Shown here: positions 1 to 64,000 of the stretch, piece after piece
Layout of the letters: the number at the start of each line of letters is the position of its first letter
Numbering within the stretch: the first letter of the stretch is position 1
NCBI GenBank assembly: GCA_036676985.1
Contig: JAKFBU010000041.1
Location: 1 to 64,000, forward strand
Origin: Candidatus Sericytochromatia bacterium
Lineage (GTDB): Bacteria; Cyanobacteriota; Sericytochromatia; S15B-MN24; UBA4093
Direction: 5' to 3'
Length of the DNA: 64,000 nt
The notes under the pieces: generated by a model
What the model was told of the DNA's origin: nothing
The model's input: the letters and a program-made list of their open reading frames with translations, nothing else
Databases searched by the model: none
Made by a program: the position numbers and the translations under genes

Positions 1-2
1 GC

Positions 3-2552
3 CTAGGCCCAGCGGACCAGGCCGACCTCGTGCTCGTCCAGGAGGTCAGGGTGCGCCGGACGCACGCGGACCCCGTAGGAGTAGCTGCCGCCCGTCTTGG
101 GACAGAGGCGCCCCTGGTAGGCGTAGACGCCCTCGCCGATCTTGTCGGCGCGCTTCATCTGGACGACCTCGAAGCTCTTGACCTGGCCGTTGACCTCGCG
201 CGCCTGGCAGATCTCGACCACGAAGTGGGCGGGATCCAGGCCGCCCAGGCGGACCCGGGCCTCCAGGGCGAGCTCGTCGCCCACCGTCAGGCGCTGCTCA
301 CGCGGACCGCGCGCCTCGAGGTTGATGTGGTGCCAGTTGAGGCGGACCATGCCCTTCCACTCGGAAAGGCGACGCGCCAGGGCGTACCCCTCGGAGGCGA
401 GCTTGAGGCCGTGCTCCATGGCGGGCACGTACAGCTCGCGCGAGTAGTCCTGTACCATGCGACGGGTGCTGTAGGTCGGAGCCAAGGTCCGGATGGCCTC
501 CTTGGAGCGCTTGATCCAGCCGTGCGGCACGCCGTTGGCATCCTGGTCGTAGTAGAGCGGGATGATCTCGTCCTCGAGGGTCTGGTAGAGGGAGATGCTG
601 TCCGCATCGTCCTGCTCGTCGAGGTTCTTGTACTCGCGCTCCTCGCCGATGCTCCAGCCGTTGACGCCGTTGTAGCCCTCGACCCACCAGCCGTCCAGGA
701 CGCTGAAGTTGAGGACGCCGTTGAGGGCGGCCTTCTGGCCCGAGGTGCCCGAGGCCTCCAGGGGACGCCGCGGGTTGTTGAGCCACACGTCCACGCCGTG
801 GACCAGGTAGCGGGCGAGGTTCATGTCGTAGTCCTCGACCATGACCACGCGGGCCTCGAGACCCGGCTGCTGCGCGAGCTCGTAGATGGCCTGGATGAAC
901 TTCTTGCCGGGCTCGTCCGCGGGGTGGGCCTTGCCGGCGAAGATGATCTGCACCGGGCGATCGGCCTTGTGGAGGATGGCCTTGAGGCGCTCCAGGTCGC
1001 GGAAGATGAGCGTGGCGCGCTTGTAGGTCGCGAACCGGCGGGCGAAGCCGATGGTGAGCGCGTTGGGGTCGAGAATCTGCTCGACCTCCTTGATGCGCGC
1101 CGGGCTCTCGCCGTGGCGCAGGCGCATGGCCCGGACGCGATCGCGCACATGCTCGATCATCTTGGCCTTGAGCTCACGCCGCACCGCCCAGTACTGGTCG
1201 TCGGGGATCTTGCCCACGTCGTCCCAGCTCTCGAGGGCCGTGAGGTGGTCGCGCCAGTTGCCCGCGTAGGCGTCCAGCAGCTGGGCCATCTCAGGGGCGA
1301 GCCAGGTGTCGGTGTGGATGCCGTTGGTGATGTGGGCGATGGGCACCTCGTTGACGGGCACGCCGGGCCACAGGTTCTTCCAGATGTCGCGGCTGACCTC
1401 GCCGTGCAGCTTGGAGACGCCGTTGGCGCGGCGCGCCATGCGCAGGGCCAGGACCGTCATGCTGAAGAGCGCGGGACCGCCCATCTGATCCTGGCGGGCG
1501 AGGAGCAGGAACTCGTCGCGGTTCAGGCGCAGGTCGCCCCAGAAGTGGCGGAAGTACTTCTCCATCATCTCGAAGGAGAAGGCGTCGTTGCCGGCAGGCA
1601 CCGGGGTGTGGGTCGTGAAGACCGAGTTGGCGGCCACGGCCTCGAGGGCCTCGTAGAAGGTGAGGCCCGAGCCCTGGACCAGCTCGCGGGCGCGCTCGAG
1701 GCCCAAGAAGGCCGAGTGCCCCTCGTTCATGTGCCACATGGCCGGGTTGATGCCCATGGCGCGCAGCGCGCGGACGCCGCCGATGCCCAGGATGATCTCC
1801 TGGCTGATGCGCATGTCGTGGTCGCCGCCGTAGAGCTGCGCCGAGAAGCGGCGATCCTCCGCCGAGTTGCGGTCGATGTCGGTGTCGAGCAGGAAGAGCG
1901 AGATGCGGCCCACGGCCACGCGCCACACCTTGGCGTACACGCGGCGGCCGGGCAGGTCGACGCCGATGATGACCTCTTCGCCGTCGGCGGTCTTGGCGGG
2001 CATCAGGGGCAGCTCGTTGAAGTTGAGCTTCTCGTAGAGGGCCTCCTGGCGGCCCTCGGGGCTCAGGCGCTGGCGGAAGTAGCCCTGGTTGTAGAGGAGG
2101 CCGACGCCGACGAAGGGCACGCCCAGGTCGCTCGCCGACTTGCAGTGGTCGCCCGCGAGGATGCCGAGGCCGCCCGAGTAGATGGGCAGGGCCTCATGCA
2201 GGCCGAACTCGGCCGAGAAGTAGGCGACCATGTGGTCCTTGTGGCCCGGGAAGGTCTTGGTGAACCAGGTCTGGGGGTCCTGCACGTAGCGATCGAAGGC
2301 CTGAATGACCGCATCGTAGCGCCCCAGGAATCCCTGCTCGCCGGCCGCCTCGTTGAGGCGCTCCTGGCTGATCTCGCACAGGAGCTTGACCGGGTTGTGG
2401 TAGACCTGCTCCCAGAGCTTGGCGTCGAGGGACTTGAACAGCTCCTGCGCCTCGGGGTTCCAGCTCCACCACACGTTATGGGCCACCTCGTCGAGCCGCC
2501 CGATGCGCTCGGGGACCGACGGGAAGACCGACACTCGTCCTAACAGATTCAA
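3..2552 (-). CDS. glgP: Alpha-glucan (glycogen) phosphorylase
   Basis: YFSAEFGLHEALPIYSGGLGILAGD, HMNEGH, GFARRFATYKR, EASGTSGQKAALNG (PLP Lys) motifs; TTG start with GGAG RBS. Confidence 0.96.
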   Translation of the reverse strand: MNLLGRVSVFPSVPERIGRLDEVAHNVWWSWNPEAQELFKSLDAKLWEQVYHNPVKLLCEISQERLNEAAGEQGFLGRYDAVIQAFDRYVQDPQTWFTKTFPGHKDHMVAYFSAEFGLHEALPIYSGGLGILAGDHCKSASDLGVPFVGVGLLYNQGYFRQRLSPEGRQEALYEKLNFNELPLMPAKTADGEEVIIGVDLPGRRVYAKVWRVAVGRISLFLLDTDIDRNSAEDRRFSAQLYGGDHDMRISQEIILGIGGVRALRAMGINPAMWHMNEGHSAFLGLERARELVQGSGLTFYEALEAVAANSVFTTHTPVPAGNDAFSFEMMEKYFRHFWGDLRLNRDEFLLLARQDQMGGPALFSMTVLALRMARRANGVSKLHGEVSRDIWKNLWPGVPVNEVPIAHITNGIHTDTWLAPEMAQLLDAYAGNWRDHLTALESWDDVGKIPDDQYWAVRRELKAKMIEHVRDRVRAMRLRHGESPARIKEVEQILDPNALTIGFARRFATYKRATLIFRDLERLKAILHKADRPVQIIFAGKAHPADEPGKKFIQAIYELAQQPGLEARVVMVEDYDMNLARYLVHGVDVWLNNPRRPLEASGTSGQKAALNGVLNFSVLDGWWVEGYNGVNGWSIGEEREYKNLDEQDDADSISLYQTLEDEIIPLYYDQDANGVPHGWIKRSKEAIRTLAPTYSTRRMVQDYSRELYVPAMEHGLKLASEGYALARRLSEWKGMVRLNWHHINLEARGPREQRLTVGDELALEARVRLGGLDPAHFVVEICQAREVNGQVKSFEVVQMKRADKIGEGVYAYQGRLCPKTGGSYSYGVRVRPAHPDLLDEHEVGLVRWA

Positions 2553-2687
2553 GGAGACGCTCCTTCAAACAAGCGGGGGTGAACATCAGAAAGGCGCGGC
2601 ATGACTTGCGTCAGTCCCGCGCCATTGCGAACCGTATGATACCACGTTCCGCCGGAAATGCCAGGCAAGGCCTGAACCGGCGCCAGA

Positions 2688-3686
2688 TCAGAAGTTGGGA
2701 CGGTAGCGCGTGAACTCCTGCTTGGTGCTGCGCACGTCCGGCACGTAGGCGATCGTCACACCCCGGTCGCCAATGGTGGCGCCGGCCGCGAGCTGCTCCC
2801 GGTACAGCGGCATGTAGTAGTACATGGGGTCGCTGGGAGTGGTGTCGATCTGCATGATCTTGGCATCCATGACCAGGTGGTTGTTGATCAGGATGTTGCC
2901 GCCCCACATGAGCAGGAAATTCTTGGCGTTGGGCTCGGGCAGCTCCGGGTTGGGGCGCCGCACCTTGTCGTCGAGCATCATGATCACGCGGCCCGGCTCG
3001 ATCTTGGCCCCGACGGCGTAGCAGTTGATGGCGGGCGGCGGCAGCAGCTTGTTCGGGTAGATGACGATGTTGTTGCCGTCGATCTTGACGCCGGCGGCCT
3101 TGGAGTTGATGAGGCTCGCCATCTCGAGGCCGATCACGTCCATGATCCCCTTGACCGGGATGCCCGCGCTCTTGACGTTCTCGGGCTTCAGGACCAGGTG
3201 GCCCTCGCCGTCGGGCTGCAGGGTGCCTTCCATCGAGAAGGGGATGGGAAGGCCCTTGCGCAGGGTTCCCGACAGGGCGACACGGCCCTCCTTGTTGGTG
3301 ACCTTGAGGTCACTCAGGGGGCTGCCCTCGTAGTTGAAGACGTACTTGTTGAAGATCCCCGTCATGGAGGCGTCGTCGATGACCAGGTTGCCGGTGTGGA
3401 TGTTGACGACGAAGTCGTTGAGGTTGGCGGGGACAAACGCCTGGTTGGGGCGCTTGACGACGATGTCGGCGTTGAGGTCGGGCATGCCGACCTGCACGTC
3501 GTCGTCGACGCGGTACATGACGTTCTTGGTGTAGAACTGGGTGATGCCGCCACGGGCGGGCGCATCGTCGTCGGGCACGTCCAGGCCCTTGTTGCCGCCG
3601 GTGGCCGTCGGGGACTGCCCGCACGCGGAAAGGAGCATGGCGGCTACAGCGAGCCCGCCGATCCGTTGCCACATGCGTTCGAGCAT
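2688..3686 (-). CDS. Hypothetical lipoprotein (beta-rich, possibly LmeA/DUF2993-like)
   Basis: Lipobox LLSAC, GGAGG RBS, host-like codon usage; family call is a guess. Confidence 0.6.
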   Translation of the reverse strand: MLERMWQRIGGLAVAAMLLSACGQSPTATGGNKGLDVPDDDAPARGGITQFYTKNVMYRVDDDVQVGMPDLNADIVVKRPNQAFVPANLNDFVVNIHTGNLVIDDASMTGIFNKYVFNYEGSPLSDLKVTNKEGRVALSGTLRKGLPIPFSMEGTLQPDGEGHLVLKPENVKSAGIPVKGIMDVIGLEMASLINSKAAGVKIDGNNIVIYPNKLLPPPAINCYAVGAKIEPGRVIMMLDDKVRRPNPELPEPNAKNFLLMWGGNILINNHLVMDAKIMQIDTTPSDPMYYYMPLYREQLAAGATIGDRGVTIAYVPDVRSTKQEFTRYRPNF

Positions 3687-3758
3687 ACGTCCTCCCCTGC
3701 CCCTTCAGATGGTGTTAACTCACCTATCCGATCGATCGGGGCACTACTGACGTAGCTT

Positions 3759-3799
3759 AGGTAAATTTTAGGTTAAAGTCAAGGTAAGGTTATGTAACA
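3759..3799 (-). promoter_or_regulatory. 11-bp-periodic direct repeats (cttacctt/tttaacct/atttacct), OmpR/PhoB-type operator candidate
   Basis: AT-rich patch in high-GC DNA upstream of the lipoprotein; half-sites spaced 11 bp on the coding strand. Confidence 0.4.
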
Positions 3800-3801
3800 A
3801 T

Positions 3802-4806
3802 TTAGGCCGCAGCCCGCTCCGGGAGCCGCTCGATGAAGGTCATGACCACCTCGACGAGCTCCTGGTGGGACCTCGTCGCGTTGATCGCGGCCCGCAGGTC
3901 GGCCGAGCCCACCATGCCCCGGGTGTACCAGGTGATGTGCTTGCGGCTCTCGGAGACGCCCTGGCGCTCGCCCTTCTCGGCGATCAGGATCTCGGCGTGC
4001 TCGAGGGCCACCCGGAGGCGCTCCTCGGGCCCGGGCTCGGGCAGGACCTCGCCGGTGCGGGCGTAGTGGGCCATGCGGGGGATGACCCAGGGGTTGCCCT
4101 GGGCCGCGCGGCCGATCATGACCCCCGCCACGCCGTAGTCGCGCATGAGCTGCAGGGCCTGGACCGGATCGGAGACGTCCCCGTTGCCGATGACGGGAAT
4201 GGAGACGGCCTGGGCCACCTCGGCGATCTTCTCCCAGTTGGCCCGGCCGGAGTACATCTGGCTGCGAGTGCGGCCGTGCACCGTGATGGCCGCGACCCCG
4301 GCCTGCTCGGCGAGCTTGGCCACCTCGAGGTAGTTCTGGTGGTCGTCCGAGTAGCCGAGCCGCATCTTGATGGTGACGGGCGTGTCGGGCAGGGCGGCCA
4401 CCATGGCCTTGAGGATCCGCTCGAGCAGATCCGTCTCCTTGAGCAGGGCGCTGCCGTCACAGCCGCTGGTGATCTTGGGGACGGGGCACCCCAGGTTGAG
4501 GTCCACCACCGCCGCTCCGAAGCCCACGAGCATGCGGGCGGCCTCGGCCATCACGTCGGGCTCGTGCCCGAAGAGCTGCAGGCCCAGGGGCTTGAGGTCG
4601 GGGGGCACCGTGAGGTCCGGCGCGTCCTGGCGGCGGTGCATGTTGACGAGCCCCACCGCGCTGAACATCTCATGGAAGGCGAGGCTCTCCGCGTCGTAGC
4701 GCCGCATGAGGCGAATGAACGGAAAGTCGCAGACCCCGCACATGGGCGCGAGGATCACCGGGCTGTCGAGCTCGAGGGAGCCGATTTTCAAGCTGGGTGC
4801 AGGCAT
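3802..4806 (-). CDS. dusB: tRNA-dihydrouridine synthase DusB (paralog 1)
   Basis: LAPMCG, DLNLGCP, VTIKMRLG, VHGRTRSQMYSG, IGNGDV, MIGRAAQGNPW. Confidence 0.92.
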   Translation of the reverse strand: MPAPSLKIGSLELDSPVILAPMCGVCDFPFIRLMRRYDAESLAFHEMFSAVGLVNMHRRQDAPDLTVPPDLKPLGLQLFGHEPDVMAEAARMLVGFGAAVVDLNLGCPVPKITSGCDGSALLKETDLLERILKAMVAALPDTPVTIKMRLGYSDDHQNYLEVAKLAEQAGVAAITVHGRTRSQMYSGRANWEKIAEVAQAVSIPVIGNGDVSDPVQALQLMRDYGVAGVMIGRAAQGNPWVIPRMAHYARTGEVLPEPGPEERLRVALEHAEILIAEKGERQGVSESRKHITWYTRGMVGSADLRAAINATRSHQELVEVVMTFIERLPERAAA

Positions 4807-4886
4807 GGCCCCATTTTAGCACGCACGATGGCGGCTGGCCTAAGGTCCGGGCGCACGGTAGGATGGTCCGAGAAGAAGGAGGCGGT

Positions 4887-5477
4887 ATGAAGATCTACAC
4901 CAAGACCGGAGACAAGGGACAGACCTCGCTGCTGTTCGGCAAGCGAGTGGCCAAGGACGATCGGCGCGTCGACGCCTACGGGACGGTGGACGAGGCCAAC
5001 TCGACCATCGGCCTCGGCGTGAGCTTCCTGCCGGAGAACCTGGCCCTCGAGGACGTCCGCGCCTACCTGACGGAGATCCAGCAGGTGCTCTTCAACATCG
5101 GCGCCGAGCTCGCCACCCCGCCCGGCAAGCGTCCCGGCTGGGAGGCGACCGACGAGCACGTCAGCTACCTCGAGACGGCCATCGATGCTCTCGAAGCGCG
5201 CATGCCCCCGCTCACGAGCTTCCTGTTGCCGGGCGGCTCCCACTCCGGGGCGGCCTTGCACCTGGCCCGCACGGTCGTGCGCCGGGCCGAGCGGCTCGCC
5301 GTTGGGGTCGCGCGTGACGAGGAGCTGAATCCGGTGGTCGTCACCTACCTCAACCGCCTCTCGGATTTCCTGTTCGTGGCCGCACGCTTCGTCAACCGGG
5401 TGCTCGATCAGCCCGAACCGGCGGGCCCGGCGCCCAAGGCGCTCCAGGCCAATGCCGCGAAGGAGATCAAGGATTAA
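4887..5477 (+). CDS. pduO: Cob(I)alamin adenosyltransferase, PduO type
   Basis: MKIYTKTGDKGQT, AYGTVDEANS, RTVVRRAER, YLNRLSDFLF; ATG at 4887 after AGGAGG. Confidence 0.93.
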   Translation: MKIYTKTGDKGQTSLLFGKRVAKDDRRVDAYGTVDEANSTIGLGVSFLPENLALEDVRAYLTEIQQVLFNIGAELATPPGKRPGWEATDEHVSYLETAIDALEARMPPLTSFLLPGGSHSGAALHLARTVVRRAERLAVGVARDEELNPVVVTYLNRLSDFLFVAARFVNRVLDQPEPAGPAPKALQANAAKEIKD

Positions 5478-5567
5478 GAGGCTGTAATCGCAGTCACCGC
5501 CCTCCCCGGCCGGTCTGAGTAAAGTGAGGTCCTGCGGTCCCGGGGACCGCCGCCTGAAAGGATCTCC

Positions 5568-7313
5568 ATGAAACGCGTCTACACGGACGCCCGCGAGCAG
5601 CTCTCGCGCCTGGCAGCCTCTGACTTCGATCCCACCCTCTGGCAAACCGTCTGCGTCAAGGCTCACCTGTTGAGCCTCGGCGAGGCCATCGAGGATCTCC
5701 AGAGTCTCGAGCAGCTCCAGGCGGGCCGGATCCAGGTCCTGCCGCACCAGATCGACGCGGTCATGACGGCCATCAACCGCATGCACTGCCGCGCCATCCT
5801 GGCCGACGAGGTCGGCCTCGGCAAGACCATCGAGGCGGGGCTGATCCTCAAGGAGTACCTGGTCCGGGGCCTGGTCAAGAACGTGCTCGTGCTGACGCCG
5901 GCCCCCCTCACCACCCAGTGGCGGGGCGAGATGGACTCCAAGTTCGGCGAGGCCTTCGTGGTGGCCGACCGGGACGATGACGAGCACTTCAAGGGCTGGC
6001 ATGCCCACGATCGGCTGATCGTCTCTTTGGACACGGCCAAGCAGCCCCACAACGCCGCGGAGATCACCAAGCGCCGCTGGGACATGCTCGTGGTCGACGA
6101 GGCGCACCGGCTCAAGAACAGCCAGACGGCGGCCTACCAGTTCGTCAAGAGCCTGGAGGCCCGCTTCAAGCTGTTCCTCACCGCCACCCCGGTCCAGAAC
6201 AGCCTCTTCGAGCTCTACAACCTGGTCGATCTGCTCAGCGAGGGGATGCTCGGCACTCCCGAGAGCTTCCGCAACCTCTACGTGGAGGACGCCAAGGGCC
6301 GCGTGCTCAAGAACCCGGAGGCCCTCGCGAACGTCCTGTCGCGGGTCATGGTGCGGCACCGGCGGGCCCAGGTCGGGATCCGCTTCGTCGATCGCAAGGT
6401 CGAGACCGTGCGTCTCACGGGCTCGACCGAGGAGATGGCCCTGCACGACGCGGTGGTCGACTACGTCGCCAAGGGGCTCGGCCAGGCCAAGGGCCAGAAG
6501 ACGCTCGCCTTCATCCGCCTCTCGCGCATGCTCTCGAGCAGCCCCCAGGCGCTCGCCAAGACCGTCGAGGCCATGGCCCGCCAGACCACCGTCGAGGACG
6601 CCGAGGAGCTCATGCGCATCGCCGGGCTCGCACGCCGGGTGGAGGACTCGTCCAAGCTCGAGGCCCTGCGCAAGGTCCTCACCGAGTCCGGGGACAAGGC
6701 CATCGTCTTCACGGGCTTCTACGAGACGCAGGACTACCTCGCCGAGCGGCTGGAGAAGGACGGGCTCAAGGTCCTGTGCTTCAACGGCAAGATGAGCCAG
6801 AAGGAGAAGGACCGGGTCATCGCCCGCTTCAAGATGGACGGCGACGTGCTCCTGTGCACGGACGCGGGCTCCGAGGGCGTCAACCTGCAATTCTGCCACG
6901 TGCTCGTCAACTACGACCTGCCCTGGAACCCCATGCGCGTCGAGCAGCGGATCGGCCGCGTGCACCGCATCGGCCAGTCCCGGGACGTGGTCATCGTCAA
7001 CCTCTCGATCTCGGGAACCATCGAGGACTACGTGCTGCAGATCCTCGAGCAGAAGATCGAGCTCTTCACCCAGGCGGTCGGGGACACGGACCTCATCCTC
7101 TCGAACCTCAAGGGCTTCGAGAGCTTCGAGAAGGCGATCATCACCCTCATCGCCCAGTCCAAGGAGCGCCAGGAGCTGGCCGCCGGCTTCCAGACCCTCG
7201 GGCAGAATCTGGCCATGGCCAAGACCGCCGCGGACCAGGTGCGGGAGTTCGACTCCCAGACGCTCGCTCTGCTGGACCTCTCGGCGATCAAGGACCAGGC
7301 GAGCGCCTCCTAG
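5568..7313 (+). CDS. SNF2-family helicase (YqhH/HepA-like)
   Basis: ILADEVGLGKT, DEAH, LTATPVQN, GSEGVNLQ, YDLPWNPMRVEQRIGRVHRIGQ. Confidence 0.92.
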   Translation: MKRVYTDAREQLSRLAASDFDPTLWQTVCVKAHLLSLGEAIEDLQSLEQLQAGRIQVLPHQIDAVMTAINRMHCRAILADEVGLGKTIEAGLILKEYLVRGLVKNVLVLTPAPLTTQWRGEMDSKFGEAFVVADRDDDEHFKGWHAHDRLIVSLDTAKQPHNAAEITKRRWDMLVVDEAHRLKNSQTAAYQFVKSLEARFKLFLTATPVQNSLFELYNLVDLLSEGMLGTPESFRNLYVEDAKGRVLKNPEALANVLSRVMVRHRRAQVGIRFVDRKVETVRLTGSTEEMALHDAVVDYVAKGLGQAKGQKTLAFIRLSRMLSSSPQALAKTVEAMARQTTVEDAEELMRIAGLARRVEDSSKLEALRKVLTESGDKAIVFTGFYETQDYLAERLEKDGLKVLCFNGKMSQKEKDRVIARFKMDGDVLLCTDAGSEGVNLQFCHVLVNYDLPWNPMRVEQRIGRVHRIGQSRDVVIVNLSISGTIEDYVLQILEQKIELFTQAVGDTDLILSNLKGFESFEKAIITLIAQSKERQELAAGFQTLGQNLAMAKTAADQVREFDSQTLALLDLSAIKDQASAS

Positions 7314-7332
7314 CGGCTTGCGAAAATTCCGC

Positions 7333-7360
7333 TTGCAAGTTTAGAAAACTTCATTACAAT
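7333..7360 (+). promoter_or_regulatory. Sigma70-like promoter TTGCAA-N16-TACAAT with an overlapping palindrome AAGTTT-aga-AAACTT
   Basis: Sequence match about 75 bp upstream of the lipoprotein start. Confidence 0.55.
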
Positions 7361-7435
7361 ACGTAAAGCAACCGAGCAATCGGAGCTGCCCCGCGCCCTT
7401 TCCCGGCTCCCCTTCCCATGCCCAAGGAGACCGCC

Positions 7436-7888
7436 ATGCGCATGCTCAGCTTTACTGTTGCCCTCATGCTCGCGTTCGGCATGACCGCCTGCAAGCAGAC
7501 CCAGACCAAGAAGAGCGCCGACACCTCGGTGGCAAGCTCCAGCGCGACTGTCGCCAACGGCGGAGCGGCCCAGCCGCCCGATCTGCGCACCGAGGAGCAG
7601 AAGAAGGCCGAGGCCCGCATCAAGGCCGAAAAGCAGCTCATGATCAACGACCTCAACTCGGTGCTCGAGGACATGGAAAAGCAGGGCATCAGCGTCAAGA
7701 AGACGCCCCAGAAAAAGCCCTGGCGCCTCATCGTGCCGGCCCTCCAGAAGGTCACGGATCCCACGGCCCGCAAGACCCAGGCCACCGAGATCGCCACGGA
7801 CTTCAAGGCCCGCATCGAGAAGATCATGCAGAAGCAGGTCGACGTCGACATCTACGCAGACGACAAGGAGACGCAGAAACTCAACTAG
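7436..7888 (+). CDS. Hypothetical lipoprotein
   Basis: Lipobox-like MTAC, AAGGAG RBS, host codon usage. Confidence 0.7.
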   Translation: MRMLSFTVALMLAFGMTACKQTQTKKSADTSVASSSATVANGGAAQPPDLRTEEQKKAEARIKAEKQLMINDLNSVLEDMEKQGISVKKTPQKKPWRLIVPALQKVTDPTARKTQATEIATDFKARIEKIMQKQVDVDIYADDKETQKLN

Positions 7889-7901
7889 CCCGTCGATCCG
7901 C

Positions 7902-7932
7902 CTCCGGCCCCCGGCATGACCGGGGGCCGGAG
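7902..7932 (+). terminator. GC-rich hairpin (13-bp stem) after the lipoprotein
   Basis: ctccggcccccgg-catga-ccgggggccggag; no U-tract. Confidence 0.55.
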
Positions 7933-8030
7933 CGCATGTCATAGTCCGAACGCTCTCATAGTGCGCATCCGTCACAGATTGCGCGGCCGAGCATGGGCTA
8001 GGATCGGCCCATCGCTCGCAGGCAAAGGAC

Positions 8031-9779
8031 GTGATGATGCAGGAACCCTCGATCCGGAGCTTCACGCTCGACTACTACCGCAGCCTCGGCGCCGAGCTGA
8101 CGCCGCTCGACCCGGGCGCTCGCAGCTGGGAGATCCGACTGCCTCAGAAGGATCCCGCCGGCAAGGCCCTCAACATCACCTTCGAACCCACGGCCGACGA
8201 CAGCCAGGTGCGCCCCATGGGCCGCACGACGCCGCAGTGGCGCGCCATCCTGGAGGCCTGCACGCAGGCCCGCCCGGTGGCCTACCGGCACATCGTCACC
8301 GACCCCATCGCGCATGCCGCCGAGCTGTTCGGCACCCTCCTACCGGGCTTCGGCGTCACGGCGGCCAAGCTGGTCTCCGTGCGGCCGCGCACGGCCGTGG
8401 GCTTCAGCCACCGCGTGACCTTCGACGCCCCGGCCATGGCCGCCCGGCACGAGGAGCTGCATCACGACCTGCTGGACGCCCTGACGGGCGAGCGTCTCGA
8501 CGCGCTCTCGGAGCGCTTCTACACCCTGCCCGCCATCCCCATCGATCCGCCGCGCGACCCGCGCCACCTGGCCGTCGAGACGCTGCATGCCCAGGCCATC
8601 TCGCACGTGGATGCGCGCACCGAGGAGCGGGGCAACGCCCTGGAGGCGGAGCTGGCCCCGCGGCTCGCGGAGGCCGAGGAGCGCATCGCGCATTACTATG
8701 CAGGCCAGATCGCCCAGCTCCTCAAGGACGAGGAGGCCGAGCTCGACGCCAAGCTGGAGCACCTGGTGCGCCGCACCCAGGAGACCAAGCTGCCCGGCGC
8801 CATCGTCAAGCTCCAGGCCGAGGCCGAGAAGGTCACCGTCGAGCTCGAGCAGATCCGCATCCGCCGCGAGCTCGAGGGCGAGCACATCCGCGAGGCCGAG
8901 CGATCGCGCCTCGAGGCCGAGCGCGCCCGCCATGAGATCACCCTCGAGACGGCGCTCGTCAGCGTGGCGTACGTGACCTACGACGTGGTCACCTACGCCC
9001 TCGAGCTGCCCCAGGGCACCCTCGAGGTCAGCTACGTGCCCGTCACCCAGCAGCTCATGCTGCCCAACTGCCCGCGGTGCGGGCTCGCGATCGCCCATGG
9101 CGAGGGCGCCCCCCAGCCGGGCGGCCACGACGGCCGCGTCGTCTGCCACCGCTGCGCGCCCGAGGCCGAGGCCGCAGAGGCCCAGGCCCCCAAGCGCCTC
9201 GCCGAGCCCTGCACCCGCTGCGGGGTCATGTCGCCGCACGAGGCCATCCAGCGCTGCCACCTGACGCAGACGGCCTTCTGCGTGGTCTGTGCCGTCACCT
9301 GCCACGACTGCGGCGAGGTGACGTCCCGCGAGCTCTTGCGGCCCAACCCCAACGGCCGCGGCATGGTCTGTCCCGACCACGCCATCCGCTGCCAGAGCTG
9401 CCACCTGTCGGTCCTGCCGCGCGAGACCTTCACCTGTCCCGCCTGCAAGGAGCGCCACTGCCACGCGCACGCGAACCCTTGCTCGGACTGCGGCATGCCC
9501 ACCTGTATCCGCTGCGCCCGCGAGCACGGAGACCACTGTGCGGCCTGCTCCGCGCTGAAGCGGATCCGCTCCGACCACGACCTGGTGCGGGTGGTACACG
9601 AGCTCCTGCCCGCGCTCAAGCGCTTCGGGCTGAGCTGGCGCATGGCCGAGGTCGGGGAGTTCGCCCTCCTCGAGTGGCGCGCCCCGCTCGGGCGCCGCGG
9701 CCGGCTGGTGCTTTCGACCCAGGACTACTACCTCGTCTCGCAGCGCGAGCGCGGCCTGATGGATCGCAGCTGGCGCTAG
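8031..9779 (+). CDS. YqhG-like protein with coiled coil and multi-CxxC zinc-binding C-terminus
   Basis: Central coiled coil, more than 10 CxxC/CxxH pairs; lies near a YqhH-like helicase. Confidence 0.6.
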   Translation: MMMQEPSIRSFTLDYYRSLGAELTPLDPGARSWEIRLPQKDPAGKALNITFEPTADDSQVRPMGRTTPQWRAILEACTQARPVAYRHIVTDPIAHAAELFGTLLPGFGVTAAKLVSVRPRTAVGFSHRVTFDAPAMAARHEELHHDLLDALTGERLDALSERFYTLPAIPIDPPRDPRHLAVETLHAQAISHVDARTEERGNALEAELAPRLAEAEERIAHYYAGQIAQLLKDEEAELDAKLEHLVRRTQETKLPGAIVKLQAEAEKVTVELEQIRIRRELEGEHIREAERSRLEAERARHEITLETALVSVAYVTYDVVTYALELPQGTLEVSYVPVTQQLMLPNCPRCGLAIAHGEGAPQPGGHDGRVVCHRCAPEAEAAEAQAPKRLAEPCTRCGVMSPHEAIQRCHLTQTAFCVVCAVTCHDCGEVTSRELLRPNPNGRGMVCPDHAIRCQSCHLSVLPRETFTCPACKERHCHAHANPCSDCGMPTCIRCAREHGDHCAACSALKRIRSDHDLVRVVHELLPALKRFGLSWRMAEVGEFALLEWRAPLGRRGRLVLSTQDYYLVSQRERGLMDRSWR

Positions 9780-9795
9780 CCTCTCCCAGCCAAGC

Positions 9796-10524
9796 TCACC
9801 GCGTCATCAGGTCGACGATCGCCGCGCGGGCCTGCGCCGTCAGGGCCGCGACGGCCTCCTCCTCGTCCGCCATGGCGGCCGGCACCTCCAGCGGCGCTCC
9901 GAAGCGCACCAGGGCGCTCCGGTAGAGCACGCCGTAGACCGCATGGTCCTCGAAGCGCGGGTTACAAGGATCCAGGGCGCTGAACAGCCGCCCCGGCAGC
10001 CTCAGGCGGCGCTCATCGAGCGAGCCCACGACGGCCACCGGGAGGATGGGGATGCCGCGCTCGCGCTCCTGCCACCAGAGGCGGGCGAAGGCCGAGTGAA
10101 AGCTGCCGATCGACCGAGGCGGGGTCGTCACGAGGAAGTTGTCCATCCCCTCGGGAAAGATCCCCACCAGCTGGCCCGTCTCGAGGGCCGCCCCGGCGCA
10201 CGTGACGAGGGCGCCGGTACGGTGGCGGCTCGCCGGCAAGAAGAGCACCCCGGCCGGGCGCAAGAGGGGCCCCATGGCCCGACCGAGCCACGAATCGGCC
10301 ACCCAGTGGACGTGCCGGTCGACGCCGAGGCCGATGAGCAGCGGGTCGACCAGGCTGCGATGGTTGGCCACCAGGATCGCGGGTCCTTCCGCCGGCACGT
10401 GCTCGCCGCCCTCGAACTGGATCCAGGTCAGCATGCGCCGCAAGACGGGCGCGACCATCGTCCGCACCGCCTCGTAGGCCCTCTCCTGCGCTTCCTCGCC
10501 CGGGGCGAGCCAGTGTCTTGGCAT
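9796..10524 (-). CDS. Lysophospholipid acyltransferase (PlsC family)
   Basis: NHRSLVD and IFPEG motifs; real start MPRHWL at 10524 inside a longer shadow ORF. Confidence 0.85.
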   Translation of the reverse strand: MPRHWLAPGEEAQERAYEAVRTMVAPVLRRMLTWIQFEGGEHVPAEGPAILVANHRSLVDPLLIGLGVDRHVHWVADSWLGRAMGPLLRPAGVLFLPASRHRTGALVTCAGAALETGQLVGIFPEGMDNFLVTTPPRSIGSFHSAFARLWWQERERGIPILPVAVVGSLDERRLRLPGRLFSALDPCNPRFEDHAVYGVLYRSALVRFGAPLEVPAAMADEEEAVAALTAQARAAIVDLMTR

Positions 10525-10632
10525 ACGCGCCCTCCCCGCCGGGGTGATTCTAATTGCGGAAAACTGCGGTATCAAGCGCCGTTCGGGTGTCCTAGAGTGA
10601 AAATGCGGTAGCATGGCACCAAGGAGGCAGCA

Positions 10633-12129
10633 ATGCGCAACCTGCCGCGGTGGTCTTCCCGCACGTGGTTCAACTTCTTCCGACGGGCCTGGCACAACCT
10701 GAGCTTCGCCCGCAAACTCCTCTTCGGCGGTGCCGCCGCGGTCTTCTTGGTCGCGGGCGTCCTCACCGTCGTCACCTACGTCAGTGCCGAGGATAGCCTC
10801 CGCACCCAGACGCACCGCCAGGTCCACAATGAATTGAAAGTCCTGGAGCGCCTGTACGCCATCCGCACCGGGTCGGACTTCGCCCACGACAAGGTGCGCC
10901 TCTACCCGGTGGAGGCCCAGCGCTCCAGCGACGAGATGGTGAGCCTCATGGGCGGCTTCTCGGCCGTCTTCGCGGGCCGGCACCCCATCGCCGTCGCGGG
11001 GCTCGAAGGCGCCTACGATCGACAGGCCCTGCGCCTGCCCTCGAAGTTGTTGGGACCGTCGAGCCCCGAGGGGTTCACGACGGCCACCTTCCGCGACACG
11101 ACCTACGTCGTCGCCATCCACCGGCTCCAGGACGCCAACGGCCAGTTCCTGGGCGCCTTCGTGCGCGGCATCCCGCAGAAGCAGATCTCGGACATGCTCC
11201 AGAAGCATGCCTGGGGCATCTTCTCGGTGGCGGGCACGGCCATGCTCCTGGCCCTCATCGCGCTCGCGTGGCTCACGCACGAGATCTCGGCCCCCCTGCG
11301 CCGGCTGGCACGCGCCAGCCGCACGCTGGCAGCGGGCGAGATCCTCGAGCCCCTGCCGGACTCGCGCGGCTCGGACGAGGTCGGACGGCTCGCCACCGAC
11401 TTCAAGGCGATCGCCGATCGTCTCAGCATGCAGAAGATGGCCCTCGAGGAGAAGGATCGCCTGCGCGGCCAGCTGCTGGACAAGCTCATCAGCGCGCAGG
11501 AGGACGAGCGGCGGCGCATCTCGCGCGAGCTGCACGACCAGACGGGCCAGTCGCTCACGACCTTGCTGGTCGGCCTCAAGGTGCTCGAGAAGGCCCCCAC
11601 CATGGACGCCATGCAGGCCCGCGCGGCGGACCTCATGGCGCTCGTGCACCAGACGCTGGACGAGGTCCATCGCCTCTCGGTGGAGCTTCGGCCCGCCATG
11701 CTCGACGACCTGGGGCTGGTGGCCGCCGTGCGCGCCATGGCCACGGACTTCGAGGAGGCCCACGGCGTCAAGACCGCCGTCTCGATCCAGGGCCTCGAGC
11801 AGCGCCTGGCGCCCGTCATCGAGGCCTCGGTCTACCGGGTGATCCAGGAGGCGCTCACCAACATCGCGAAATACGCCTCCGCCGAGCACGTCTCCCTGCG
11901 GCTCGCCCTGGCGGGCGATCGCCTGGAGGCGCGGGTGGAGGATGACGGCCGCGGCTTCGACCTGGCGGCCGTCGTCACCGCCAAGGGGCGCCAGAGCCTC
12001 GGCCTGCTTGGCATGCAAGAACGAGTCGGACTGCTGGGTGGCGACTTCGTCATCGACTCGGCACCGGGCCATGGGACCCACATCCGCTTCACGATTCCCC
12101 TTCACATAGGAGACCACGTCCATGCCTGA
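10633..12129 (+). CDS. Sensor histidine kinase (2 TM, HAMP, HisKA_3, HATPase)
   Basis: ERRRISRELHD, LRPAMLDDLGL, QEALTNIAKYA, DDGRGF, GLLGMQER. Confidence 0.93.
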   Translation: MRNLPRWSSRTWFNFFRRAWHNLSFARKLLFGGAAAVFLVAGVLTVVTYVSAEDSLRTQTHRQVHNELKVLERLYAIRTGSDFAHDKVRLYPVEAQRSSDEMVSLMGGFSAVFAGRHPIAVAGLEGAYDRQALRLPSKLLGPSSPEGFTTATFRDTTYVVAIHRLQDANGQFLGAFVRGIPQKQISDMLQKHAWGIFSVAGTAMLLALIALAWLTHEISAPLRRLARASRTLAAGEILEPLPDSRGSDEVGRLATDFKAIADRLSMQKMALEEKDRLRGQLLDKLISAQEDERRRISRELHDQTGQSLTTLLVGLKVLEKAPTMDAMQARAADLMALVHQTLDEVHRLSVELRPAMLDDLGLVAAVRAMATDFEEAHGVKTAVSIQGLEQRLAPVIEASVYRVIQEALTNIAKYASAEHVSLRLALAGDRLEARVEDDGRGFDLAAVVTAKGRQSLGLLGMQERVGLLGGDFVIDSAPGHGTHIRFTIPLHIGDHVHA

Positions 12130-12775
12130 ACCGATTCGCGTGCTGATCTCGGACGATCACGCCATCCTGCGCAGCGGCCTCAAGATGCTGCTCAACGCCG
12201 AGACCGACATCGAGGTCGTCGGCGAGGCCACCACGGGCGAGGAGGCCATCCGCCTGTCCGGGCAGCTGCACCCCGACCTGGTACTCATGGACATCTCCAT
12301 GCCCGGCATGGGCGGCATCGACGCCACGGCCGAGATCAAGAAGCACCAGCCCGACGTCAAGGTCCTCATGCTGACCATGCACGAGAACGAGGCCTACCTC
12401 TTCAGGACCATCAAGGCCGGCGGTTCGGGCTACGTCCTCAAGAAGGCCGCCGACACCGAGCTCATCGACGCCATCCATCAGGTCATCCAGGGCGGTGCGT
12501 TCCTGCGCCCGTCGGTCACCAAGGCGCTCGTCAAGGACTACCTCGAGCGCGTCGAGACGGGCGAGGCCCGGGACTCCTACGGCACCCTCACCGAGCGCGA
12601 GCGCGAGATCCTCAAGCTCATCGCCGAAGGTCACACCAACCCCGAGATCGCGCGCCTCTTGGTCATCTCGGTGCGTACCGTCGAGACGCACCGGGCCCAC
12701 ATCATGGACAAGCTGGGCATCCACCAGCGCTCGGAGCTGGTGAAGTACGCCCTGCGCAAGGGGTTGCTGGACTAG
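12122..12775 (+). CDS. NarL/NreC-family response regulator
   Basis: DDHAILRSG, LMDISMP, LTEREREIL...TVETHRAHIMDKL LuxR HTH; overlaps the kinase end. Confidence 0.95.
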   Translation: MPEPIRVLISDDHAILRSGLKMLLNAETDIEVVGEATTGEEAIRLSGQLHPDLVLMDISMPGMGGIDATAEIKKHQPDVKVLMLTMHENEAYLFRTIKAGGSGYVLKKAADTELIDAIHQVIQGGAFLRPSVTKALVKDYLERVETGEARDSYGTLTEREREILKLIAEGHTNPEIARLLVISVRTVETHRAHIMDKLGIHQRSELVKYALRKGLLD

Positions 12776-13599
12776 GCGTCGCTGTCGTCGAAGAGGTTGC
12801 CCGTCAGGGCCTTCTTCTTGCTCGCGGTGATGGAGGGCTTCTCGTCGTTGGGCGCTCCGGCCAGGTCGCAGACCGCGTCGCGCACCACCCGCACGATCTG
12901 GCGGATGCCCTCCGCCTCGCGCTCGGGCGGCAGGTGGTAGAAGGCGTCGAAGCTCATGGGCATGCCGATCTTGATCCGGGCCTCCCGGTAGATGGTGCCC
13001 TTGACCTCGCCCTCCACCCAGGCCTTGTTGCCGGGGTCGATGGCCCGCATCAGCCGGGACGGGACGCGCACGAGCACCTGCTCCTCCTCGCCGGTGATGG
13101 CGATGGGGACCACGGGCAGGTTGGGCACCGCCATCTGGACCAGGAGCCTCGCGAACGACGTGTGGAACGGCGAGACCGTGCCCGGCGCCGAGCCGTTGAC
13201 GAAGTTGTCCACGCCCTCGGGGAAGACGCCTACCAGCCGCCCGCGTTGCAGGAGGCGGCGCGCTTTGGTGATCAGCTCCTCGCTGCGGCCGCCCTTGGAG
13301 ACGGGCAGGATGATGTTGCCCGTGCCGGCGATGATCCGCTCCGAGATGGGAAAGCGGCTCAGGAAGCCCGCCACCACGTAGTGGATGCGGCGCGGCACGA
13401 AGGCGCCCAGGAGGAAGGGATCGGTCATGGTCCGGTGGTTGGGGACCAAGAGCGCCGGCCCGTCCATGGGGATGTTCTCCAGCCCCTCGACGCGGGTGTT
13501 GACCAGCTGCTCGGTGACGATGGGCGCCAGCACCAGCTTGAGCGCTTCGTACCAGAGGTCCTGACTGAGGCTGCTGAGGTTCTGAGGCGCCCGTAGCAT
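12772..13599 (-). CDS. Lysophospholipid acyltransferase (PlsC family), paralog
   Basis: NHRTMTD, VFPEGVDNF. Confidence 0.85.
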   Translation of the reverse strand: MLRAPQNLSSLSQDLWYEALKLVLAPIVTEQLVNTRVEGLENIPMDGPALLVPNHRTMTDPFLLGAFVPRRIHYVVAGFLSRFPISERIIAGTGNIILPVSKGGRSEELITKARRLLQRGRLVGVFPEGVDNFVNGSAPGTVSPFHTSFARLLVQMAVPNLPVVPIAITGEEEQVLVRVPSRLMRAIDPGNKAWVEGEVKGTIYREARIKIGMPMSFDAFYHLPPEREAEGIRQIVRVVRDAVCDLAGAPNDEKPSITASKKKALTGNLFDDSDA

Positions 13600-13606
13600 C
13601 GCGTGC

Positions 13607-14578
13607 CTATCCCTTCTGCTCGAGGATCTCCTGCGAGACGTCCACCTTCACCGGACGGTTCATCGCATGGTGCGCGATCATCCGCTCCGCGTTCCGGTAG
13701 CAGATCCACTCGGCCTCCTCCGGCGTGACGGCGTCCATGACATTCTTAAGCGCGACGTCCTGAGATAGCAAGGGGAAGTCCGAACCCAACAGCACCCGGT
13801 GCATGCCGATCCGCTCGATGGCCTCGCGAATGATCTCGGGCGGTTGCCAGGAGGTCTCCACGTGGACATGGGCGTACCGCTCGGCCATGCGCAGCACCTT
13901 CTCGTGCTGGTCCCATCCGATGTGGCCGAGCACGATCGGGATCTGGTCGAACGTCCGGATGAAGGGCTCCAGCTCGTCCACGTCGTCGTGATGGGCGTGC
14001 ATGGGGAAGGGGAAGGTGCCCGCGTGGATGAAGATGGGCAGCGCGTGCTCCTGCGCGAACGCCCCCAGCTCGAAGAGCTCGGTCGAGGCCGGGTGCGGGC
14101 CCGCCACCGGCGGGTGGATCTTGAGCCCCACCACCTGGCCGGTCTCCACGTAGAACTTGAGGCGGTCCAGGAAGTTGGGCTCGAACGGGTCCACCGCGCA
14201 GTAGACGGCGATGCGATCGCGGTGCGGCGCGATCGCCTTGAGCACCTCCATGGTCCCGATGAAGGGCTCGATGACGCACACGACGGCCTTCTCGATCCCG
14301 TTCTGGTCCATGCTCTCGAGGAACTTGTCGACCCGGTACTTGTTGAGCAGGCGCATCAGCTCGTGGAAGCCGAAGAACGTGAACTCGTGATACACCGGGT
14401 GGAACTTGGGGTTCCGGCCATGCCGGGCGAAGAGGTTCACGCCCTTGTACAGCCATGGCTCCATCAGATCCGCGAGCTTGTGCAGGACGGGGTACTGCGG
14501 GATGTCGTGCATCTCGATTTCCCCGTCGCCCTTGAGGTGGGCATGGTAATCGATGATCGGACCCTGGTAGACGGACAT
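13607..14578 (-). CDS. Amidohydrolase_2 family metallohydrolase
   Basis: IDYHAH, GLKIHP, IHAG, LGHIG, LLGSDFP. Confidence 0.88.
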   Translation of the reverse strand: MSVYQGPIIDYHAHLKGDGEIEMHDIPQYPVLHKLADLMEPWLYKGVNLFARHGRNPKFHPVYHEFTFFGFHELMRLLNKYRVDKFLESMDQNGIEKAVVCVIEPFIGTMEVLKAIAPHRDRIAVYCAVDPFEPNFLDRLKFYVETGQVVGLKIHPPVAGPHPASTELFELGAFAQEHALPIFIHAGTFPFPMHAHHDDVDELEPFIRTFDQIPIVLGHIGWDQHEKVLRMAERYAHVHVETSWQPPEIIREAIERIGMHRVLLGSDFPLLSQDVALKNVMDAVTPEEAEWICYRNAERMIAHHAMNRPVKVDVSQEILEQKG

Positions 14579-14706
14579 GCGCGAGGCTCCTCTAGATATC
14601 GGCTACCTAGATCCTACCCGTTCCAGCGAGGGGTATAAAGGAACAATCGTCCAATGTGCTCACCGCCCCGGTCGGCGAGCCGATGCCGGCAGCCCCGGAA
14701 AGACGA

Positions 14707-14732
14707 AGGGCCGCGCCTGTCGGCGCGGCCCT
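14707..14732 (-). terminator. Hairpin after the ABC-F gene
   Basis: agggccgcgcc-tgtc-ggcgcggccct. Confidence 0.55.
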
Positions 14733-14739
14733 CTGCGTT

Positions 14740-16380
14740 CTATCCCACCCGCAGGGTCTGCTGGTACTGTGAGCCGGGGAACCGGTTCCCGTTCTTCTCC
14801 AGGAAGTCGGGCAGGCCGCCCAGGTACTCGGTGGTGTGGCCCTGATCGATGAGGATGACCTTGGTGGCCACGTCGCGCAGGAAGTGGCGATCGTGCGAGA
14901 CGAACACGAGCGTCCCCTCGAACTGCTGCAGGGCCTCGAGCAGCACCTCGCGGGTGCGGATGTCCAGGTGGTTGGTGGGCTCGTCCAGGATGAGGAAGTT
15001 GCAGGGGTTCGCGATGATCCGCGCGAGCACCAGGCGGGTCTTCTCACCGCCCGAGAGCACCGAGATCTGCTTTTCCACGTCGTCCCCGCTGAAGAGCAGG
15101 GAGCCCAGGATGTTCTGGATGGAGGCGCGGCTCGTGGTGGGCGCCACCTCCTGCACCGCCTCGTAGACCGTCATGTCGGGCTTGAGGATCTCCGTCTGGT
15201 GCTGGGCGAAGTAGCCCACCGAGAGGCTCGCCCCGAGCTTGCACTCGCCCTGGTCCGGGGAGAGCTGCTGGGCGAGAATCTTGAGCAGGGTCGACTTGCC
15301 GGCGCCGTTGACGCCGAGGAACGCCACCCGGTCCAGGCGCTTGATCTGGAGGTCGATGTTCTCGAGCACCGTCTTCTCGCCGTAGGCCTTGCCGACGCCC
15401 GAGATGGTCGCCACGATGTCGCCGCTGCGCGGGCAGGCGGGCCACTGGAAGTCCACCGCGCGCAGCTCCTTGGGCACCTCGATGCGGTCCATCTTCTCGA
15501 TCATCTTGACCCGGCTCTGCACCTGGGCCGCGTGCGAGGCGCGCGCCTTGAAGCGCGCGATGAACTCCTCTTCCTTCTCGAGGGCCTTCTCCTGGCGCTT
15601 GGCGGCGGCCTCCAGGTTCGCGAGGCGGGTGGCCGACTCGTTGACGTAGAAGTCGTAGTTGCCCGAGTAGACCGTGATCCCGCCGTGCTCGACGGCCACG
15701 ATCTTGCTGACCAGGCGGTTCATGAAGTCGCGATCGTGCGAGGTCATGAAGATGGCGCCGGGGTAGCGATCGAGGAACTCCTCGAGCCAGATGATCGTCT
15801 CGACGTCCAGGTGGTTGGTCGGCTCGTCCATCAGCAACGCGTCGGGCTTGCGCAGCAGGACCCGCGCGAGCTCGATGCGCATGCGCCAGCCGCCGGAGAA
15901 CTCGCCGACCTTGCGCTCCTGGTCCGCGGCCGAAAAGCCGAGGCCGCTCAGGATCTCCTGGGCGCGCTGCTCGAGATCGTAGCCGCCCAGCGTCTCGAAG
16001 ACGCTCTGCGCCTCGCCGAGCTCCTCGAGGACGGCGTCCATGTCCGCGAGCTCGGGGTCGGACAGCCGGTTCGAGAGCTCCTCGATGCGCTGGCCCAGGG
16101 TGTGGACCTCCCACGCGCCGGCCATGGCGCACTCGAGCACCGTCAGGTGGACCTCGGCCGCGGGGTTCTGCGAGAAGTAGCCCACGGTGAAGCGCTCGGG
16201 GATGGTGATCGACCCTTCGTCCGCGGATTCCTCGCCCACGATCATGCGGAAGAGCGTGCTCTTGCCCGCGCCGTTGTGGCCGACCAGGCCGACGCGCTCG
16301 CCGGGATTGATCTGGAAGTTGGCGTCCTTGAACAAGAAGCGCTTGCTCTGGAACTTGGAAACCTGTTGGAAGGCGATCAT
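14740..16380 (-). CDS. ABC-F family ATPase
   Basis: Two ABC domains (GHNGAGKS, FSGGW, DEPTNHLD; GVNGAGKS, LSGGEK), no TM segments. Confidence 0.93.
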   Translation of the reverse strand: MIAFQQVSKFQSKRFLFKDANFQINPGERVGLVGHNGAGKSTLFRMIVGEESADEGSITIPERFTVGYFSQNPAAEVHLTVLECAMAGAWEVHTLGQRIEELSNRLSDPELADMDAVLEELGEAQSVFETLGGYDLEQRAQEILSGLGFSAADQERKVGEFSGGWRMRIELARVLLRKPDALLMDEPTNHLDVETIIWLEEFLDRYPGAIFMTSHDRDFMNRLVSKIVAVEHGGITVYSGNYDFYVNESATRLANLEAAAKRQEKALEKEEEFIARFKARASHAAQVQSRVKMIEKMDRIEVPKELRAVDFQWPACPRSGDIVATISGVGKAYGEKTVLENIDLQIKRLDRVAFLGVNGAGKSTLLKILAQQLSPDQGECKLGASLSVGYFAQHQTEILKPDMTVYEAVQEVAPTTSRASIQNILGSLLFSGDDVEKQISVLSGGEKTRLVLARIIANPCNFLILDEPTNHLDIRTREVLLEALQQFEGTLVFVSHDRHFLRDVATKVILIDQGHTTEYLGGLPDFLEKNGNRFPGSQYQQTLRVG

Positions 16381-16542
16381 GTGACCCCTGTTCTCCGTCA
16401 AAAAAAGTAAGCCCCAGGGATTTTACCATGGATGGCTCCACGCGCCGCTTTGCTGCTATGATTAAGGATGATTACGTACCCCTGTCAACCGGGTCACCGC
16501 CCGGTTCAGGAGGTCCCCCCCTCTCACACACTAGGAGACAAC

Positions 16543-18270
16543 GTGGTCGCGAACGAACAGTCCGTCGTCATACCGGCGGCAGAGCCGAAAGGGCTCCTCG
16601 GCCAGATCCGCAGCTTCGGCCGCGCCTTCTGGGCCGTCAACGTCATGGAGCTCATCGAGCGCTGGGCCTACTACGGCGTGCGCACCGTGCTCTCGATCTA
16701 CATCGTGGACGCCGTCGCCCGGGGCGGTCTGGAGTTCACGCACATCCAGAAGGGCACCATCTACGCCTGGTGGGCGGTGATCCAGAGCCTGCTGCCGCTC
16801 TTCACGGGCGGCTTCGCCGACCGCTACGGCTACAAGTCGACCGTCGCCTTCTCGATCGGCATCAAGATCCTGGGCTACCTCCTGATGGCCACGCAGCACT
16901 CGTTCGTCGGCTTCTTCATCGGCTGTATGATGCTCGCGACCGGAACGGCCGTCTTCAAGCCGGGCGTCCAGGGCATCCTCGCCAACACGACCATGCCCAA
17001 GAACGCCGCGGTCGGCTGGGGCATCTTCTACGCGATGGTGAACATCGGCGGCTTCATCGGCCCGATCGCCGCCGGCCACCTGCGCGTGCTCGACTGGTCC
17101 TACGTCTTCTACGTCAACGCCGCCCTGGTCGCCGTCAACTTCCTGGTGCTCCTCATGTTCAAGGAGCCCGAACGTCCGCCGCTCAAGACCCAGTCGGAGG
17201 TCGAGGGAGCCGGCGCGGTCTCGATGGCGCCCTTGGCGACGTTCATGGTCCAGTCCAAGCCCTTCAACCTCACGGTCGGCATCGCCGCCGTCTGGGCCGC
17301 CATCCAGGCCTTCTCGGGCGGCACCCCCACGGCCACCCTGGTCTTCATGGCCGTCATGGTCGCGCTGCGCGCCCTGTACCGGATCGGCTACAACGCGCTG
17401 CCCCGCCCCGTGAAGGACAACATCGACATCGTCACGGTCTCGGTCACCAACGTGTTCGAGCCCAAGCTCGCGACCTTCCTGGTCATTTTCTCGGGCTTCT
17501 GGCTCATGTTCATGCAGCTCTTCGACCTGCTGCCGAACTTCATCGACGACTGGGTCGACACGAACGCCCTGCTGCTCTGGATGGGCCAGACCTTCCACAA
17601 CCCGACCTGGGTCGCCGAGGCCCAGAAGGGCGTGCACATCCTGCCCGAGCACATGGTCAACATCGACGCCGGCGCCATCGTCTTCCTGATGGTGCCCATC
17701 GCGGCCCTCTTCAGCCGGATGAAGGCCATGCACTCGATGATCGTGGGCATCCTGATCTCGATCGGGGGCATCGTGCTCGCCGGTGCCACCATGAACGGCC
17801 TCTACTGCGCCTTGGGCATCTTCATCTTCGCCCTGGGCGAGATGATGGCGAGCCCCAAGAAGCAGGAGTACCTCGCCAACATCGCGCCGCCCGACAAGAA
17901 GGGCCTCTACATGGGCTACGCCAACGTGCCGCTCGCCATCGGCTGGGGCATCGGCAGCTCGATCGGCGGCTACATGTACCAGAACTTCGCCGACAAGGTG
18001 ACCCTCGCCAAGGCCTACATGGCCAGCCAGCTGCACATGAGCCCCGAGGCGATCGCCGCGATCCCCAAGGAAAAGGTCATGGAGACCCTGGCGACGCAGC
18101 TGAACAAGACGCCGCTGGAAGTGACGCAGCTGCTCTTCGCCTTGCATCACCCCGAGCGGATCTGGTACATCTTCGGTGCCATCGGCCTCGCCTCGATGAT
18201 CGGCCTGATCGTCTACGACGTGGTCCTGACCCGCGCCGCCAAGGCGAAGGGTGAACCCGCCAACGCATAG
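16543..18270 (+). CDS. MFS transporter, POT/PTR peptide-transporter-like
   Basis: ELIERWAYYG (ExxER), GGFADRYG, FYAMVNIGG; GTG start after AGGAG. Confidence 0.85.
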   Translation: MVANEQSVVIPAAEPKGLLGQIRSFGRAFWAVNVMELIERWAYYGVRTVLSIYIVDAVARGGLEFTHIQKGTIYAWWAVIQSLLPLFTGGFADRYGYKSTVAFSIGIKILGYLLMATQHSFVGFFIGCMMLATGTAVFKPGVQGILANTTMPKNAAVGWGIFYAMVNIGGFIGPIAAGHLRVLDWSYVFYVNAALVAVNFLVLLMFKEPERPPLKTQSEVEGAGAVSMAPLATFMVQSKPFNLTVGIAAVWAAIQAFSGGTPTATLVFMAVMVALRALYRIGYNALPRPVKDNIDIVTVSVTNVFEPKLATFLVIFSGFWLMFMQLFDLLPNFIDDWVDTNALLLWMGQTFHNPTWVAEAQKGVHILPEHMVNIDAGAIVFLMVPIAALFSRMKAMHSMIVGILISIGGIVLAGATMNGLYCALGIFIFALGEMMASPKKQEYLANIAPPDKKGLYMGYANVPLAIGWGIGSSIGGYMYQNFADKVTLAKAYMASQLHMSPEAIAAIPKEKVMETLATQLNKTPLEVTQLLFALHHPERIWYIFGAIGLASMIGLIVYDVVLTRAAKAKGEPANA

Positions 18271-18276
18271 GAACCC

Positions 18277-20172
18277 ATGAAACGTCCGCTGTTACCCATC
18301 GTGCTCGCCCTGTCGCTCGTGGCTCATGCCCCGAGCGCCTGGGCGGGCAACGGCACCGAAATCTACGACACCCGCGGCAAGCTGATCACGGTGGTGCGCG
18401 GCAAGCAGCGGCGGATCCACATGCCCCTGCACGCCATCCCCGAGGTGACGCGCGAGGCCGTGATCGCCATCGAGGACTCGCGGTTCTACGACCACGGGGG
18501 CATCGACATCCGCTCTTTGGGCCGCGCCCTCTGGACGGACATCAAGGCCGGGGCCAAGGTGCAGGGCGGCAGCACCATCACCCAGCAGCTGGTCAAGAAC
18601 AAGTACCTCAACTCGGACAAGACCCTGCAGCGCAAGCTCGACGAGGCGGTCCTCGCCATGGAGCTCGAGCGCAAGTACTCCAAGGACCAGATCCTGGAGA
18701 TGTACCTCAACGAGGTCTACTGGGGCCACGGCGCCTATGGCATCGAGGCGGCCGCCCAGACCTACTTCGGCCACTCCGCACGCACCCTCAACCTCCAGGA
18801 GTCGGCGCTCTTGGCCGCCCTCCTCAAGGCGCCGGAGGCCTACAGCCCCTACCGCAACCGGGAGAAGGCCCTCGCGCGCCAGCGGGTGGTGCTCAGCCGC
18901 ATGGCCGAGCTCGGCTACGTCTCGAAGGCGGAGGCCGACCGCGCCAAGCGCGCCCGGCTCAACCTGCCCGGCCAGCCCGGCCGGTGGAACAAGGCCGCCT
19001 ACTTCACGTCCTACCTCGTCAACCAGCTCAAGAACCGCTACGGCGAGGACGCGGTGCTGCACGGGGACCTCAAGGTCCAGACCACCATCGACCTCGCCAC
19101 CCAGGAGCTCGCCGAGAAGCTCGTCTCGGACCTGGTGCAGCGCTACGGCAAGCGCTTCCGCTTCGACCAGGCGTCCTTGGTCGCCATCAACCCGCAGACC
19201 GGCGGCATCGTCGCCATGGTCGGCGGCGAGGACTTTCGCAAGAGCGAGTACAACCGGGCGGTCCTGGCGCAGCGCCAGCCGGGCTCGACCTTCAAGCCCT
19301 TCGTCTACCTGACGGCCTTCGCCCAGGGCCTCTCGCCCGAGCTCAAGATGTCGGACGCGCCCGTCACCTACTCGGTCTTCGGCAAGCCGTACACCCCGCG
19401 CAACTACCGGGGCGAGAAGGACGGGACCATCACCCTGCGCCGGGCGCTCGAGCTCTCCAACAACGTCATCACCGTCAAGCTGCTCAACCAGGTGGGCCCC
19501 GCGGCCGTCATCGAGACAGCACGCCGGGCGGGCATCACCAGCCCCCTCCAGCCGACCCTGTCGCTGGGCCTCGGCTCGTACGAGGTGACGCCCCTGGAGC
19601 TCGCGTCGGCCTACGGCGTCTTTGCCGCCAACGGCGTCCGCAACGAGCCGGTGGCCTACTGGAACCTGCGCGACGGCCACGGCCGGATGCTGGAGCAGTG
19701 GCGGCCGAATCCCCAGCGGGTGATCGACGAGGCCCCCGTGCGGGTGCTCAACGATGTCCTGCGCGGGGTCGTCACCCGCGGCACGGGCACGGCCGCCAAC
19801 CCGAGCCGGCCCGCCGCCGGCAAGACGGGCACCACCACCGACTCGCGCGACGCGTGGTTCGTGGGCTACACCCCGCAGCTGGTGGTCGCCGTGTGGGTGG
19901 GCAACGACGACAACTCCAAGATGGCCTCCTCGGCCGCGGGCGGCGTGGTGGCGGCCCCGACCTGGAAGAAGTTCGTCCAGACGGCCCTCAAGAAAGTGCC
20001 CGTGACGAACTTCGCCCCGCCCATGCAGGCCAAGCCCGCGACGGCCTCGGCCCCGGTGCCGAGCACCCCGTCCGTCCAGCCCGGCGCCACCGACTCCGAG
20101 GTGCCCCCCGCCACGGAGGCCACGGACGACGTCCCGGGGCTCGGCCTCCGCGAGGACGATCCGCTGCGCTGA
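18277..20172 (+). CDS. Class A penicillin-binding protein (PBP1A family)
   Basis: EDSRFYDHGG, QGGSTITQQL, RKLDE; transpeptidase motifs STFK, SNN, KTGT. Confidence 0.95.
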   Translation: MKRPLLPIVLALSLVAHAPSAWAGNGTEIYDTRGKLITVVRGKQRRIHMPLHAIPEVTREAVIAIEDSRFYDHGGIDIRSLGRALWTDIKAGAKVQGGSTITQQLVKNKYLNSDKTLQRKLDEAVLAMELERKYSKDQILEMYLNEVYWGHGAYGIEAAAQTYFGHSARTLNLQESALLAALLKAPEAYSPYRNREKALARQRVVLSRMAELGYVSKAEADRAKRARLNLPGQPGRWNKAAYFTSYLVNQLKNRYGEDAVLHGDLKVQTTIDLATQELAEKLVSDLVQRYGKRFRFDQASLVAINPQTGGIVAMVGGEDFRKSEYNRAVLAQRQPGSTFKPFVYLTAFAQGLSPELKMSDAPVTYSVFGKPYTPRNYRGEKDGTITLRRALELSNNVITVKLLNQVGPAAVIETARRAGITSPLQPTLSLGLGSYEVTPLELASAYGVFAANGVRNEPVAYWNLRDGHGRMLEQWRPNPQRVIDEAPVRVLNDVLRGVVTRGTGTAANPSRPAAGKTGTTTDSRDAWFVGYTPQLVVAVWVGNDDNSKMASSAAGGVVAAPTWKKFVQTALKKVPVTNFAPPMQAKPATASAPVPSTPSVQPGATDSEVPPATEATDDVPGLGLREDDPLR

Positions 20173-20228
20173 TCCTGGGAGCACCGGCTTCCACCCTGCA
20201 GGAGGCGACCTACCCGGACCCTATGAAC

Positions 20229-20257
20229 CGAGGGGCGGCCCGCTGGGCCGCCCCTCG
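20229..20257. terminator. Hairpin between convergent genes
   Basis: cgaggggcggccc-gct-gggccgcccctcg. Confidence 0.6.
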
Positions 20258-20266
20258 TCCTGTCTC

Positions 20267-21277
20267 CTATTGCGGGAAGTTGAACACCGGATCCGTGAAG
20301 GGATCCGCATCCTTGGGGTTCGTCGGGAAGGGCGAGTACAGGCTATCATCAGCCGGCAAGATCCCCTTGAGGGTGGGGCTTGCGCTGCTGGTGGCCATGT
20401 CCTTGGCGTCGGTCCCCACGTAGAAGTCATGGGGGTAGGCCGCGGGGTTCGCGATCATCTGGTCGAGGTCGTTCGGGATGAACTTCAGCTGGTGGCCGGT
20501 AGCCGCGGTCTGCATGGCCGCGATCGCCGCGGCGCTGTGATCCGCCAGGAAGTTCGCCGTGATCGCCCAGTTGCCCGTGTCTTCCGGCTTGGTCAGGTTC
20601 TGGATGGCGGCGGCGACCTGCATGGTGAAGCTCGGCGAGGCGGCCGGAGCATCCTGGTGGCGCGCGAACTCCCAGTGGGCCCGCGTCTTTTGCTTGGCGC
20701 CGTTCAGCACCGTGGTGTCGCTCGTGCCGTCGGCCGAGGCGCGCCCGGCATCCAGGTCGTAGGTGGTCGCGAGGACCATGCGCCCGGCGCCCGGATCGGC
20801 CTTCAACGGCCGAAGGACCGCCCGGCCCTTGGTGCGGCTCGTGTAGGCGATGCCCGCGATCTGGGTGCTGCCCGTGGCCGTGGCGCCCTGGCCGATCGAG
20901 ATGACGGCGTGGTCGGGAAACACTTGCAACAGGACGGTGAGCTTGTCGTCCCCCTCGCCGAAGGTGAACGGCCGATCGGGCTTCAGGCCGATCTTGTTCA
21001 CCGCCTCGAGGACGCCGTTGATGATCCGGGTGGAGGTGGTGTAGACCTGCATGTTGCCCGCGATCTGCTGGGCCATGGAGATCGGCGGCCCGCCCTGCGT
21101 CCGGTAGGGAGCCACGGTCGTCAGGGGCGCGACGGTGGTGAGCGTCGCCGGCATCTGCAGGCTGACGGAAGAGGGGATGCCGTAAGGGTTGGGCTTTTCC
21201 GGCCCCGCCGGATTACCCGTGCAGCCGACCACTCCGATGATCAGGAGCCCGACGAGCCCCGGCACTGATCTGTTCAC
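20267..21277 (-). CDS. Hypothetical lipoprotein
   Basis: GTG start after GGGAGG; lipobox VVGC. Confidence 0.65.
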   Translation of the reverse strand: MNRSVPGLVGLLIIGVVGCTGNPAGPEKPNPYGIPSSVSLQMPATLTTVAPLTTVAPYRTQGGPPISMAQQIAGNMQVYTTSTRIINGVLEAVNKIGLKPDRPFTFGEGDDKLTVLLQVFPDHAVISIGQGATATGSTQIAGIAYTSRTKGRAVLRPLKADPGAGRMVLATTYDLDAGRASADGTSDTTVLNGAKQKTRAHWEFARHQDAPAASPSFTMQVAAAIQNLTKPEDTGNWAITANFLADHSAAAIAAMQTAATGHQLKFIPNDLDQMIANPAAYPHDFYVGTDAKDMATSSASPTLKGILPADDSLYSPFPTNPKDADPFTDPVFNFPQ

Positions 21278-21426
21278 GTTTCCTCCCGAACCCCTGTCAA
21301 TCGTCCCGAACGACCGTTCCACGGCCTTCTTACCCTGAGCGACCGCCCATTATGCGACCACCTGGCAGGATTCCCCGTGACCGGTTAAGATGGTGCCGCC
21401 TCGACCGCGTCAAAAGGGGGAAGACC

Positions 21427-21882
21427 TTGCCCAAGCTCGACATCGGCGCCCCTGCCCCGGACTTCCGTCTGCCCTCCCACCTCGGAGGAGAGGTCTCGCT
21501 GTCTCAGTTCCGCGATCGCCAGCACGTCGTCCTCGCGTTCTACCCCAAGGACGACACGCCTGGCTGAACGAACGAGATCACGTCCTTCGGGAAGGACGAA
21601 CCGGAATTCCTCCAGCGCGACACCCAGATCCTGGGCGTGAGCCGGGATGACCTCGAGGCGCACCGCCGCTTCGCCGAGAAGACGGGCGCCAAGTTCCCGC
21701 TCTTGTCGGACGAGAAGGGCGAGGTCGCCAAGCGCTACGGCGGCCAGCTGCCCATCCTGCCCATCACGACCCGCAAGCTGTTCCTCATCGACAAGCGGGG
21801 CATCCTCCGGGCCATCGTGGACGGCATGCCCGACAACGCCACGCTCCTCGCGGAGATCGATCGCCTCAACGCCGAAGGCTAG
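21427..21882 (+). CDS. bcp: Peroxiredoxin (BCP/PrxQ), selenocysteine-containing
   Basis: GAPAPDFRL...FYPKDDTPG-TGA(21565-21567)-TNE...ILGVSRD...FPLLSD...FLIDKRGIL in one frame; TGA is at the peroxidatic Cys position. Confidence 0.88.
21581..21598 (+). promoter_or_regulatory. Bacterial SECIS-like hairpin
   Basis: cgtcctt-cggg-aaggacg; G-containing apical loop begins 20 nt after the UGA. Confidence 0.75.
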
Positions 21883-21897
21883 AACCAGGAGGCCCCC

Positions 21898-22725
21898 ATG
21901 ATCCGTCGACCGTACCGCGCCGCCGCCATCCAGACGAGGAGCACGCCGGACCCCGCCGAGTCCCTCGCCCGCGCCGAGGCCCTCGTGACGCGGGCCGTCG
22001 AGCAGGGAGCGGAGCTCATCGGGCTCCCCGAGAACCTGCCCCAGATCTGCGAGACCCAGGAGCAGGCAGCCTCCCAGGTGCCCGAGACCTACCCCATGGC
22101 CCTGAGCTGGCTCCAGGAACAGGCCCGCAAGCACCGGGTGGTGATCTACGGCGGACTGGTGGCGCCGGGGGCGGGCGATCGCGTCCAGAACCTGCTCGTG
22201 GTCGCCGGTCGCGACGGCGAGATCCTCGCCACCTATCAGAAGCGCCACCTGTTCGACGTCGCCATCGGCGAAAAGCACACCTTCCGGGAGTCCGCCGCGG
22301 TGGAGCCTGGAACCGAGCCAGTGGTGGCGGATCTCGGCGACCTGGGAGTGCTCGGGCTCTCCATCTGCTACGACGTGCGCTTCCCGGAGCATTACCGGGC
22401 CCTGGTGGACATGGGCGCGGACATCCTGGCCGTGCCGGCCGCCTTCCTCACGGTGACGGGGCGCGACCACTGGCATATCTTGTTGCGGGCCCGGGCCATC
22501 GAGAACACATGCTACCTGATGGCCCCCGCCCAGGGCGGTCGCCACAACGCCCGCCGCGAGTCCTACGGCCATGCGCTCGTGATCGATCCGTGGGGCCACG
22601 TGCTCGCCGACACGGGCGAGGAGTCGGGGGTGGCGATCGCCACGATCGACCCCGAGCGCCTGCGCGAGGTCCGCGCGCAGCTGCCGTGCTTGCACCACCG
22701 CCGACCCAACGGCGTCTTGGCCTAA
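21898..22725 (+). CDS. Carbon-nitrogen hydrolase (Nit1/deaminated glutathione amidase-like)
   Basis: LPEN, YQKRHLFD, SICYDVRFPE, RARAIEN, YGHALVIDPWG. Confidence 0.92.
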   Translation: MIRRPYRAAAIQTRSTPDPAESLARAEALVTRAVEQGAELIGLPENLPQICETQEQAASQVPETYPMALSWLQEQARKHRVVIYGGLVAPGAGDRVQNLLVVAGRDGEILATYQKRHLFDVAIGEKHTFRESAAVEPGTEPVVADLGDLGVLGLSICYDVRFPEHYRALVDMGADILAVPAAFLTVTGRDHWHILLRARAIENTCYLMAPAQGGRHNARRESYGHALVIDPWGHVLADTGEESGVAIATIDPERLREVRAQLPCLHHRRPNGVLA

Positions 22726-22846
22726 ACAGCAAGGCATTGTAAACCTTTCTTAAACGAGCGGACGTTCTCTCCCTCACGGGGTATGGAATTTGGGTGGTGG
22801 ATCCCCGCCCGACCCAGCAACGATCCGACTTCTAGAGGGAGGCACC

Positions 22847-24013
22847 TTGCAACGGCGCTTAGGTTATCGAGGAACGGGCACCCTTCGCCTCAACTTGCCC
22901 GATCCGGTCGACGTCCGGCTCGTCATCGAGGCCAAGGGCGTGGGCCGAGACGAACGACTGTACCTCGCCTCCAACCTCAACGGCTGGAACCCCCGCAACG
23001 ATCGCTTCGCCCTGAGGCGGATCGGCGAGGACAAGTTCGAGCTGCGCCAGTTCCTGGCGCCCGGCACCCTCTTCGAGTTCAAGGTCACCCGCGGCGGCTG
23101 GAACCGGGTGGAGGTCGCGGCGGACGGCACGGACCTGCCCAACCACGAGTACCGGATCCACGAGTCCCAGACCATCGAGATCGCGGTCCCGGACTGGCAG
23201 GACCACCACCCGCGCGCACCCAAGCCCCACACGACGGTGGGTGACGTGCGCTCCCTGGGTGAGTTCACGATCCCGGGCCTCAACCGCACCCGCGAGGTCC
23301 TCATCTACCTGCCGCCCGGCTACGAGCACGACACGCACCTGACCTACCCCGTCATGTACATGTGGGACGGCCAGAACCTCTTCGACCAGTCCACGGCCTT
23401 CGCGGGCGAATGGCAGGTCGACGAGATCCTCGAGCGCGAGATCCCCAGAGGGAAGCTGCCGCCCATGATCGTGGTCGCGATCTACAACGGGGGCGAGTAC
23501 CGGCTGCGCGAACAGGCTCCCTGGCCCTACGTCCACCATGACGAACCGGCCGAGGGCGCGGAGTTCGTCGCCTGGGTGGCCCACGACCTCAAGAAGCGTA
23601 TCGATCGCGGCTTCCGGACCAAACCCGCGCCCGAGCACACGGGGGTGGGCGGCTCGTCCATGGGCGGGCTCACGTCGCTATACGCCGGTTTCCGGTATCC
23701 CGAGGTCTTCGGCCGGGTGATGGCCATGTCGCCGGCCATCTGGTTCGGCGAACGGCAGATCTTCAACTTCATCCGCAAGCAAGGCAAGGCCGCCGGCTCC
23801 AAGGTCTACCTGGACTGCGGCCACTACGAGGGCGCGCGCCGCTCGCAGCACGCGTTCCTGCGCCAGAGCCAGCAGATGGCCTATTTGCTGCGCGAGATCG
23901 GCTACACCGAGGGCACCGACCTGCTGTGGGTCGAGGACCGGCGTGGCCAGCACAGCGAGGCCGACTGGGCGCGGCGCCTTCCGGACGCCTTCAAATTCCT
24001 GTTCGGGACGTGA
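22847..24013 (+). CDS. Alpha/beta-hydrolase esterase with N-terminal CBM20/CBM48-like domain
   Basis: FEFKVTRGGW, YLPPGYE, DGQNLFD, GSSMGG, HSEADW; start chosen by the GGGAGG RBS. Confidence 0.82.
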   Translation: MQRRLGYRGTGTLRLNLPDPVDVRLVIEAKGVGRDERLYLASNLNGWNPRNDRFALRRIGEDKFELRQFLAPGTLFEFKVTRGGWNRVEVAADGTDLPNHEYRIHESQTIEIAVPDWQDHHPRAPKPHTTVGDVRSLGEFTIPGLNRTREVLIYLPPGYEHDTHLTYPVMYMWDGQNLFDQSTAFAGEWQVDEILEREIPRGKLPPMIVVAIYNGGEYRLREQAPWPYVHHDEPAEGAEFVAWVAHDLKKRIDRGFRTKPAPEHTGVGGSSMGGLTSLYAGFRYPEVFGRVMAMSPAIWFGERQIFNFIRKQGKAAGSKVYLDCGHYEGARRSQHAFLRQSQQMAYLLREIGYTEGTDLLWVEDRRGQHSEADWARRLPDAFKFLFGT

Positions 24014-24063
24014 TACGCTGAGCGGTTGCGGATAGCTCAGGATACGGGATCGCGCCCCGTTGG

Positions 24064-25116
24064 ATGATCATGCTCACGATCGGAAAGCTTCAACTCCATA
24101 GCCGCGCCATGCTGGCCCCCATGGCCGGGGTGTGCGACAGCCCGTTCAAGCGGGTGGTCCGCCGCTTCGACCCGCACAGCCTGCTCTCCACCGAGATCGT
24201 CAACAGCGACGCCCTCTTGTCGGGCGATCGCGAGATGCGCGACCGGATCCGGCTGCACCCCGAAGAGTCGCCCGCGGCGCTCCAGATCGCGGGCCATGAC
24301 CCGGGGGCCCTCGCCCGCGCCGCCGAGGTCGCCCAGGAGGCCGGGGCGGACCTCATCGACATCAACTGCGGCTGCCCCAGCCCGCAGCTGGTCAAGAGCG
24401 GGAACGGCGCCGCCCTCCTCAAGGATCCCGCCAAGTTGGCCCCCCTCTACGAGGCCGTCCGCCGAGTCACGCGGGTGCCCATGACCGTCAAGATGCGGCT
24501 CGGCTGGGACACGGACCGCCTGACGGTGTTCGAGGCGGCCCGCATCGCCCAGGAGTGCGGCGCGGACGCCGTCTGGATCCATGGCCGCACGGCGGTGCAG
24601 CAGTACCGCGGCGAGGCCGACTGGGACCTGATCGGCCAGGTCAAGGAGGCCCTCGCCATCCCCGTCATCGGGAACGGCGACATCTTCTCGCCCGAGGATG
24701 CCAAGGAGCGCATGGAGCGCTCGGGCGTGGACGCCGTGGCCGTCGGGCGCGGCGCCATGGGCAACCCCTGGATCTTCGGTCGCATCGACCACTACCTGAA
24801 AACGGGCGAGCTCCTGCCCGAGCCCACGCTCCTCGAGCGCATCGAGACGCTGCGCCTGCAGTGCCGTTACCTGGTCGAGGACATCGGCGAGCACCGGGGC
24901 GTCCTCGAGAGCCGCAAGCACGTGGGCTGGTACACCAAAGGGCTCCCGGAGACGGCCACCCTGCGCCAGGCGGTTAACGCCGCTCCCTCCCTCGCGGCCC
25001 TCGAGGAGGCCCTCGACCGGTATCTCGCCGCCCAACCAGACGTAACGCTCTTGCCCAGGGCGGAGTGGACGGGAAAGTTAATCGATCCGAAGTGGCAACG
25101 CTACGCAGCGCCCTAA
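24064..25116 (+). CDS. dusB: tRNA-dihydrouridine synthase DusB (paralog 2)
   Basis: LAPMAG, DINCGCP, VKMRLG, IHGRT, IGNGDI, GRGAMGNPW. Confidence 0.9.
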   Translation: MIMLTIGKLQLHSRAMLAPMAGVCDSPFKRVVRRFDPHSLLSTEIVNSDALLSGDREMRDRIRLHPEESPAALQIAGHDPGALARAAEVAQEAGADLIDINCGCPSPQLVKSGNGAALLKDPAKLAPLYEAVRRVTRVPMTVKMRLGWDTDRLTVFEAARIAQECGADAVWIHGRTAVQQYRGEADWDLIGQVKEALAIPVIGNGDIFSPEDAKERMERSGVDAVAVGRGAMGNPWIFGRIDHYLKTGELLPEPTLLERIETLRLQCRYLVEDIGEHRGVLESRKHVGWYTKGLPETATLRQAVNAAPSLAALEEALDRYLAAQPDVTLLPRAEWTGKLIDPKWQRYAAP

Positions 25117-25174
25117 TAGAATGAAGGACGGCTGGGAATAGTATCCACGCACCCATGATCTGAAAGGGGAGATC

Positions 25175-25801
25175 GTGCGCGCCCTGCTTTCGCGCCAACT
25201 GATGGCCCTTGCGGCCGGCCTGACCCTGACCACCACCTGGCTCTGGGGGGGCGCGGCGCAAGCCGAGGATACCTTCGGCTCCTTGACCGACGAGGACCAA
25301 GCGCGCATCGATCGCGGCGAGATCGTCGTGCGCGTCGAGCGCACCAGCAACCCGCTCAAGAGCTTCATGGCCGTCGGCCTGGTCGAGGCGTCCGCCGCCA
25401 AGGTCTTCAAGGCCTACACCGACTTCGAGCGCTATCCGGAGATCTTCAACGTCAAGGACTCCAAGGTCACGCGCAAGGACGACTTCACCTACAACGTCCG
25501 GGCCATCCTGATGGTGCCCTGGCCCATCGGGGAGCGCTGGGTCACCAACGAGACGCGGCTCACGTCGAGCACCTACTCCTTCGTCTACAAGCGCGCCGAG
25601 GGCTCCATCCTCGAGTACACGGGCAGCCTCAAGGTCGTGCCCAAGGGCCCGAACCTGAGCCAGGTCTACTACGTGGCCAAGGTGGACCCGGGCATCCCCC
25701 TGATGCCCACGTGGCTCCTCAATCGCTTCCAGGAGGGCATGCTCCCGAGCTCCATCCAGGCCGTCCGCGACTACCTCAAGCGCAACCAGGACCGGTATTG
25801 A
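25175..25801 (+). CDS. Exported SRPBCC/START-fold protein
   Basis: Signal peptide; TDFERYPEIF and DPGIPLMPTWL patterns. Confidence 0.7.
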   Translation: MRALLSRQLMALAAGLTLTTTWLWGGAAQAEDTFGSLTDEDQARIDRGEIVVRVERTSNPLKSFMAVGLVEASAAKVFKAYTDFERYPEIFNVKDSKVTRKDDFTYNVRAILMVPWPIGERWVTNETRLTSSTYSFVYKRAEGSILEYTGSLKVVPKGPNLSQVYYVAKVDPGIPLMPTWLLNRFQEGMLPSSIQAVRDYLKRNQDRY

Positions 25802-26295
25802 TGCCCTATTGCCCCATCCTGGCCACGCTCGCCTACCTCATGGCCCCGGACGGCCGCTCGGCCCTCCTGATCCACCGCAACACCCGCCCCGACGACCTGC
25901 ATTACGGCAAGTACAACGGTCTCGGCGGCAAGCTCGATCCGGGCGAGTCCGTGCTCGCGGGGCTCAAGCGCGAGCTCTTCGAGGAGGCCGGGGTCGAGGT
26001 CACGGGTGCGACCATGCGCGGGACCATCAGCTGGCCCGGTTTCGGCAAGCGTGGCGAGGACTGGTTCGGTTTCATCTTCCGGGTGGACGGCTGGACGGGC
26101 ACGCCTCTCGATCGCAACCCCGAGGGCACCCTCGAATGGGTCTCCGTGGAGCGCCTACTTTCGGGCGAGCTCAACTTGTGGGAGGGCGATCGCCACTTCC
26201 TGCCCCTGGTCTTCGACGCGGACCCGCGCGCGTTTCACGGCGTGATGCCCTACCGGGACGGCCGGCCCCTGAGCTGGGACGTCGAGCGGGCCTAA
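25801..26295 (+). CDS. NUDIX hydrolase (MutT/8-oxo-dGTPase-like)
   Basis: GGKLDPGESVLAGLKRELFEEAG Nudix box; TGATG coupling with the upstream gene. Confidence 0.9.
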   Translation: MPYCPILATLAYLMAPDGRSALLIHRNTRPDDLHYGKYNGLGGKLDPGESVLAGLKRELFEEAGVEVTGATMRGTISWPGFGKRGEDWFGFIFRVDGWTGTPLDRNPEGTLEWVSVERLLSGELNLWEGDRHFLPLVFDADPRAFHGVMPYRDGRPLSWDVERA

Positions 26296-26330
26296 AAAAA
26301 GCGCAGGGGCCGTCTTTCGACGGCCCCTGC
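26294..26330 (-). terminator. Rho-independent terminator of hup
   Basis: 12-bp stem gcaggggccgtc/gacggcccctgc plus a T7 tract on the minus strand. Confidence 0.8.
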
Positions 26331-26347
26331 AGCATTGAAGCGAAAGC

Positions 26348-26623
26348 TTACTTCGAAACGGCGTCCTTGACGGCCTTGCCGGCGGTCCAGACCGGAGCCT
26401 TCTTGGCTTCGATGTTGATGACCTCGCCGGTCTGGGGGTTGCGGCCCTGACGGGCGGCGCGCTCGCGCACCTCGAAGGTGCCGAAGCCGATCAGGGTGAC
26501 CTTGTCGCCCTTCGAGAGGGCGGTCGTGATGGCCTTGAGGGCGGAGTTGAGCGCCTGCTCGGCGGCGGCCTTGTTCAGGTTCGCATCCTTGGCGATGGCG
26601 TTGACGAGTTCTTCTTTGTTCAT
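26348..26623 (-). CDS. hup: DNA-binding protein HU
   Basis: MNKEELV...GFGTFEVRERAARQGRNPQTGE. Confidence 0.96.
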   Translation of the reverse strand: MNKEELVNAIAKDANLNKAAAEQALNSALKAITTALSKGDKVTLIGFGTFEVRERAARQGRNPQTGEVINIEAKKAPVWTAGKAVKDAVSK

Positions 26624-26712
26624 GAGGCTCTCCATTGATGATGACAGGGTTCGCAAGTTTGTTCTAACACCGGCCCTTGCCGAGCAATGTGACCGATGCA
26701 CAAGTCCCCAGG

Positions 26713-27543
26713 TTAGCGGGCCTGGAAGTTCCCCACCGCCGACACGAACTCCGGCCGGTCGATGTAGGGGTTCCGGTTGCCCTGGACCATGAAGACCGCA
26801 TCGTTGCGCGCCCGCTCCGCTTCGTCGACGGGATCCTGCGCGTGCCACTTCATCAGCACCGGCAGTTCCACGTTGAAGTTCTCGAGCGACGCACCCGACT
26901 GGTTGATAGCATAGCAGGTATAGAAGTAGAGGAGGGCCCGGGCCACGTTTCCTTTTTCGCGGTTCCGCGGCTCGAACACCGTCTGCCCCTGGCTGTTGGT
27001 GCCGAGACGGCTCACCTCACCCGACCCTGCGAAGTCCTCGCCGGACCACTGGATGCTCGCGACCTCGCCGAACGGGAAGCTGCTGCGGCGGCTGTTGATG
27101 CCGGCCTCGGAGGGGAAGAGGTGGTGCAGGTCGGCCTTGGCGGCGCCGACGGCCCCCTTGCTCTGGGGCCAGGTGTGCTCCGCGTTCAAGTTGCCGCGGT
27201 CCATGGCCGTGCCGCGGTTGAAGACCCCTTCCGCCCGCTTGCCGTCGTAGACGCCGACCACCACGTCGTCCTGGTCCAGGTCGTCCACCTCGGCGAACAT
27301 CACGTCGCGGGCCCGGTCGTAGCCGAGATCCGTGTGGCGGGCGACGATGCCCGAGAGGGTCCGCAAAAGGGCCGCGCCCTTCTGGCCCTCGGCCTTGGCA
27401 TAGTAGCCGGCGGGCGCCTCATGGGCGCTCACGCGGGTCAGCCGGGACTTCGGCTGGACGGATAGGCCGCTCGGGGCTACACACCCCGCCAACAGGCCCG
27501 AAAGGACGACCACGCAGAGGACGGTTTGCTTCAACACGCTCAT
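26713..27543 (-). CDS. Endonuclease I family extracellular nuclease, lipoprotein
   Basis: Lipobox LAGC; NAEHTWPQS, DLHHLFP, KGNVARALLY, QGNRNPYID. Confidence 0.9.
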   Translation of the reverse strand: MSVLKQTVLCVVVLSGLLAGCVAPSGLSVQPKSRLTRVSAHEAPAGYYAKAEGQKGAALLRTLSGIVARHTDLGYDRARDVMFAEVDDLDQDDVVVGVYDGKRAEGVFNRGTAMDRGNLNAEHTWPQSKGAVGAAKADLHHLFPSEAGINSRRSSFPFGEVASIQWSGEDFAGSGEVSRLGTNSQGQTVFEPRNREKGNVARALLYFYTCYAINQSGASLENFNVELPVLMKWHAQDPVDEAERARNDAVFMVQGNRNPYIDRPEFVSAVGNFQAR

Positions 27544-27826
27544 GCTCCTCATCATCGAGGGGGTGCCACTGTCTTAACCTAACCATAACACAACCTTTCG
27601 GGGCATGTTAACTTGTTAGCGACCCGTTCGCGCCGTTTGACCCCCGCCTGGGGGTTTGAAAACTTTTTTTCGTACTACTCATCGTTACGAAGTCATTAAC
27701 CTGACATAGGCTGCGACGGGCCGCAAAGCGTGATAGAGTGCGCCTTTCGACCCATCGATCCGATCGACGGAACCCTCCGGCCTCCCGGCTCGTCCAAGAG
27801 GTGGCAGGGTTCACGAGGAGAAGCGC

Positions 27827-28315
27827 ATGACCCGATTGATTCCCCTGATGCTCGCGCTGGCCGTCCCGGTGCTGGCGGCCGGTTGCGACGCGGCGAACTT
27901 CCTGGCCGAGCGACAGGCCATCACGCGCGCCTCGTTCGAGTTCGGCCGCGCCGAGCTGAAGGGCGCCGACGTCCCGTTCGTCAGCCCGGATGCCGGAGCG
28001 GACCTGGACATCGTCCTCAAGGTCACCAACCCCAACCCCATCACCGCGCGCCTGGATCGCCTGGACTACCAGGTCTTCCTCGAGGGCGGCCAGGTCGGGA
28101 CGGGCAGCATGACCCAGGACTTCGCGGTCGCGGCCGGCGCCAGCAAGGAGCTGGTCCTGCCGGTGCACATCCCCTACCAGGGGCTGCCGGAGGCCGGTCT
28201 CAAGGCCATCCAAGCCCGCCGGGCGGCCATGCGCGTGGCCGGGACGAGCCACCTGTCGACCCCGCTCGGGGCGCTCTCCTATCCCGTCGAGGTCAGCCAC
28301 ACGACCACGTTCTAG
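27827..28315 (+). CDS. LEA type 2 (WHy) lipoprotein
   Basis: Lipobox AAGC; VTNPNP motif. Confidence 0.82.
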   Translation: MTRLIPLMLALAVPVLAAGCDAANFLAERQAITRASFEFGRAELKGADVPFVSPDAGADLDIVLKVTNPNPITARLDRLDYQVFLEGGQVGTGSMTQDFAVAAGASKELVLPVHIPYQGLPEAGLKAIQARRAAMRVAGTSHLSTPLGALSYPVEVSHTTTF

Positions 28316-28551
28316 GGGCGTCGCGGGCCGCGGAGAGCCTTTCCACGCCCCGGCGTCATATTTCTTCCAAAAAAGTAACCATGAGTCCCGGCGGGCCGCA
28401 AAAGTAGGCGATTAAGGGATCCGCAGGCCGTCAGCGGATCGCCGCCCCCAGGGATCGCCGGCCGGCTTGACATAGCGCCCTAGCCATCGGGTATGTTGCC
28501 GTAGGATACTCAGGCATCTGTTCGGTCTCCGGTTTGGCGAAAAGGGTGCCC

Positions 28552-29664
28552 ATGACGGAAAAGGCTCCTGGATCTTGTACGCGCTGCGAGCTGCCCCCCA
28601 AGCGGGTGGTGGGCGCAGGCGGGCTGTACTTGTGGTTCCCCCTGGCACACCTTTTCGAGAAGGCCCAGGGGCATCTTCGGCAAGTCGGCAGCGAACACCG
28701 GGTCCTGGTGGCGGAGCAGTGCATGCTGCTGTGCACGCTCGACGGGGAGCTCTCGGCGGCCATGGAAGGCCTCGGCGGCCTCTTGACCCTCGAGGAGCAG
28801 AAGGACACCCAGGTGCTCTTCATGCGCGACCAGGCGACGCCCACCCTGGCGGACTACGGGCGCGTCACCTCCCTGTTCCAGTTCATCACGGTGGTCCGCT
28901 CGGGCTGGCTCATCGACATGCTCGAGGCCCAGCGCCTCACCAGCCACTTCCAGCCCATCGTCCACACGGCGGACACCTCCCGCATCTATGCGCATGAGGC
29001 CCTGATGCGGGGCCTCGAGCCGGACGGCAGCATGGTCTTCCCGCTCAAGATCCTGAACCTCGCCCGCGACGCCGGCATGTTGAGCCAGCTGGACCTGCTC
29101 GCGCGGCTCACGGCCATTCGCCAGGCCCACCAGCACGGCATCCCGCAGCGAGTGTTCATCAACTTCAACCCGGCGGCGGTCTACGATCCGGCCCACTGCC
29201 TGCGCTCCACCATCCAGGCCATCGACGAGGCGGGCATCCCGCACGAGCACATCGTCTTCGAGATCGTGGAGTCCGACCACACCCAGGACCTCAACCACCT
29301 CAAGGCCATCCTGGCCTTCCTGCGCCAGGAAGGGTTCAACGTGGCCCTCGACGACCTGGGGGCGGGCTACTCGTCGCTCAACTTGCTGCACCAGCTGCGG
29401 CCGGACTTCGTCAAGCTCGACATGGAGCTCGTCCGCAACGTCCACCAGGACCCCTACAAGGGGCTCATCACCCGGAAGATCCTCGAGATCGCCCAGCACC
29501 TGGACATCAAGACGGTCGCCGAGGGCGTCGAGTACGCCGAGGAGCTCGCGTGGCTGCGCGAGCACGGCGCGGACTTCGTGCAGGGCTACTTGATCGCCAA
29601 GCCCACCACCCCGCCCGTCCTCCAGACGCCCGCCATCGGCATGCGGGCCCAGGACCTGGTTTAG
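28552..29664 (+). CDS. EAL-domain c-di-GMP phosphodiesterase
   Basis: FQPIV, EALMR, INF, FEIVES, LDDLGAGYSS, KLD, AEGVE, QGY. Confidence 0.92.
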   Translation: MTEKAPGSCTRCELPPKRVVGAGGLYLWFPLAHLFEKAQGHLRQVGSEHRVLVAEQCMLLCTLDGELSAAMEGLGGLLTLEEQKDTQVLFMRDQATPTLADYGRVTSLFQFITVVRSGWLIDMLEAQRLTSHFQPIVHTADTSRIYAHEALMRGLEPDGSMVFPLKILNLARDAGMLSQLDLLARLTAIRQAHQHGIPQRVFINFNPAAVYDPAHCLRSTIQAIDEAGIPHEHIVFEIVESDHTQDLNHLKAILAFLRQEGFNVALDDLGAGYSSLNLLHQLRPDFVKLDMELVRNVHQDPYKGLITRKILEIAQHLDIKTVAEGVEYAEELAWLREHGADFVQGYLIAKPTTPPVLQTPAIGMRAQDLV

Positions 29665-29766
29665 CAGGCTCCAAGCCCCGTCCTGGCAGGACTCCAGGCG
29701 CTTGACCAATCGCCGTGGGCTGAGGATACTGGTTCTTCTTGCCCCCTGCGCGATTCTGGAGCCACG

Positions 29767-31497
29767 ATGCCTAACCACCCGAACGGCCTACCCACCGTGC
29801 GTTACCACCTCGGGATGGAGCGCCCGCACACCCACCTGTTCCAGGTGGAGGTCCACGTCCCGGCATGGCCCGGCGAACACCTGGACCTGGCGTTGCCCGC
29901 GTGGACGCCCGGCGCCTACAAGATCGTCGACAACGCGCGCAACGTGCGGGGCCTCAAGGCCTACGCCGCGGACGGCTCGAGCCTCGTGGTGGACCGGGTC
30001 GACCTGCACACGTGGCGCGTGCATTCCGGCGGGGCCGCCTTCTCGGTGCGCTACCAGGTCTTCGCCGACAAGATGACCATCCACCAGGCCCAGCTCAACG
30101 CCTCGCACGCCTTCGTCAACGGCTGCATGGTGTTCCTGTACGTGGTGGGCGGCCAGAGCTGGCCCGCCGAGCTCCAGGTCCAGGCCCCCGACGGCTGGAA
30201 GATCGGCACGGCCCTCGAGTCCCTGGGCGGCTCGCGCTTCCAGGCTCCGACCTACGACGACCTCATCGACTGCCCCCTGGAGCTCGGCACCTTCCAGGAG
30301 GCGACCTTCGAGGCCGCCGGCGGCGAGTACCGCATCGTCTGGAACGGCAACGAGCCCATGGATCGCGATCGCCTCATCGACGGCCTGCGCCGCATCGCCG
30401 AGACCGAGGTCGCCTTCTGGGGCGAGGCCCCCTACTCCAAGTACACCTTCATCTACAACGTCACGAACGACGGGTACCTCAACGGGCTCGAGCACAAGAC
30501 GTCCACGGCCATCCAGGGCCCCATCAACCTCGACAAGAACACCAAGGGCTTCTTCTCGCTGACGGCCCACGAGCTCTTCCATGTCTGGAACGTCAAGCGG
30601 CTGCGGCCGGTGGGCCTCGGGCCCTTCGACTACTCCAAGCCCGCTCATACCACGGCCCTCTGGGTCGTCGAGGGCCTGACGGAGTACTTCACCGAGCTCA
30701 TGGTGCTGCGGGCGGGCCTCCAGACCCCCGAGGAGTACATGAAGGCCGTCGCGGACAACCTGGTCTACCTCGAGCAGTCGCCGGGCCGCAAGTTCACCAC
30801 CCTGGAGGAGGCGAGCTTCGTCACGTGGCAGTTCGGCGACGACCGCTGGAACGGCTACGTCAACTACTACCTCAAGGGCTTCCTGCTGGGCGTCGCCCTC
30901 GACCTCGAGATCCGGGAGCAGACGGGTAACCGCAAGTCGCTCGACGACGTCATGCGCCTGTTGTGGGACCGCTACGGCGCGCCCGACCTGCCCTACGTCC
31001 CCGAAGAGGTGGAGCAGGTCGTCGAGGAGGTCATCGGGACCTCCATGGAGGCGTTCTTCGAGCACCACCTGCGCACCACCGACGACACCGACTGGACGGC
31101 GGTCTTCGCCAAGGCCGGCCTCGACCTCGCGATCGCCAAGCAGACGGTCTCCTTGCAGGCGCGCGTCGCGGCCAAGGAGGGCGGGCTTGTCATCGAGGAC
31201 GTGCGCTACGACGGCGCCGCCCAGCTGGCGGGCCTCCAGGCGGGCGACCAGATCGTGGCCCTGGACGGCCTGCGGGCGACCGAGTCGCTCCTCGGCCGGC
31301 TCGACCTCAAGTACCGGGCGGGCGATCGCGTCCAGGTGCAGTACGTGCGCAACAACGAGCTGCGGGAGACCACGCTCGAGCTGGGCAGCGACCGGACCTA
31401 TACCCTCACGGTCGTCGAGAGCCCGACGCCCTTGCAGGCCAGCATCCTGACGAGCTGGCTTCGGCACCCCGCCGTCGCCGAACCCGCCTTCGCCTAG
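29767..31497 (+). CDS. M61 family metallopeptidase with PDZ domain
   Basis: PAWTPGAY, GLEH, HELFHVWNVKR, EGLTEY, C-terminal PDZ. Confidence 0.93.
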   Translation: MPNHPNGLPTVRYHLGMERPHTHLFQVEVHVPAWPGEHLDLALPAWTPGAYKIVDNARNVRGLKAYAADGSSLVVDRVDLHTWRVHSGGAAFSVRYQVFADKMTIHQAQLNASHAFVNGCMVFLYVVGGQSWPAELQVQAPDGWKIGTALESLGGSRFQAPTYDDLIDCPLELGTFQEATFEAAGGEYRIVWNGNEPMDRDRLIDGLRRIAETEVAFWGEAPYSKYTFIYNVTNDGYLNGLEHKTSTAIQGPINLDKNTKGFFSLTAHELFHVWNVKRLRPVGLGPFDYSKPAHTTALWVVEGLTEYFTELMVLRAGLQTPEEYMKAVADNLVYLEQSPGRKFTTLEEASFVTWQFGDDRWNGYVNYYLKGFLLGVALDLEIREQTGNRKSLDDVMRLLWDRYGAPDLPYVPEEVEQVVEEVIGTSMEAFFEHHLRTTDDTDWTAVFAKAGLDLAIAKQTVSLQARVAAKEGGLVIEDVRYDGAAQLAGLQAGDQIVALDGLRATESLLGRLDLKYRAGDRVQVQYVRNNELRETTLELGSDRTYTLTVVESPTPLQASILTSWLRHPAVAEPAFA

Positions 31498-31511
31498 GGA
31501 TGTTCCTTCCG

Positions 31512-31551
31512 GCCGGCCAAGTGGACCTTCGGGTCACTTGGCCGGCTTTTT
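31512..31551 (+). terminator. Rho-independent terminator
   Basis: gccggccaagtg..acc-ttcg-ggt..cacttggccggc followed by TTTTT. Confidence 0.8.
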
Positions 31552-31678
31552 CACGATTGGGACCGGATGCGGGCCGCGCCGTCGCGAGGTCTGCACGAGC
31601 GTTGTGCGATCCTGGCCCCTGACTTAGGGTAGTGCACACGGTCCCGGGTCACCCCCCACGAGGTGTAAGGAGGAGTGC

Positions 31679-31963
31679 ATGGATAGCAAGCTGGTCAAGC
31701 AGTTGAGTTACGTGGCGTTCGGACTGGGCGTCGCCTCGGTGCTCGGCTCGGCCGCCACCTACCTGCTCGGACAGCGGAACAACACCGAGGGCCGCCGCAA
31801 CACGGGTGTGTTCGTCGGCCTCTGGGCGCCTACGCTGTTCGCCATCTCGGAGATGCTCGACCGCATCTCCGAGCAGGACAACAAGTACATGGGCATTCCC
31901 ATCGAGCGGGGCGTCACCACCGGCAACGTCCGGGAGGCGGCGCGCTCCTTGATCAACCGCTAG
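31679..31963 (+). CDS. Small membrane protein
   Basis: AAGGAGG RBS; hydrophobic helix and GVFVGLWAPTL motif; followed by a hairpin at 31975-32002. Confidence 0.75.
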   Translation: MDSKLVKQLSYVAFGLGVASVLGSAATYLLGQRNNTEGRRNTGVFVGLWAPTLFAISEMLDRISEQDNKYMGIPIERGVTTGNVREAARSLINR

Positions 31964-32057
31964 GATCGCCCCGTGCCGCCCTCCCGAAATCGGGAGGGCG
32001 GCTCCTTGCGCCGACTCCTGGTATCATCGAAGGGCGCTTTCGCAGAAAGGACGCGTC

Positions 32058-33422
32058 ATGATCGAACTCCAACCGGACCAGTTGACCCAGGACATCGAGG
32101 CCCTGCGGGCGGACTACGAGCGAGCCCTCGCCGAGATCGTCGAGATCCCCACCGTCAGCATGGATCCCTCCAAGCAGCAGGACATCCGCAAGGGCGCCGA
32201 GTGGGCCCTGCAGTTCCTCGACTCCCACGGCGTCGAGGCCATGATCTACGAGACCGACGGGCTGCCCGTGGTCGTGGGGACGCTCACGCACCCCGAGGCC
32301 AAGCGGACGCTCACCATCTATAACCATCTGGACGTCCAGCCGGCCAACGAGCCCGAGTGGACGACCGATCCCTTCCGCTTCTCCAAGGCGGGCGACACCT
32401 ACCACGGCCGCGGCACCACCGACGACAAGGGCCCGGCGCTCGCGGCCTTCTACGCGGCCATGCTCGCCAAGCAGCACGACATCCCCCTGAACATCCGCTT
32501 TGTCTGGGAGTTCGAGGAGGAGATCGGCAGCCCCCACTTCGAGGCCTTCCTGGCAGCGCATGCCGAGGACCTCAAGACCGACTCGGTCCTGGTCTCGGAC
32601 ACCATCTGGATCAGCCGGGACAAGCCCGCGGCCCCCCTGGGCCTCCGGGGCATGGTCGCCTTCCGCCTCCTGCTCGAGACGGGCACCAAGGACGTGCACT
32701 CGGGCCTCACGGGCGGGGCCGCCCGCAACCCCATCGGCGAGCTGTGCCAGCTCATCAGCGAGATCTACGACGCCAAGACCGGCCACGTGAAGATCCCGGC
32801 CTTCTACGACCAGGTGCGCCCGGTCTCGGCCGAAGAGGAGCAGAGCTTCGTCGAGTCGGGCTTCGACACCCAGGAGTTCCAGCGCGCGCACGGCCTCACG
32901 TGCCTGCGCGTCACGGACCCCCGTGAGGTGACGCGCCGGATCTGGGCGCAGCCGACCTTCGAGGTGCACGGCATGGTGGGCGGCTACACGGGCCCGGGCG
33001 TCAAGGCCATCGTGCCGCCCCGCGCCGAGGCCAAGGTCAGCATGCGCCTGGTGCCCGACATGCGGCCCGGCGAGGTGCTCGACATGGTGCGGGCCTTCGT
33101 CAAGGAGCGGAACCCGGACGTGACGCTCGAGGCGACGGGCTCCCTGGAGCCCTTCATGTGCCGGCCGGAAGGCACTTACGCCGACGCGATCCGCACGGCC
33201 CTGCGCTTCGGCTTCGGGGCGAACCCCGCCTTCATCCGCGAGGGCGGCTCCATCGGGGCCGTCGTGAGCATGCAGCAGCATCTCGGCTGCCCCATCATGT
33301 TCATCGGCCTCTCCCTGCCGGAGCACGGCTACCATGCGCCCAACGAGAACTTCGACTGGCACATGGCCTCGGGCGGCATGAAGGCCTTCATGCGCTACTT
33401 CGAGCAGATCGCGACCCTTTAG
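32058..33422 (+). CDS. M20 family dipeptidase
   Basis: YNHLDVQPA, GRGTTDDKGP, EEEIGS, GGSIG, HAPNE. Confidence 0.92.
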   Translation: MIELQPDQLTQDIEALRADYERALAEIVEIPTVSMDPSKQQDIRKGAEWALQFLDSHGVEAMIYETDGLPVVVGTLTHPEAKRTLTIYNHLDVQPANEPEWTTDPFRFSKAGDTYHGRGTTDDKGPALAAFYAAMLAKQHDIPLNIRFVWEFEEEIGSPHFEAFLAAHAEDLKTDSVLVSDTIWISRDKPAAPLGLRGMVAFRLLLETGTKDVHSGLTGGAARNPIGELCQLISEIYDAKTGHVKIPAFYDQVRPVSAEEEQSFVESGFDTQEFQRAHGLTCLRVTDPREVTRRIWAQPTFEVHGMVGGYTGPGVKAIVPPRAEAKVSMRLVPDMRPGEVLDMVRAFVKERNPDVTLEATGSLEPFMCRPEGTYADAIRTALRFGFGANPAFIREGGSIGAVVSMQQHLGCPIMFIGLSLPEHGYHAPNENFDWHMASGGMKAFMRYFEQIATL

Positions 33423-33483
33423 CCCCTGACGCGACGCGGGTGGAGGACCGAACGGTCCGCCACCCGTCTTGTCATGCGACGGT

Positions 33484-33687
33484 TCAGAGCTGGGGCATGA
33501 GGTCGGAGACCTGACCGACCTGGAGGTCGAACGGCTGATCGGCGAGGACTAACACGAAGTGCTCCGTGTCGACCAGACAGACCGCCGCGAAGCAGTGGCC
33601 GCAGAACAGGTCCTGGCCGCGGGAACGCGAGTAGGTCAAGCGGCTGCGGCAATGGGGGCAGTGGTAGTCACTCGGCTGACGTGCCAT
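33484..33687 (-). CDS. Small zinc-ribbon protein (67 aa)
   Basis: CPHC...CGHC; GGAGG RBS before ATG 33687. Confidence 0.55.
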   Translation of the reverse strand: MARQPSDYHCPHCRSRLTYSRSRGQDLFCGHCFAAVCLVDTEHFVLVLADQPFDLQVGQVSDLMPQL

Positions 33688-33874
33688 GGGCGATCCTCCC
33701 GACGAAGGAAGCGACGATTCGAGCGGCAAGTCTATGCTATCACTCAATTTGCCGCCGTCATGACGTCAGATTGTTCCCTGGTCAACCGCCCGACGGGGTG
33801 CGCCGCCCCATCCAGATCTCCGGGCGCAAAAAATCCCCTCTTGACCTTCAAAAACCGGTTCGTTCCGGAACGAA

Positions 33875-34262
33875 CTAGCCGACCAGGGAGTCGTCGAGCT
33901 CCAGGACCACCGGGCAATGGTCGGAGCCCTTGACCTCGGGCAGGATGTAGGCGGCCGTCACGTGCGGCACCAGGGCCTCGGAGACCAGGAAGTAGTCGAT
34001 CCGCCACCCGATGTTCCGCACCCGACCGCCCGGTCGGTTGCTCCACCAGGTGTAGTGGCCGGCCTCGCCGGGGTGGCGATCGCGGAAGACGTCCTTGAGG
34101 CCCGCCGCCAGGTACTCGTCGACCTTGACGCGCTCTTCGGGCAAGAAGCCCATCGTCTTCTGGTTGGCCTTGGGGTTGGCGAGGTCGATGGGCTGGTGGG
34201 CAGTGTTGAAGTCGCCGCAAGCGATGGTGCCCTCACCCTTGGCATACAGCTCCTTGAGCTGC
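33875..34262 (-). pseudogene. xth: 5'-truncated duplicate of the xth 3' region
   Basis: Colinear with 38030-38417 at offset 4155; frame open but bounded upstream by TAA; lacks the N-terminal half. Confidence 0.9.
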
Positions 34263-34443
34263 TTCCACGGCCAAATGTCCTCTGGGAATTACGTCGGCTT
34301 TTGCGCGCCCCCCGACCAGGCACTTGTCAGGGCATGTAGCAACCGGGGCAGTGGCACAGGCGCGGGATAGGCCGGTTTGCCATAAGGCCCCCGATTAATG
34401 ATGTGGCGCCAGGGCATAATTTGGTTGAAAGGTTGCCGCTCGA

Positions 34444-37400
34444 ATGCATCTAACCCACTGGGAAACGCTCGAATTCAGCCCCCCGTTCCTTTACCTGGCT
34501 CTCGCCGGCGGGGACATCGGCGAGGCGCTCCAGATGGTGGCATTCGAGCTTCTAAAGCCAGACTATGCCAATTTGGAGAGGTTGCCTGCAAGAGGCAAGG
34601 ACGGGGGAATCGATCTTCATGAAGACCGCCCCGGTGAGCGCGCGGTCGTCCAATGCAAGGTAATCGGCGAGCCTGGTCTGGAAGCCGTTCTCAAGTCGTG
34701 GAAACTGTTTGCTGAGACACTCGAGCGCAACGTGCGCGATCCGAAAGGTCCGCCTGCGGGACAGGGCCAGTACCAGCCCTGGTACCGTACGGATCTGCCG
34801 ATTCGCGAGTTCGTCTGGTGCGTGAGTTCGCCCTTGAACAACGTCAATCAGCGCGATCAGGCCCAGCAGGCGATTGTGCGATTTTTCGATCAGTTGGCAG
34901 CCAAGTACGCCCACCTCTCGCACCTTGCGGGCATGGACGTGAAGGTGCTCGACTGGCATCGCTTGAGAGAACGACTTGAGTCACGCCCACAAGTAGCCCT
35001 GCGCTGGTTTCCAGCCCTTCGACAGCATAACCTCAAGCCCCTGGAAAAAGTTAGCGACACGGGCACCTTTCGGTCCTACCTGAATTCGGACAGGCTGGCG
35101 TACTATAGCCGGGCCGAGCACCTGAGGATTCACCCAAAGCCAGGGCATGCCGATATTCACACTGAGGAGGATTTGCTCCATCTGCTGGAAGTCGATGCAT
35201 TCAGCGGTCTGATCTTGGCCGGGGTGGGAGGCGTCGGAAAAAGTCGCATGACCCTTGAGCTGGGGCACCTGGCGGAAGCGCGCGGCTGGCTCGTGTTGAA
35301 AGTCGCCAATCGCTCCCTTGAGCTTGGGGACCTCACTGAATATGCTCGACTGTTCTCAAAGCCAGGGATCCGTACGCTCCTCTTGATTGATTACGTCGAA
35401 CTTCAGGCCAATTTTGCTGGACTAGTTGAGACCATACTAGAACTCAACAATACCTACGACCTGTCAATTCGTTACATCGCGAATTGCCGTACCAACTTCT
35501 ACTTTCAGCAAGGCCTCGACGAGATCCCCGACCACTTGATGATCGACTTGTCGCCAACCAATCAAGGGCAAGCGTGGTTCCAATCCTACAAGGAGCGCAC
35601 GGTCCGGCACATTCTTGAAAGCGCCGACCTGGGCGATGACGAAACGCTGACCCAAACGTGTCAAGGTCTGCCAGTATTGGCGACCTTCCTCGCCTATCTA
35701 AACAACGCCGGACGCAAAGCCGACCTGGAAGAGTTGCGAAAAGAGGAAAATTTCGCGTCCTGGATCCTTCGACGCCTGCAGCTTACGTTTGGAAAGACGT
35801 CCATCGATCGGGAGCTTGCGGCCCTCATTTCCCTGTTCCCGTGGCGCGGACCACTCCCCTCCGCGACGGACCACAAGTCCATTCGCGACCTATTCGAACG
35901 CCTTGTGATGGACGGCTGGATCGAGCAGGAGGCCGAGGAGCCAGGCACATGGGCGGTCATCCACGACGTCCTAGCCGATCAAATCCTGATCTCCTACCTA
36001 CGTCGAATTTCCAAGATACAACAAGCGTTCGTCGAAGATCTGTTCAACTTTGCCATCTCCTTCGGCCAGCTCCACTCCGCGCTAATCGCGCTGCGGCGCA
36101 TCGCTGGTAGCAGCGAATTGGGGTCGATCGATTGGAAAACCCTCCTGGACGCACAATTCGCCGTCGCTCCACAGGCCTGGAAGCACGTGCGAGACGTGGT
36201 GCTATACTGGCCGTCGCTCAGGCTGGACGACATTAGTAGCTTCCTCGAACGGCATCCCGATGTCTGGGAAGGGGCCGACGAGACGACGGAGTTCCAGCTT
36301 GGGCTCGGCTGGCATCTGAAGACGGCCGTCAAAAGCGCTCTGCCGGGGCAGCACCATAAGCTAAACACGGCCTTGCTCATCCGCCTGAAAAGCATCGTGC
36401 GCCTTGCGTCGAAGATCAACTACGTGTTGACCTGGAGCCTTCGCTACGCGCCGGGCGAGTTCCAAGAGGCGGCCCTGGCCTGGATTGCGGCGCATCCTCT
36501 GCGATTTCAAACGCATTATCTGCTGGTAGCCTGCCTCGACACAGGCACCCTGCCGGACCTGCTGGCAGCTCAGGTTCTCGCCTGGAGCAATGCATTTGAA
36601 CAGGATGCGCACTTTTGCTTCGTGGCATCGGCATGGCTCAGGGCTGGCGGTGACCATGGCGTCATCCGTGACTCGATCGGCAAATGGCTTGAGCAGCACA
36701 AGACCAGCCTTGAAGCGGAGTTTGTCTATAAAGCATGGCTCGACGCAACTGGCGAGTGCGACTTCGTCCGAGCATCCCTCGCTCAATGGCTTGAGCAGCA
36801 CCAGACCAGCCTTGAAGCGGAGTTCGTCTATAAAGCATGGCTTGACTCGAAGGGCGATTGCGAGTTCATCCGAGCGCCCATAGCTCAATGGCTGGAGCAG
36901 CATAAGACAAGCGAGGAAGCGCGCTTCGTCTATTATGCCTGGCTCGGCTCAACTGGCGAGTGCGACTTTGTCCGAGCACCCATCGCTAAATGGCTGGAGC
37001 AGCACAAGACCAGCCTTGAAGCGGAGTTCGTCTACTATGCCTGGCTCGGCGCAGCAGGCGAGTGTGACTTCGTCCGAGCGCCCATCTCTCAATGGCTGGA
37101 GCAGCATAAAACTAGCTTGGAAGCGAGTTTCGTCTATCAAGCCTGGCTAGACTCGAAAGGCGATTGCGACTTCGTCCGAGCGTCCATAGCTCAATGGCTG
37201 GAGCAGCATAAGACCAGCGAGGAAGCGCGCTTCGTCTACTATGCCTGGCTCGGCTCAACTGGCGAGTGCGACTTCGTCAGAGCGCCCATCGCTAAATGGC
37301 TGGAGCAGCATAAATCCAGCTCAGATGCGAGTTTCGTCTGTAAAGCCTGGCTCGCAGCGGGCGGCGACTTTGAAACGGTTCGGGAAGTTTCGATTGATTG

Positions 37401-38088
37401 GCTGAGACGAAATAAAGATGACGCCGAGGCGGTGTTCCTCTTGAAATATCTCTCGAAGCAGAAGCGCCTGCCAAACGAGACAATCCAAGATATCCTTCAC
37501 TGGTGTCGAAAGCACGCCGATAATCCTGACGCCATCTGGCGCCTCAGCTCGCTCAACAGCCAGCTGGCCAAGACGGACACGAAGGTAGCTGCCATCCTTG
37601 CGGCCGAATCCGTCATCGATGTCTACTTGAGCGGGCCGGAGGGGATCAGCGACCGAGTCGCTGAGCAGATCACCAACACCCTTGCTTTCGTCACAAAATA
37701 CGACAAACATGTCGAGCCACAAGTCCGCGAGCGGCTGGAACTTCTCCATCTCCGGTGGTTCCTTCATCCATGCTCGTTCACTCAGCGCCACTCTCATCCT
37801 ACGAGTCAGCAGCTTGGTTTCCTATTAAAGCTCATTGGCCATCTGAAAGCCGGCAAGCTAGACCTACATCGGGATAGAGCGCGATTCGAGGCATTTTTCC
37901 GGTGGATGAACACGTGGTCGGTCGAAAACAAGGAGCGAATCCGGAAGCAACTCGGCTATCTGCGTAAAAAATTCCCCCAAGGCCGCCTCATCTGGAGTCT
38001 CGTGCGACTGGGTCCGCTGCCCGCGCCTACGCCGTCACCAGGGCATCATCTAGCTCCAGGACCACCGGGCAATGGTCGGAGCCCTTGA
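34444..38088 (+). CDS. Mrr-like PD-(D/E)xK nuclease + STAND-like P-loop NTPase + 34-aa helical repeat protein (putative defence)
   Basis: KDGGIDL...VQCK; GVGGVGKS Walker A; LLLIDYVE Walker B; tandem WLEQHKTS repeats. Confidence 0.75.
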   Translation: MHLTHWETLEFSPPFLYLALAGGDIGEALQMVAFELLKPDYANLERLPARGKDGGIDLHEDRPGERAVVQCKVIGEPGLEAVLKSWKLFAETLERNVRDPKGPPAGQGQYQPWYRTDLPIREFVWCVSSPLNNVNQRDQAQQAIVRFFDQLAAKYAHLSHLAGMDVKVLDWHRLRERLESRPQVALRWFPALRQHNLKPLEKVSDTGTFRSYLNSDRLAYYSRAEHLRIHPKPGHADIHTEEDLLHLLEVDAFSGLILAGVGGVGKSRMTLELGHLAEARGWLVLKVANRSLELGDLTEYARLFSKPGIRTLLLIDYVELQANFAGLVETILELNNTYDLSIRYIANCRTNFYFQQGLDEIPDHLMIDLSPTNQGQAWFQSYKERTVRHILESADLGDDETLTQTCQGLPVLATFLAYLNNAGRKADLEELRKEENFASWILRRLQLTFGKTSIDRELAALISLFPWRGPLPSATDHKSIRDLFERLVMDGWIEQEAEEPGTWAVIHDVLADQILISYLRRISKIQQAFVEDLFNFAISFGQLHSALIALRRIAGSSELGSIDWKTLLDAQFAVAPQAWKHVRDVVLYWPSLRLDDISSFLERHPDVWEGADETTEFQLGLGWHLKTAVKSALPGQHHKLNTALLIRLKSIVRLASKINYVLTWSLRYAPGEFQEAALAWIAAHPLRFQTHYLLVACLDTGTLPDLLAAQVLAWSNAFEQDAHFCFVASAWLRAGGDHGVIRDSIGKWLEQHKTSLEAEFVYKAWLDATGECDFVRASLAQWLEQHQTSLEAEFVYKAWLDSKGDCEFIRAPIAQWLEQHKTSEEARFVYYAWLGSTGECDFVRAPIAKWLEQHKTSLEAEFVYYAWLGAAGECDFVRAPISQWLEQHKTSLEASFVYQAWLDSKGDCDFVRASIAQWLEQHKTSEEARFVYYAWLGSTGECDFVRAPIAKWLEQHKSSSDASFVCKAWLAAGGDFETVREVSIDWLRRNKDDAEAVFLLKYLSKQKRLPNETIQDILHWCRKHADNPDAIWRLSSLNSQLAKTDTKVAAILAAESVIDVYLSGPEGISDRVAEQITNTLAFVTKYDKHVEPQVRERLELLHLRWFLHPCSFTQRHSHPTSQQLGFLLKLIGHLKAGKLDLHRDRARFEAFFRWMNTWSVENKERIRKQLGYLRKKFPQGRLIWSLVRLGPLPAPTPSPGHHLAPGPPGNGRSP
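36685..37398 (+). repeat. Seven tandem 102-bp (34-codon) intragenic repeats
   Basis: Units begin with TGG at 36685, 36787, 36889, 36991, 37093, 37195, 37297. Confidence 0.95.
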
Positions 38089-38812
38089 CCTCGGGCAGGA
38101 TGTAGGCGGCCGTCACGTGCGGCACCAGGGCCTCGGAGACCAGGAAGTAGTCGATCCGCCACCCGATGTTCCGCTCCCGGACGCCCGGTCGGTTGCTCCA
38201 CCAGGTGTAGTGGCCGGCCTCGCCGGGGTGGCGATCGCGGAACACGTCCTTGAGGCCCGCCGCCAGGTACTCGTCGACCTTGACGCGCTCCTCGGGCAAG
38301 AAGCCCGTCGTCTTCTGGTTGGCCTTGGGGTTGGCGAGGTCGATGGGCTGGTGGGCGGTGTTGAAGTCGCCGCAGACGATGACGTGCTCGCCCCGGGCAT
38401 GCAGCTCCTTGATTTGCGCCAGGAGCGCGTCGTAGAAGGAGAGCTTGTAGGGGACCCGGCTCAGGTCGCGCGAGCCGTTGGGGAAGTAGACGTTGAAGAG
38501 GGTGAAGCCCTTGAAGCGCAAGACCTGGACGCGGCCCTCGGAGTCGAACTCCGCAAGGCCCATGCCGAGCCGGATCTCCTCGGGCGCGCGCCGGATCCAG
38601 GCGCCCACGCCGCTGTAACCCTTCTTCTCGGCCGGATGCCACGAGACCGTGCAGCCCGCCTCGGGCTCGCAGACGGCCGCCGACAGCTGGTGCGGCTCGG
38701 CGCGGACCTCCTGGAAGCAGAGGACATCGGGCTGGTAGTCGCGGTACCACTCCACGAGGCCCTGGCGCTCGCAGGCGCGGATCCCGTTGACGTTCCAGGT
38801 GACGATTTTCAA
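38027..38812 (-). CDS. xth: Exodeoxyribonuclease III
   Basis: TWNVNGIRA, QEVR, KKGYSG, EGR, YFPNG, GDFN, GWRIDY, SDHCP. Confidence 0.96.
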   Translation of the reverse strand: MKIVTWNVNGIRACERQGLVEWYRDYQPDVLCFQEVRAEPHQLSAAVCEPEAGCTVSWHPAEKKGYSGVGAWIRRAPEEIRLGMGLAEFDSEGRVQVLRFKGFTLFNVYFPNGSRDLSRVPYKLSFYDALLAQIKELHARGEHVIVCGDFNTAHQPIDLANPKANQKTTGFLPEERVKVDEYLAAGLKDVFRDRHPGEAGHYTWWSNRPGVRERNIGWRIDYFLVSEALVPHVTAAYILPEVKGSDHCPVVLELDDALVTA

Positions 38813-38867
38813 GGCGTTTCTCTTTCCAGTGAGGGCGCAAACGCCCTCATTGTACCCCTTGGAGCGC

Positions 38868-39278
38868 CTAGGGAGCGAGGGGAGCGGCCTCGAAAGCCGC
38901 GATGCGCTCCTTCAGCTCCTCGGGCACCGGCTTGGTCGCCTTGGAGGCGTAGTCGTACATCACCTGCACGCTACGCCCCGTGGCCACCTCGCGCCCGCTC
39001 GCGCGCTCGGTGACGCGGTAGGCGAACTCGAAGCTCTTGGTGCCGACCTTGGGGATCCACAGGGCGAGGTCCAGCGTCTCGCCGTAGAGCGCCGGCGAGC
39101 GGTAGGTGCAGGTGATCTCCGCGATGATGAAGTCGAAGCCCGCGAAGTCCGGGCCCCGCATGGCCTGCCAGTAGGCGGCGCGGGCCTCCTCGAAGTAGGT
39201 CAGGTAGACGGCGTTGTTGACGTGCTGGAACATGTCGCAGTCGCGGAAGCGCACGTTCAGGGTGTGCTGGAAGGGCAT
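38868..39278 (-). CDS. Acyl-CoA thioesterase (4HBT/YbgC hot-dog fold)
   Basis: VRFRDCDMFQHVNNAVYLTYFEEAR. Confidence 0.9.
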   Translation of the reverse strand: MPFQHTLNVRFRDCDMFQHVNNAVYLTYFEEARAAYWQAMRGPDFAGFDFIIAEITCTYRSPALYGETLDLALWIPKVGTKSFEFAYRVTERASGREVATGRSVQVMYDYASKATKPVPEELKERIAAFEAAPLAP

Positions 39279-39295
39279 GGGGTCCTCTGGGTCGG

Positions 39296-40222
39296 CTAGG
39301 CGAGGGTTACGGTCCGGGCAAGGGCCGGGGGGGCGATAAAGCCGCGCAGGAGGTCCGCGACGCGCTCGGGGTCCTCCCACATGGGGAAGTGGCCGCACGG
39401 ATCGAGGGCCTCGAGGCGGGCGGCCGGGTGGTGCTCCAGGGCCGCGTGGAAGAGCTCCAGCGGGAAGAGGGGGTCCTGGGCGCCCGCCACCATCAGCACG
39501 GGGAAGGACGCGGCGGCGAGCCGCTCCCGGTACTCGACACTGCGGCCCGGCGCGAAGTGGATCTGGTTGGCGCGCAGCGTGCTCAAGAAGGCCTGGCGCA
39601 GGTAGGGATCCGCCGCGACGGCGCAGCCGTGACGCAGCACCTCCTCGAGGCGCTCGGCGGGGATCCGCCGCACGTCGTGGAAGAGCGGCTCGTAGTAGCG
39701 CCGGATGCCCATGGGATGGCGAACACCGAGCCACGGGGTGGCCAGCAGCATGGCCTCGCCGATCATGGGCCGCAAGAAGGGCTGGAAGAGCTCCGGGATC
39801 GAGACGTCCACCCACACGGGCGGCACGCCCACGGTCACGAGCCCCGCGACCCGCTCCGGGTGCGTGAGCGCGAAGGAGCTGCCGATGAGCCCGCCCATGG
39901 AGTGGGTGACGAGCGTAACCCGCTCGAGGCCGAGGGCCGCGAGGAAGTCCTCCAAGAAGCGGTGGTAGAAGTCGACGGTGTAGGCCGTCAGGGGTCGATC
40001 GGACTCGCCCCAGCCGGGGAAGTCGGGCGCGATGGTGCGCGCGTGGGGCGCGAGGGCGACCTGGGTGTCCCACCAGAAGACGTTGCCGGCGAACACCGCC
40101 CCGTGCAGCATCACCACCGGGGGGCCCTCTCCGGCCTCGGTGTAGGTGATGCGGACGCCGTTGACCGTCACGTCGCGCTGGAGGAGCCCATGATACGTGG
40201 ACGAGGCTGTCGAAAGACGCAT
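39296..40222 (-). CDS. Alpha/beta fold hydrolase
   Basis: LHG, DFPGWGES, HSMGG, GHFPMWE. Confidence 0.88.
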   Translation of the reverse strand: MRLSTASSTYHGLLQRDVTVNGVRITYTEAGEGPPVVMLHGAVFAGNVFWWDTQVALAPHARTIAPDFPGWGESDRPLTAYTVDFYHRFLEDFLAALGLERVTLVTHSMGGLIGSSFALTHPERVAGLVTVGVPPVWVDVSIPELFQPFLRPMIGEAMLLATPWLGVRHPMGIRRYYEPLFHDVRRIPAERLEEVLRHGCAVAADPYLRQAFLSTLRANQIHFAPGRSVEYRERLAAASFPVLMVAGAQDPLFPLELFHAALEHHPAARLEALDPCGHFPMWEDPERVADLLRGFIAPPALARTVTLA

Positions 40223-40423
40223 GATCGCCCCCTTTCAGACCAAGACACTCTATTTATACCTCCGGAGAAGGCCCGGGGTCTCGACACCCTGCACGACGAT
40301 CGTTCCGGCCACCCTCGTTGCAATGGGGGGAAATGGGTATATAAGGGGCTGAACCACCGGGATCGGCCACGCCGCCCGGTCGGATGGCCGCTTCGGGGCA
40401 CCGCCCCGCTCAAAGGATCCCCC

Positions 40424-41836
40424 GTGACGACACTCCACGACTTCGACCTCCTCGTCGTCGGCACCGAAACCGAGGCCTGCCTGTCGGCCGTCGCCGCCCA
40501 GCGCGCCGGCGCCCGCACCGCCCTGGTGGTGCCGGCGGACGAGCTACTGGGCGGGCTCTTGACCGAGGACGGGCTCGCCTTCGTCGACCGCGACTCGCGC
40601 CACCTGCTGCCGCCCGAGACCTCCCCGCACGACGGGATCTTCGGGCAGTTCCTCGCGCGGGCCCACGTGCCGCTCGTCGCCCTCGATCCCCTGGTGGGCG
40701 ATCGCACCCTGCGCGCCATGCTGGCCGAGGCCGGCGTGACGGTGCTCCCGCTGGAGTGGCGGAGCCTGGTCGTCGAGGGGGATCGGGCCGTGGCGCTCGT
40801 CGGAGCGGACGGCACGACGCTCCGGGCGCGGCACTTCCTGGACGGCACGCCGGACGGCGACCTCGCCGAGGCGGCCGGCATGACCTTTGCGAGCGGCTTT
40901 GCCGAGTACGGCCTCTCCCGCTTCCTGGGCGTGAGCCCCCTGCCGCGCGTGCACGGCGTGAGCCCCGAGCGGATCATGGAGACCTGCCGGGCGCTGGCGG
41001 CCGATCCCGAGCTCGAGGCCCTGCGGACACAGGTCTTCGGCGATCGCCGCTTCCTCGACCTCGAGCACGGCGTCGACTACGTGCTGGTGGGTCCTCCGCA
41101 CCTGGGCCTCGCCTTCCAGCGCTGGCGCGAGGCCGAGGGCCTCGTGAGCCCCTATCCCTTCGAGGCGGACGGCTTCAACGTCGCGGTGCTCGGCCCCGAG
41201 ACCACCTCCTGGAACGGCCTCATCTACTTCAGCACGGACCTCGCGACCCTCCTCAGGCTCTCGCGCGAGGGGGCGGACGACTTCTTCCAGCAGGAGGCCC
41301 GGCACTTCGAGCGCTTCCTGCAACAGGGCCTCGGCTGGACCGAGGCGCGCGTGGAGCTGCCCGCGGGCCTCTACGTGCGCCAGACGCGCCATGCCCTCGG
41401 CACCCGGCACCGCCTGACGCTGGACGAGATCGGCGCGAGCTACTCCGCCAGCAGCGTCGGGACCTTCTGCTACTACCCGGACTTCCGGGGGTTCCGGGCG
41501 GTCTCGGTGCCCAACCCCCTCACGGCGCACGTGATCCTGGAGGCGGGCCTCTATTCGGGGGTGCGCAACCTGGGCATCGCGAGCCGGGCGGGCGGTTACA
41601 CGCCCTTCGCCCACTCCCTCTGCCGCCTGGTGCAGTACAACGTCACCCTCGGCACCGCGCTCGGCGTCTCCGCCGCCATGGCGGGCTCCGACCTCGGGGC
41701 CGTCTCGGTGGCCGAGGTGCGCGCCGAGCTGTCGCGCCAGGGCATCCTCGCAGACGACCCCTTGGGCTTCGAGCGCAACCAGAACGCGCGCACGGCCCTC
41801 AAGACCGATCCCATCCTGACATTGGAGACCGTATGA
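40424..41836 (+). CDS. FAD-dependent oxidoreductase-like protein
   Basis: DLLVVG...AAQRAGA...LGGLLT, DGTPDGDLAEAAG, LYVRQTR; GTG start after AAAGGA. Confidence 0.72.
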   Translation: MTTLHDFDLLVVGTETEACLSAVAAQRAGARTALVVPADELLGGLLTEDGLAFVDRDSRHLLPPETSPHDGIFGQFLARAHVPLVALDPLVGDRTLRAMLAEAGVTVLPLEWRSLVVEGDRAVALVGADGTTLRARHFLDGTPDGDLAEAAGMTFASGFAEYGLSRFLGVSPLPRVHGVSPERIMETCRALAADPELEALRTQVFGDRRFLDLEHGVDYVLVGPPHLGLAFQRWREAEGLVSPYPFEADGFNVAVLGPETTSWNGLIYFSTDLATLLRLSREGADDFFQQEARHFERFLQQGLGWTEARVELPAGLYVRQTRHALGTRHRLTLDEIGASYSASSVGTFCYYPDFRGFRAVSVPNPLTAHVILEAGLYSGVRNLGIASRAGGYTPFAHSLCRLVQYNVTLGTALGVSAAMAGSDLGAVSVAEVRAELSRQGILADDPLGFERNQNARTALKTDPILTLETV

Positions 41837-42726
41837 CCCCATTCCTTCTCGCCCAGACCACGACCATCGGCGACGCCCTGCAGCGCGGCAGCGCCCACCT
41901 CCGCGAGGTGGGCATCGGCTCGGGCAACATCGAGGCCGCCATGCTCCTCAGCATGGTGACGGGGCTCGACCGGCTCGGGCTCATCAACTACATGACCCGC
42001 GAGCTCTCGACCCAGGAGCACGACTCGTTCGTGGCGCTCATCAACCGCCGCGGCTCCCGCGAGCCCCTGCAGCACATCACGGGCAACGTCGAGTTCATGG
42101 GCCTCGAGTTCGAGGTCTCGCCCGCCGTCCTCATCCCGCGCCCGGACACGGAGATCCTGGTCGAGGCCATCCTCGACGTCGAGGAGGTCGTGGGCCAGCG
42201 CGACGGCGTCCTCATCGCGGACGTGGGCGCGGGCTCGGGGGCGATCGCCGTCTCCCTGGCGAGCTACCTCCGCTACGCCCGCGTCATCGCCGTGGAGCTC
42301 TCGCCCGAGGCCGCCCGGGTGGCGCGCGCGAACATCGCCAAGCACGAGCTGGGCGATCGCGTGGAGCTCGTGGAGGGCGACGGCCTGGCGCCGCTCGCCC
42401 CTTACAAGGGCCAGCTCGCGATGCTCGTCTCCAACCCGCCCTACATCGCCGCTCCCGACGTGGAGGAGCTCGAGCCCGAGGTGCGGGACTTCGAGCCGCG
42501 CATGGCCCTCACGCCCGGCGAGGATCCCTACGTCTGGTACCGCCGCTTCGCCCAGGAGGGCCCGGATCTCCTGCAGCCGGGCGGCCTCTTGGCCGTCGAG
42601 GTCGGCATCCACCAGTCGACCGAGGTCGTGCGGTTGCTAGAGGAGTCGGGCCGCTGGACGGACATCAGCGTCCACAAGGACCTGGGCGGCATCGAGCGCG
42701 CCATCCTCGCCCGCACCATCGCCTAG
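41833..42726 (+). CDS. prmC: Release factor glutamine methyltransferase
   Basis: EPLQHITG, LIPRPDTE, DVGAGSGAI, SNPPY; ATGA overlap with the upstream gene. Confidence 0.95.
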   Translation: MTPFLLAQTTTIGDALQRGSAHLREVGIGSGNIEAAMLLSMVTGLDRLGLINYMTRELSTQEHDSFVALINRRGSREPLQHITGNVEFMGLEFEVSPAVLIPRPDTEILVEAILDVEEVVGQRDGVLIADVGAGSGAIAVSLASYLRYARVIAVELSPEAARVARANIAKHELGDRVELVEGDGLAPLAPYKGQLAMLVSNPPYIAAPDVEELEPEVRDFEPRMALTPGEDPYVWYRRFAQEGPDLLQPGGLLAVEVGIHQSTEVVRLLEESGRWTDISVHKDLGGIERAILARTIA

Positions 42727-42745
42727 CCCACCCCGCAGGCCCGGA

Positions 42746-43315
42746 TCAATCGCGATCCGGGCCTGTGATCTCCTTGATCACCTTGCCTGGGACGCCCGCC
42801 ACCAGGGCGTTCGGCGGCACGTCCTTGGTCACGACGCTGCCCGCGGCGATCACGCTGTTCGCCCCGATGGTGACGCCCGGGCTCAGGATGGCGCGGCCGC
42901 CCACCCAGACGTTGTCGCCGATGGTGATGGGCCGCGTGAACTCGACGCCCTGCGCGCGCTCCGTGGGGTCCAGCGGGTGGTTGACGGTGTAGACGTGCAC
43001 CCCGGGCCCGAAGAGCACCTTGTGCCCGATGATCACCGGGCCGCAATCCAGGAACACGCAGTCGAAGTTGGCGAAGAAGTCGTCGCCGATCGAGATGTTG
43101 TAACCGTAGTCGACGCGCAGCGTCGGCTCGATGGTGGGGTTGCGCCCGCAGGCCCCGAAGAGCTCCCGCAAGAGGTCCTGGCGCCGCCCGCCTTCGATCT
43201 CGGTAGTGGCGTTGAAGGCCCGGGTCAGCCGCCGGGCCCGCTCCCGGTCGGCGATCAGCTCCGGCACGTAGGGATCGTAGGGGAGGCCCGCCACCATCTT
43301 CTCGCGTTCGTTCAT
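42746..43315 (-). CDS. maa: Maltose/galactoside O-acetyltransferase
   Basis: EKMVAG, DYGYNI, hexapeptide repeats IGDNVWVG...AGSVVTKDVP. Confidence 0.9.
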   Translation of the reverse strand: MNEREKMVAGLPYDPYVPELIADRERARRLTRAFNATTEIEGGRRQDLLRELFGACGRNPTIEPTLRVDYGYNISIGDDFFANFDCVFLDCGPVIIGHKVLFGPGVHVYTVNHPLDPTERAQGVEFTRPITIGDNVWVGGRAILSPGVTIGANSVIAAGSVVTKDVPPNALVAGVPGKVIKEITGPDRD

Positions 43316-43462
43316 GGGATCCGCCTTCCTGTCCTCGCCCCCCATGATAGATCACGCCCCCACCCGGCTCCGCAGCCAGCCAAAAGTTCCGGTTGATTCG
43401 GCGACGCCCGTTTGCTATAGTACGTTAAGTTTTCCTTATGGCGAATTTAAGGAGGCGTTTAC

Positions 43463-44578
43463 GTGCAGCGAGCGTTACGGTTCTGGACGGCCTTGGGGAC
43501 GGGACTCAGCCTGGTGGCGTTGGTCGGCTGCGGCGTGCCGACCACCGGCCTCCGCGCGGGGGGTGAGCTGACGGCCGAGTCGGCGGCGACCCTCAACCCG
43601 GTCAAGATGCTCGTGTTACGTGACGCCAAGGCGTCGTTCAAGGCCTACGACGCCAACCGCAACGGCGTCCTCAGCCGCGCCGAGGTGCCCTTCCTGCGGG
43701 TAGAGAGCTTCGAGGCCCTCGACCTGAACCGTGACGGCAAGATCTCCTGGCCGGAGTCCGAGCCCAAGGGCTCGCAGCTCAAGATGCTGCTCGAAATGTC
43801 GTCCAAGGCCATCCTTCAGCTCTTCAAGAAGCTGGACAAGAACGGCAACCAGAAGCTCGAGGTCGCCGAGCGCGCCCAGGCCGACTACCTGCCGACGAGC
43901 GTGACCGAGGCCGAGCTGGACTTCGCGGGCTTCGTCACGGCCCTCGACCGGGGCTCCGAGGCGAGCTTCGAGGCCGAGCAGAGCGTGGTCAAGAGCGATC
44001 GCCCGCCCGTCGTGCTCGTGCCGGGCTTTTTCCTGCCGACGGCCATCTGGTTGCCCCTGGGCAAGATGCTCAAGAACCGCGGCTACGTGAACCAGGTGAC
44101 GGTGCCCCATTGGCCGAGCTTCGGCGACATCCGGGACTACGCGGCGGCCGCGGCGTTCCGCGCCCAGCAGCTCCAGGAGAAGACGGGCGCCAAGCAGATC
44201 GAGGTCATCGGCCACAGCATGGGCGGCCTGGTGCTGCGCTACTACATCAAGCGCCTGGGTGGCGACAAGGTTGCCTCGCATTACATCTCGTTCGGCACGC
44301 CGCAGCACGGCACGGTGATCGGCAAGCTCTGGCCCTGCACCTCCACCAACCAGATGCTGCCGGGCAGCGACTTCCTGACGGACCTCAACGCCGGCGACGA
44401 GACGCCGGGGGCGGTGAAGTACACCTCGATCCGCACCAACACCGACGAGATCGTGCTCTCGGAGACCAGCCCGATCCTCGAGGGGGCCTCGAACCACCTG
44501 GTGCCCTACGCGGAGCACCTGGAGCTCGTCTGGGATCCCCGCGCGCAGAAGATCGCCTTCGAAGCGCTCGCGAAGTAG
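43463..44578 (+). CDS. Lipoprotein lipase/esterase with N-terminal EF-hand motifs
   Basis: Lipobox LVGC; DANRNG, DLNRDG, DKNGNQ loops; GHSMGG, GTPQHGT. Confidence 0.85.
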   Translation: MQRALRFWTALGTGLSLVALVGCGVPTTGLRAGGELTAESAATLNPVKMLVLRDAKASFKAYDANRNGVLSRAEVPFLRVESFEALDLNRDGKISWPESEPKGSQLKMLLEMSSKAILQLFKKLDKNGNQKLEVAERAQADYLPTSVTEAELDFAGFVTALDRGSEASFEAEQSVVKSDRPPVVLVPGFFLPTAIWLPLGKMLKNRGYVNQVTVPHWPSFGDIRDYAAAAAFRAQQLQEKTGAKQIEVIGHSMGGLVLRYYIKRLGGDKVASHYISFGTPQHGTVIGKLWPCTSTNQMLPGSDFLTDLNAGDETPGAVKYTSIRTNTDEIVLSETSPILEGASNHLVPYAEHLELVWDPRAQKIAFEALAK

Positions 44579-44693
44579 GACAGGCCTCCGCGCCTGTCTC
44601 CGCTAAATCGCCTCGCGCCCGTCATGTCTGACGGGCGCGAGGCCCTTTTTGGGATCGGGTTATAGGGTGACAGGCACGGAGGCCTGTCCTACT
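44574..44693. repeat. REPIN/BIME: two inverted GTAG-type REPs flanking a terminator
   Basis: agtaggacaggcctccgcgcctgtc (44574-44598) and its inverse (44669-44693), 24/25 match. Confidence 0.8.
44610..44650 (+). terminator. Rho-independent terminator inside the REPIN
   Basis: gcctcgcgcccgtca-tgtc-tgacgggcgcgaggc followed by ccTTTTT. Confidence 0.75.
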
Positions 44694-46491
44694 AGAACCG
44701 CTGCCCGATGCCGATCGAGAACTGGCCCGGATCGCCCCAGCGGTGCAGGCCGTAGTCCGCGCGGATGATGCCCATGGGCGTGTCCACCCGCAGGCCCACG
44801 CCGTAGCCCGAGCGCAGGCTCGAGAGGCCGAGGGGATCGGCGCCCGTGCCCCAGAAGGCCCCCGTGTCCCCGAAGACCACGCCGTTGATGAGCTTGTAGA
44901 TCGGGAAGCGGCCTTCGAGGGTCGCCAGCGCGAACGAGTTGCCCCCGAACTCCGCATCGCGCCAGCCGCGGATCAGGTAGTCCCCGTACGAGTAGAAGCG
45001 CTGGTACGCCGGGATCCCGGCCCCGAAGAAGTCCACCATGCCGCCGAAGCGCGTCCCCATGGCGATCGTCAAAAAGGGTGCCGCGGGGATGTAGTGGTTG
45101 GCCTCGAGGGAGAGCTTGGAGAACTTGAGGTCCGCCAGGGGCACGTACTGCTCGCCGCTGGCCTTCAGGAGCCAGCCCGTCGACGGGTTGATGGCATGGT
45201 TGCGCGTGTCGTACTGCAGGGCTACCGCCCCCGAAAAGCCGAGATCCCGGCCGCTACCCGTCACCGAGGCAAAGGGCAGGTCCGTGCGGTTGCCGGCCTG
45301 GTCGGCGCGGGCGATGGAGGCCTGTTCTCCCTTGAGCGTGACGTAGGCGCGCCATGGGGTCGCGATCGGGTCGCCGAACAGCGGCCGCCCCATGGTCACC
45401 GACGCGCCGCCGCGCTGGTCCTGGAAGCCGATGGAGCCGTCATCCAGGCGCGCGAAGGGGTTGTAGTAGCGACGGATGTAGACCGAGGCCCCGAGGCTCG
45501 TGCGCTGGCCGTCGAGCCACGGCTCGACGAAGCTCAGCTCGGTGGTGACGTTGCGGTTGGCCGGGTCGAAGATGCGCGAGACCCACAGTGAGGCCCCCAC
45601 CGACTGCCCGCGGCCCATGAAGTTGTCGTTGGCCAAGGAGAGCTGGGCGAGCGGTCCCTCGGTGGCGCTCCAGCCCGCCGACGTGCTCAGGCGGCCCGTG
45701 TTGCGCTCCTTGACCTTGAGCGTGATGTCGTAGCCCAGGGATCCCGAGGCCGGGTCCAGCTGGGGGCTCACGTCGTCGAAGTAGCCCAGGCGTCCCAGGC
45801 GGTTGAGGTTCTCCTGGAGCTCGTCGCGGGTGACGAGGTCGCCCGGCTTGAGCGTGAGCTCCCGACGGATGACGTTCTCCTGGGTGCGGTTGTTGCCCTC
45901 GATCTTGAGGGAGCTGACGACGCCCTCGCGCACCTGCAGGACGAGCACCCCGTCGGGCGTGAGGTTCATCGGATACATGCGCGCGAGCACCAGGCCGTCC
46001 TTGGCGTAGCGCTCCTCGACCTCGGCGATCGCCTTCTTGACGTTCGGCACCGAGAGGATCTTGCCGCGCAGGGGCTCGAAGGGCTTGGCGACCTGATCGG
46101 GCTTGAAGTGCTGGACGCCTTCGATGCGCACGGAGCGCAGGACGGGATTCTCCTTGACCTGCAGCGTCAAGAGGATGCCTCCCAGCTCGCCCGGCGTCAG
46201 GGTCGGCACCACCGCCGAGAAGGTCCCGAGGCCTGCCACGCGCTGGAGACCCGCCTGGATATCCGCAATCTTGACCTCTTGGCCCTCGTGGAAGCCCAGG
46301 GCGTTCACGATGTCGGCCTTGGGGACCTCCTTGTTGCCCTGGATCTCGATCGAGACGATGCGCACCTTCTGTTGATCGTCCACCTGGGGGGCCTCGGCGG
46401 GCTTTTGCTCGGCTGCTGCCCCGGCAGGGAGGCCCTGTCCCCCGATCAACCCCATCGCAAGCATCCCGGTGAAGAGGATCCGGTGGCTCAT
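44692..46491 (-). CDS. bamA: Omp85/BamA family outer membrane protein
   Basis: Signal peptide, POTRA domains (IEGNNRTQENVIRREL), IRGW loop-6 motif, C-terminal FSIGIGQRF. Confidence 0.88.
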   Translation of the reverse strand: MSHRILFTGMLAMGLIGGQGLPAGAAAEQKPAEAPQVDDQQKVRIVSIEIQGNKEVPKADIVNALGFHEGQEVKIADIQAGLQRVAGLGTFSAVVPTLTPGELGGILLTLQVKENPVLRSVRIEGVQHFKPDQVAKPFEPLRGKILSVPNVKKAIAEVEERYAKDGLVLARMYPMNLTPDGVLVLQVREGVVSSLKIEGNNRTQENVIRRELTLKPGDLVTRDELQENLNRLGRLGYFDDVSPQLDPASGSLGYDITLKVKERNTGRLSTSAGWSATEGPLAQLSLANDNFMGRGQSVGASLWVSRIFDPANRNVTTELSFVEPWLDGQRTSLGASVYIRRYYNPFARLDDGSIGFQDQRGGASVTMGRPLFGDPIATPWRAYVTLKGEQASIARADQAGNRTDLPFASVTGSGRDLGFSGAVALQYDTRNHAINPSTGWLLKASGEQYVPLADLKFSKLSLEANHYIPAAPFLTIAMGTRFGGMVDFFGAGIPAYQRFYSYGDYLIRGWRDAEFGGNSFALATLEGRFPIYKLINGVVFGDTGAFWGTGADPLGLSSLRSGYGVGLRVDTPMGIIRADYGLHRWGDPGQFSIGIGQRF

Positions 46492-46628
46492 GAACGGCCC
46501 TTTCTTGGAACCCGATCGTCCGAACGGGTGAGAGGTCGCCTCCCAGCGAGGGTACAACGGAGGCTAGGCGAAGGGTTCGGCTACCGTGGACAAGGTTCTG
46601 GAGCCCTGATGCTCGACTGGAGGGCTTC

Positions 46629-47696
46629 ATGCGGCACGGCGCAGGCATCGGATGGACGCTCCTCGTGGCGACGGCCCTGGCGCTTGCAGGCTGCCAGGCG
46701 GCCGAAGATCGCGCGCCCGAACCCATGTCGGTCGAGCAGTCCGCGCCGTCGGGCGGGATCGGAGAGATGCCCGGCGCTGCTCAGCGCAAGATGGCAGCCG
46801 AGTCGGCCCCAAAGCCGGCCACGCAAGCGCCTGCGACCGCAGAACGCCACATCATCCGGCGTGCGGAGGTCTCCCTGCTCGTGACCTCGGTGCCCAAGGC
46901 CGTCGAGGAGGTGCGATCGCTCGCCAAGACCCAGGGCGGCTACGTCTCCGACGAGTCGCTCGACACCTCATCCGGTCAGGTGCCGAACGGCTCCTTGACC
47001 CTGCGGGTGCCCGTCGCGCGCTTCGACGCGACGCTCCAGGCCTTCGGGACCATCGGGGAGATCCAATCCCGCCGCCTCTCGGCCGAGGACGTGACGCTCG
47101 AGTACGTGGACACCGAGAGCCGATTGCGCAACTTGCAGCGGGAGGAGGCGCAGTTCCTCAAGATCCTCGAGCGGGCGGGCTCCATCCGGGACGTGCTCGC
47201 GGTCGAAAAGGAGCTGACGCGCGTCCGGGGCGAGATCGAGCAGACCACGGGCCGTCTGCGTCAGCTCAGCAACCTGGTGGATCTGGCGACCATCACCGTC
47301 AACCTGTCGGCGCGCGCCGAGGAGGCCGTCACCTCGCCCTGGGACCTGGCGCCGATCGTGCGCAACGCGTGGCAGGACGCGCAGGCCGAGCTCGCGGCCG
47401 CCCGGGTGGTCTCGGGCCTGATCTGGGTCGGAGCCTACCTCGTCCCGCTCGCAGTGCCGAGCGTGCTCCTCTACCTGTTGCTGGGATGGATCCTGGGGCG
47501 GCTCCTGGTGGGCCGCGCGCCGTGGCTGACGCTGACGCGCTTCCGCCTGGTGTGGCTCGTGGTGGGCGCGGCGGTGCTCGTCATCGCCTTCCCGCCCCTG
47601 CTACTCTTCCTGCTGGCCTTCGCGGCCCTGGCCTTCGGGGCAAGCAAGATCCCGGCTGTGAAGAACCGGTGGGGCAAGCCGCCCGAACAGCCCTAG
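46629..47696 (+). CDS. DUF4349-like lipoprotein with C-terminal TM helices
   Basis: Lipobox LAGC; GGYV, LRVP, EDVTLEYVD, RGEIE. Confidence 0.8.
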   Translation: MRHGAGIGWTLLVATALALAGCQAAEDRAPEPMSVEQSAPSGGIGEMPGAAQRKMAAESAPKPATQAPATAERHIIRRAEVSLLVTSVPKAVEEVRSLAKTQGGYVSDESLDTSSGQVPNGSLTLRVPVARFDATLQAFGTIGEIQSRRLSAEDVTLEYVDTESRLRNLQREEAQFLKILERAGSIRDVLAVEKELTRVRGEIEQTTGRLRQLSNLVDLATITVNLSARAEEAVTSPWDLAPIVRNAWQDAQAELAAARVVSGLIWVGAYLVPLAVPSVLLYLLLGWILGRLLVGRAPWLTLTRFRLVWLVVGAAVLVIAFPPLLLFLLAFAALAFGASKIPAVKNRWGKPPEQP

Positions 47697-47733
47697 CCAG
47701 GGTTCGAAGGCGACTCGACGTCACCAACAACAA

Positions 47734-47794
47734 AACCGTTCGTCTTGAGCCAGGTCGAAAGCCTGTCCTGAGGCTGTCGAAGGGGCGAACGGTT
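47734..47794. repeat. REP-like element (CCTGAG-N3-GTCGAAG class) inside an outer stem
   Basis: aaccgttcg...cgaacggtt enclosing tcttgagccaggtcgaaa and tcctgaggctgtcgaagg. Confidence 0.6.
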
Positions 47795-47800
47795 CCTTAT

Positions 47801-48208
47801 CTAGGCCTTGTCCGGAATCCGCACCACGAAGTACCCCTGCTTCCACCGCCGGCGGTACTCGTCGAGCCACTGGGCCACGGCCTTGCCCTCGACGTCCTTC
47901 TTGAGGTTGAAGATGTCCTTGATGGTGTAGCTCGGCTCCCCCTGGAGCTCCGCGACCATGGCATCCGAGAACACCTCGAGGCAGCGTTCGGGCGGGGGCA
48001 GTTGCGCCGGCTGCACGTCGCCCATGTCCTCGAGAATCGGGACGAAGGCCGGCAGGTTGATCCCGAAGTGGTTGCGGATCACCTCCGACATCTCCCAGGC
48101 GAGCTGGTCGGGCTCGTGCTGACAGCCGCCGTCGGTGGGCACGAAGCCCGCTCCGCCGTCGCTGCCCTGGGAGAACCAGCAGATGTAGTGCATCAAAGGG
48201 GTCGCCAT
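47801..48208 (-). CDS. Hypothetical protein
   Basis: 135-aa ORF with host-like codon usage. Confidence 0.65.
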   Translation of the reverse strand: MATPLMHYICWFSQGSDGGAGFVPTDGGCQHEPDQLAWEMSEVIRNHFGINLPAFVPILEDMGDVQPAQLPPPERCLEVFSDAMVAELQGEPSYTIKDIFNLKKDVEGKAVAQWLDEYRRRWKQGYFVVRIPDKA

Positions 48209-48292
48209 CGAGAGCCTCGCTTCCGGGTGGGATCGAACGCCCCGATTATCGCGCCCCTCGGGTCGAAGCGTCCAGCGCCGCCCGGCGGCTGG

Positions 48293-49594
48293 CTAGAATT
48301 TCCGCTGGCTCGAGATGGCGTAGTAGAAGCCCTTGGAAGAGGCGAACAGGCCGTTGTAGGCCCCCATGGCCAGATCGATCCGCGACTCCGCCCCGTCGAA
48401 GCCGAGTCCCAGGCTGTACAGGGTGGCGCTCTCGCCGCCGACGCTCAATCCGGCCCGCAAGGGCAGCCAATCCAGTACTCGGTACTCTCCGCCCAGATGG
48501 ATCTCCGGGATGTTCGAGACGCCGTAGCCCTTGCCCATGCCGACTTCCACGTCGGCCGCGAGCATGAGCGGCACGGCGCCTGCCGGCAGCCACCGGCCTC
48601 CGACGCCGACCTTCAAGGGCAACGGATCCCAGATCCCCTGGCCGTTGTTCGGCCCCACGGACTCCTCGGTCTGGACGTTCGGCGTCGCGTTGAACTGGCC
48701 GTCCGACGACAGCCCCGGCGCGTAGCGATCGAGCTTGTAGGTGTGGCGCTTCTCCGTGACGTTGCCCCAGTAGACGCCGCCGATATTGCCCACGTTCAGA
48801 GCGAGCCTCAGATCGCGCCGCACGTCCACCGCCACCGAGGTGTCGAGCGCCATGCCGCTGCCGAAGGTCCCGTACTGGTAGGTGGCGCTCGCCTCGCCCG
48901 AGAAGGAGCCGTCCGCATTGGTCTGCAGCAGATCCCCCCGAGCCTCGGTGATGCGCCCGAAGGCAAGGCCCTGGACGTAGCGTCCGGTCACACCCACCGC
49001 CACGTTCGGCAGGCGCATGAAGGTGAGAGGGATGCCGACGGAGAGCCCCCCGTCGGCAAAGCTGTCGATGCGCGCACCCTCCAGGCTGTCGATGCGCACG
49101 GCGGTCGCCGCCGCGTTGCCCCTGAGCACCAGTCCCAGCAGGTCGCGAGGCAAGTTCAGGCCCGCCGTGTCGAGCGTGCTCCGGGCGAAGACACCGAGCC
49201 CCGAGGCCGGGATGCTCGCCCCCCAGGAGACGCCCCCGTCGAGCTGGAAGCCCCATCCCGTCGCGGGGATGGCGCCCGCGAGGTTCTCGGCGTCGGCCTC
49301 CGAGAGCTCCTTACCCTGCAAGAGCTCGTCGATGGCCCTAAAGCCCAGCAGGTTGTTGCCGAGCCCGATACTGATGCCTGGCAGCGAGGAGATCACGGCG
49401 GAATGCGTGGAGGGCAGGCCCAACAGGGCCGGGGTGGTCCAGGCGTTGGAAGCGGCTCCCTCGACCGCGAGGCCCGCACGCCCCATTCCGAGCGCACGCG
49501 CATCGTACGGCACGGCCTCCGCCCGGTCAGCAATGGCAAGAGAGGCCCCCAAGAGGAGGGCGATCGCGCTGGCTGTCCGGATCGAGTGGCTCAT
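48293..49594 (-). CDS. Outer-membrane beta-barrel (FadL/PorV/TraF-DUF5723-like)
   Basis: Signal peptide; ARALGMG...NAWTTPA N-terminal motif; GGEY...LRAG; terminal Phe. Confidence 0.7.
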   Translation of the reverse strand: MSHSIRTASAIALLLGASLAIADRAEAVPYDARALGMGRAGLAVEGAASNAWTTPALLGLPSTHSAVISSLPGISIGLGNNLLGFRAIDELLQGKELSEADAENLAGAIPATGWGFQLDGGVSWGASIPASGLGVFARSTLDTAGLNLPRDLLGLVLRGNAAATAVRIDSLEGARIDSFADGGLSVGIPLTFMRLPNVAVGVTGRYVQGLAFGRITEARGDLLQTNADGSFSGEASATYQYGTFGSGMALDTSVAVDVRRDLRLALNVGNIGGVYWGNVTEKRHTYKLDRYAPGLSSDGQFNATPNVQTEESVGPNNGQGIWDPLPLKVGVGGRWLPAGAVPLMLAADVEVGMGKGYGVSNIPEIHLGGEYRVLDWLPLRAGLSVGGESATLYSLGLGFDGAESRIDLAMGAYNGLFASSKGFYYAISSQRKF

Positions 49595-49855
49595 GAACTC
49601 CCCAACGTGGCGTGAACGAGGGCAAACCCATCATGCAACGGGCGAAGCGCGCGCTTCTGAGACGCCCATCACCGATCGCACCGCACGCCTACCCTATGCT
49701 TCTACCCGGCGACAAAAAATATTGGCAACATTTGGTGATCATATTTCTGAAAAGGGTACACAGGCATAGAGGCAGGGCCCGGCTTTCAGGCCAACCAACC
49801 GCTGAGAGCCGCTTAGCCCCCAGGTTTGCACAGCATGATTTTCACAGGTGACCGC

Positions 49856-51787
49856 ATGACGCGACGATTGGTGCTCCAGATCGCCCTGTCCCTGAGCCTG
49901 GTGGCGACGGCCGGCGCTCCGGTGGCCGCCGCTCTCGCTCCCCTGCCGCCCCTCCAGACGGCGCCGACCCGGCTGATGCTCGGCGAGTCGAACCCGTCTT
50001 TGGTGGAGCTGAGCTACGAGCGCCTGCTCGAGGAGAGCCTGCAGCAGAGCCTGGCCGCATACCTCGGCCCCGACAACTTCGTGGTGCAGGTTCGAGTGGC
50101 GATCGCCCAGGACTCTCAGTCCTCGCAGCCCGCCCCGGTGCAGCAGTTCCAGCCGCAGCCCATCCAGGCGCCCGTCGTCCAGCCTCAGCAGCCCGCCTTC
50201 GAGGAGCTCGCAGCGGAGCCGGACTTCGACTCCATTCCGGCCCTGCCGGGGCTCGGCATTCCCGCCGAGGAGCGGACCCGCCGTCCGGCTCGCCAGGCGC
50301 AGCCCGTGCAGCCGCCCCAGCCGCAGACGCCGACCTTCCAGCCCCAGCCTCAGGCACCCGTCGCCCAGCAAGCCGCCATGCCCCGGATCGAGCGGATCCG
50401 GGTCTCCCTGGTTCTGCCGAGCTCGCTCCAGAGCACCGACGAGGACTACGTCAAGAACCTGGTCTTCCAGCGCGCCGACCTCAACTTCGCCCGGGGCGAC
50501 ACCCTGGACATCACGCGCCGGGACTTCCCGCGCTCGGCGGGCATGCCTGCCGCGGCAGGCGGCCAGAGGCCGGCCGGCACGATGCCGGGCTGGCTGTGGG
50601 CGCTTGCCGGCGCTCTCGGCGCGAGCGTCCTCATCGGGGGCGCGCTCATGCTGCGCCGCCGCACCGAGCCCCAGCAGGCCTTGGCCCCGATGGCCCCCAT
50701 GCTGCCTCCTCAGTCCGAGAACATGCGGGCTGCCGAGGCGCTCCTCGCCAGCGTCAGCGCGAGCAAGACCGCCGAGCCGCCGCCCATGCGCCAGGACCTC
50801 CTCGTGATGCTCCTCGAGCGTCCGGAGATGGGTGAGCGCTACGTGCGGCGCCTCTTGAGCGAAGAAGGCGGACTCGAGAAGGCCACGACCTTCGCCCAGG
50901 CCATGGGCGTGGGGGTTGCCAAGCGCCTCTTCAACGGCCTGCACCCCAACGAGTGGAAGGCCATCGAGCTCGCCGCCCTCGACCAGAAGGACGTCAAGCG
51001 CGAGGATCAGCAGTCGGCCCTCGAAGAAGCCCTCTTCGCCATGCTGCGCGAGCAGGCCGAGCACCAGGGCAGAGACAAGGACGCTCCGTTCGCCTTCCTC
51101 TCGACCCTCGACGACTCCCAGATCCTCTTCATGCTCGAGGACGAGGGACCGCGCGTGCAGGCCCTGGTCCTCTCGCAGCTGTCTCCCGACCGGGCGGTTG
51201 GCCTCATGCGCCTCAAGACGCCCGCCGAGCAGGGTGCCATCGCGGCCGCCATGGGCGAGCTGCACCTGTTGCCCATGAGCTCGTTCATCGACCTGGCGCA
51301 CCACATGGCCGAGAAGGCCACCAAGGCTCCGAGCTTCGAGACGCCCGTCACCAACGGCCTGGGCCTGCTCGTCAACCTGCTCGACCACTCCGATCGGGCG
51401 ACCGAGCAGGGCATCCTCAGCGGCCTGTCGACCCAGAACCCGAGGCTCCTCGCCCAGGTGCGCGAGGCCTACCTCACCTTCGACGACCTGGCCAAGGTGC
51501 CGCGCGACGTCCTCAAGGACGCCCTGCGCGAGGTGGACAAGGAAACCCTCGCCGAGGCCCTGCGCGACGCGCCAGAGCCGGTGCGCGACGCCATCGTCGC
51601 CTCGCTCACCGACCGTGCCCGCCGCATCGTCGACGACGTCCTGTCGCAGCCGCCCATGGCCCGGCAGGAGGAGGCGAAGCTCGAGGCCATCCGCAAGGAC
51701 CTCGTGGGCCGCGTCCGCCAGCTGATGCAGGCCGGTCGGTTCGCCGTCAAGGAGCTCCAGATTCCCAAGCAGGAGGAGGTCAGGTGA
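49856..51787 (+). CDS. FliF ring-like / TM / FliG(M+C) fusion protein
   Basis: Signal peptide; LAAYLGPDNFVVQV...RGDTLDI (FliF C-terminal ring-like); one TM; PFAFL...EGPRVQALVLSQL (FliG_M); YLTFDDL...LREVD...ALR...LTDRARRIVDD (FliG_C). Confidence 0.8.
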   Translation: MTRRLVLQIALSLSLVATAGAPVAAALAPLPPLQTAPTRLMLGESNPSLVELSYERLLEESLQQSLAAYLGPDNFVVQVRVAIAQDSQSSQPAPVQQFQPQPIQAPVVQPQQPAFEELAAEPDFDSIPALPGLGIPAEERTRRPARQAQPVQPPQPQTPTFQPQPQAPVAQQAAMPRIERIRVSLVLPSSLQSTDEDYVKNLVFQRADLNFARGDTLDITRRDFPRSAGMPAAAGGQRPAGTMPGWLWALAGALGASVLIGGALMLRRRTEPQQALAPMAPMLPPQSENMRAAEALLASVSASKTAEPPPMRQDLLVMLLERPEMGERYVRRLLSEEGGLEKATTFAQAMGVGVAKRLFNGLHPNEWKAIELAALDQKDVKREDQQSALEEALFAMLREQAEHQGRDKDAPFAFLSTLDDSQILFMLEDEGPRVQALVLSQLSPDRAVGLMRLKTPAEQGAIAAAMGELHLLPMSSFIDLAHHMAEKATKAPSFETPVTNGLGLLVNLLDHSDRATEQGILSGLSTQNPRLLAQVREAYLTFDDLAKVPRDVLKDALREVDKETLAEALRDAPEPVRDAIVASLTDRARRIVDDVLSQPPMARQEEAKLEAIRKDLVGRVRQLMQAGRFAVKELQIPKQEEVR

Positions 51788-52455
51788 GACGCTCCCGCAT
51801 CCTTCTAGCCGGTTCGCTGTGCCTCATGGCGCTCGGCATGGCCCTCGCCATGCCGCCGGCTGCCACCAACGCCCAGACCGCCGCCGCCTCGCCCAAGCCC
51901 AAGGCCGATGCTCCGCCCCAGGGCGGCATCCGCCTGCGCCGCGAGGGGCCCAGCATCGACCTGGACTCGATCATCGACGCCACGCAGCCGGACTTCTTCA
52001 TCAACGTGGAGATCGTGGCCACGCCCACGCCCCTGCCCACCCCGACGCCGACGCCCGAGCCCTTCCCCACCCCGGAGCCCATGCCGACGCCCGAGCCCAC
52101 GCCTGACGTGGTCCTCGAGCCCTCGCCGGAGCCCAGCCCCGCGGTCGTGCTCGCCCCCACGCCCTCGCCCTTGCCCCAGAAGCCGGCGGTGGACCTGATG
52201 TACCAGGCGCAGCGGCTGGCGACGCTCGGTCAGTACCAGCGATCGCTCGGCCTCATCGAGCAGGCCATCGGCCAGGACCCGGAGCGCGCGAGCCTCCATG
52301 CCGTCCGCGGCTCGGTGCTCTTCAAGCTCAAGGATTACGCCGAGGCCGAGGCGGCCTGGACCAAGGCCCTCGAGCTCGATCCCAGCGCCTACGACGTGAA
52401 GACCAGCCTCGACTGGCTCAAGAAGCGTCGGGCGTCGTCCCAGTTCGCTCAGTAG
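51784..52455 (+). CDS. Exported Pro/Thr-rich TPR protein
   Basis: GTGA overlap with the upstream stop; signal peptide; PTPEP linker; C-terminal TPRs (AWTKALELDP). Confidence 0.8.
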   Translation: MRRSRILLAGSLCLMALGMALAMPPAATNAQTAAASPKPKADAPPQGGIRLRREGPSIDLDSIIDATQPDFFINVEIVATPTPLPTPTPTPEPFPTPEPMPTPEPTPDVVLEPSPEPSPAVVLAPTPSPLPQKPAVDLMYQAQRLATLGQYQRSLGLIEQAIGQDPERASLHAVRGSVLFKLKDYAEAEAAWTKALELDPSAYDVKTSLDWLKKRRASSQFAQ

Positions 52456-52465
52456 AGGAAGGACC

Positions 52466-53608
52466 ATGCGCAAGATCCTCTCCGTCGCCCTCATCGGCCT
52501 CTTGGGCATCGCCCCGGCGGCGCTCGCCAAGGAGCCGGTCCCGCCCGTCCCGGCGCTGACCGAGATCCTCTCCGATCCGCAGTCGATCCTCTACGTCATC
52601 CCGTCTCTGCCCGACACCGTGACCAAGATCGACCCGACGGTCGTACGCGTCTTCCTCTACAACGAGCGCAAGCGCGACGAGACCGAGCCCCTGTCGGCGG
52701 TCGTCGAGAACCGTCTCAACGAGGAGCTGCTGCGCCTTAGGCGCTTCAAGGTCATCGAGGCCCGCGAGGCCAAGACCACCCGCGTCGAGTCGAGCAGCAC
52801 CAGCTTCCAGCTGAGCAACACCATCGAGAGCCTCTCGCGCCTGCGCTCCATCGGGCAGTCGGTCGGGGCCGACGCCGTCATGATGTACGCGCCGCAGATC
52901 CAGGACCGCATGGTGCTCGTGAGCGCCAAGCTGGTGAAGGTCTCGGACGGCGAGATCCTCTGGACCGACCGTTTTGCCTACAACTTCGACCTGCAGTCCG
53001 CCATGAAGGAGGCCAAGGTCCGGGCCGACGAGCTCGCGAAGCTGGAAGCCGACAAGAAGCGCGTCGCCGAGGAGCGCCGCACCCGCGACAACGGCTTCTA
53101 CGTGTACACCGGCATGACCGGCTACTCCATGCGCCGCGCGAAGACCTCGGGCGCCAGCGACCAGATCTCGCCCGCGGGCATCACGGCGCTCGGCGCCACG
53201 GTGCTGCGCAACGTCTCGTTTGCCGACAACGTGGCCGTGGGCCTGGATGGCGAGTTCGACCTGGCGGGCTCCATCAACCCGAACCTGCCCCTCTCGTACC
53301 TCTCCATCACGCCCGTCCTCTTCATGCGCCTCGACCCGCTGTTCGTGCGCGGGGAGAACCACGGCGTGGTCAACCTATACCTGGGGGCTGGCGAGACGGT
53401 GCTGTTCCAGCAGCCGAACCCCACCTACGAGACCACGGGCAAGGCCGGCCTGATGTTGCGCTTCACCCCCGAGACCTTCCTCAACCTCGGCATGATCTAC
53501 CAGACCGAGAAGACCGTCACCTTCAGCCCGGTCACCGGGCTCGCCAACACGGTCGAGAAGTACGGCGGCCTCACCTACCAGGTCACCTTCGGCTACGCGT
53601 TCAAGTAA
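52466..53608 (+). CDS. Exported protein: CsgG/FlgO/LpoB-like domain + coiled coil + probable beta-barrel
   Basis: RFKVIE...IGQSVGADAV...AKLVKVSDGEILW pattern; amphipathic strands ending YQVTFGYAFK. Confidence 0.65.
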   Translation: MRKILSVALIGLLGIAPAALAKEPVPPVPALTEILSDPQSILYVIPSLPDTVTKIDPTVVRVFLYNERKRDETEPLSAVVENRLNEELLRLRRFKVIEAREAKTTRVESSSTSFQLSNTIESLSRLRSIGQSVGADAVMMYAPQIQDRMVLVSAKLVKVSDGEILWTDRFAYNFDLQSAMKEAKVRADELAKLEADKKRVAEERRTRDNGFYVYTGMTGYSMRRAKTSGASDQISPAGITALGATVLRNVSFADNVAVGLDGEFDLAGSINPNLPLSYLSITPVLFMRLDPLFVRGENHGVVNLYLGAGETVLFQQPNPTYETTGKAGLMLRFTPETFLNLGMIYQTEKTVTFSPVTGLANTVEKYGGLTYQVTFGYAFK

Positions 53609-53619
53609 GGGACTGATCG

Positions 53620-54453
53620 ATGCCCATGATTTCCATCTCGACGCTCGCCGGCATCCTGCTGGGCTTCGGCCTGTGCATCTGGGCCATCACGTCGGCGACC
53701 AAGGACTTCCACATCTTCTGGCACATGGAGTCCTTCGCCATCGTCATCGGCGGCATCTTCGCCACCACCCTGATCGGCTACCGCACGCGCTACGTCATCC
53801 GCACGCTGTCGAGCCTGGGGCGCCTCTTCGTGATGCAGCCCATCCAGCCGGCCACCCTGCGCGACGACATCCAGCAGATGGTGGAGTGGGCGTCGCTCAA
53901 CCAGCGGGGCCTGGGCGCGGTCGAGGAGGACTTCGCCAAGAAGCCCACCAAGGATGACTTCCTGCAGTACTCCATGGACATGCTCATGAACGGCTACAAG
54001 GAGCATGACCTGCGCCTCTTCCTCGGCGACTACATCGAGAGTAGCTTCAACCGCAAGATGGTCCAGGCCCAGATCCTCAACCAGATGGGCGGCCACGGCC
54101 CCGCCTTCGGTATGATCGGCACCCTGATCGGTCTGGTCATCATGCTGGCGGACATGTCGGACCCCTCCAAGATCGGCCCGGCCATGGCCATGTCCCTGCT
54201 CGCGACCCTCTACGGCGTCGTGAGCGCGCGACTGCTCTTCATCCCGGCCGCGAGCAAGATCCAGCAGATCCTCGAGATCGAGAAGTATCGCCGCTACATG
54301 CAGCTCGAGGGCATCGTGATGCTGCAGGAGAAGCGGTCGGCGACCTACGTGATGGACCGCCTCAACTCGCTGATGGATCCGTCCCTGCGCTACAACCGCG
54401 ACGGCTCGGCGCCCAAGAAGGGCACCGGCCCGCTGCTCGCGGCCAAGCGGTAG
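53620..54453 (+). CDS. motA: MotA/PomA-type stator subunit
   Basis: IVIGG, PAFGMIGTLIGLVIML, IGPAMAMSLLATLYG, FIPAASK. Confidence 0.9.
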   Translation: MPMISISTLAGILLGFGLCIWAITSATKDFHIFWHMESFAIVIGGIFATTLIGYRTRYVIRTLSSLGRLFVMQPIQPATLRDDIQQMVEWASLNQRGLGAVEEDFAKKPTKDDFLQYSMDMLMNGYKEHDLRLFLGDYIESSFNRKMVQAQILNQMGGHGPAFGMIGTLIGLVIMLADMSDPSKIGPAMAMSLLATLYGVVSARLLFIPAASKIQQILEIEKYRRYMQLEGIVMLQEKRSATYVMDRLNSLMDPSLRYNRDGSAPKKGTGPLLAAKR

Positions 54454-54462
54454 GGCCGGCGC

Positions 54463-55236
54463 ATGTCGAACCCGATCGGACGCAACCGGAGCCCCTTCGG
54501 GCCCAAGGGCGGCGGCGGCCACGCGCTCAAGGAAGACGAGCAGTGGCTCATCACCTACGCCGACACCATCACCAACCTCATGGCGCTCTTCATCCTCATG
54601 CTGTCGGTCTCGACGGTCAACATGGCGGCCTTCGAGCAGATCCAGTCCAAGCTCAAGAAGCAGTTCTCGGGCAAGGAGGCCCCCAAGCCCATCGAGCAGA
54701 TCCAGAAGCAGATCGAGAAGATCGTCCAGGAGAAGAAGCTCGAGAAGCAGGTGCAGGTGACCTCGGACGGCAAGGGCGTCATCGTCGAGTTCGCGTCGAG
54801 CGCCGTCTTCCAGCTCGGCAAGGCGGATCTCCAGCCCCAGATCAAGGGGGCCTTCGCGGCCATGGCCACGGAGCTCAAGACCAAGGACTACCGTAACTAC
54901 ACCATCGAGATCGAGGGCCACACGGACGACCAGCCCATCCACACGCCGGAGTTCCCCTCCAACTGGGAGCTCTCGAGCCGCCGGGCCACCAACGTCGTCC
55001 GCTACTTCATCGATGAGAACGTCGAGAAGACGCGCCTCAAGGCGGCGGGTTACGCGGACATCTTCCCCAAGGTGCCGAACCGGGACGCCAACGGCCGGGC
55101 GATCGCTGCCAACCAGGCGAAGAACCGCCGCATCGTGGTCCGGCTCGTGCCCGGCCAGCGCAGCGAGGGCATCTCGAAGGAAGCGCTGAAGAAGGAACAG
55201 GCCCAGGACGCAGCCCCCAAGGGCGGCCACCACTAG
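54463..55236 (+). CDS. motB: MotB/PomB-type stator subunit
   Basis: WLITYADTITNLMALFILM (essential Asp); EGHTD, SNWELSSRRA, GYAD, NRRI OmpA-like domain. Confidence 0.92.
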   Translation: MSNPIGRNRSPFGPKGGGGHALKEDEQWLITYADTITNLMALFILMLSVSTVNMAAFEQIQSKLKKQFSGKEAPKPIEQIQKQIEKIVQEKKLEKQVQVTSDGKGVIVEFASSAVFQLGKADLQPQIKGAFAAMATELKTKDYRNYTIEIEGHTDDQPIHTPEFPSNWELSSRRATNVVRYFIDENVEKTRLKAAGYADIFPKVPNRDANGRAIAANQAKNRRIVVRLVPGQRSEGISKEALKKEQAQDAAPKGGHH

Positions 55237-55254
55237 CCCCCAAACCGCATCTCG

Positions 55255-55286
55255 GGTCAGGCCCCGCCGCATGGCGGGGCCTGACC
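55255..55286 (+). terminator. 14-bp-stem hairpin closing the motor operon
   Basis: ggtcaggccccgcc-gcat-ggcggggcctgacc. Confidence 0.65.
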
Positions 55287-55395
55287 GTTGCGACGTCCAC
55301 GGGGCCGGAAGGCGCCATGGAACCTCGGCCGTCCTGGCCTAACGCTTGCCCCTCTTCAAGGCGCATGATCCTCGACAACCGAGGAGGATGGACCG

Positions 55396-55809
55396 ATGCG
55401 CCGAGCCCTACTCGCGCTGCTGCTGCTTTCGCATGCCAGCGCCGCCCATGCGGAGACCCGGTACATGGTCGGGGTCGACACCACCTGGGATCTGCAGGGC
55501 ACGAGCCCCAGGCTCCAGCTGGTCAGCGTCGACGTGGCCACCGACAAGCTCCAGCACCTGATGGCAGGGGCCCTCATCGCCTGGGTCCTCAGCATGGCGG
55601 GCTACACGCCCACCACCGTCCTGGCGGGGACCGCCACGATGGGCGCCCTCAAGGAGTTCCGGGACCTGGGGGTGGTCCCGGGCATCGGGAACGGCCACGT
55701 GGAGTTCAGCGACTTCGCATGGACCACGCTGGGCGGCGTCGCGTTTCTGGGCGTGCAGGCCGTGCTCGTCCACCCGCAGACCCTGGGGACGCCCGCCCCG
55801 TCGCGCTGA
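55396..55809 (+). CDS. Hypothetical membrane protein (YfiM-like DKxxH motif)
   Basis: GAGGAGG RBS; DKLQH...KEFRD...SDFAWTTLG. Confidence 0.6.
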   Translation: MRRALLALLLLSHASAAHAETRYMVGVDTTWDLQGTSPRLQLVSVDVATDKLQHLMAGALIAWVLSMAGYTPTTVLAGTATMGALKEFRDLGVVPGIGNGHVEFSDFAWTTLGGVAFLGVQAVLVHPQTLGTPAPSR

Positions 55810-55811
55810 GC

Positions 55812-56492
55812 ATGCGCCCCTCCGGGCCCGACCCCGAGCACCGCCGGCGCTTCCGGCTCCTGAGAACCTTTTCCCGGCGCATGGACGCGCCGATGGCCGT
55901 CCTGTCGATGGTCTTCTTCGGCCTCATCGTCGCGGAGCTCGCCATCGACCCCGCCGTCGCGTACCGGCCGTGGCTCGACCGGGCCATCCTCGTGCTGTGG
56001 GCCCTCTTCTGCCTGGAGTTCCTCATCAAGTTCGCGATCGCCCCGGACAAGGGCGACTTCCTGCGGCGGCGCTGGTTCGACGCCGTGGTCCTCGCCGTGC
56101 CCATGTTCCGGATCCTGCGCGTCTTAAAGGCCTTTCGGGCCAGCTACTCCATGGTCAAGCTGGGGCTCGGCGTGCGACGGGGCGCCCGGATGCTCGGGCG
56201 TTTCGGGCAGAAGAGCAGGCTCGACTACGTCGCGGGCGTCACGCTGCTGGTGGTGGTCGGCAGCGCGACCGCCATGCACCTGCTCGAGCGCGACGCCCCC
56301 CACCGTCAGATCCGCAACTTCGGCGAGGCCCTGTGGTGGAGCGGGGCGGTGGTGACGACGGTGGCCTGCGACCTCAACCCGGTCACGCCCGGGGGGCGGC
56401 TGCTCGCCGTGTGCCTGATGATCTACGGCATGTCCGTCTTCGGCTACTTCGTGACCCAGGCGGTGGCCTTCATCCAGCGAAAGCCCGATTGA
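55812..56492 (+). CDS. Voltage-gated potassium-channel-like ion channel with atypical filter
   Basis: S4-like FRILRVLKAFR; pore helix FGEALWW...TTVACDLNPVTPGGR. Confidence 0.8.
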   Translation: MRPSGPDPEHRRRFRLLRTFSRRMDAPMAVLSMVFFGLIVAELAIDPAVAYRPWLDRAILVLWALFCLEFLIKFAIAPDKGDFLRRRWFDAVVLAVPMFRILRVLKAFRASYSMVKLGLGVRRGARMLGRFGQKSRLDYVAGVTLLVVVGSATAMHLLERDAPHRQIRNFGEALWWSGAVVTTVACDLNPVTPGGRLLAVCLMIYGMSVFGYFVTQAVAFIQRKPD

Positions 56493-56587
56493 GCGCGGCG
56501 GCAACAGACGCCATGCGCTCCATCACTCACTTGGCGGCTTTTTGTGCTACTCTGGGAGACCAAGGACGACTCATCCCGGAGGAACCC

Positions 56588-56875
56588 GTGCAAAAAGAAG
56601 CCTCGATCTCGCAGGTCATCTACCAAGTCTTTCAGGGCGGCCACCTGGTCAACCAGGAGCTGTCGCTGCGCAACGACCTGGGTGACGAGTACCTCCAGGA
56701 CCTCGAATCGTCCCTGCGCAAGGAGGGTTTCGAGATCCACGTGCGCGAGCCGTTCCGCCTGGTCTACGGCCGCGGCGGCGAGGAGTACCACATCTCCCTC
56801 AAGCCCGTGGTCACGGTCTCCATCGACCTCATGGACAACGTGGTGGTCCGGACCTTCCCGGACGAGATCCTCTAA
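56588..56875 (+). CDS. Small hypothetical protein
   Basis: GTG after GGAGG; host-like codon usage. Confidence 0.6.
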   Translation: MQKEASISQVIYQVFQGGHLVNQELSLRNDLGDEYLQDLESSLRKEGFEIHVREPFRLVYGRGGEEYHISLKPVVTVSIDLMDNVVVRTFPDEIL

Positions 56876-56884
56876 GCATCGCCC

Positions 56885-58039
56885 TCAGGGGCTCATGAGC
56901 TCCTTGAGGAACGTCGCCGCCTCCTGCGGGGCGACGGCCTTCGGGGCTGCGACGCCCTCGGCGCCCAGGATGGCCGTCACGGCCTCGTAGCTTCGCCTAG
57001 AGCTCCCCTGCAAGAGGGCCGTGGCCTCCTGACGCAAGCCGTCGGGATCCTGCGGCTGCCAGTCACTGTACGTGAACCCCTGCACCATGCCGAGCCGGTG
57101 GGTGGCCGCGAGCGCCATGTGCTGCGAGTCGCCGCCCTCGCGCTCCACGCGCTCCAAGAGGCGCTCCAGGGCGGGGTCCGCCGCCACGCCGGCCATGGGG
57201 GCGAGCAGCATCTCCCCCAGCTCCCCGCCCGACTGCAAGAAGCGCTCGTACGAGGCCTTGAGGGTTCGCAGCTGGGCCGCATCGACGTACATGGAGGCGA
57301 AGCGGTCCTCGGGCAGGTTCGCCATGGCCCGCTTGAACTCCGCTTGGTCCTGCAGGCCCCGGCTCCAGTCGCGCACGTTGCTCATGGCGAGGCGATCGCC
57401 CTCCAACCGCATGCTGTCAGAGACCTTGGGCCCCAAGAGCCGCTCGAGCTCATGCAGGGAGCGGGCGGCCGCGCCCGGGTCCTTGACCCGCGCCACCAGG
57501 GTGATGCCCATGGGGACGGCGCTGCCCGACGGCGCCGGGTAGAGGCCGAGCCCGACCTCGCGTCCCGCCTGGTCCAGGAGGGCCATCAGGTGGCGCCCGA
57601 CCTCGGGGGAGTACAGGTTCTGGACGGCCTGCCAGGCCTGCTCCTCACCCGGCGTGCCGATGGTGTCGATGAGCAGGGGATACCCCGTCATGGCGTGCAG
57701 GCCCGGCAGGATGAAGCGCGCGAAGGGCAGGGCCTCGGCCATCGAGGCAAAGCCAAAGCCCGTCAGCCCCTGGGACAACAGCGTCGCAAGGGCCGGATGA
57801 AAGGCCACCCGGGCGTAGATCGCCGTCTCGGGGGGCAGCCACGAGCTGAGGGCCTCTCGCTCCGGGAGCGGCAAGAGGGCGTCCTCCTGGGGAATCGCGG
57901 CCGGATCCGGGCGCCATGTGACCTCGCGAAAGGCCCAGGCGCCGCTCGACGCGCCGAGCACGAACGCGACTCCGAGGGTCAGGGCCCAGCCGCCCCGTCC
58001 GGCCCCACGGCGTTTGCGCTTGAAAGGTTTGCGCTTCAT
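56885..58039 (-). CDS. Membrane-anchored hypothetical protein (DUF3352-like)
   Basis: Basic N-terminus plus TM; AAAGGAG RBS. Confidence 0.55.
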   Translation of the reverse strand: MKRKPFKRKRRGAGRGGWALTLGVAFVLGASSGAWAFREVTWRPDPAAIPQEDALLPLPEREALSSWLPPETAIYARVAFHPALATLLSQGLTGFGFASMAEALPFARFILPGLHAMTGYPLLIDTIGTPGEEQAWQAVQNLYSPEVGRHLMALLDQAGREVGLGLYPAPSGSAVPMGITLVARVKDPGAAARSLHELERLLGPKVSDSMRLEGDRLAMSNVRDWSRGLQDQAEFKRAMANLPEDRFASMYVDAAQLRTLKASYERFLQSGGELGEMLLAPMAGVAADPALERLLERVEREGGDSQHMALAATHRLGMVQGFTYSDWQPQDPDGLRQEATALLQGSSRRSYEAVTAILGAEGVAAPKAVAPQEAATFLKELMSP

Positions 58040-58193
58040 GGCTTCTCCTTTGCGACCTACGGTTCTCTTCCCTGCCTGACGCCCGGCTAATCAGCCGGTC
58101 GAAGGGGGGCTCGCCCGGGCCTGAATAGTTAAGATTTGATTATCTCTGGTTTATCTCATACAATCAGGGAGCAATCGAACGAGGAGGTGCTCC

Positions 58194-59222
58194 GTGAAGA
58201 AGCTCGGACTGGTGGCCCTGGGCCTGTTGCTGGTGGCATGCGGGACGAATCAGGTCGGATCGCTCGGGTCCCAGGAGGCCCAGGTCGCGACCCGCGCCGC
58301 GGCGAGCCGGCTGAACGGCGAGCGCGCGCTGGCGCACGTCGCTTACTTGACCGAGCGCAAGCTCGCCGGTCGCATGACGGCCTCCGAGGGCGACGCGCTC
58401 GCCGACGAGTACCTGGTCAAGCACTTCCGCGGCCTGGGGCTCAACGTCACGCTGCAGCCCTTCACGCATCCGCAGTTCCGGGGCACGGCGAACAACGTCA
58501 TCGCCATGCTGCCCGCCCGCGAGAAGACGGACAAGTACGTGGTGGTGGGCGCCCACAAGGACCACCTGGGCCAGCGCGGCGGCAAGATCTATTACGGCGC
58601 CAATGACAACGCCGGCGGCACGGCGGCCGTCATGGAGATCGCCCAGGTGCTCGCCGAAAAGGCCAAGCGCGGCGAGGGCCCCAAGGCCAACGTGCTCTTC
58701 ATGGCCTTCTCGGGTGAGGAGCTGGGGCTGTTGGGCTCGGCCTACTACACGCGCAACCCGATCGTCCCGACCGCGGACGGCAAGGCGAGCGCCATCACCC
58801 TCAAGCAGATCGGCGGCATGGTCAACCTGGACTGCATCGCCGTCGGCAACACCAACACCCTGGGCACGGACGTGGCGGAGCTCGGCGCCCAGTCCACCCG
58901 GTCGCTGCGGGACATCGCCGCGCGGCACGGCATGACCACGGTGTTCGCGCCCTTCAAGGTGCCCCACGGCACCCGCGAGCACGCCCACGAGGAGCTGCCG
59001 CCCGGTGCGTCGAGCGACCACGCGTCCTTCCGGCGCGCGGGCGTCCGGTCCATCTGCTACTACGCGGAGCCCGTCTTCAGCAAGTACCTGCACTCGCCCT
59101 ACGACACGATCCCCGCGCGGGACGAGGTCAAGAAGGCGCCCGCGGACCAGTTCAACATCGACAACCTGGTGCGCATCGGCGGGGTCGGCCTCGAGACGCT
59201 CGAGACCTGGGCCGCCGAGTAG
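58194..59222 (+). CDS. M28 family peptidase, lipoprotein
   Basis: Lipobox LVAC; GAHKDH, GANDNAGG, GEELGLLGS, SDHASF, LHSPYD. Confidence 0.9.
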   Translation: MKKLGLVALGLLLVACGTNQVGSLGSQEAQVATRAAASRLNGERALAHVAYLTERKLAGRMTASEGDALADEYLVKHFRGLGLNVTLQPFTHPQFRGTANNVIAMLPAREKTDKYVVVGAHKDHLGQRGGKIYYGANDNAGGTAAVMEIAQVLAEKAKRGEGPKANVLFMAFSGEELGLLGSAYYTRNPIVPTADGKASAITLKQIGGMVNLDCIAVGNTNTLGTDVAELGAQSTRSLRDIAARHGMTTVFAPFKVPHGTREHAHEELPPGASSDHASFRRAGVRSICYYAEPVFSKYLHSPYDTIPARDEVKKAPADQFNIDNLVRIGGVGLETLETWAAE

Positions 59223-59234
59223 GCGACATGACGT

Positions 59235-59264
59235 CGAACCGCCCCCCAAACGGGGGGCGGTTCG
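59235..59264. terminator. Hairpin between convergent genes
   Basis: cgaaccgcccccc-aaac-ggggggcggttcg. Confidence 0.6.
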
Positions 59265-59288
59265 CTCTTTCGGGGTGGTTCGAGAGGG

Positions 59289-60014
59289 CTAGAAGGCGTA
59301 GCTCACGCCGAGGTTGGGGCTGAAGGTCCAGGTGCTGCCCGCAGCCCCCGATGTCCAGAGGGCCGCGGCGTTGAGGTCGAGGGTCATCTTCTCGACCAGG
59401 GGCAGGATGAGGCTCGCCCGCACCCCGCCGTTGGCGTAACCGCCGAGAGGGTAGTTCACGAACTGCTCCTCGTAACCCGTCACGCCGCCCATGGGCAGGG
59501 TAAAGTTGACGTTGGCGGTCGTCCAGTCGGTGGAGCTGGTGACGCCCCGGGCGTAGCCGAGGTTCACGCTCGAGGTGACGGGCCCCGTCGCGAAGTCCGC
59601 GACGGCCAGGAAGCCGGGCACCACCTCCGAGAGCGACTGCACGCCCGGCACCGTCACCCCGGCCACCACGGCGGTCTTGAGCCAGTCGCCGCCCATCGGC
59701 AGCTGGGTCCGCACCCAGGGATAGACCGTTTCGAGGGACGTGCGGCCGGACGGATCGCCGAGCGCCGAGAAGCTGAGGCCGCTGCCGATCCCGAGCTCCA
59801 CGCCGTCCGCGATGCCCGTGACCACGTTCAGGGTGGGCGCCGTCACGGCGTTGCCCGGAAACACGGCGTTGAGGCGCATGTCGATGAGGGAGGTGCCCTT
59901 GGCGACGGGCACCGCGCCGACCCCGTCGCTCCCCCCGAATACAGACACGGAGCTCGCAAGGGCAGGGGCAGCCGGCAGGAGGGCCATCAGGCCCGCCAGA
60001 AAGAGGCGCTTCAT
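59289..60014 (-). CDS. Probable outer-membrane beta-barrel protein
   Basis: Signal peptide; amphipathic strands; terminal LGVSYAF. Confidence 0.65.
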   Translation of the reverse strand: MKRLFLAGLMALLPAAPALASSVSVFGGSDGVGAVPVAKGTSLIDMRLNAVFPGNAVTAPTLNVVTGIADGVELGIGSGLSFSALGDPSGRTSLETVYPWVRTQLPMGGDWLKTAVVAGVTVPGVQSLSEVVPGFLAVADFATGPVTSSVNLGYARGVTSSTDWTTANVNFTLPMGGVTGYEEQFVNYPLGGYANGGVRASLILPLVEKMTLDLNAAALWTSGAAGSTWTFSPNLGVSYAF

Positions 60015-60036
60015 GGGTGTTCGTTCCTTTCGTGGA

Positions 60037-62400
60037 CTAGCGAGGAAGCAGGGGGACGCTCGGCTCGATGGCGATACGGATCTCGCGGGCGGACTCCCGG
60101 GAGGTGTCCCGGAAGAACGAGAGGGCCTGCATGAGGCTCTGGGCCTGGCGCTCCAGGTCGCCCGCCGCCGAGGCGATCTGGTGGGTGGTCTGGGCCGCCT
60201 CCTGGGCGCTGCGGTGCATGGTGTCCACCGCGCCCACGATGAGGTCTCCGCCCGCGCGTTGCTCGACGGTCGCCGTCGAGACCTGGTGGGTCATGCGGTT
60301 CATGACCTCGACGGCCCGGACGATGTGCTCGCTGCCCGTCGACAGCTCCCGGATGGCGCCCGTGACCTCGCGGGTCAGCAGGGCCATGCGATCGCTCGCC
60401 GACAGGATCTGGTCGACGGCCCCCGTCTGCTCGCGGACGGCGAGCTCGATATGGCCCACCTGCGAGGTGGCCTGATCCACGGCCGTCACGATCTCGTCGA
60501 GCGCGCGGCCCGCGTTCTGCGCGAGGGTCATGCCGGCCCGGATGGCGTCCTCCCCCTCGCGGGTGCTGCGGACGGTCGCCTGGGTCTCGTCCTGGATGGC
60601 CTTCAGGAGGTCGGCGATCTCCCGGGTGGCCTTGGCGGAGCGCTCGGCGAGCTTTCTCACCTCGTCGGCGACCACCGCGAAGCCCCTGCCCGCCTCCCCG
60701 GCCCGTGCGGCCTCGATGGCCGCGTTGAGGGCCAGCAGGTTCGTCTGCTCGGCGATGTCGTCGATGACGGCGATGATCGAGCCGATCTCGGCCGTGCTCT
60801 TGCCGAGCCCCTGGATCGAGGCCACGACCGTGCCCATGACCTGGTTGATCCGCTCCATGCCCTGGACGGTCTGCTCGACGGCCTGGCTGCCGCGGCCGGC
60901 GGCGTGGGTGGCCTGCTCGGTGGCCTGGTTCGCCGTCGTCACGTTGACGGCCACCTGCTTGAGGCTCGCGGCCAGCTGCCCGATGCTCGTGGCCGTGACC
61001 TCGGCGGAGGCCGCCAGGCCGTCGGCGTTGCCCGCCGCCTGGCGGAGGCTCATGATCATCTGCTCGATGGACGAGGAGGTCTGCTCGACGCTCGTCGACA
61101 GGGCCTCGGCGTTGCCCGCCACCTGCTGGATGCTCGCGGCCATCTCCTCGATGGACGAGGACGTCTCGCCGGCGGTCGAGGCCTGTGACTGGGCGAGCCG
61201 CGCCAGGTGCTCGGTGCTCGGCCGGATCTGCTCGGCCGACGAGGCGACCACGTGTGCCGACGAGGCGATCTGGCCCGTGATCTCGCGCAGCCGGGCGTCC
61301 ATGGCGTTCATGGCCGTGAGCAGCTGGCCGATCTCGTCGCTGGAGTCCACCTGGACGGTGTCGCCGAGTTGGCCGTCGCGGAGCTGGTTGGCCATGCGCA
61401 CCGCCCCCCGCAGGGGCAAGGTGATGCTCCGGATGATGAAGACGATGAGGCCGACCGCGAGCACGAGCACCAGGAGGATGCTGCTCAGCGTCAGGATCTT
61501 GCTCTGGTTGAACTTGTCGACGCGCTTGACGAGCAGGGTGTCGAGCGCGGGCGAGGTGGCGTCGTACAGGGCGAAGCTACCCTCGGACGCGCCGTCGAAG
61601 GCCCGCTCGAAGTCCATGGGCGCGAGCGCCACCCGCTCGGACTTGGTCAGGCGCTCGTCCACGAGCTTCAAGAGGGCCTCCGTGCGCTCCGTGTTGGCGC
61701 GCTGGGAAGAGGAGAGGATGGGCTCGAGGGTGGCGTTGTTGGCGTAGGCCACGCGGTAGGACTCGTTCAAGAGGCCGAGGTTGGACTTGATGAGCCCGTT
61801 CAGCACCACCAGCAGGGTGCGGTCCTCGGCGGTCATGGCGCCCTTGGCGAGGATGCCCGCCACGTGGGCCTCGAACTGTCCGAGCAGGTCGGCGGAGGTG
61901 GGCAGCTTCAGGAGGACGGCGTCCATCAGGTAGTAGCTGTCGAGGTCCGGATCCAGGATCAGGTTGGAGTAGTTGCCCACCGTGGCGTTGAGGGCCAAGA
62001 GGGGGGCGCTGAGGGCCACCGGACCGTTCTGGCTCTTGGCGGCCTCGATGGCCTTCTTGACCTCCGCGAAGTCCTTGGCCGTCTTGAGGGGGCCGGACAG
62101 GCGGCCCTCCACGGCGGAGACCTTTTCGAAGGCGGTCGCGAGCTCAGCGCCCCGGCCCGCCACCAGGGCCCGGGCAGCCGGATCGCGGCGCGCCGCGTTG
62201 ACGGCCTGACCGTAGTCCAGGCTGCGCTCGAAGACGTCCATGAGCGGCACGAGGTACTCGACCCCGAGGCGCTCCTTGGTGCCGAAGTCGATGGCGATGT
62301 TCTTCTCCTGGACGAGGAGTTGAATGCCCACGATGAACGGCACGAACAGCGACAGGGCGATGAGCGTCAGTTTCTGCCAGATCTTCAGTTTCCGTAGCAT
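60037..62400 (-). CDS. Methyl-accepting chemotaxis protein
   Basis: 2 [44 protein letters not shown]. Confidence 0.95.
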
Positions 62401-62466
62401 GCAGCAGCCTTCCTTGTACTTCGAACGAGACGAACGTTAAGTATTACAGAAAGTAACCAAGCTTTA

Positions 62467-62486
62467 CTGAAGATCACCTGAAGATC
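62467..62486. promoter_or_regulatory. Perfect 9-bp direct repeat CTGAAGATC at 11-bp period
   Basis: Copies at 62467 and 62478 in the divergent MCP/fadI intergenic region. Confidence 0.4.
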
Positions 62487-62590
62487 CAAGAGCCTCACGG
62501 AAGCCCCCACTTCCATAAGCAAACCGTGAAGAAATATTGCTCATGCGGTAGAATCGAGGGTGACGCCGAAACCTTCAGGAAGGGGGAACG

Positions 62591-63889
62591 ATGCCGGTGC
62601 GCCAGCTCTTGGGTCGCAAGGTCGTGGTGGTCGACGGGAGTCGCACGCCGTTCTTGCGATCGCAAACCGCGTTTGCGGACCTCATGGCCTATCAACTGGG
62701 GGCGATCGCCGTCTCGGGCCTGTTGCAGAAGACGGGCCTGGACCCCGCCCTGGTGGACCGGCTCATCATGGGGACGGTCATTGCGGAGCCCCGGACCTCC
62801 AACCTGGCGCGCGAGGTGGCCCTCGCTTCGGGCCTGCCCGAGACGCTGCCCGCCTACACCGTGACGGCGGCCTGCACCAGCGCCAACGTGGCCATCTCGA
62901 ACGCGGTGGAGGCGATCGCCGTGGGCATGGCGGACGTGGTCATCGCGGGCGGCGCCGAGATCCTCTCGGACGTGCCCATCCGCTTCAGCCGCCCGGTGCG
63001 CCAGCGGCTCATCGCCGCCCAGAAGGCCAAGGGCCCGGGCGACTACGTCAAGCTCCTGGGCGGCCTCAAGCCCACCGACATCCTGCCGGACACCCCCGCC
63101 ATCGCCGAGTTCTCGACGGGCCTCACCATGGGCCAGAGCGCCGAGCGCCTCGTCAAGCGCACGGGCGTCACCCGCGAGGAGCAGGACGCCTACGCGCTCG
63201 CCTCGCACCAGCGCGCCGCCAAGGCCACCGAGTCGGGCCTCCTCAAGGGCCAGATCACCCCGGCCATGGTGCCGCCCGGCTTCCAGCCCATCACGGCCGA
63301 CAACGGCGTGCGCGGCGACTCCACCCTGGAGAAGCTCGCGAGCCTGCCGCCGGTCTTCGACCGCCAGTTCGGCTCGGTGACGGCCGGCAACAGCTCGTTT
63401 TTGACCGACGGGGCGGCTGTGGTCCTCCTCATGAGCGAGGAGCGCGCCCGGGAGCTCGGCTACGAGCCGCTCGCGACCATCGTCGGCTACGCCATGGTGG
63501 CAGGCGAGCCCATCGAGGAGCTCCTGGCGGGCCCGTCCATCGCCATCCCCCAGGCCCTCGACCAGGTCGGCGTCGGCCTGGATCAGGTGGGCGTGGTGGA
63601 GCTGCACGAGGCCTTCGCCGGCCAGATGGTCGCCAACCTCAAGCTCCTGGCAGATCCCGCCTATGCCCGCGAGCGGCTCGGCCGCGATCGGGCCGTCGGC
63701 GAGGTCGATCCCGCCAAGCTGAACGCCTGGGGCGGCTCGCTATCCATCGGCCATCCCTTCGGGGCCACCGGCGCCCGCCTCGTCACCACGGCCGCCCAGC
63801 GCATGCGCCACGAGGACGCCGAGTTCGGCCTGGTCTCGGCTTGTGCGGCGGGTGCCCTCGGCCATGCCCTCGTGCTGCAGCGCGCCTGA
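62591..63889 (+). CDS. fadI: 3-ketoacyl-CoA thiolase FadI
   Basis: RTPF, ACTS, NSSFLTDGA, HEAFAGQ, GHPFGATG, ACAAG. Confidence 0.9.
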   Translation: MPVRQLLGRKVVVVDGSRTPFLRSQTAFADLMAYQLGAIAVSGLLQKTGLDPALVDRLIMGTVIAEPRTSNLAREVALASGLPETLPAYTVTAACTSANVAISNAVEAIAVGMADVVIAGGAEILSDVPIRFSRPVRQRLIAAQKAKGPGDYVKLLGGLKPTDILPDTPAIAEFSTGLTMGQSAERLVKRTGVTREEQDAYALASHQRAAKATESGLLKGQITPAMVPPGFQPITADNGVRGDSTLEKLASLPPVFDRQFGSVTAGNSSFLTDGAAVVLLMSEERARELGYEPLATIVGYAMVAGEPIEELLAGPSIAIPQALDQVGVGLDQVGVVELHEAFAGQMVANLKLLADPAYARERLGRDRAVGEVDPAKLNAWGGSLSIGHPFGATGARLVTTAAQRMRHEDAEFGLVSACAAGALGHALVLQRA

Positions 63890-63902
63890 TAGGAGAATGC
63901 CC

Positions 63903-64000
63903 ATGGAAGCCATGACGTTGCACAAGCGGCCGGACGGCGTCGCCGTGCTGCAGTTCGACACGCCCGACAGCCCCGTCAACATCCTCTCGAGCCGGTTCTT
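63903..64000 (+). CDS. fadJ: N-terminus of fatty-acid oxidation complex alpha subunit (truncated by window end)
   Basis: MEAMTL...DGVAVLQFDTPDSPVNILS directly after fadI, AGGAG RBS. Confidence 0.7.
   Translation, partial: MEAMTLHKRPDGVAVLQFDTPDSPVNILSSRF

Follow-up and report, generated by a model that had tools for sequence, protein, structure and literature searches.

The question raised by this locus is whether a set of flagellar motor parts encoded apart from any other flagellar gene forms a machine of its own or serves the flagellum of the cell. The window, i.e. the whole stretch of DNA that we analyzed, comprises 64,000 nt of contig JAKFBU010000041.1 (here C41) of a Candidatus Sericytochromatia bacterium (GCA_036676985.1), a non-photosynthetic relative of the Cyanobacteria. 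An initial annotation described five tightly coupled genes, for a FliF/FliG fusion, an exported TPR protein, an outer-membrane barrel protein, MotA and MotB, and proposed that they form a minimal, non-flagellar rotary motor. Our results confirmed the genes and their coupling: the cassette spans 49856-55236 on the plus strand, the rotor and TPR genes overlap by 4 bases, with the TPR gene starting at GTG, and the remaining gaps measure 10 (TPR to outer-membrane protein gene), 11 (outer-membrane protein gene to motA) and 9 bases (motA to motB). [quoted passage not shown] The observations that bear directly on it are domain content, the retention of key residues, gene linkage, co-occurrence and a separate stator lineage.

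Table 1. Features of the cassette and its surroundings (positions in the window).
Feature	Coordinates	Strand	Length	Basis or remark
Candidate sixth component, outer-membrane barrel of the DUF5723 / TraF_2 / PorV-PorP-SprF kind	48293..49594	-	433 aa	Divergent from rotor gene
Divergent intergenic region	49595..49855	+		Conserved blocks and rotor-gene ribosome-binding site AGGTGA; four-genome alignment
Rotor protein (FliF-RBM3/TM/FliG fusion)	49856..51787	+	643 aa	Pfam, AF2 model, Foldseek, family alignments
Exported TPR protein	51784..52455	+	223 aa	Pfam TPR_2/TPR_1/TPR_16; signal-like N-terminus
Outer-membrane protein	52466..53608	+	380 aa	Signal peptide, AF2, VIA-align, Foldseek
MotA-type stator A subunit, flagellar (PomA/MotP-like) kind	53620..54453	+	277 aa	Pfam MotA_ExbB
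MotB-type stator B subunit: TM with channel Asp, plug, OmpA-like peptidoglycan-binding domain	54463..55236	+	257 aa	Pfam
GC-rich hairpin	55255..55286	+		19 nt past motB stop; fold -40.1 kcal/mol, z -5.68

Homologues that begin with the same MTRR, together with an AGGTGA conserved 6-7 bases ahead of it, support the ATG at 49856 as the rotor start. Alignment of four genomes revealed an invariant ACAGGTGACC-N2-ATGACGCGACG in the divergent intergenic region, in which a consensus scan found no sigma-70-like site; no promoter was assigned. The hairpin that was annotated as closing the operon has a perfect 14-bp stem and a 4-nt loop, and none of 200 shuffles matched its fold energy. It has no U-tract and is therefore missing from the terminator-scan list; it likely represents the operon end or an RNA-stabilising element. 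A contig from a different study covers 51713-55237, from the TPR gene to motB, and an alignment over 3520 letters shows 92 mismatches and 6 gaps, indicating that the arrangement is not an assembly artefact.

The rotor protein combines FliF-type and FliG sequence as claimed. It begins with a hydrophobic helix (signal or TM1), followed by a single periplasmic ring-building motif of the FliF RBM3 type, into which ~90 disordered residues, rich in Pro and Gln and including a conserved LPGL motif, are inserted. Next come a TM helix (245-265) and a linker helix in the cytoplasm, and then the N, M and C domains of FliG, all of them complete. Pfam scores were 65.9 bits for FliG_C, 29 for FliG_M and 25.2 for FliG_N, while YscJ_FliF_C, at 19.8 bits, fell under its cut-off of 23.8, which a homologous marine rotor clears with 35.9 bits. 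PF01514 (RBM1/2) gave no match in the rotor in the Pfam search. The AF2 model (pLDDT 68) displays an a-b...b-a-b helix/strand pattern, then the TM and FliG, and Foldseek matched it to full-length FliG chains with E values of 7e-9 to 1e-6 and to FliF RBM3/S-ring chains with E values of only about 1e-2, at a probability of 1.00. The rotor family comprises 148 representatives at E <= 1e-30; among the best 150 relatives, 138 have at least 450 aa, and 130 of these 138 contain an internal TM-like segment.

Comparison of the torque helix with that of T. maritima FliG showed that both basic residues and one of the two acidic residues are kept; the second acidic position is Val, and Arg replaces an upstream Lys. 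Of 47 diverse members of the family, 44 have R or K at the first basic position, and the acidic positions vary. The FliM-binding EHPQR motif is degenerate in the rotor, where EHPQ reads EGPR, so that the H and Q are absent. In the same 47 proteins the glutamate of this motif is kept in 44 and the Gln is found in 4, and the six residues seen most often at the His position do not include His.

The last two genes encode a MotA and a MotB, as annotated, with Pfam scores of 70 bits for MotA_ExbB, 56.9 for MotB_plug and 63.9 for OmpA. The best solved relatives of the MotA are Clostridium MotA (6ysf/8ucs, E 1e-30) and PomA, and its charged loop (R-G-L-G-A-V-E-E) and the two conserved prolines are retained; aligned to Clostridium MotB, the MotB keeps the Asp in 'tyaDtit'. 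Thus, the torque-helix residues, the MotA R...E loop and prolines, and the Asp, plug and OmpA-like domain of MotB indicate that the rotor-stator interface is retained. All NCBIfam equivalog cut-offs were missed by a wide margin in the cassette proteins (e.g. 147 bits against 341 for PomA with the MotA, and 165 against 283 for MotD with the MotB). In a phylogeny, the cassette stators and the reversed-order 'BA' pairs of family f4 and genus g3 formed one clade with support of 100/99, inside which the marine cassette stators fall, apart from canonical stators and those of the type found on contig C1 of this genome.

The exported TPR protein (TPR_2, 38.4 bits) and the outer-membrane barrel protein were likewise borne out. 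In the former, a linker rich in Pro and Thr connects a conserved motif (IRLRR-G-SIDLDS) with a TPR module of ~90 residues at the C-terminus; in an alignment of 9 orthologues, conservation was limited to the motif and the TPR end, and the linkers ranged from ~100 to ~500 residues. In the outer-membrane protein (AF2 pLDDT 77.9), a periplasmic alpha/beta domain of the LpoB / PelC / TolB-N / FlgO kind (39-174) is joined by a 32-residue helix (174-205) to an 8-stranded barrel (207-380). VIA-align matched the barrel to OmpA (Z 16.8, rmsd 2.0, 125 aligned) and the protein to LpoB (Z 10.6, rmsd 3.5, 125 aligned) and PelC (Z 8.8 and 8.1), and Foldseek returned OprG/Ail/OmpW, TolB and LpoB. The Pfam match of the N-domain to FlgO is borderline, at 22.3 bits for a cut-off of 22.6. 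The candidate sixth component has a signal peptide and a C-terminal F, as read from its sequence, with weak matches to Pfam DUF5723 (E 5.6e-4) and NCBIfam PorV_fam, and its nearest Atlas clusters, scoring 0.98, carry DUF5723/TraF_2.

If these genes were the only fliF, fliG and motAB of the genome, a normal flagellum would be their natural destination. Contig C26, however, carries a separate canonical cluster with FliF, FliG (155 bits), MotAB, FliM/N and FlhA, and a third MotAB pair lies on contig C1. The proposal of a dedicated stator-rotor pair is strengthened by this canonical set and by the clade of the cassette stators. Contig C6 holds a second flagellar-type cluster, with rod proteins, FlgA, FlgI, a FliK-like protein, FlhA and a 643-aa FliF that includes FliG_M and lacks FliG_C; FliG_C matches occur genome-wide only on C26 and in the cassette. 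When the contigs of the genome were profiled, matches to FliG_C, FHIPEP, FliMN_C, YscJ_FliF, Flagellin_N and Flg_bbr_C were located off C41 except for the rotor itself. No other flagellar family was found on C41, in agreement with the annotated lack of fliM/N, export gate, rod, hook and flagellin genes in the window.

The cassette is conserved as a unit: within the window's own family, 9 of 10 genomes keep it, and it recurs in a second phylum. All six loci from six other genomes of family f1 have the order rotor-TPR-OMP-MotA-MotB. On marine Oceanospirillales contigs, 31 loci reach 9 kb or more, and 25 of them encode all five homologues, in the order OMP-TPR-rotor-MotA-MotB and flanked by housekeeping genes (fumarase, pterin dehydratase, PhoX); their outer-membrane proteins are full-length homologues (E 1e-15 to 1e-21), and a homologous TPR gene was identified by Pfam on marine contig L104. 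Across the two phyla the cassette proteins are homologous at 22-45% identity, and all five reading frames of the cassette are intact.

Two parts of the original description need qualification in view of this distribution. The term 'minimal five-gene' is too narrow for Sericytochromatia, as the full-length rotor, the outer-membrane protein and the DUF5723-like barrel occur in the identical 17 of 47 genomes and the stator genes of the sister family are unlinked or flank the core. The barrel gene adjoins the cassette in genera g1-g3, is separated from it by 0.6-8.5 kb in g4 and lies on different contigs in family f4, where the genes co-occur despite being unlinked. The 17 genomes represent two clades plus one possible loss, and hence few independent events; the possible loss, in G018, could be explained by one missing contig, because that genome is 91% complete. 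The label 'non-flagellar' goes beyond this distribution, since canonical FliG is also present in 16 of the 17 holders (the seventeenth genome is 64% complete).

Compared with the flagellar motor core (FliF MS-ring, FliG and MotA5B2 / PomA5B2), the cassette contains the same families and a predicted interface of the same kind: an RBM3-type domain, TM and FliG N/M/C with torque helix, facing a plugged, peptidoglycan-anchored stator with channel Asp and R...E loop. It differs in that FliF and FliG are one polypeptide with a degenerate EHPQR and without RBM1/RBM2, that two to three outer-membrane partners replace linked FliM/N, export gate, rod, hook and filament genes, and that its stators form a lineage separate from the canonical stators of the genome. 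Single chains carrying both proteins have been engineered in Salmonella and Vibrio (e.g. PDB 8z4d, FliFG S-ring) and are reported to still form rings. The 8z4d chain matches our rotor in fold and in sequence (E 9.6e-12); it has full-length FliF with three RBMs, amounts to 945 aa and belongs inside a flagellum, whereas the cassette rotor is natural, has 643 aa and one RBM, and lacks a flagellar context. A natural fusion of shortened FliF with FliG sequence occurs in Chlamydiaceae, organisms not thought to be flagellated; in the accessible portion of that account (10.1101/023564), it is ~330 aa long, with RBM2, one further RBM-like segment and a homologue of the FliG middle domain only, and is proposed to be linked to the type III secretion system, no MotAB partner being named there. 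It is closer to the C6 FliF-FliG_M protein than to the cassette rotor.

TolQR-TolA-TolB-Pal, ExbBD-TonB, GldLM (type IX secretion and gliding), AglRQS-Glt (Myxococcus gliding) and ZorAB resemble the cassette as inner-membrane motors of the MotAB family tied to outer-membrane or surface components. Among the cassette partners is a domain resembling TolB-N/LpoB, and Sericytochromatia add a barrel similar to PorV/PorP/SprF, of a type that is known elsewhere from type IX secretion. To our knowledge, none of the TolQR, ExbBD, GldLM, AglRQS and ZorAB systems uses FliG or a FliF ring motif. Their B subunits also differ in lacking the plug plus OmpA-like module, which a published classification ties to flagellar stators (PMC12505986).

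Based on these homologies, we infer ring formation, rotation and outer-membrane coupling. Copies of the fusion protein would assemble through their single RBM3-type domain into an inner-membrane ring, with the FliG domains hanging on its cytoplasmic face. MotA5B2-type units, held to the peptidoglycan by the OmpA-like domain of MotB, would conduct ions through the channel that contains the Asp and exert force on the C-terminal torque helix of FliG, so that the ring would turn. In the flagellar MS-ring, RBM1/RBM2 of FliF hold the type III export gate. As the fusion lacks these domains as well as the H and Q of EHPQR, its ring would bear no export apparatus, rod or switch complex. The periplasmic RBM3 ring and the insert with its LPGL motif may engage the exported TPR protein and also the LpoB/PelC-like domain, which would be held below the 8-strand barrel on a helix of ~5 nm; the PorV/PorP/SprF-like barrel may be a further partner in Sericytochromatia. 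The output would be mechanical work on an outer-membrane or surface component, perhaps serving surface movement, export or envelope maintenance. Of the earlier proposal, the dedicated stator-rotor pair is supported, while the transfer of torque across the periplasm to the outer-membrane protein is something that we infer. A ring without an axle through the peptidoglycan offers no obvious route for continuous rotation to the outer membrane.

The cassette might instead be a flagellar accessory, i.e., a supplementary ring or scaffold, with further stators, that surrounds or adjoins the canonical motor and tunes torque or anchors the motor to the outer membrane in the manner of the Vibrio H/T-ring proteins (FlgO, FlgP, FlgT, MotX/Y) or the Campylobacter PflA/PflB/FlgP disks. 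Because 16 of 17 holders also have canonical FliG, this is a live rival, albeit one that we consider rather unlikely. No holder without flagellar genes was found among the 401 Cyanobacteriota genomes sampled, and the cassette sets a TPR protein and a FlgO-like, outer-membrane-associated domain beside stator genes, as those accessories do; TPR proteins scaffold the stators of some flagellar motors. The FlgO match lies just under the cut-off, though, and the fold is common to LpoB, PelC and TolB-N. We know of no FliF or FliG paralogue that the Vibrio and Campylobacter accessories have of their own, and these belong to flagellar regulons, whereas the cassette was never in or beside a flagellar cluster, either in this genome or at the marine loci. 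The named marine holders belong to flagellated genera, Thalassolituus, Oleispira and Bermanella, which again favors an accessory. Bermanella is reported to make flagellar filaments (10.1101/221366). Against this role, many flagellated relatives lack the cassette (22 genomes of f2, f3, f5 and f7 have FliG only), the FliM-binding motif is lost, the stators are a lineage of their own, and Bacteroidota are among the nearest Atlas clusters, which is a lead only. The C-ring is templated 1:1 by FliF tails, and it is not evident where a FliG that is anchored in the membrane and brings its own RBM3 would fit into it.

A non-rotary transducer or envelope tether, in which MotAB power TolA/TonB-like conformational work of the fusion protein that pulls or releases the outer-membrane protein, appears improbable. 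Such a device could act in outer-membrane maintenance, constriction or uptake, as do Tol-Pal or ExbBD-TonB. The TolB-N/LpoB fold, the lack of an encoded axle and the long Pro-rich periplasmic linkers of the rotor insert and TPR protein, which resemble the extended linkers of TolA and TonB, would suit it; the flagellar kind of stator, with plug and OmpA-like domain rather than of the Tol/Exb kind, would not, and neither would a rotor in which both the motif for ring building and the torque helix of FliG, elements linked to the rotation of a ring, are retained. That the cassette supplies the torque domain missing from the C6 system, as the confinement of FliG_C to C26 and the cassette might suggest, is very hard to credit, since the phyletic patterns contradict it (the C6-type protein occurs in 46 of 47 class genomes and the cassette in 17) and marine cassettes sit among housekeeping genes. 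We give equally little credence to a degenerating leftover of a second flagellar system that has been lost or to a Zorya-like anti-phage system. Paralogues of FliG and MotAB that are encoded apart from flagellar genes might be relics, but the intact frames, the homology across two phyla and the residues kept argue otherwise; the MotB matches ZorB models (E 2e-21), but the MotA hits none of the ZorA models, genes resembling ZorC/D are absent, and the other four proteins scanned gave no match to any PADLOC model.

A full-text literature search found no published description of this system, in line with the initial annotation. If our preferred reading of an autonomous rotor-stator machine is true, the cassette would be an undescribed ion-driven envelope machine made of flagellar motor parts.

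The five-gene cassette on contig C41, the contig of genome G000 that holds the window, was found to be a real, conserved functional unit, kept together across at least two phyla, and its parts are members of known families. We regard it, with a probability of roughly 55%, as an autonomous rotor-stator module that is driven by ions and coupled to outer-membrane (OM) proteins. Gene order, spacing and hairpin (see the table) are as described in the initial annotation, i.e., five tightly coupled genes closed by a hairpin. Pfam searches matched FliG_C, FliG_M and FliG_N in the rotor, the 643-aa fusion of a predicted FliF-type (RBM3) segment, a transmembrane (TM) helix and FliG, with YscJ_FliF_C below threshold. 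The other four proteins gave TPR repeats, a borderline FlgO, MotA_ExbB, and MotB_plug with OmpA, respectively. The ATG start of the rotor gene is backed by homologues and by a conserved AGGTGA just 5' of it, and a contig from an independent study covers the region from the TPR gene to motB at ~97% identity. The one run labelled RNA-Seq is made up of contigs and probably derives from DNA. A consensus scan upstream of the cassette showed no sigma-70 site, and inspection by eye for sigma-28 and sigma-54 patterns gave no convincing match; no reference flagellar promoter could be derived from this genome for that comparison, because its flagellin genes are truncated by contig ends. Rfam found no RNA families in the window, and hence no riboswitch.

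Coordinates of the cassette, its neighbors and the other motor genes discussed in the text
Feature	Contig or locus	Position	Strand	Remarks
Rotor gene	C41 (window)	49856-51787	+	First of five head-to-tail genes
TPR protein gene	C41	51784-52455	+	4-base overlap with rotor gene
OM protein gene	C41	52466-53608	+	Gap of 10 bp after TPR gene
motA	C41	53620-54453	+	Gap of 11 bp after OM protein gene
motB	C41	54463-55236	+	Gap of 9 bp after motA
Hairpin	C41	55255-55286	+	14-bp perfect stem, -40.1 kcal/mol, z -5.68, without U-tract
Barrel protein gene	C41	48293-49594	-	Divergent from and upstream of rotor gene
135-aa protein gene	C41	47801-48208	-	Adjoins barrel gene
DUF4349 protein gene	C41	46629-47696	+	193 bits
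Low-GC island	C41	34000-38000		GC 0.57-0.59 versus ~0.68
1214-aa ORF	C41	34444-38088	+	Fills the low-GC island
Canonical FliF	C26	~39.7 kb
Canonical FliG	C26	41.4 kb		155 bits
Canonical MotAB	C26	50.5-52.0 kb
FliM/N-type genes	C26	53.4 and 54.5 kb
FlhA	C26	70.7 kb
Third MotAB pair, divergent	C1 (locus L068)	135097-136512		27-29% identity to cassette MotAB
Second flagellar-type cluster	C6	~50.7-63.2 kb		Locus L065:2733-15152
Three FliMN_C (SpoA) genes	C30	68737-70678		In tandem
Rod-family match	C30	71529
Reversed motB-motA pair	L039 (G013)	13689-15186
Reversed motB-motA pair	L047 (G015)	323-994

The window genome (4.68 Mb in 79 contigs) carries further motor genes. Its canonical flagellar cluster lies on C26, where the canonical FliG adjoins FliF, flagellin-family genes are located on C13, C45 and C50, and C1 contains a third MotAB pair with orthologues in 5/5 other genomes examined. 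Because of the sets on C26 and C1, the cassette does not represent the only fliF, fliG and motAB genes of the genome; the opposite finding would have undone the proposal of the initial annotation. Its statement that flagellar genes are absent around the cassette also stood, as searches with six flagellar Pfam families gave no match on C41 except the rotor.

Separately, we observed a second flagellar-type cluster on C6, which encodes a FliK-like protein, two FlgF/G-type rod proteins, FlgA, FlgI, a sigma factor, a rod protein, a second FlhA, and a 643-aa FliF fused to the FliG middle domain without FliG_C. The fused FliF resembles the chlamydial FliF-FliG_M fusion described in 10.1101/023564. 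FliF of this type is present in 46/47 of the Sericytochromatia genomes that we used as a class sample, including 5/6 of family f6, a family in which the rotor query found no FliG in 6/6 genomes. Because the C6 protein has no FliG_C, we considered that the cassette might supply its torque domain; this idea was rejected, since the two are distributed differently (46/47 versus 17/47 class genomes). The tandem FliMN_C genes on C30, a contig that also gave a rod-family match, may belong to the switch or sorting platform of the second flagellar-type system. In several other genomes, canonical fliG lies in stop-to-stop open frames of 867-875 aa (genome:contig G011:C28, G016:C28, G018:C38, G023:C15, G024:C6, G025:C22 and G026:C15), and the canonical FliF matches in those comparisons occupy separate open frames of 528-535 aa. 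For the former, a long open frame due to GC-rich sequence is the probable explanation, and not a fusion.

Within Sericytochromatia, the full-length fusion was found in 17/47 genomes, i.e., 9/10 of the window's own family (f1, the window genome counted) and 8/8 of its sister family f4, the latter count including one genome with only a fragment at a contig end. A match of canonical FliG length only was obtained in 22/47 genomes, and no match in 8/47. The OM protein and the divergently encoded barrel protein each occur in exactly the 17 fusion-bearing genomes of the 47. Among 401 sampled Cyanobacteriota genomes, the fusion was confined to the same 17. Protein searches by words, in which the rotor or a rotor alignment served as query, returned only the same 21 Sericytochromatia-type proteins, and a contig search by the rotor alone recovered one close relative; the named homologues are Candidatus Sericytochromatia MAGs, some of them under cyanobacterial genus names. 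The order rotor-TPR-OM protein-MotA-MotB is kept in 6/6 other f1 genomes from which the locus was retrieved, and the f4 core consists of rotor, (long) TPR and OM protein genes, with a related, reversed stator pair located elsewhere. Genome G027 has motB 5' of the rotor gene and motA after the OM protein gene on a probably adjoining contig. The sole f1 genome without the rotor (G018) also lacks the OM protein, the barrel protein and the cassette-type MotA, which could be explained by one missing contig (the genome is 91% complete).

To look outside the phylum, we searched 1.84 billion representatives exhaustively with a profile and obtained 4947 matches at E <= 1e-3, with 148 at E <= 1e-30. A length of 450 aa or more was found for 138 of the best 150, and 130 of these 138 contain an internal TM-like segment. 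A metagenome scan with six of the nearest non-Sericytochromatia representatives as queries, in which synteny was sampled for the marine clade, yielded 64 loci, and the 31 of at least 9 kb were examined. In 25/31 loci, each of the five window proteins had a homologue, arranged as OM protein-TPR-rotor-MotA-MotB; this count overstates independence because several of the 31 are near-duplicates. Among the other loci, 2 lacked nothing but an OM protein match, 3 were cut at the rotor and 1 was of the f4 type. The tblastn E-values for the marine proteins were 1e-15 to 1e-21 (OM protein), 1e-45 to 1e-57 (rotor) and 1e-42 to 1e-62 (MotA/B), and the flanking genes are housekeeping genes (fumarase, pterin dehydratase, PhoX). 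Named members of the marine clade are Oleispira, Thalassolituus (including a complete T. hydrocarboniclasticus genome) and Bermanella. Among 20 wider-family representatives looked up, the named ones are one Deltaproteobacteria MAG and one Elusimicrobia MAG, and the nearest Atlas clusters list Balneolota, Pseudomonadota, Bdellovibrionota, Bacteroidota and Elusimicrobiota, as leads only. The window cassette fits this family, which is characterized by a fusion of ~550-800 aa with an internal TM helix and by accompanying genes for MotA, MotB, a TPR protein and an OM protein. In at least two phyla, therefore, the five genes are kept together as a unit, and the lack of conservation that would have spoken against the proposal of the initial annotation was not seen.

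The AlphaFold model of the rotor (16-sequence alignment, mean pLDDT 68) contains, in order, a hydrophobic N-terminal helix, a helix and strand (residues 49-84), a disordered Pro/Gln-rich stretch (87-173), a strand-helix-strand element (177-222), a TM helix (245-265), a linker helix and an all-helical region (310-627). Foldseek comparison of the helical region with full-length FliG chains gave E-values of 7e-9 to 1e-6, with those at 7e-9 to 5e-8 spanning 314-343 columns, and by Pfam and Foldseek the three-domain N/M/C armadillo-like architecture of FliG is present. The N-terminal part matched FliF RBM3/S-ring chains (probability 1.00, E ~1e-2, TM ~0.5 normalised to target); YscJ_FliF_C (RBM3) scored 19.8 bits in the window rotor, under the cut-off of 23.8, and 35.9 bits in a marine homologue. 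Because of the model elements and the Foldseek matches, the periplasmic part is predicted to be a single ring-building motif of the RBM3 type. The disordered insert lies at the position where FliF bears its collar. It includes an LPGL motif that does not vary among 16 Sericytochromatia sequences (L in 40/47 and P in 36/47 diverse family members). RBM1-RBM2 (PF01514, YscJ_FliF), the region of FliF that houses the export gate, is absent from the rotor and was found genome-wide only on C26 and C6.

The charged torque-helix residues that meet MotA are K264, R281, D288, D289 and R297 in E. coli FliG numbering. Alignment to T. maritima FliG showed that the rotor retains R, D and R and that it has Arg at the Lys position and Val at the second acidic one, where an additional Asp precedes the Val by one residue. 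Across 47 family members, the first basic position is R/K in 44/47, and the acidic positions are variable. The FliM-binding EHPQR motif is not kept, EHPQ of T. maritima FliG being EGPR in the rotor; in the family, E is found in 44/47 and Gln in 4/47, and His falls outside the six commonest residues. A canonical FliG is a soluble protein of ~330-350 aa encoded with fliF/fliH, whereas the rotor has 643 aa with a TM helix, and it scored 63 bits against the fliG equivalog TIGR00207 (cut-off 226.7). Judged from its sequence, the rotor looks able to engage a stator and does not look able to bear a switch complex or an export gate.

Among solved structures, the cassette MotA is closest to Clostridium MotA (with the MotAB-FliG complex 8ucs among the entries) and to Vibrio PomA. 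The charged cytoplasmic R...E loop and both conserved prolines of MotA are retained, as are the channel Asp, plug and OmpA-like domain of MotB. According to PMC12505986, these features identify flagellar-type ('FIT' class) and not Tol/Exb-type units, and the cassette MotAB has them. All NCBIfam equivalog cut-offs were missed by the cassette stator (PomA, 147 versus 341 bits; MotD, 165 versus 283 bits). In maximum-likelihood trees of tblastn-aligned segments (25 MotA and 26 MotB rows, with no canonical stators from other phyla), the cassette stators and reversed-order (motB-motA) pairs form one clade with 100/99 support, apart from the C26-type and C1-type stators. Marine stators from 11/64 loci group on the cassette side (FastTree, midpoint rooted, supports not printed). 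We also observed that the reversed-order pairs are the sister clade of the cassette stators; they were seen at the two loci in the table and, in family f4, at L051, L052, L054 and L055. In f4 they are unlinked from the rotor, and in genus g3 they lie directly 3' of the cassette motAB. A Zorya-like defence system was considered and rejected, since the sole PADLOC match was that of MotB (ZorB models), with none for MotA or for the four further proteins in the scan, and the cassette has neither a long-tailed ZorA nor ZorC/D-type effectors.

The exported TPR protein is signal-like at its N-terminus and contains a short conserved motif; a Pro/Thr-rich linker, which varies widely in length, leads to a C-terminal TPR module of ~90 residues that is also conserved. 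The model of the OM protein (pLDDT 77.9) shows an alpha/beta domain (residues 39-174), a 32-residue helix and an 8-stranded barrel. The alpha/beta domain resembles LpoB (Z 10.6), PelC (Z 8.8 and 8.1) and TolB-N, and the barrel matches the OmpA TM domain (Z 16.8, rmsd 2.0 across 125 residues). The FlgO Pfam match of the OM protein (22.3 bits, just under the cut-off of 22.6) arises because the LpoB/PelC/TolB-N fold class includes FlgO, and the fold fits LpoB, PelC and TolB-N equally well. Linkage of the Vibrio H-ring kind (flgP/flgT, flagellar genes) was not seen, no flagellar genes being linked to the OM protein gene. Co-folding of the periplasmic region of the rotor, the periplasmic part of the OM protein and the TPR protein gave scores of 0.24 and 0.14 against a mark of 0.32, which are silent on binding either way. 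The barrel protein, a candidate sixth component, is of the DUF5723/TraF_2/PorV-PorP-SprF kind.

We made several observations on the sequence 5' of the cassette. The 135-aa protein lacks a signal sequence, is unmatched in Pfam and NCBIfam, and is kept beside the barrel gene in genera g1-g3 at 40-68% identity. The DUF4349 protein, whose N-terminus is lipoprotein-like and whose C-terminal region is hydrophobic, is not kept beside the cassette in other genomes. The single ORF of the low-GC island has no Pfam match above cut-off and a weak P2 GpR match (E 1.6e-4).

That the cassette is a flagellar accessory would agree with the presence of canonical FliG in 16/17 Sericytochromatia holders, no holder without flagellar genes being confirmed, and with the marine holders Oleispira, Thalassolituus and Bermanella, which are flagellated genera. 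Bermanella makes flagellar filaments, as stated in the abstract of 10.1101/221366. However, the cassette is never linked to flagellar genes, many flagellated relatives are without it, its FliM-binding motif is lost, and it has its own stator lineage. Furthermore, we know of no place for a membrane-anchored FliG in a FliF-templated C-ring. On balance, an accessory role appears unlikely. A non-rotary, Tol/Ton-like transducer seems very unlikely to us, the stator features being those of the flagellar and not the Tol/Exb type. The idea that the cassette is a relic of a lost flagellar system was rejected in view of its conservation in f1 and in the marine loci.

The autonomous rotor-stator module that we favor might, more specifically, be a free-standing ion-driven rotary motor, a possibility that we put forward tentatively and with some doubt. 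Such a motor would combine a one-protein FliF(RBM3)-FliG ring with its own MotAB lineage, without a type III export apparatus, rod or switch, and would pass force via Pro-rich periplasmic linkers and the TPR adaptor to OM barrels (including the PorP/SprF-like one), thus moving or handling a surface component. That the cassette preserves a pre-flagellar state, in which rotor and stator cooperated before joining a secretion system, is highly improbable in our judgment.

In agreement with the initial annotation, which did not recognise a described system, full-text searches of articles without their supplements found no published description of the cassette; stators or rotor proteins of this type may be listed in the supplements of PMC12505986 and 10.1101/2024.12.05.626484. 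The latter reports rotor proteins in 11% of non-motile species and hints at an alternative function, with no system described there. Among the nearest published items are also the natural chlamydial fusion (10.1101/023564), engineered FliF-FliG fusions and the MotAB classification of PMC12505986.

The family includes cultured marine bacteria, e.g. Thalassolituus hydrocarboniclasticus, and therefore genetics and cryo-ET are feasible. The window adds that the cassette occurs alongside two further sets of flagellar-type genes, that a sixth, barrel protein co-occurs with it, that its stator genes can be unlinked or order-reversed, and that these belong to a separate clade including the marine cassette stators, in trees without canonical stators of other phyla. 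To our knowledge, FliG-MotAB torque generation is known only inside flagella, and the cassette would take it outside. If the free-standing motor is true, it would add to the known kinds of rotary envelope machine in bacteria and would occur in several phyla. A conserved module that retains no more than FliG, the ring motif and a stator of flagellar type, with OM partners in place of the rest, would mean that the rotor-stator core is separable and can have a job of its own. It would also make a long-standing question testable, namely whether the flagellar motor originated when a rotor-stator that already existed was joined to a secretion system.

Follow-up and report, generated by a model that had tools for sequence, protein, structure and literature searches.

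A natural FliF–FliG fusion encoded with a dedicated flagellar-type stator in Sericytochromatia

The fusion gene and its operon

The DNA analyzed here (the window) is a stretch of 64,000 nucleotides from a Candidatus Sericytochromatia bacterium (GenBank assembly GCA_036676985.1, contig JAKFBU010000041.1, positions 1 to 64,000 of the forward strand). An open frame at 49826–51787 on the + strand holds a gene that encodes 643 residues from the ATG at 49856; an alternative in-frame TTG start lies at 49826. Our analysis confirmed that this ORF comprises an N-terminal hydrophobic segment, a split FliF RBM3-type domain, a transmembrane (TM) helix, and a complete FliG. In the window, the gene order is fusion, TPR protein, FlgO/LpoB-like outer-membrane protein, MotA, and MotB, with gaps of −4, 10, 11, and 9 bases, the GTG start of the TPR gene overlapping the fusion stop codon by 4 bases. 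This operon context, with its own MotA and MotB, TPR protein, and outer-membrane protein, had been overlooked in the initial annotation of the locus. A promoter-like site was not found for the operon, and the two terminator-like sites at it are no more than expected by chance. The features of the locus are as follows.

48293..49594, − strand: divergent protein with weak DUF5723 and PorV/PorQ matches (Pfam, NCBIfam)
49856..51787, + strand: FliF(RBM3)–FliG fusion gene, 643 aa from the ATG at 49856
49856..49954, + strand: N-terminal hydrophobic segment, residues 1–33, signal peptide or uncleaved anchor (hydropathy)
50000..50107, + strand: first half of the RBM3-like domain, residues 49–84, helix 49–70 and strand 76–84 (AlphaFold model, structure match)
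50114..50374, + strand: Gln/Pro-rich loop, residues 87–173, at the position of the FliF collar region (composition, low-confidence model)
50243..50251, + strand: LPG motif, L130-P131-G132 (family alignment)
50384..50521, + strand: second half of the RBM3-like domain, residues 177–222, strand, helix, and strand with an RGD motif (AlphaFold model, structure match)
50582..50656, + strand: TM helix, residues 243–267, followed by RRRR (hydropathy, AlphaFold model)
50870..51076, + strand: FliG N-terminal domain, residues 339–407 (Pfam, 25.2 bits; Aquifex FliG alignment)
51116..51325, + strand: FliG middle domain, residues 421–490, with EGPR (430–433) replacing EHPQ (Pfam, alignments)
51422..51742, + strand: FliG C-terminal domain, residues 523–629, with R570, R587, and D594 (Pfam, alignments)
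51784..52455, + strand: secreted protein with a Pro/Thr/Glu-rich spacer and a C-terminal TPR domain (Pfam, synteny)
52466..53608, + strand: envelope protein with a signal peptide and a weak FlgO match (Pfam FlgO, synteny)
53620..54453, + strand: MotA/PomA-type stator A subunit (Pfam, alignment, NCBIfam)
54463..55236, + strand: MotB-type stator B subunit with plug and OmpA peptidoglycan-binding domain (Pfam, alignment, NCBIfam)

The divergent gene stands outside the five-gene set found elsewhere; its orthologues directly precede the fusion in four related Sericytochromatia loci, and in a fifth the distance to the fusion downstream is ∼8.5 kb. A description of the cassette was not found in a search of the open literature.

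A FliF ring domain joined to a complete FliG

The fusion has two hydrophobic stretches in all, at residues 4–33 and 242–267 by hydropathy. The first had been taken for a signal peptide; its hydrophobicity fits either a cleaved signal peptide or an uncleaved anchor like FliF TM1. The second is the single TM segment previously placed between the periplasmic part and FliG, and because RRRR follows it directly, the FliG part is expected to be cytoplasmic. The RBM3-like domain begins ∼15 residues after the N-terminal segment. Beyond its first half and the low-confidence residues 87–173, the AlphaFold model continues with a strand (177–188), a helix (193–207), and a strand (216–222), and the resulting α-β-β-α-β order is that of the ring-building motif. 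Residues 87–173 are 23% Gln and 23% Pro; model and composition thus agree with the earlier description of a ring-building motif split by a Gln/Pro-rich insert where FliF has its collar.

Profile and structure comparisons place this domain with FliF. The fusion covers the YscJ_FliF_C profile (PF08345) end to end (1–147 of 147) at 19.8–22.6 bits, the Pfam score being 19.8 bits over residues 66–224 against a cut-off of 23.8; a distant family member (L045) scores 34.3 bits, above that cut-off. When the proposed fold was checked with VIA-align, the periplasmic domain model matched FliF RBM3 with Z scores of 14.5, 14.2, and 12.5 (104, 104, and 103 residues aligned; rmsd 3.0, 2.8, and 3.1) compared with 8.0 for the next folds, and FliF MS-ring chains fill ranks 1–17 in Foldseek. 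Further, a profile of the fusion family matches the RBM3 of the genome's own FliF with 32.8 bits (E 5e-8 per genome). The LPG motif aligns with the G-VPG of three canonical FliF proteins, and across 44 diverse family members its P is invariant and its L and G are each kept in at least 90%; the RGD motif aligns with the RGD of canonical FliF proteins. A prediction of a three-copy complex of the periplasmic domain scored 0.17 against a mark of 0.42 and is neutral on ring formation. RBM1/RBM2 (PF01514) were not found in the fusion, the only matches in the genome being two other FliF genes, on contigs C26 and C6. The absence of the N-terminal FliF domains that had been reported from the letters alone is thus borne out, and because the fusion lacks RBM1/RBM2, it would also lack the housing for an export gate, which fits its earlier characterization as export-less.

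Downstream of the TM helix, Pfam detects FliG_N (25.2 bits against a cut-off of 25; 41.4 bits in the L014 homologue), FliG_M (29.0 bits), and FliG_C (65.9 bits, E 4.6e-18). The last two had been claimed previously; FliG_N had not been listed. Residues 6–326 of full-length Aquifex FliG align to fusion positions 318–642, all 12 PDB sequence matches of the fusion are FliG, and FliG fills Foldseek ranks 1–13 for this part. The cytoplasmic part was also checked against MgtE_N, an identity that is ruled out by a Pfam score of only 18 bits and by the PDB matches. Against the NCBIfam fliG equivalog TIGR00207, the fusion scores 63 bits, with a cut-off of 226.7. Overall, as judged from sequence and structural model, the gene is shown to be a natural fusion in which the membrane helix and the C-terminal periplasmic portion of FliF, comprising RBM3 and a degenerate collar loop, are joined to a complete FliG, and because both are fused, their stoichiometry would be 1:1.

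The EHPQR motif of FliG binds FliM. In the fusion, four of the five EHPQR positions are lost when aligned with E. coli FliG: E125 is kept, whereas H126 is replaced by G, Q128 by R, and R160 by A, and His is found at the H126 position in none of 132 family representatives. Alignments with T. maritima and E. coli FliG agree on the replacement of EHPQ by EGPR (E430–R433) that had already been noticed, and the loss fits the proposal that the rotor is unswitchable. The claim that the torque charges are retained holds in part. Alignment with E. coli FliG pairs K264 with R570, R281 with R587, and D288 with D594, but places V595 at D289 and an acidic or neutral residue at R297; the "DD" on which the initial annotation relied corresponds to R287/D288 of E. 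coli, and its "AR" lacks conservation among family members. The earlier reading of the protein therefore stands for the RBM3 fold and the FliG identity but with three of five torque charges, not five; the one-protein rotor itself is a proposal. Losing the EHPQR motif, RBM1/RBM2, and two torque-helix charges is what a functionless, decaying fliF–fliG duplicate might display, yet we regard such decay as scarcely credible given that 16 genomes of the class have an intact frame, that the full fusion architecture is found in 127 of 148 among the 50%-identity representatives listed, that E125 is kept in 124 and Arg or Lys at position 281 in 117 of 132 representatives, and that the five-gene set is kept across distant lineages.

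Stator, envelope partners, and distribution of the cassette

MotB of the operon matches MotB_plug (56.9 bits) and OmpA (63.9 bits) in Pfam and has an Asp aligned with E. coli D32. MotA keeps the equivalents of E98, P173, and P222 and has Asn at that of R90 in the alignment with E. coli; among the cassette MotA sequences compared, R90 is kept in 27 of 32 and E98 in all 32. The best NCBIfam matches of the cassette stator are PomA and MotP. By these alignments, the dedicated stator is shown to be of the flagellar type, with the residues of ion flow (MotB Asp32; MotA Pro173 and Pro222), and to keep the torque contact residue MotA Glu98, which faces FliG Arg281. In a comparison of 34 cassettes, an acidic residue at FliG-289 accompanies Arg at MotA-90 in 29 of the 30 marine ones, and both are lost in 4/4 Sericytochromatia cassettes, a covariation that comprises two independent lineages only. 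These positions are described as a known genetic pair in the part of PMC4030992 available to us.

The envelope protein reaches 22.3 bits for FlgO (cut-off 22.6). Atlas leads alone suggest that its N-terminal part resembles LpoB/CsgG and that another part resembles an outer-membrane barrel; its Atlas neighbours carry the LpoB, CsgG, and TolB_N families. These neighbours, together with a TPR protein that bears a Pro-rich spacer, would fit a non-rotating Tol-Pal/TonB-like transducer in which MotAB would drive conformational work and the Pro-rich segment would reach outer-membrane partners. As generally described, Tol-Pal has parallel parts (an ion-driven A/B pair and an anchored protein with a Pro/Gln-rich periplasmic stretch), and Tol-Pal, ExbBD-TonB, and GldLM share with the cassette an inner-membrane, ion-driven A5B2-type motor with periplasm-spanning coupling to outer-membrane partners, including a TPR protein. 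However, those systems are not known to use FliG or a FliF ring domain, nor are their A subunits known to have the torque interface of flagella: the Tol/Ton motor contact lies inside the membrane, whereas here the FliG C-terminal domain and the cytoplasmic Glu98 of MotA are conserved. In addition, the periplasmic fold is, according to the titles of the matched PDB entries, a builder of 33–35-subunit rings. We consider a non-rotating transducer improbable.

Beyond the window, the source names of the family include Sericytochromatia, Vibrio, Elusimicrobiota, and Fibrobacterota, with Vibrio nigripulchritudo and Vibrio agarivorans as named cultured carriers. A metagenome search for marine loci, with a four-sequence alignment (A4) as the query, yielded a distant marine lineage (∼23% identical) in which the five genes are adjacent in 22/22 sufficiently long loci, with a gene order that differs from that of the Sericytochromatia operon. 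The five-gene set is thus shown to be conserved across distant lineages. A match was not found in a plasmid collection searched with a Vibrio family member.

Among 401 Cyanobacteriota genomes searched, uninterrupted fusions occur only in the Sericytochromatia families f1 and f4; in the other long Cyanobacteriota matches, neighboring fliF and fliG genes had been read across stop codons. In 7/7 Sericytochromatia loci with downstream DNA, the fusion is followed by the TPR and outer-membrane genes. Orthologues of the cassette MotA (63–89% identity) are confined to eight other fusion-bearing f1 genomes, and the sole f1 genome without the fusion also lacks this MotA. In f4, stator genes do not adjoin the fusion, and a MotB–MotA pair of the same MotA clade lies elsewhere in the genome.

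The genome under study also has a canonical flagellar cluster (FliF, FliG, FliM, and MotA) on another contig, the canonical FliG being on contig C26. Fusion-bearing Sericytochromatia genomes carry FliM in 16/17 and FlhA in 16/17 cases, the misses falling in genomes that are 64% and 87% complete. Genus g14, which had appeared to be a flagellum-free carrier because the family profile detected no canonical FliG, was rejected as such when a PF01706 search found FliG in 4/4. Because all fusion-bearing Sericytochromatia genomes have flagellar genes, independence from the flagellum is not demonstrated within this lineage.

This co-occurrence with flagella bears on the possibility that the cassette is an accessory of an ordinary flagellum, forming an additional ring or scaffold that surrounds the basal body and recruits stators of a second type. 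In Campylobacter and Vibrio, PflA/PflB, FlgP, MotX/MotY, and FlgO/FlgT rings act in recruitment or as scaffolds around flagella, and flagella can have periplasmic rings built by TPR and FlgO-type proteins; the partners in the cassette are a TPR protein and a protein that weakly matches FlgO, and Vibrio species are its named cultured carriers. Even so, the cassette is unlinked to the flagellar cluster, with housekeeping genes as its flanks in both the window and the marine locus L045, and it has its own ring-building domain and its own FliG, with the FliM-binding motif lost. Its occurrence within the order is patchy as well, the fusion being found in 0/9 genomes of families f2 and f3 though FliM and FlhA are present, and members are named from Fibrobacterota and Elusimicrobiota, which may lack flagella. 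On balance, we judge a flagellar accessory to be unlikely.

A rotor–stator interpretation

We favor, as somewhat better than an even chance, the view that the cassette encodes a stand-alone, unswitchable, export-less rotor–stator machine of the cell envelope derived from the flagellar motor. The RBM3 domains would assemble an MS-ring-like ring in the inner membrane with one FliG beneath each subunit. Ion-driven MotA5B2 units, anchored to peptidoglycan by MotB, would push the FliG C-terminal domains and thereby turn the ring unidirectionally. The FliM/FliN switch, export gate, rod, and filament would all be absent from such a machine. The conserved, LPG-bearing Gln/Pro-rich loops may extend into the periplasm, where they would link the ring with the TPR and outer-membrane proteins; this role of the collar-region loop is a guess because the loop is modeled with low confidence. 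The fuller proposal, a free-standing ion-driven rotary machine in which the fusion ring is spun by its own MotAB and the LPG loops drive or position outer-membrane partners, is possible at somewhat less than even chances. Candidate outputs, by analogy with GldLM or Tol-Pal, are the movement or remodeling of a component of the outer membrane or periplasm.

The cassette resembles the flagellar motor core in its RBM3 fold, VPG/LPG and RGD collar-region motifs, and three-domain FliG with Arg281 and Asp288 equivalents, and, in the stator, in the plug, the OmpA domain, MotB Asp32, and MotA Glu98, Pro173, and Pro222. It differs from that core in that FliF and FliG form one polypeptide without RBM1/RBM2, in the loss of EHPQR and, in the Sericytochromatia lineage, of the D289, R297, and MotA R90 equivalents, in having TPR and outer-membrane proteins rather than rod, hook, and filament as partners, and in being encoded away from the flagellar cluster.

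Two further comparisons concern fusions of FliF and FliG. Engineered Salmonella/Vibrio FliF–FliG fusions (for example, PDB 8z4d/8z4g) likewise join the two covalently at 1:1, and the Vibrio fusion is reported to form rings; as far as the available descriptions go, these are laboratory constructs with full-length FliF (945-aa chain) that keep RBM1/RBM2 and work inside the flagellum, whereas the Sericytochromatia protein is natural, is 643 aa long, and has no RBM1/RBM2. In Chlamydiaceae, a shortened FliF is naturally fused to a FliG-like part outside a complete flagellum (Bergeron 2016, PMC4768692). According to the portion of that article available to us, the chlamydial protein has ∼330 aa, with RBM2, one further RBM, and a region like the FliG middle domain only; a link to the injectisome is proposed there, and a MotAB partner is not named in that portion. 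Compared with this form, the protein described here has 643 aa, RBM3 only, FliG N, M, and C domains, and its own MotAB. The chlamydial layout, as given in that portion, is closer to another FliF of the same Sericytochromatia genome, the one on contig C6, whose last domain is FliG_M.

The cassette also bears on the evolutionary assembly of the flagellar motor. Descent from a rotor–stator module that predates the joining of motor and type III export apparatus seems to us very unlikely. To our knowledge, FliG and the FliF ring domain have been described only in flagella, the truncated form of Chlamydia excepted. Because cultured Vibrio carriers exist, the question is open to experiment, and the cassette would offer a minimal, genetically compact system for studies of rotor–stator coupling. 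A conserved and widespread operon that retains the torque pair alone, the FliG ring and MotAB, without switch, export gate, rod, or filament, would demonstrate that the motor core is reusable as a module. If the favored interpretation is true, the cassette would add to the flagellum and the injectisome a third kind of machine made from flagellar parts, one whose output is not a filament.

The fusion protein

Four genes lie 3' of the fusion gene on the same strand, at gaps of -4, 10, 11 and 9 bases, and the five are referred to here as the cassette.

Genes of the cassette
49826-51787, +: open frame of the fusion; the ATG at 49856 gives 643 residues
Operon gene 2, +: TPR gene; secreted product with a Pro/Thr/Glu-rich spacer and a C-terminal TPR domain
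Operon gene 3, +: outer-membrane-type gene; secreted product of 380 residues, borderline FlgO match (22.3 vs 22.6 bits)
Operon gene 4, +: MotA; PF01618 at 70 bits, best NCBIfam models PomA and MotP, under equivalog cut-offs
Operon gene 5, +: MotB; plug at 56.9 bits, OmpA at 63.9 bits

The GC3 of the fusion frame (0.92) is similar to that of the adjoining genes. Hydropathy analysis revealed two hydrophobic segments, at residues 4-33 and 242-267, the second followed by RRRR, which indicates an N-terminal signal or anchor, ~210 periplasmic residues, one membrane helix and ~375 cytoplasmic residues.

The periplasmic part resembles RBM3, a ring-building motif domain of FliF. Residues 66-224 cover the Pfam family YscJ_FliF_C from the first to the last profile position, scoring 19.8 bits against a cut-off of 23.8 (22.6 bits in a six-frame search), and PF08345 scored 34.3 bits, over its cut-off, in the distant marine member L045. 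The AlphaFold model of the fusion, built from 19 sequences, comprises a helix, a strand, an 87-residue low-confidence stretch, a strand, a helix and a strand, with pLDDT of 85-90 in the ordered parts, and residues 45-227 modelled separately gave the same order again. When this separate model was compared with ~48,000 PDB representatives without the Foldseek prefilter, it matched Vibrio FliF RBM3 (Z 14.5, rmsd 3.0, 104 aligned residues), Salmonella FliF residues 232-438 (Z 14.2, rmsd 2.8, 104 residues) and the Vibrio S-ring (Z 12.5); below these, SpoIIIAG, an unrelated redox protein and PrgK domain 2 followed at Z 8.0, the background level of the tool. Foldseek with the periplasmic model returned only FliF MS-ring chains at ranks 1-17 (E 3.9e-4 to 5.7e-3). 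Further, the family profile matched the RBM3 region of the FliF of the same genome at 32.8 bits, and BLASTP aligned the fusion with that region at 26% identity over 182 positions. On direct alignment, a Gln/Pro-rich stretch takes the position of the FliF collar region. It contains an LPG motif (among 44 diverse members the P is invariant and the L and G occur in at least 90%), which aligns with the G-VPG of E. coli FliF and of both FliFs of the same genome, and an RGD motif preceding the last strand is common to the fusion and those FliFs. PF01514, which represents FliF RBM1/RBM2, had no match in the fusion frame.

For the cytoplasmic part, the initial annotation had proposed FliG_M and FliG_C, and both are present (29.0 and 65.9 bits in Pfam); however, FliG_N is also there, at its cut-off (25.2 bits), and MgtE_N scored just 18 bits. 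A 19-member family profile searched against the PDB matched 12 distinct sequences, all 12 of them FliG, with T. maritima FliG-MC at the top (E 5e-24), and query positions 318-642 covered residues 6-326 of the full-length Aquifex FliG. With the full fusion model, Foldseek placed FliG chains at the top (E 6e-9 to 3e-6). Because of these Pfam, PDB profile, Aquifex and Foldseek matches, we conclude that the cytoplasmic part is a whole FliG.

We aligned the fusion with E. coli FliG (from NC_000913) and with the canonical FliG of the same genome. In both alignments the EHPQ...R160 motif reads E-G-P-R...A in the fusion. Three of the five torque-helix charges are retained, E. coli K264, R281 and D288 corresponding to R570, R587 and D594; V595 stands opposite D289, and acidic or neutral residues stand opposite R297. 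The canonical FliG conserves all EHPQR and torque positions, with Glu replacing D289. Among 132 family representatives, E125 is conserved in 124 and Arg or Lys occupies position 281 in 117, His is never found at H126, and Arg occurs at R160 in just three. These data establish the fusion architecture and the losses of RBM1/RBM2 and of the EHPQR motif.

The gene set within and beyond the class

Nine of the related loci are labelled Candidatus Sericytochromatia or Tanganyikabacteria, one Stenomitos and one 'bacterium'. Uninterrupted fusions were found in 16/47 class genomes, and a single fragment lies at the end of a contig; family f1, which includes the window's genome, accounts for 9/10 and family f4 for 8/8, and none occurred in the 29 genomes of families f2, f3, f5, f6 and f7. 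Sampling 401 Cyanobacteriota genomes revealed no additional uninterrupted fusion. FliM and FlhA were each present in 45/47 class genomes, so flagella, unlike the fusion, are general across the class.

In each of the seven related loci having downstream DNA, the next genes after the fusion are the TPR and outer-membrane genes, and MotA-MotB comes directly next in three of these. In L014, the only f4-type locus scanned with Pfam, a 262-residue gene and a Dus gene occupy the next positions instead. Orthologues of the window MotA (63-89% identity) occur only in the eight other fusion-bearing f1 genomes; none exists in G018, the f1 genome lacking the fusion (91% complete), whose best match, 32% identical, is a locus grouping with flagellar-cluster MotA genes. 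Maximum-likelihood analysis resolved 22 MotA paralogues into three separate clades, one of which (support 100/100) unites the fusion-adjacent MotA, the second pair of genus g3, the stand-alone pair of f4 and one f5 sequence; the inner order is unsure because long branches meet. The g3 second pair, MotB-MotA, lies directly after the cassette MotA-MotB (L009:15289-15909 and L011:15274-16729), and its MotA falls together with that of the stand-alone MotB-MotA pairs in f4.

When 1.84 billion cluster representatives were searched exhaustively with a profile, 146 proteins reached E <= 1e-30. Of 148 newly listed representatives, 127 have the full layout (a periplasmic match, an internal membrane helix, a FliG part running to the end and at least 540 residues), 11 are FliG-sized without the helix and 10 are fragments or other forms. 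Named sources are Vibrio nigripulchritudo, Vibrio sp. SCSIO 43132 and 43136, Vibrio agarivorans, and metagenome-assembled genomes of one Elusimicrobiota, one Fibrobacteraceae and one Fibrobacterota; for the named members, 'FliG C-terminal domain-containing' or 'FliG-like' protein is the only annotation. We scanned metagenomes using four proteins from a distant subfamily, ~23% identical to the window's fusion, and obtained 46 loci. Of these, 22 carry the complete five-gene set side by side, ordered outer-membrane protein, TPR, fusion, MotA, MotB; in the remaining 24, judging from coordinates, a contig edge falls inside or beside the cassette. The 15 longest loci share their flanking genes and thus represent one lineage rather than 15 independent cases. 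L045 is flanked by housekeeping genes. The chief evidence for a joint function is the occurrence of the same five genes together in a far lineage, in another order. We found no published description of the cassette in the literature covered, which excluded subscription journals and supplements.

The remainder of the 64-kb window contains ordinary chromosomal genes and no further flagellar genes. Divergent from the fusion, at 47801-49594 (-), are genes for a 433-aa protein (weak DUF5723, PorV/PorQ) and a 135-aa protein, found in five (L008-L011, L016) and three (L009-L011) related loci, respectively; the former is absent in marine cassettes. Neither a methyl-accepting chemotaxis protein gene at 60037-62400 (-; HAMP and MCPsignal domains) nor an EAL-domain protein gene at 28534-29664 (+) adjoins the cassette. 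A 1214-aa ORF at 34444-38088 (+) lies in a stretch of low G+C (0.57-0.59 vs ~0.68 around) that may be acquired DNA; the ORF has no Pfam family over threshold and a 22-bit match to P2 tail completion protein, and the stretch has no Rfam match.

Stator residues and rotor-stator contact

Compared with E. coli MotA/MotB, MotB Asp32 and MotA Glu98, Pro173 and Pro222 are conserved, and MotA Arg90 is Asn. The dedicated stator with intact channel residues is established, as is the conserved five-gene set. A survey from 2025, covering MotAB and related non-flagellar proteins (PMC12505986), defines flagellar-type stators by a torque interface, a plug and an OmpA-type domain, and the cassette stator fits this type on the plug and OmpA domain.

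The review PMC4030992 gives MotA-Arg90/FliG-Asp289 and MotA-Glu98/FliG-Arg281 as genetic pairs, the latter being the more important for torque. Glu98 together with Arg/Lys281 is conserved in all 34 cassettes having both genes. As regards the other pair, 29/30 marine cassettes have an acidic residue at FliG-289 and Arg at MotA-90, and 4/4 Sericytochromatia cassettes have V, T or A at 289 and N, A or T at MotA-90, so that both sides of the pair are present together or absent together. This pattern fits direct contact between the cassette FliG domain and the cassette MotA, but is suggestive and no more because it comes from only two independent lineages.

Flagellar background and proposed role

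Contig C26 of the same genome carries a canonical set of FliF, FliG (FliG_C 155 bits), MotA, FliM and FlhA, and the genome has three flagellin-type matches. The fusion is therefore an addition in a flagellated organism and not its sole rotor. Contig C6 encodes a second FliF of ~643 aa (C6:59057-63100, locus L004:1342-3270; RBM1/2 177 bits, RBM3 89 bits), in which a membrane helix and a Gln/Gly-rich linker lead from RBM3 to a C-terminal FliG middle domain (37.9 bits); it adjoins a second FlhA (787 bits), and similar-sized ORFs in other class genomes match the same profile region. Its layout resembles the natural FliF-FliG fusion described for Chlamydiaceae in PMC4768692, which is given there as ~330 aa with RBM2, one further RBM and a FliG middle-domain-like tail; as so described, the chlamydial protein differs in layout from the window's fusion. 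Engineered full-length FliF-FliG fusions serve structural work, according to abstracts and PDB titles. Extra proteins with only the cytoplasmic part of FHIPEP (FlhA) are encoded at C19:68093-68734 and at many f2 loci (profile positions ~320-540, ORFs of 300-900 aa), with 7-12 FHIPEP matches per f2 genome.

From the known roles of the parts, we somewhat favor a model in which RBM3 domains would build an inner-membrane ring with one FliG per subunit, driven in a single direction by the cassette's own MotAB. Such a ring would have no FliM/FliN switch, export gate or axial structure, and the conserved LPG loop would connect it through the periplasm to the TPR and outer-membrane proteins; Atlas neighbours of the latter carry LpoB/CsgG and outer-membrane barrel families, as leads only. 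The main rival, in which the fusion forms an accessory ring of the ordinary flagellum, appears unlikely to us but stays in play because every carrier within the class is flagellated. The other serious alternative, a non-rotating Tol/Ton-like transducer, seems rather improbable. The window adds a flagellated carrier lineage, another order of the genes, a sister family whose stator has been relocated to a separate part of the genome, the joint loss of MotA-90 and FliG-289, and the LPG loop as the counterpart of the VPG collar motif of FliF.
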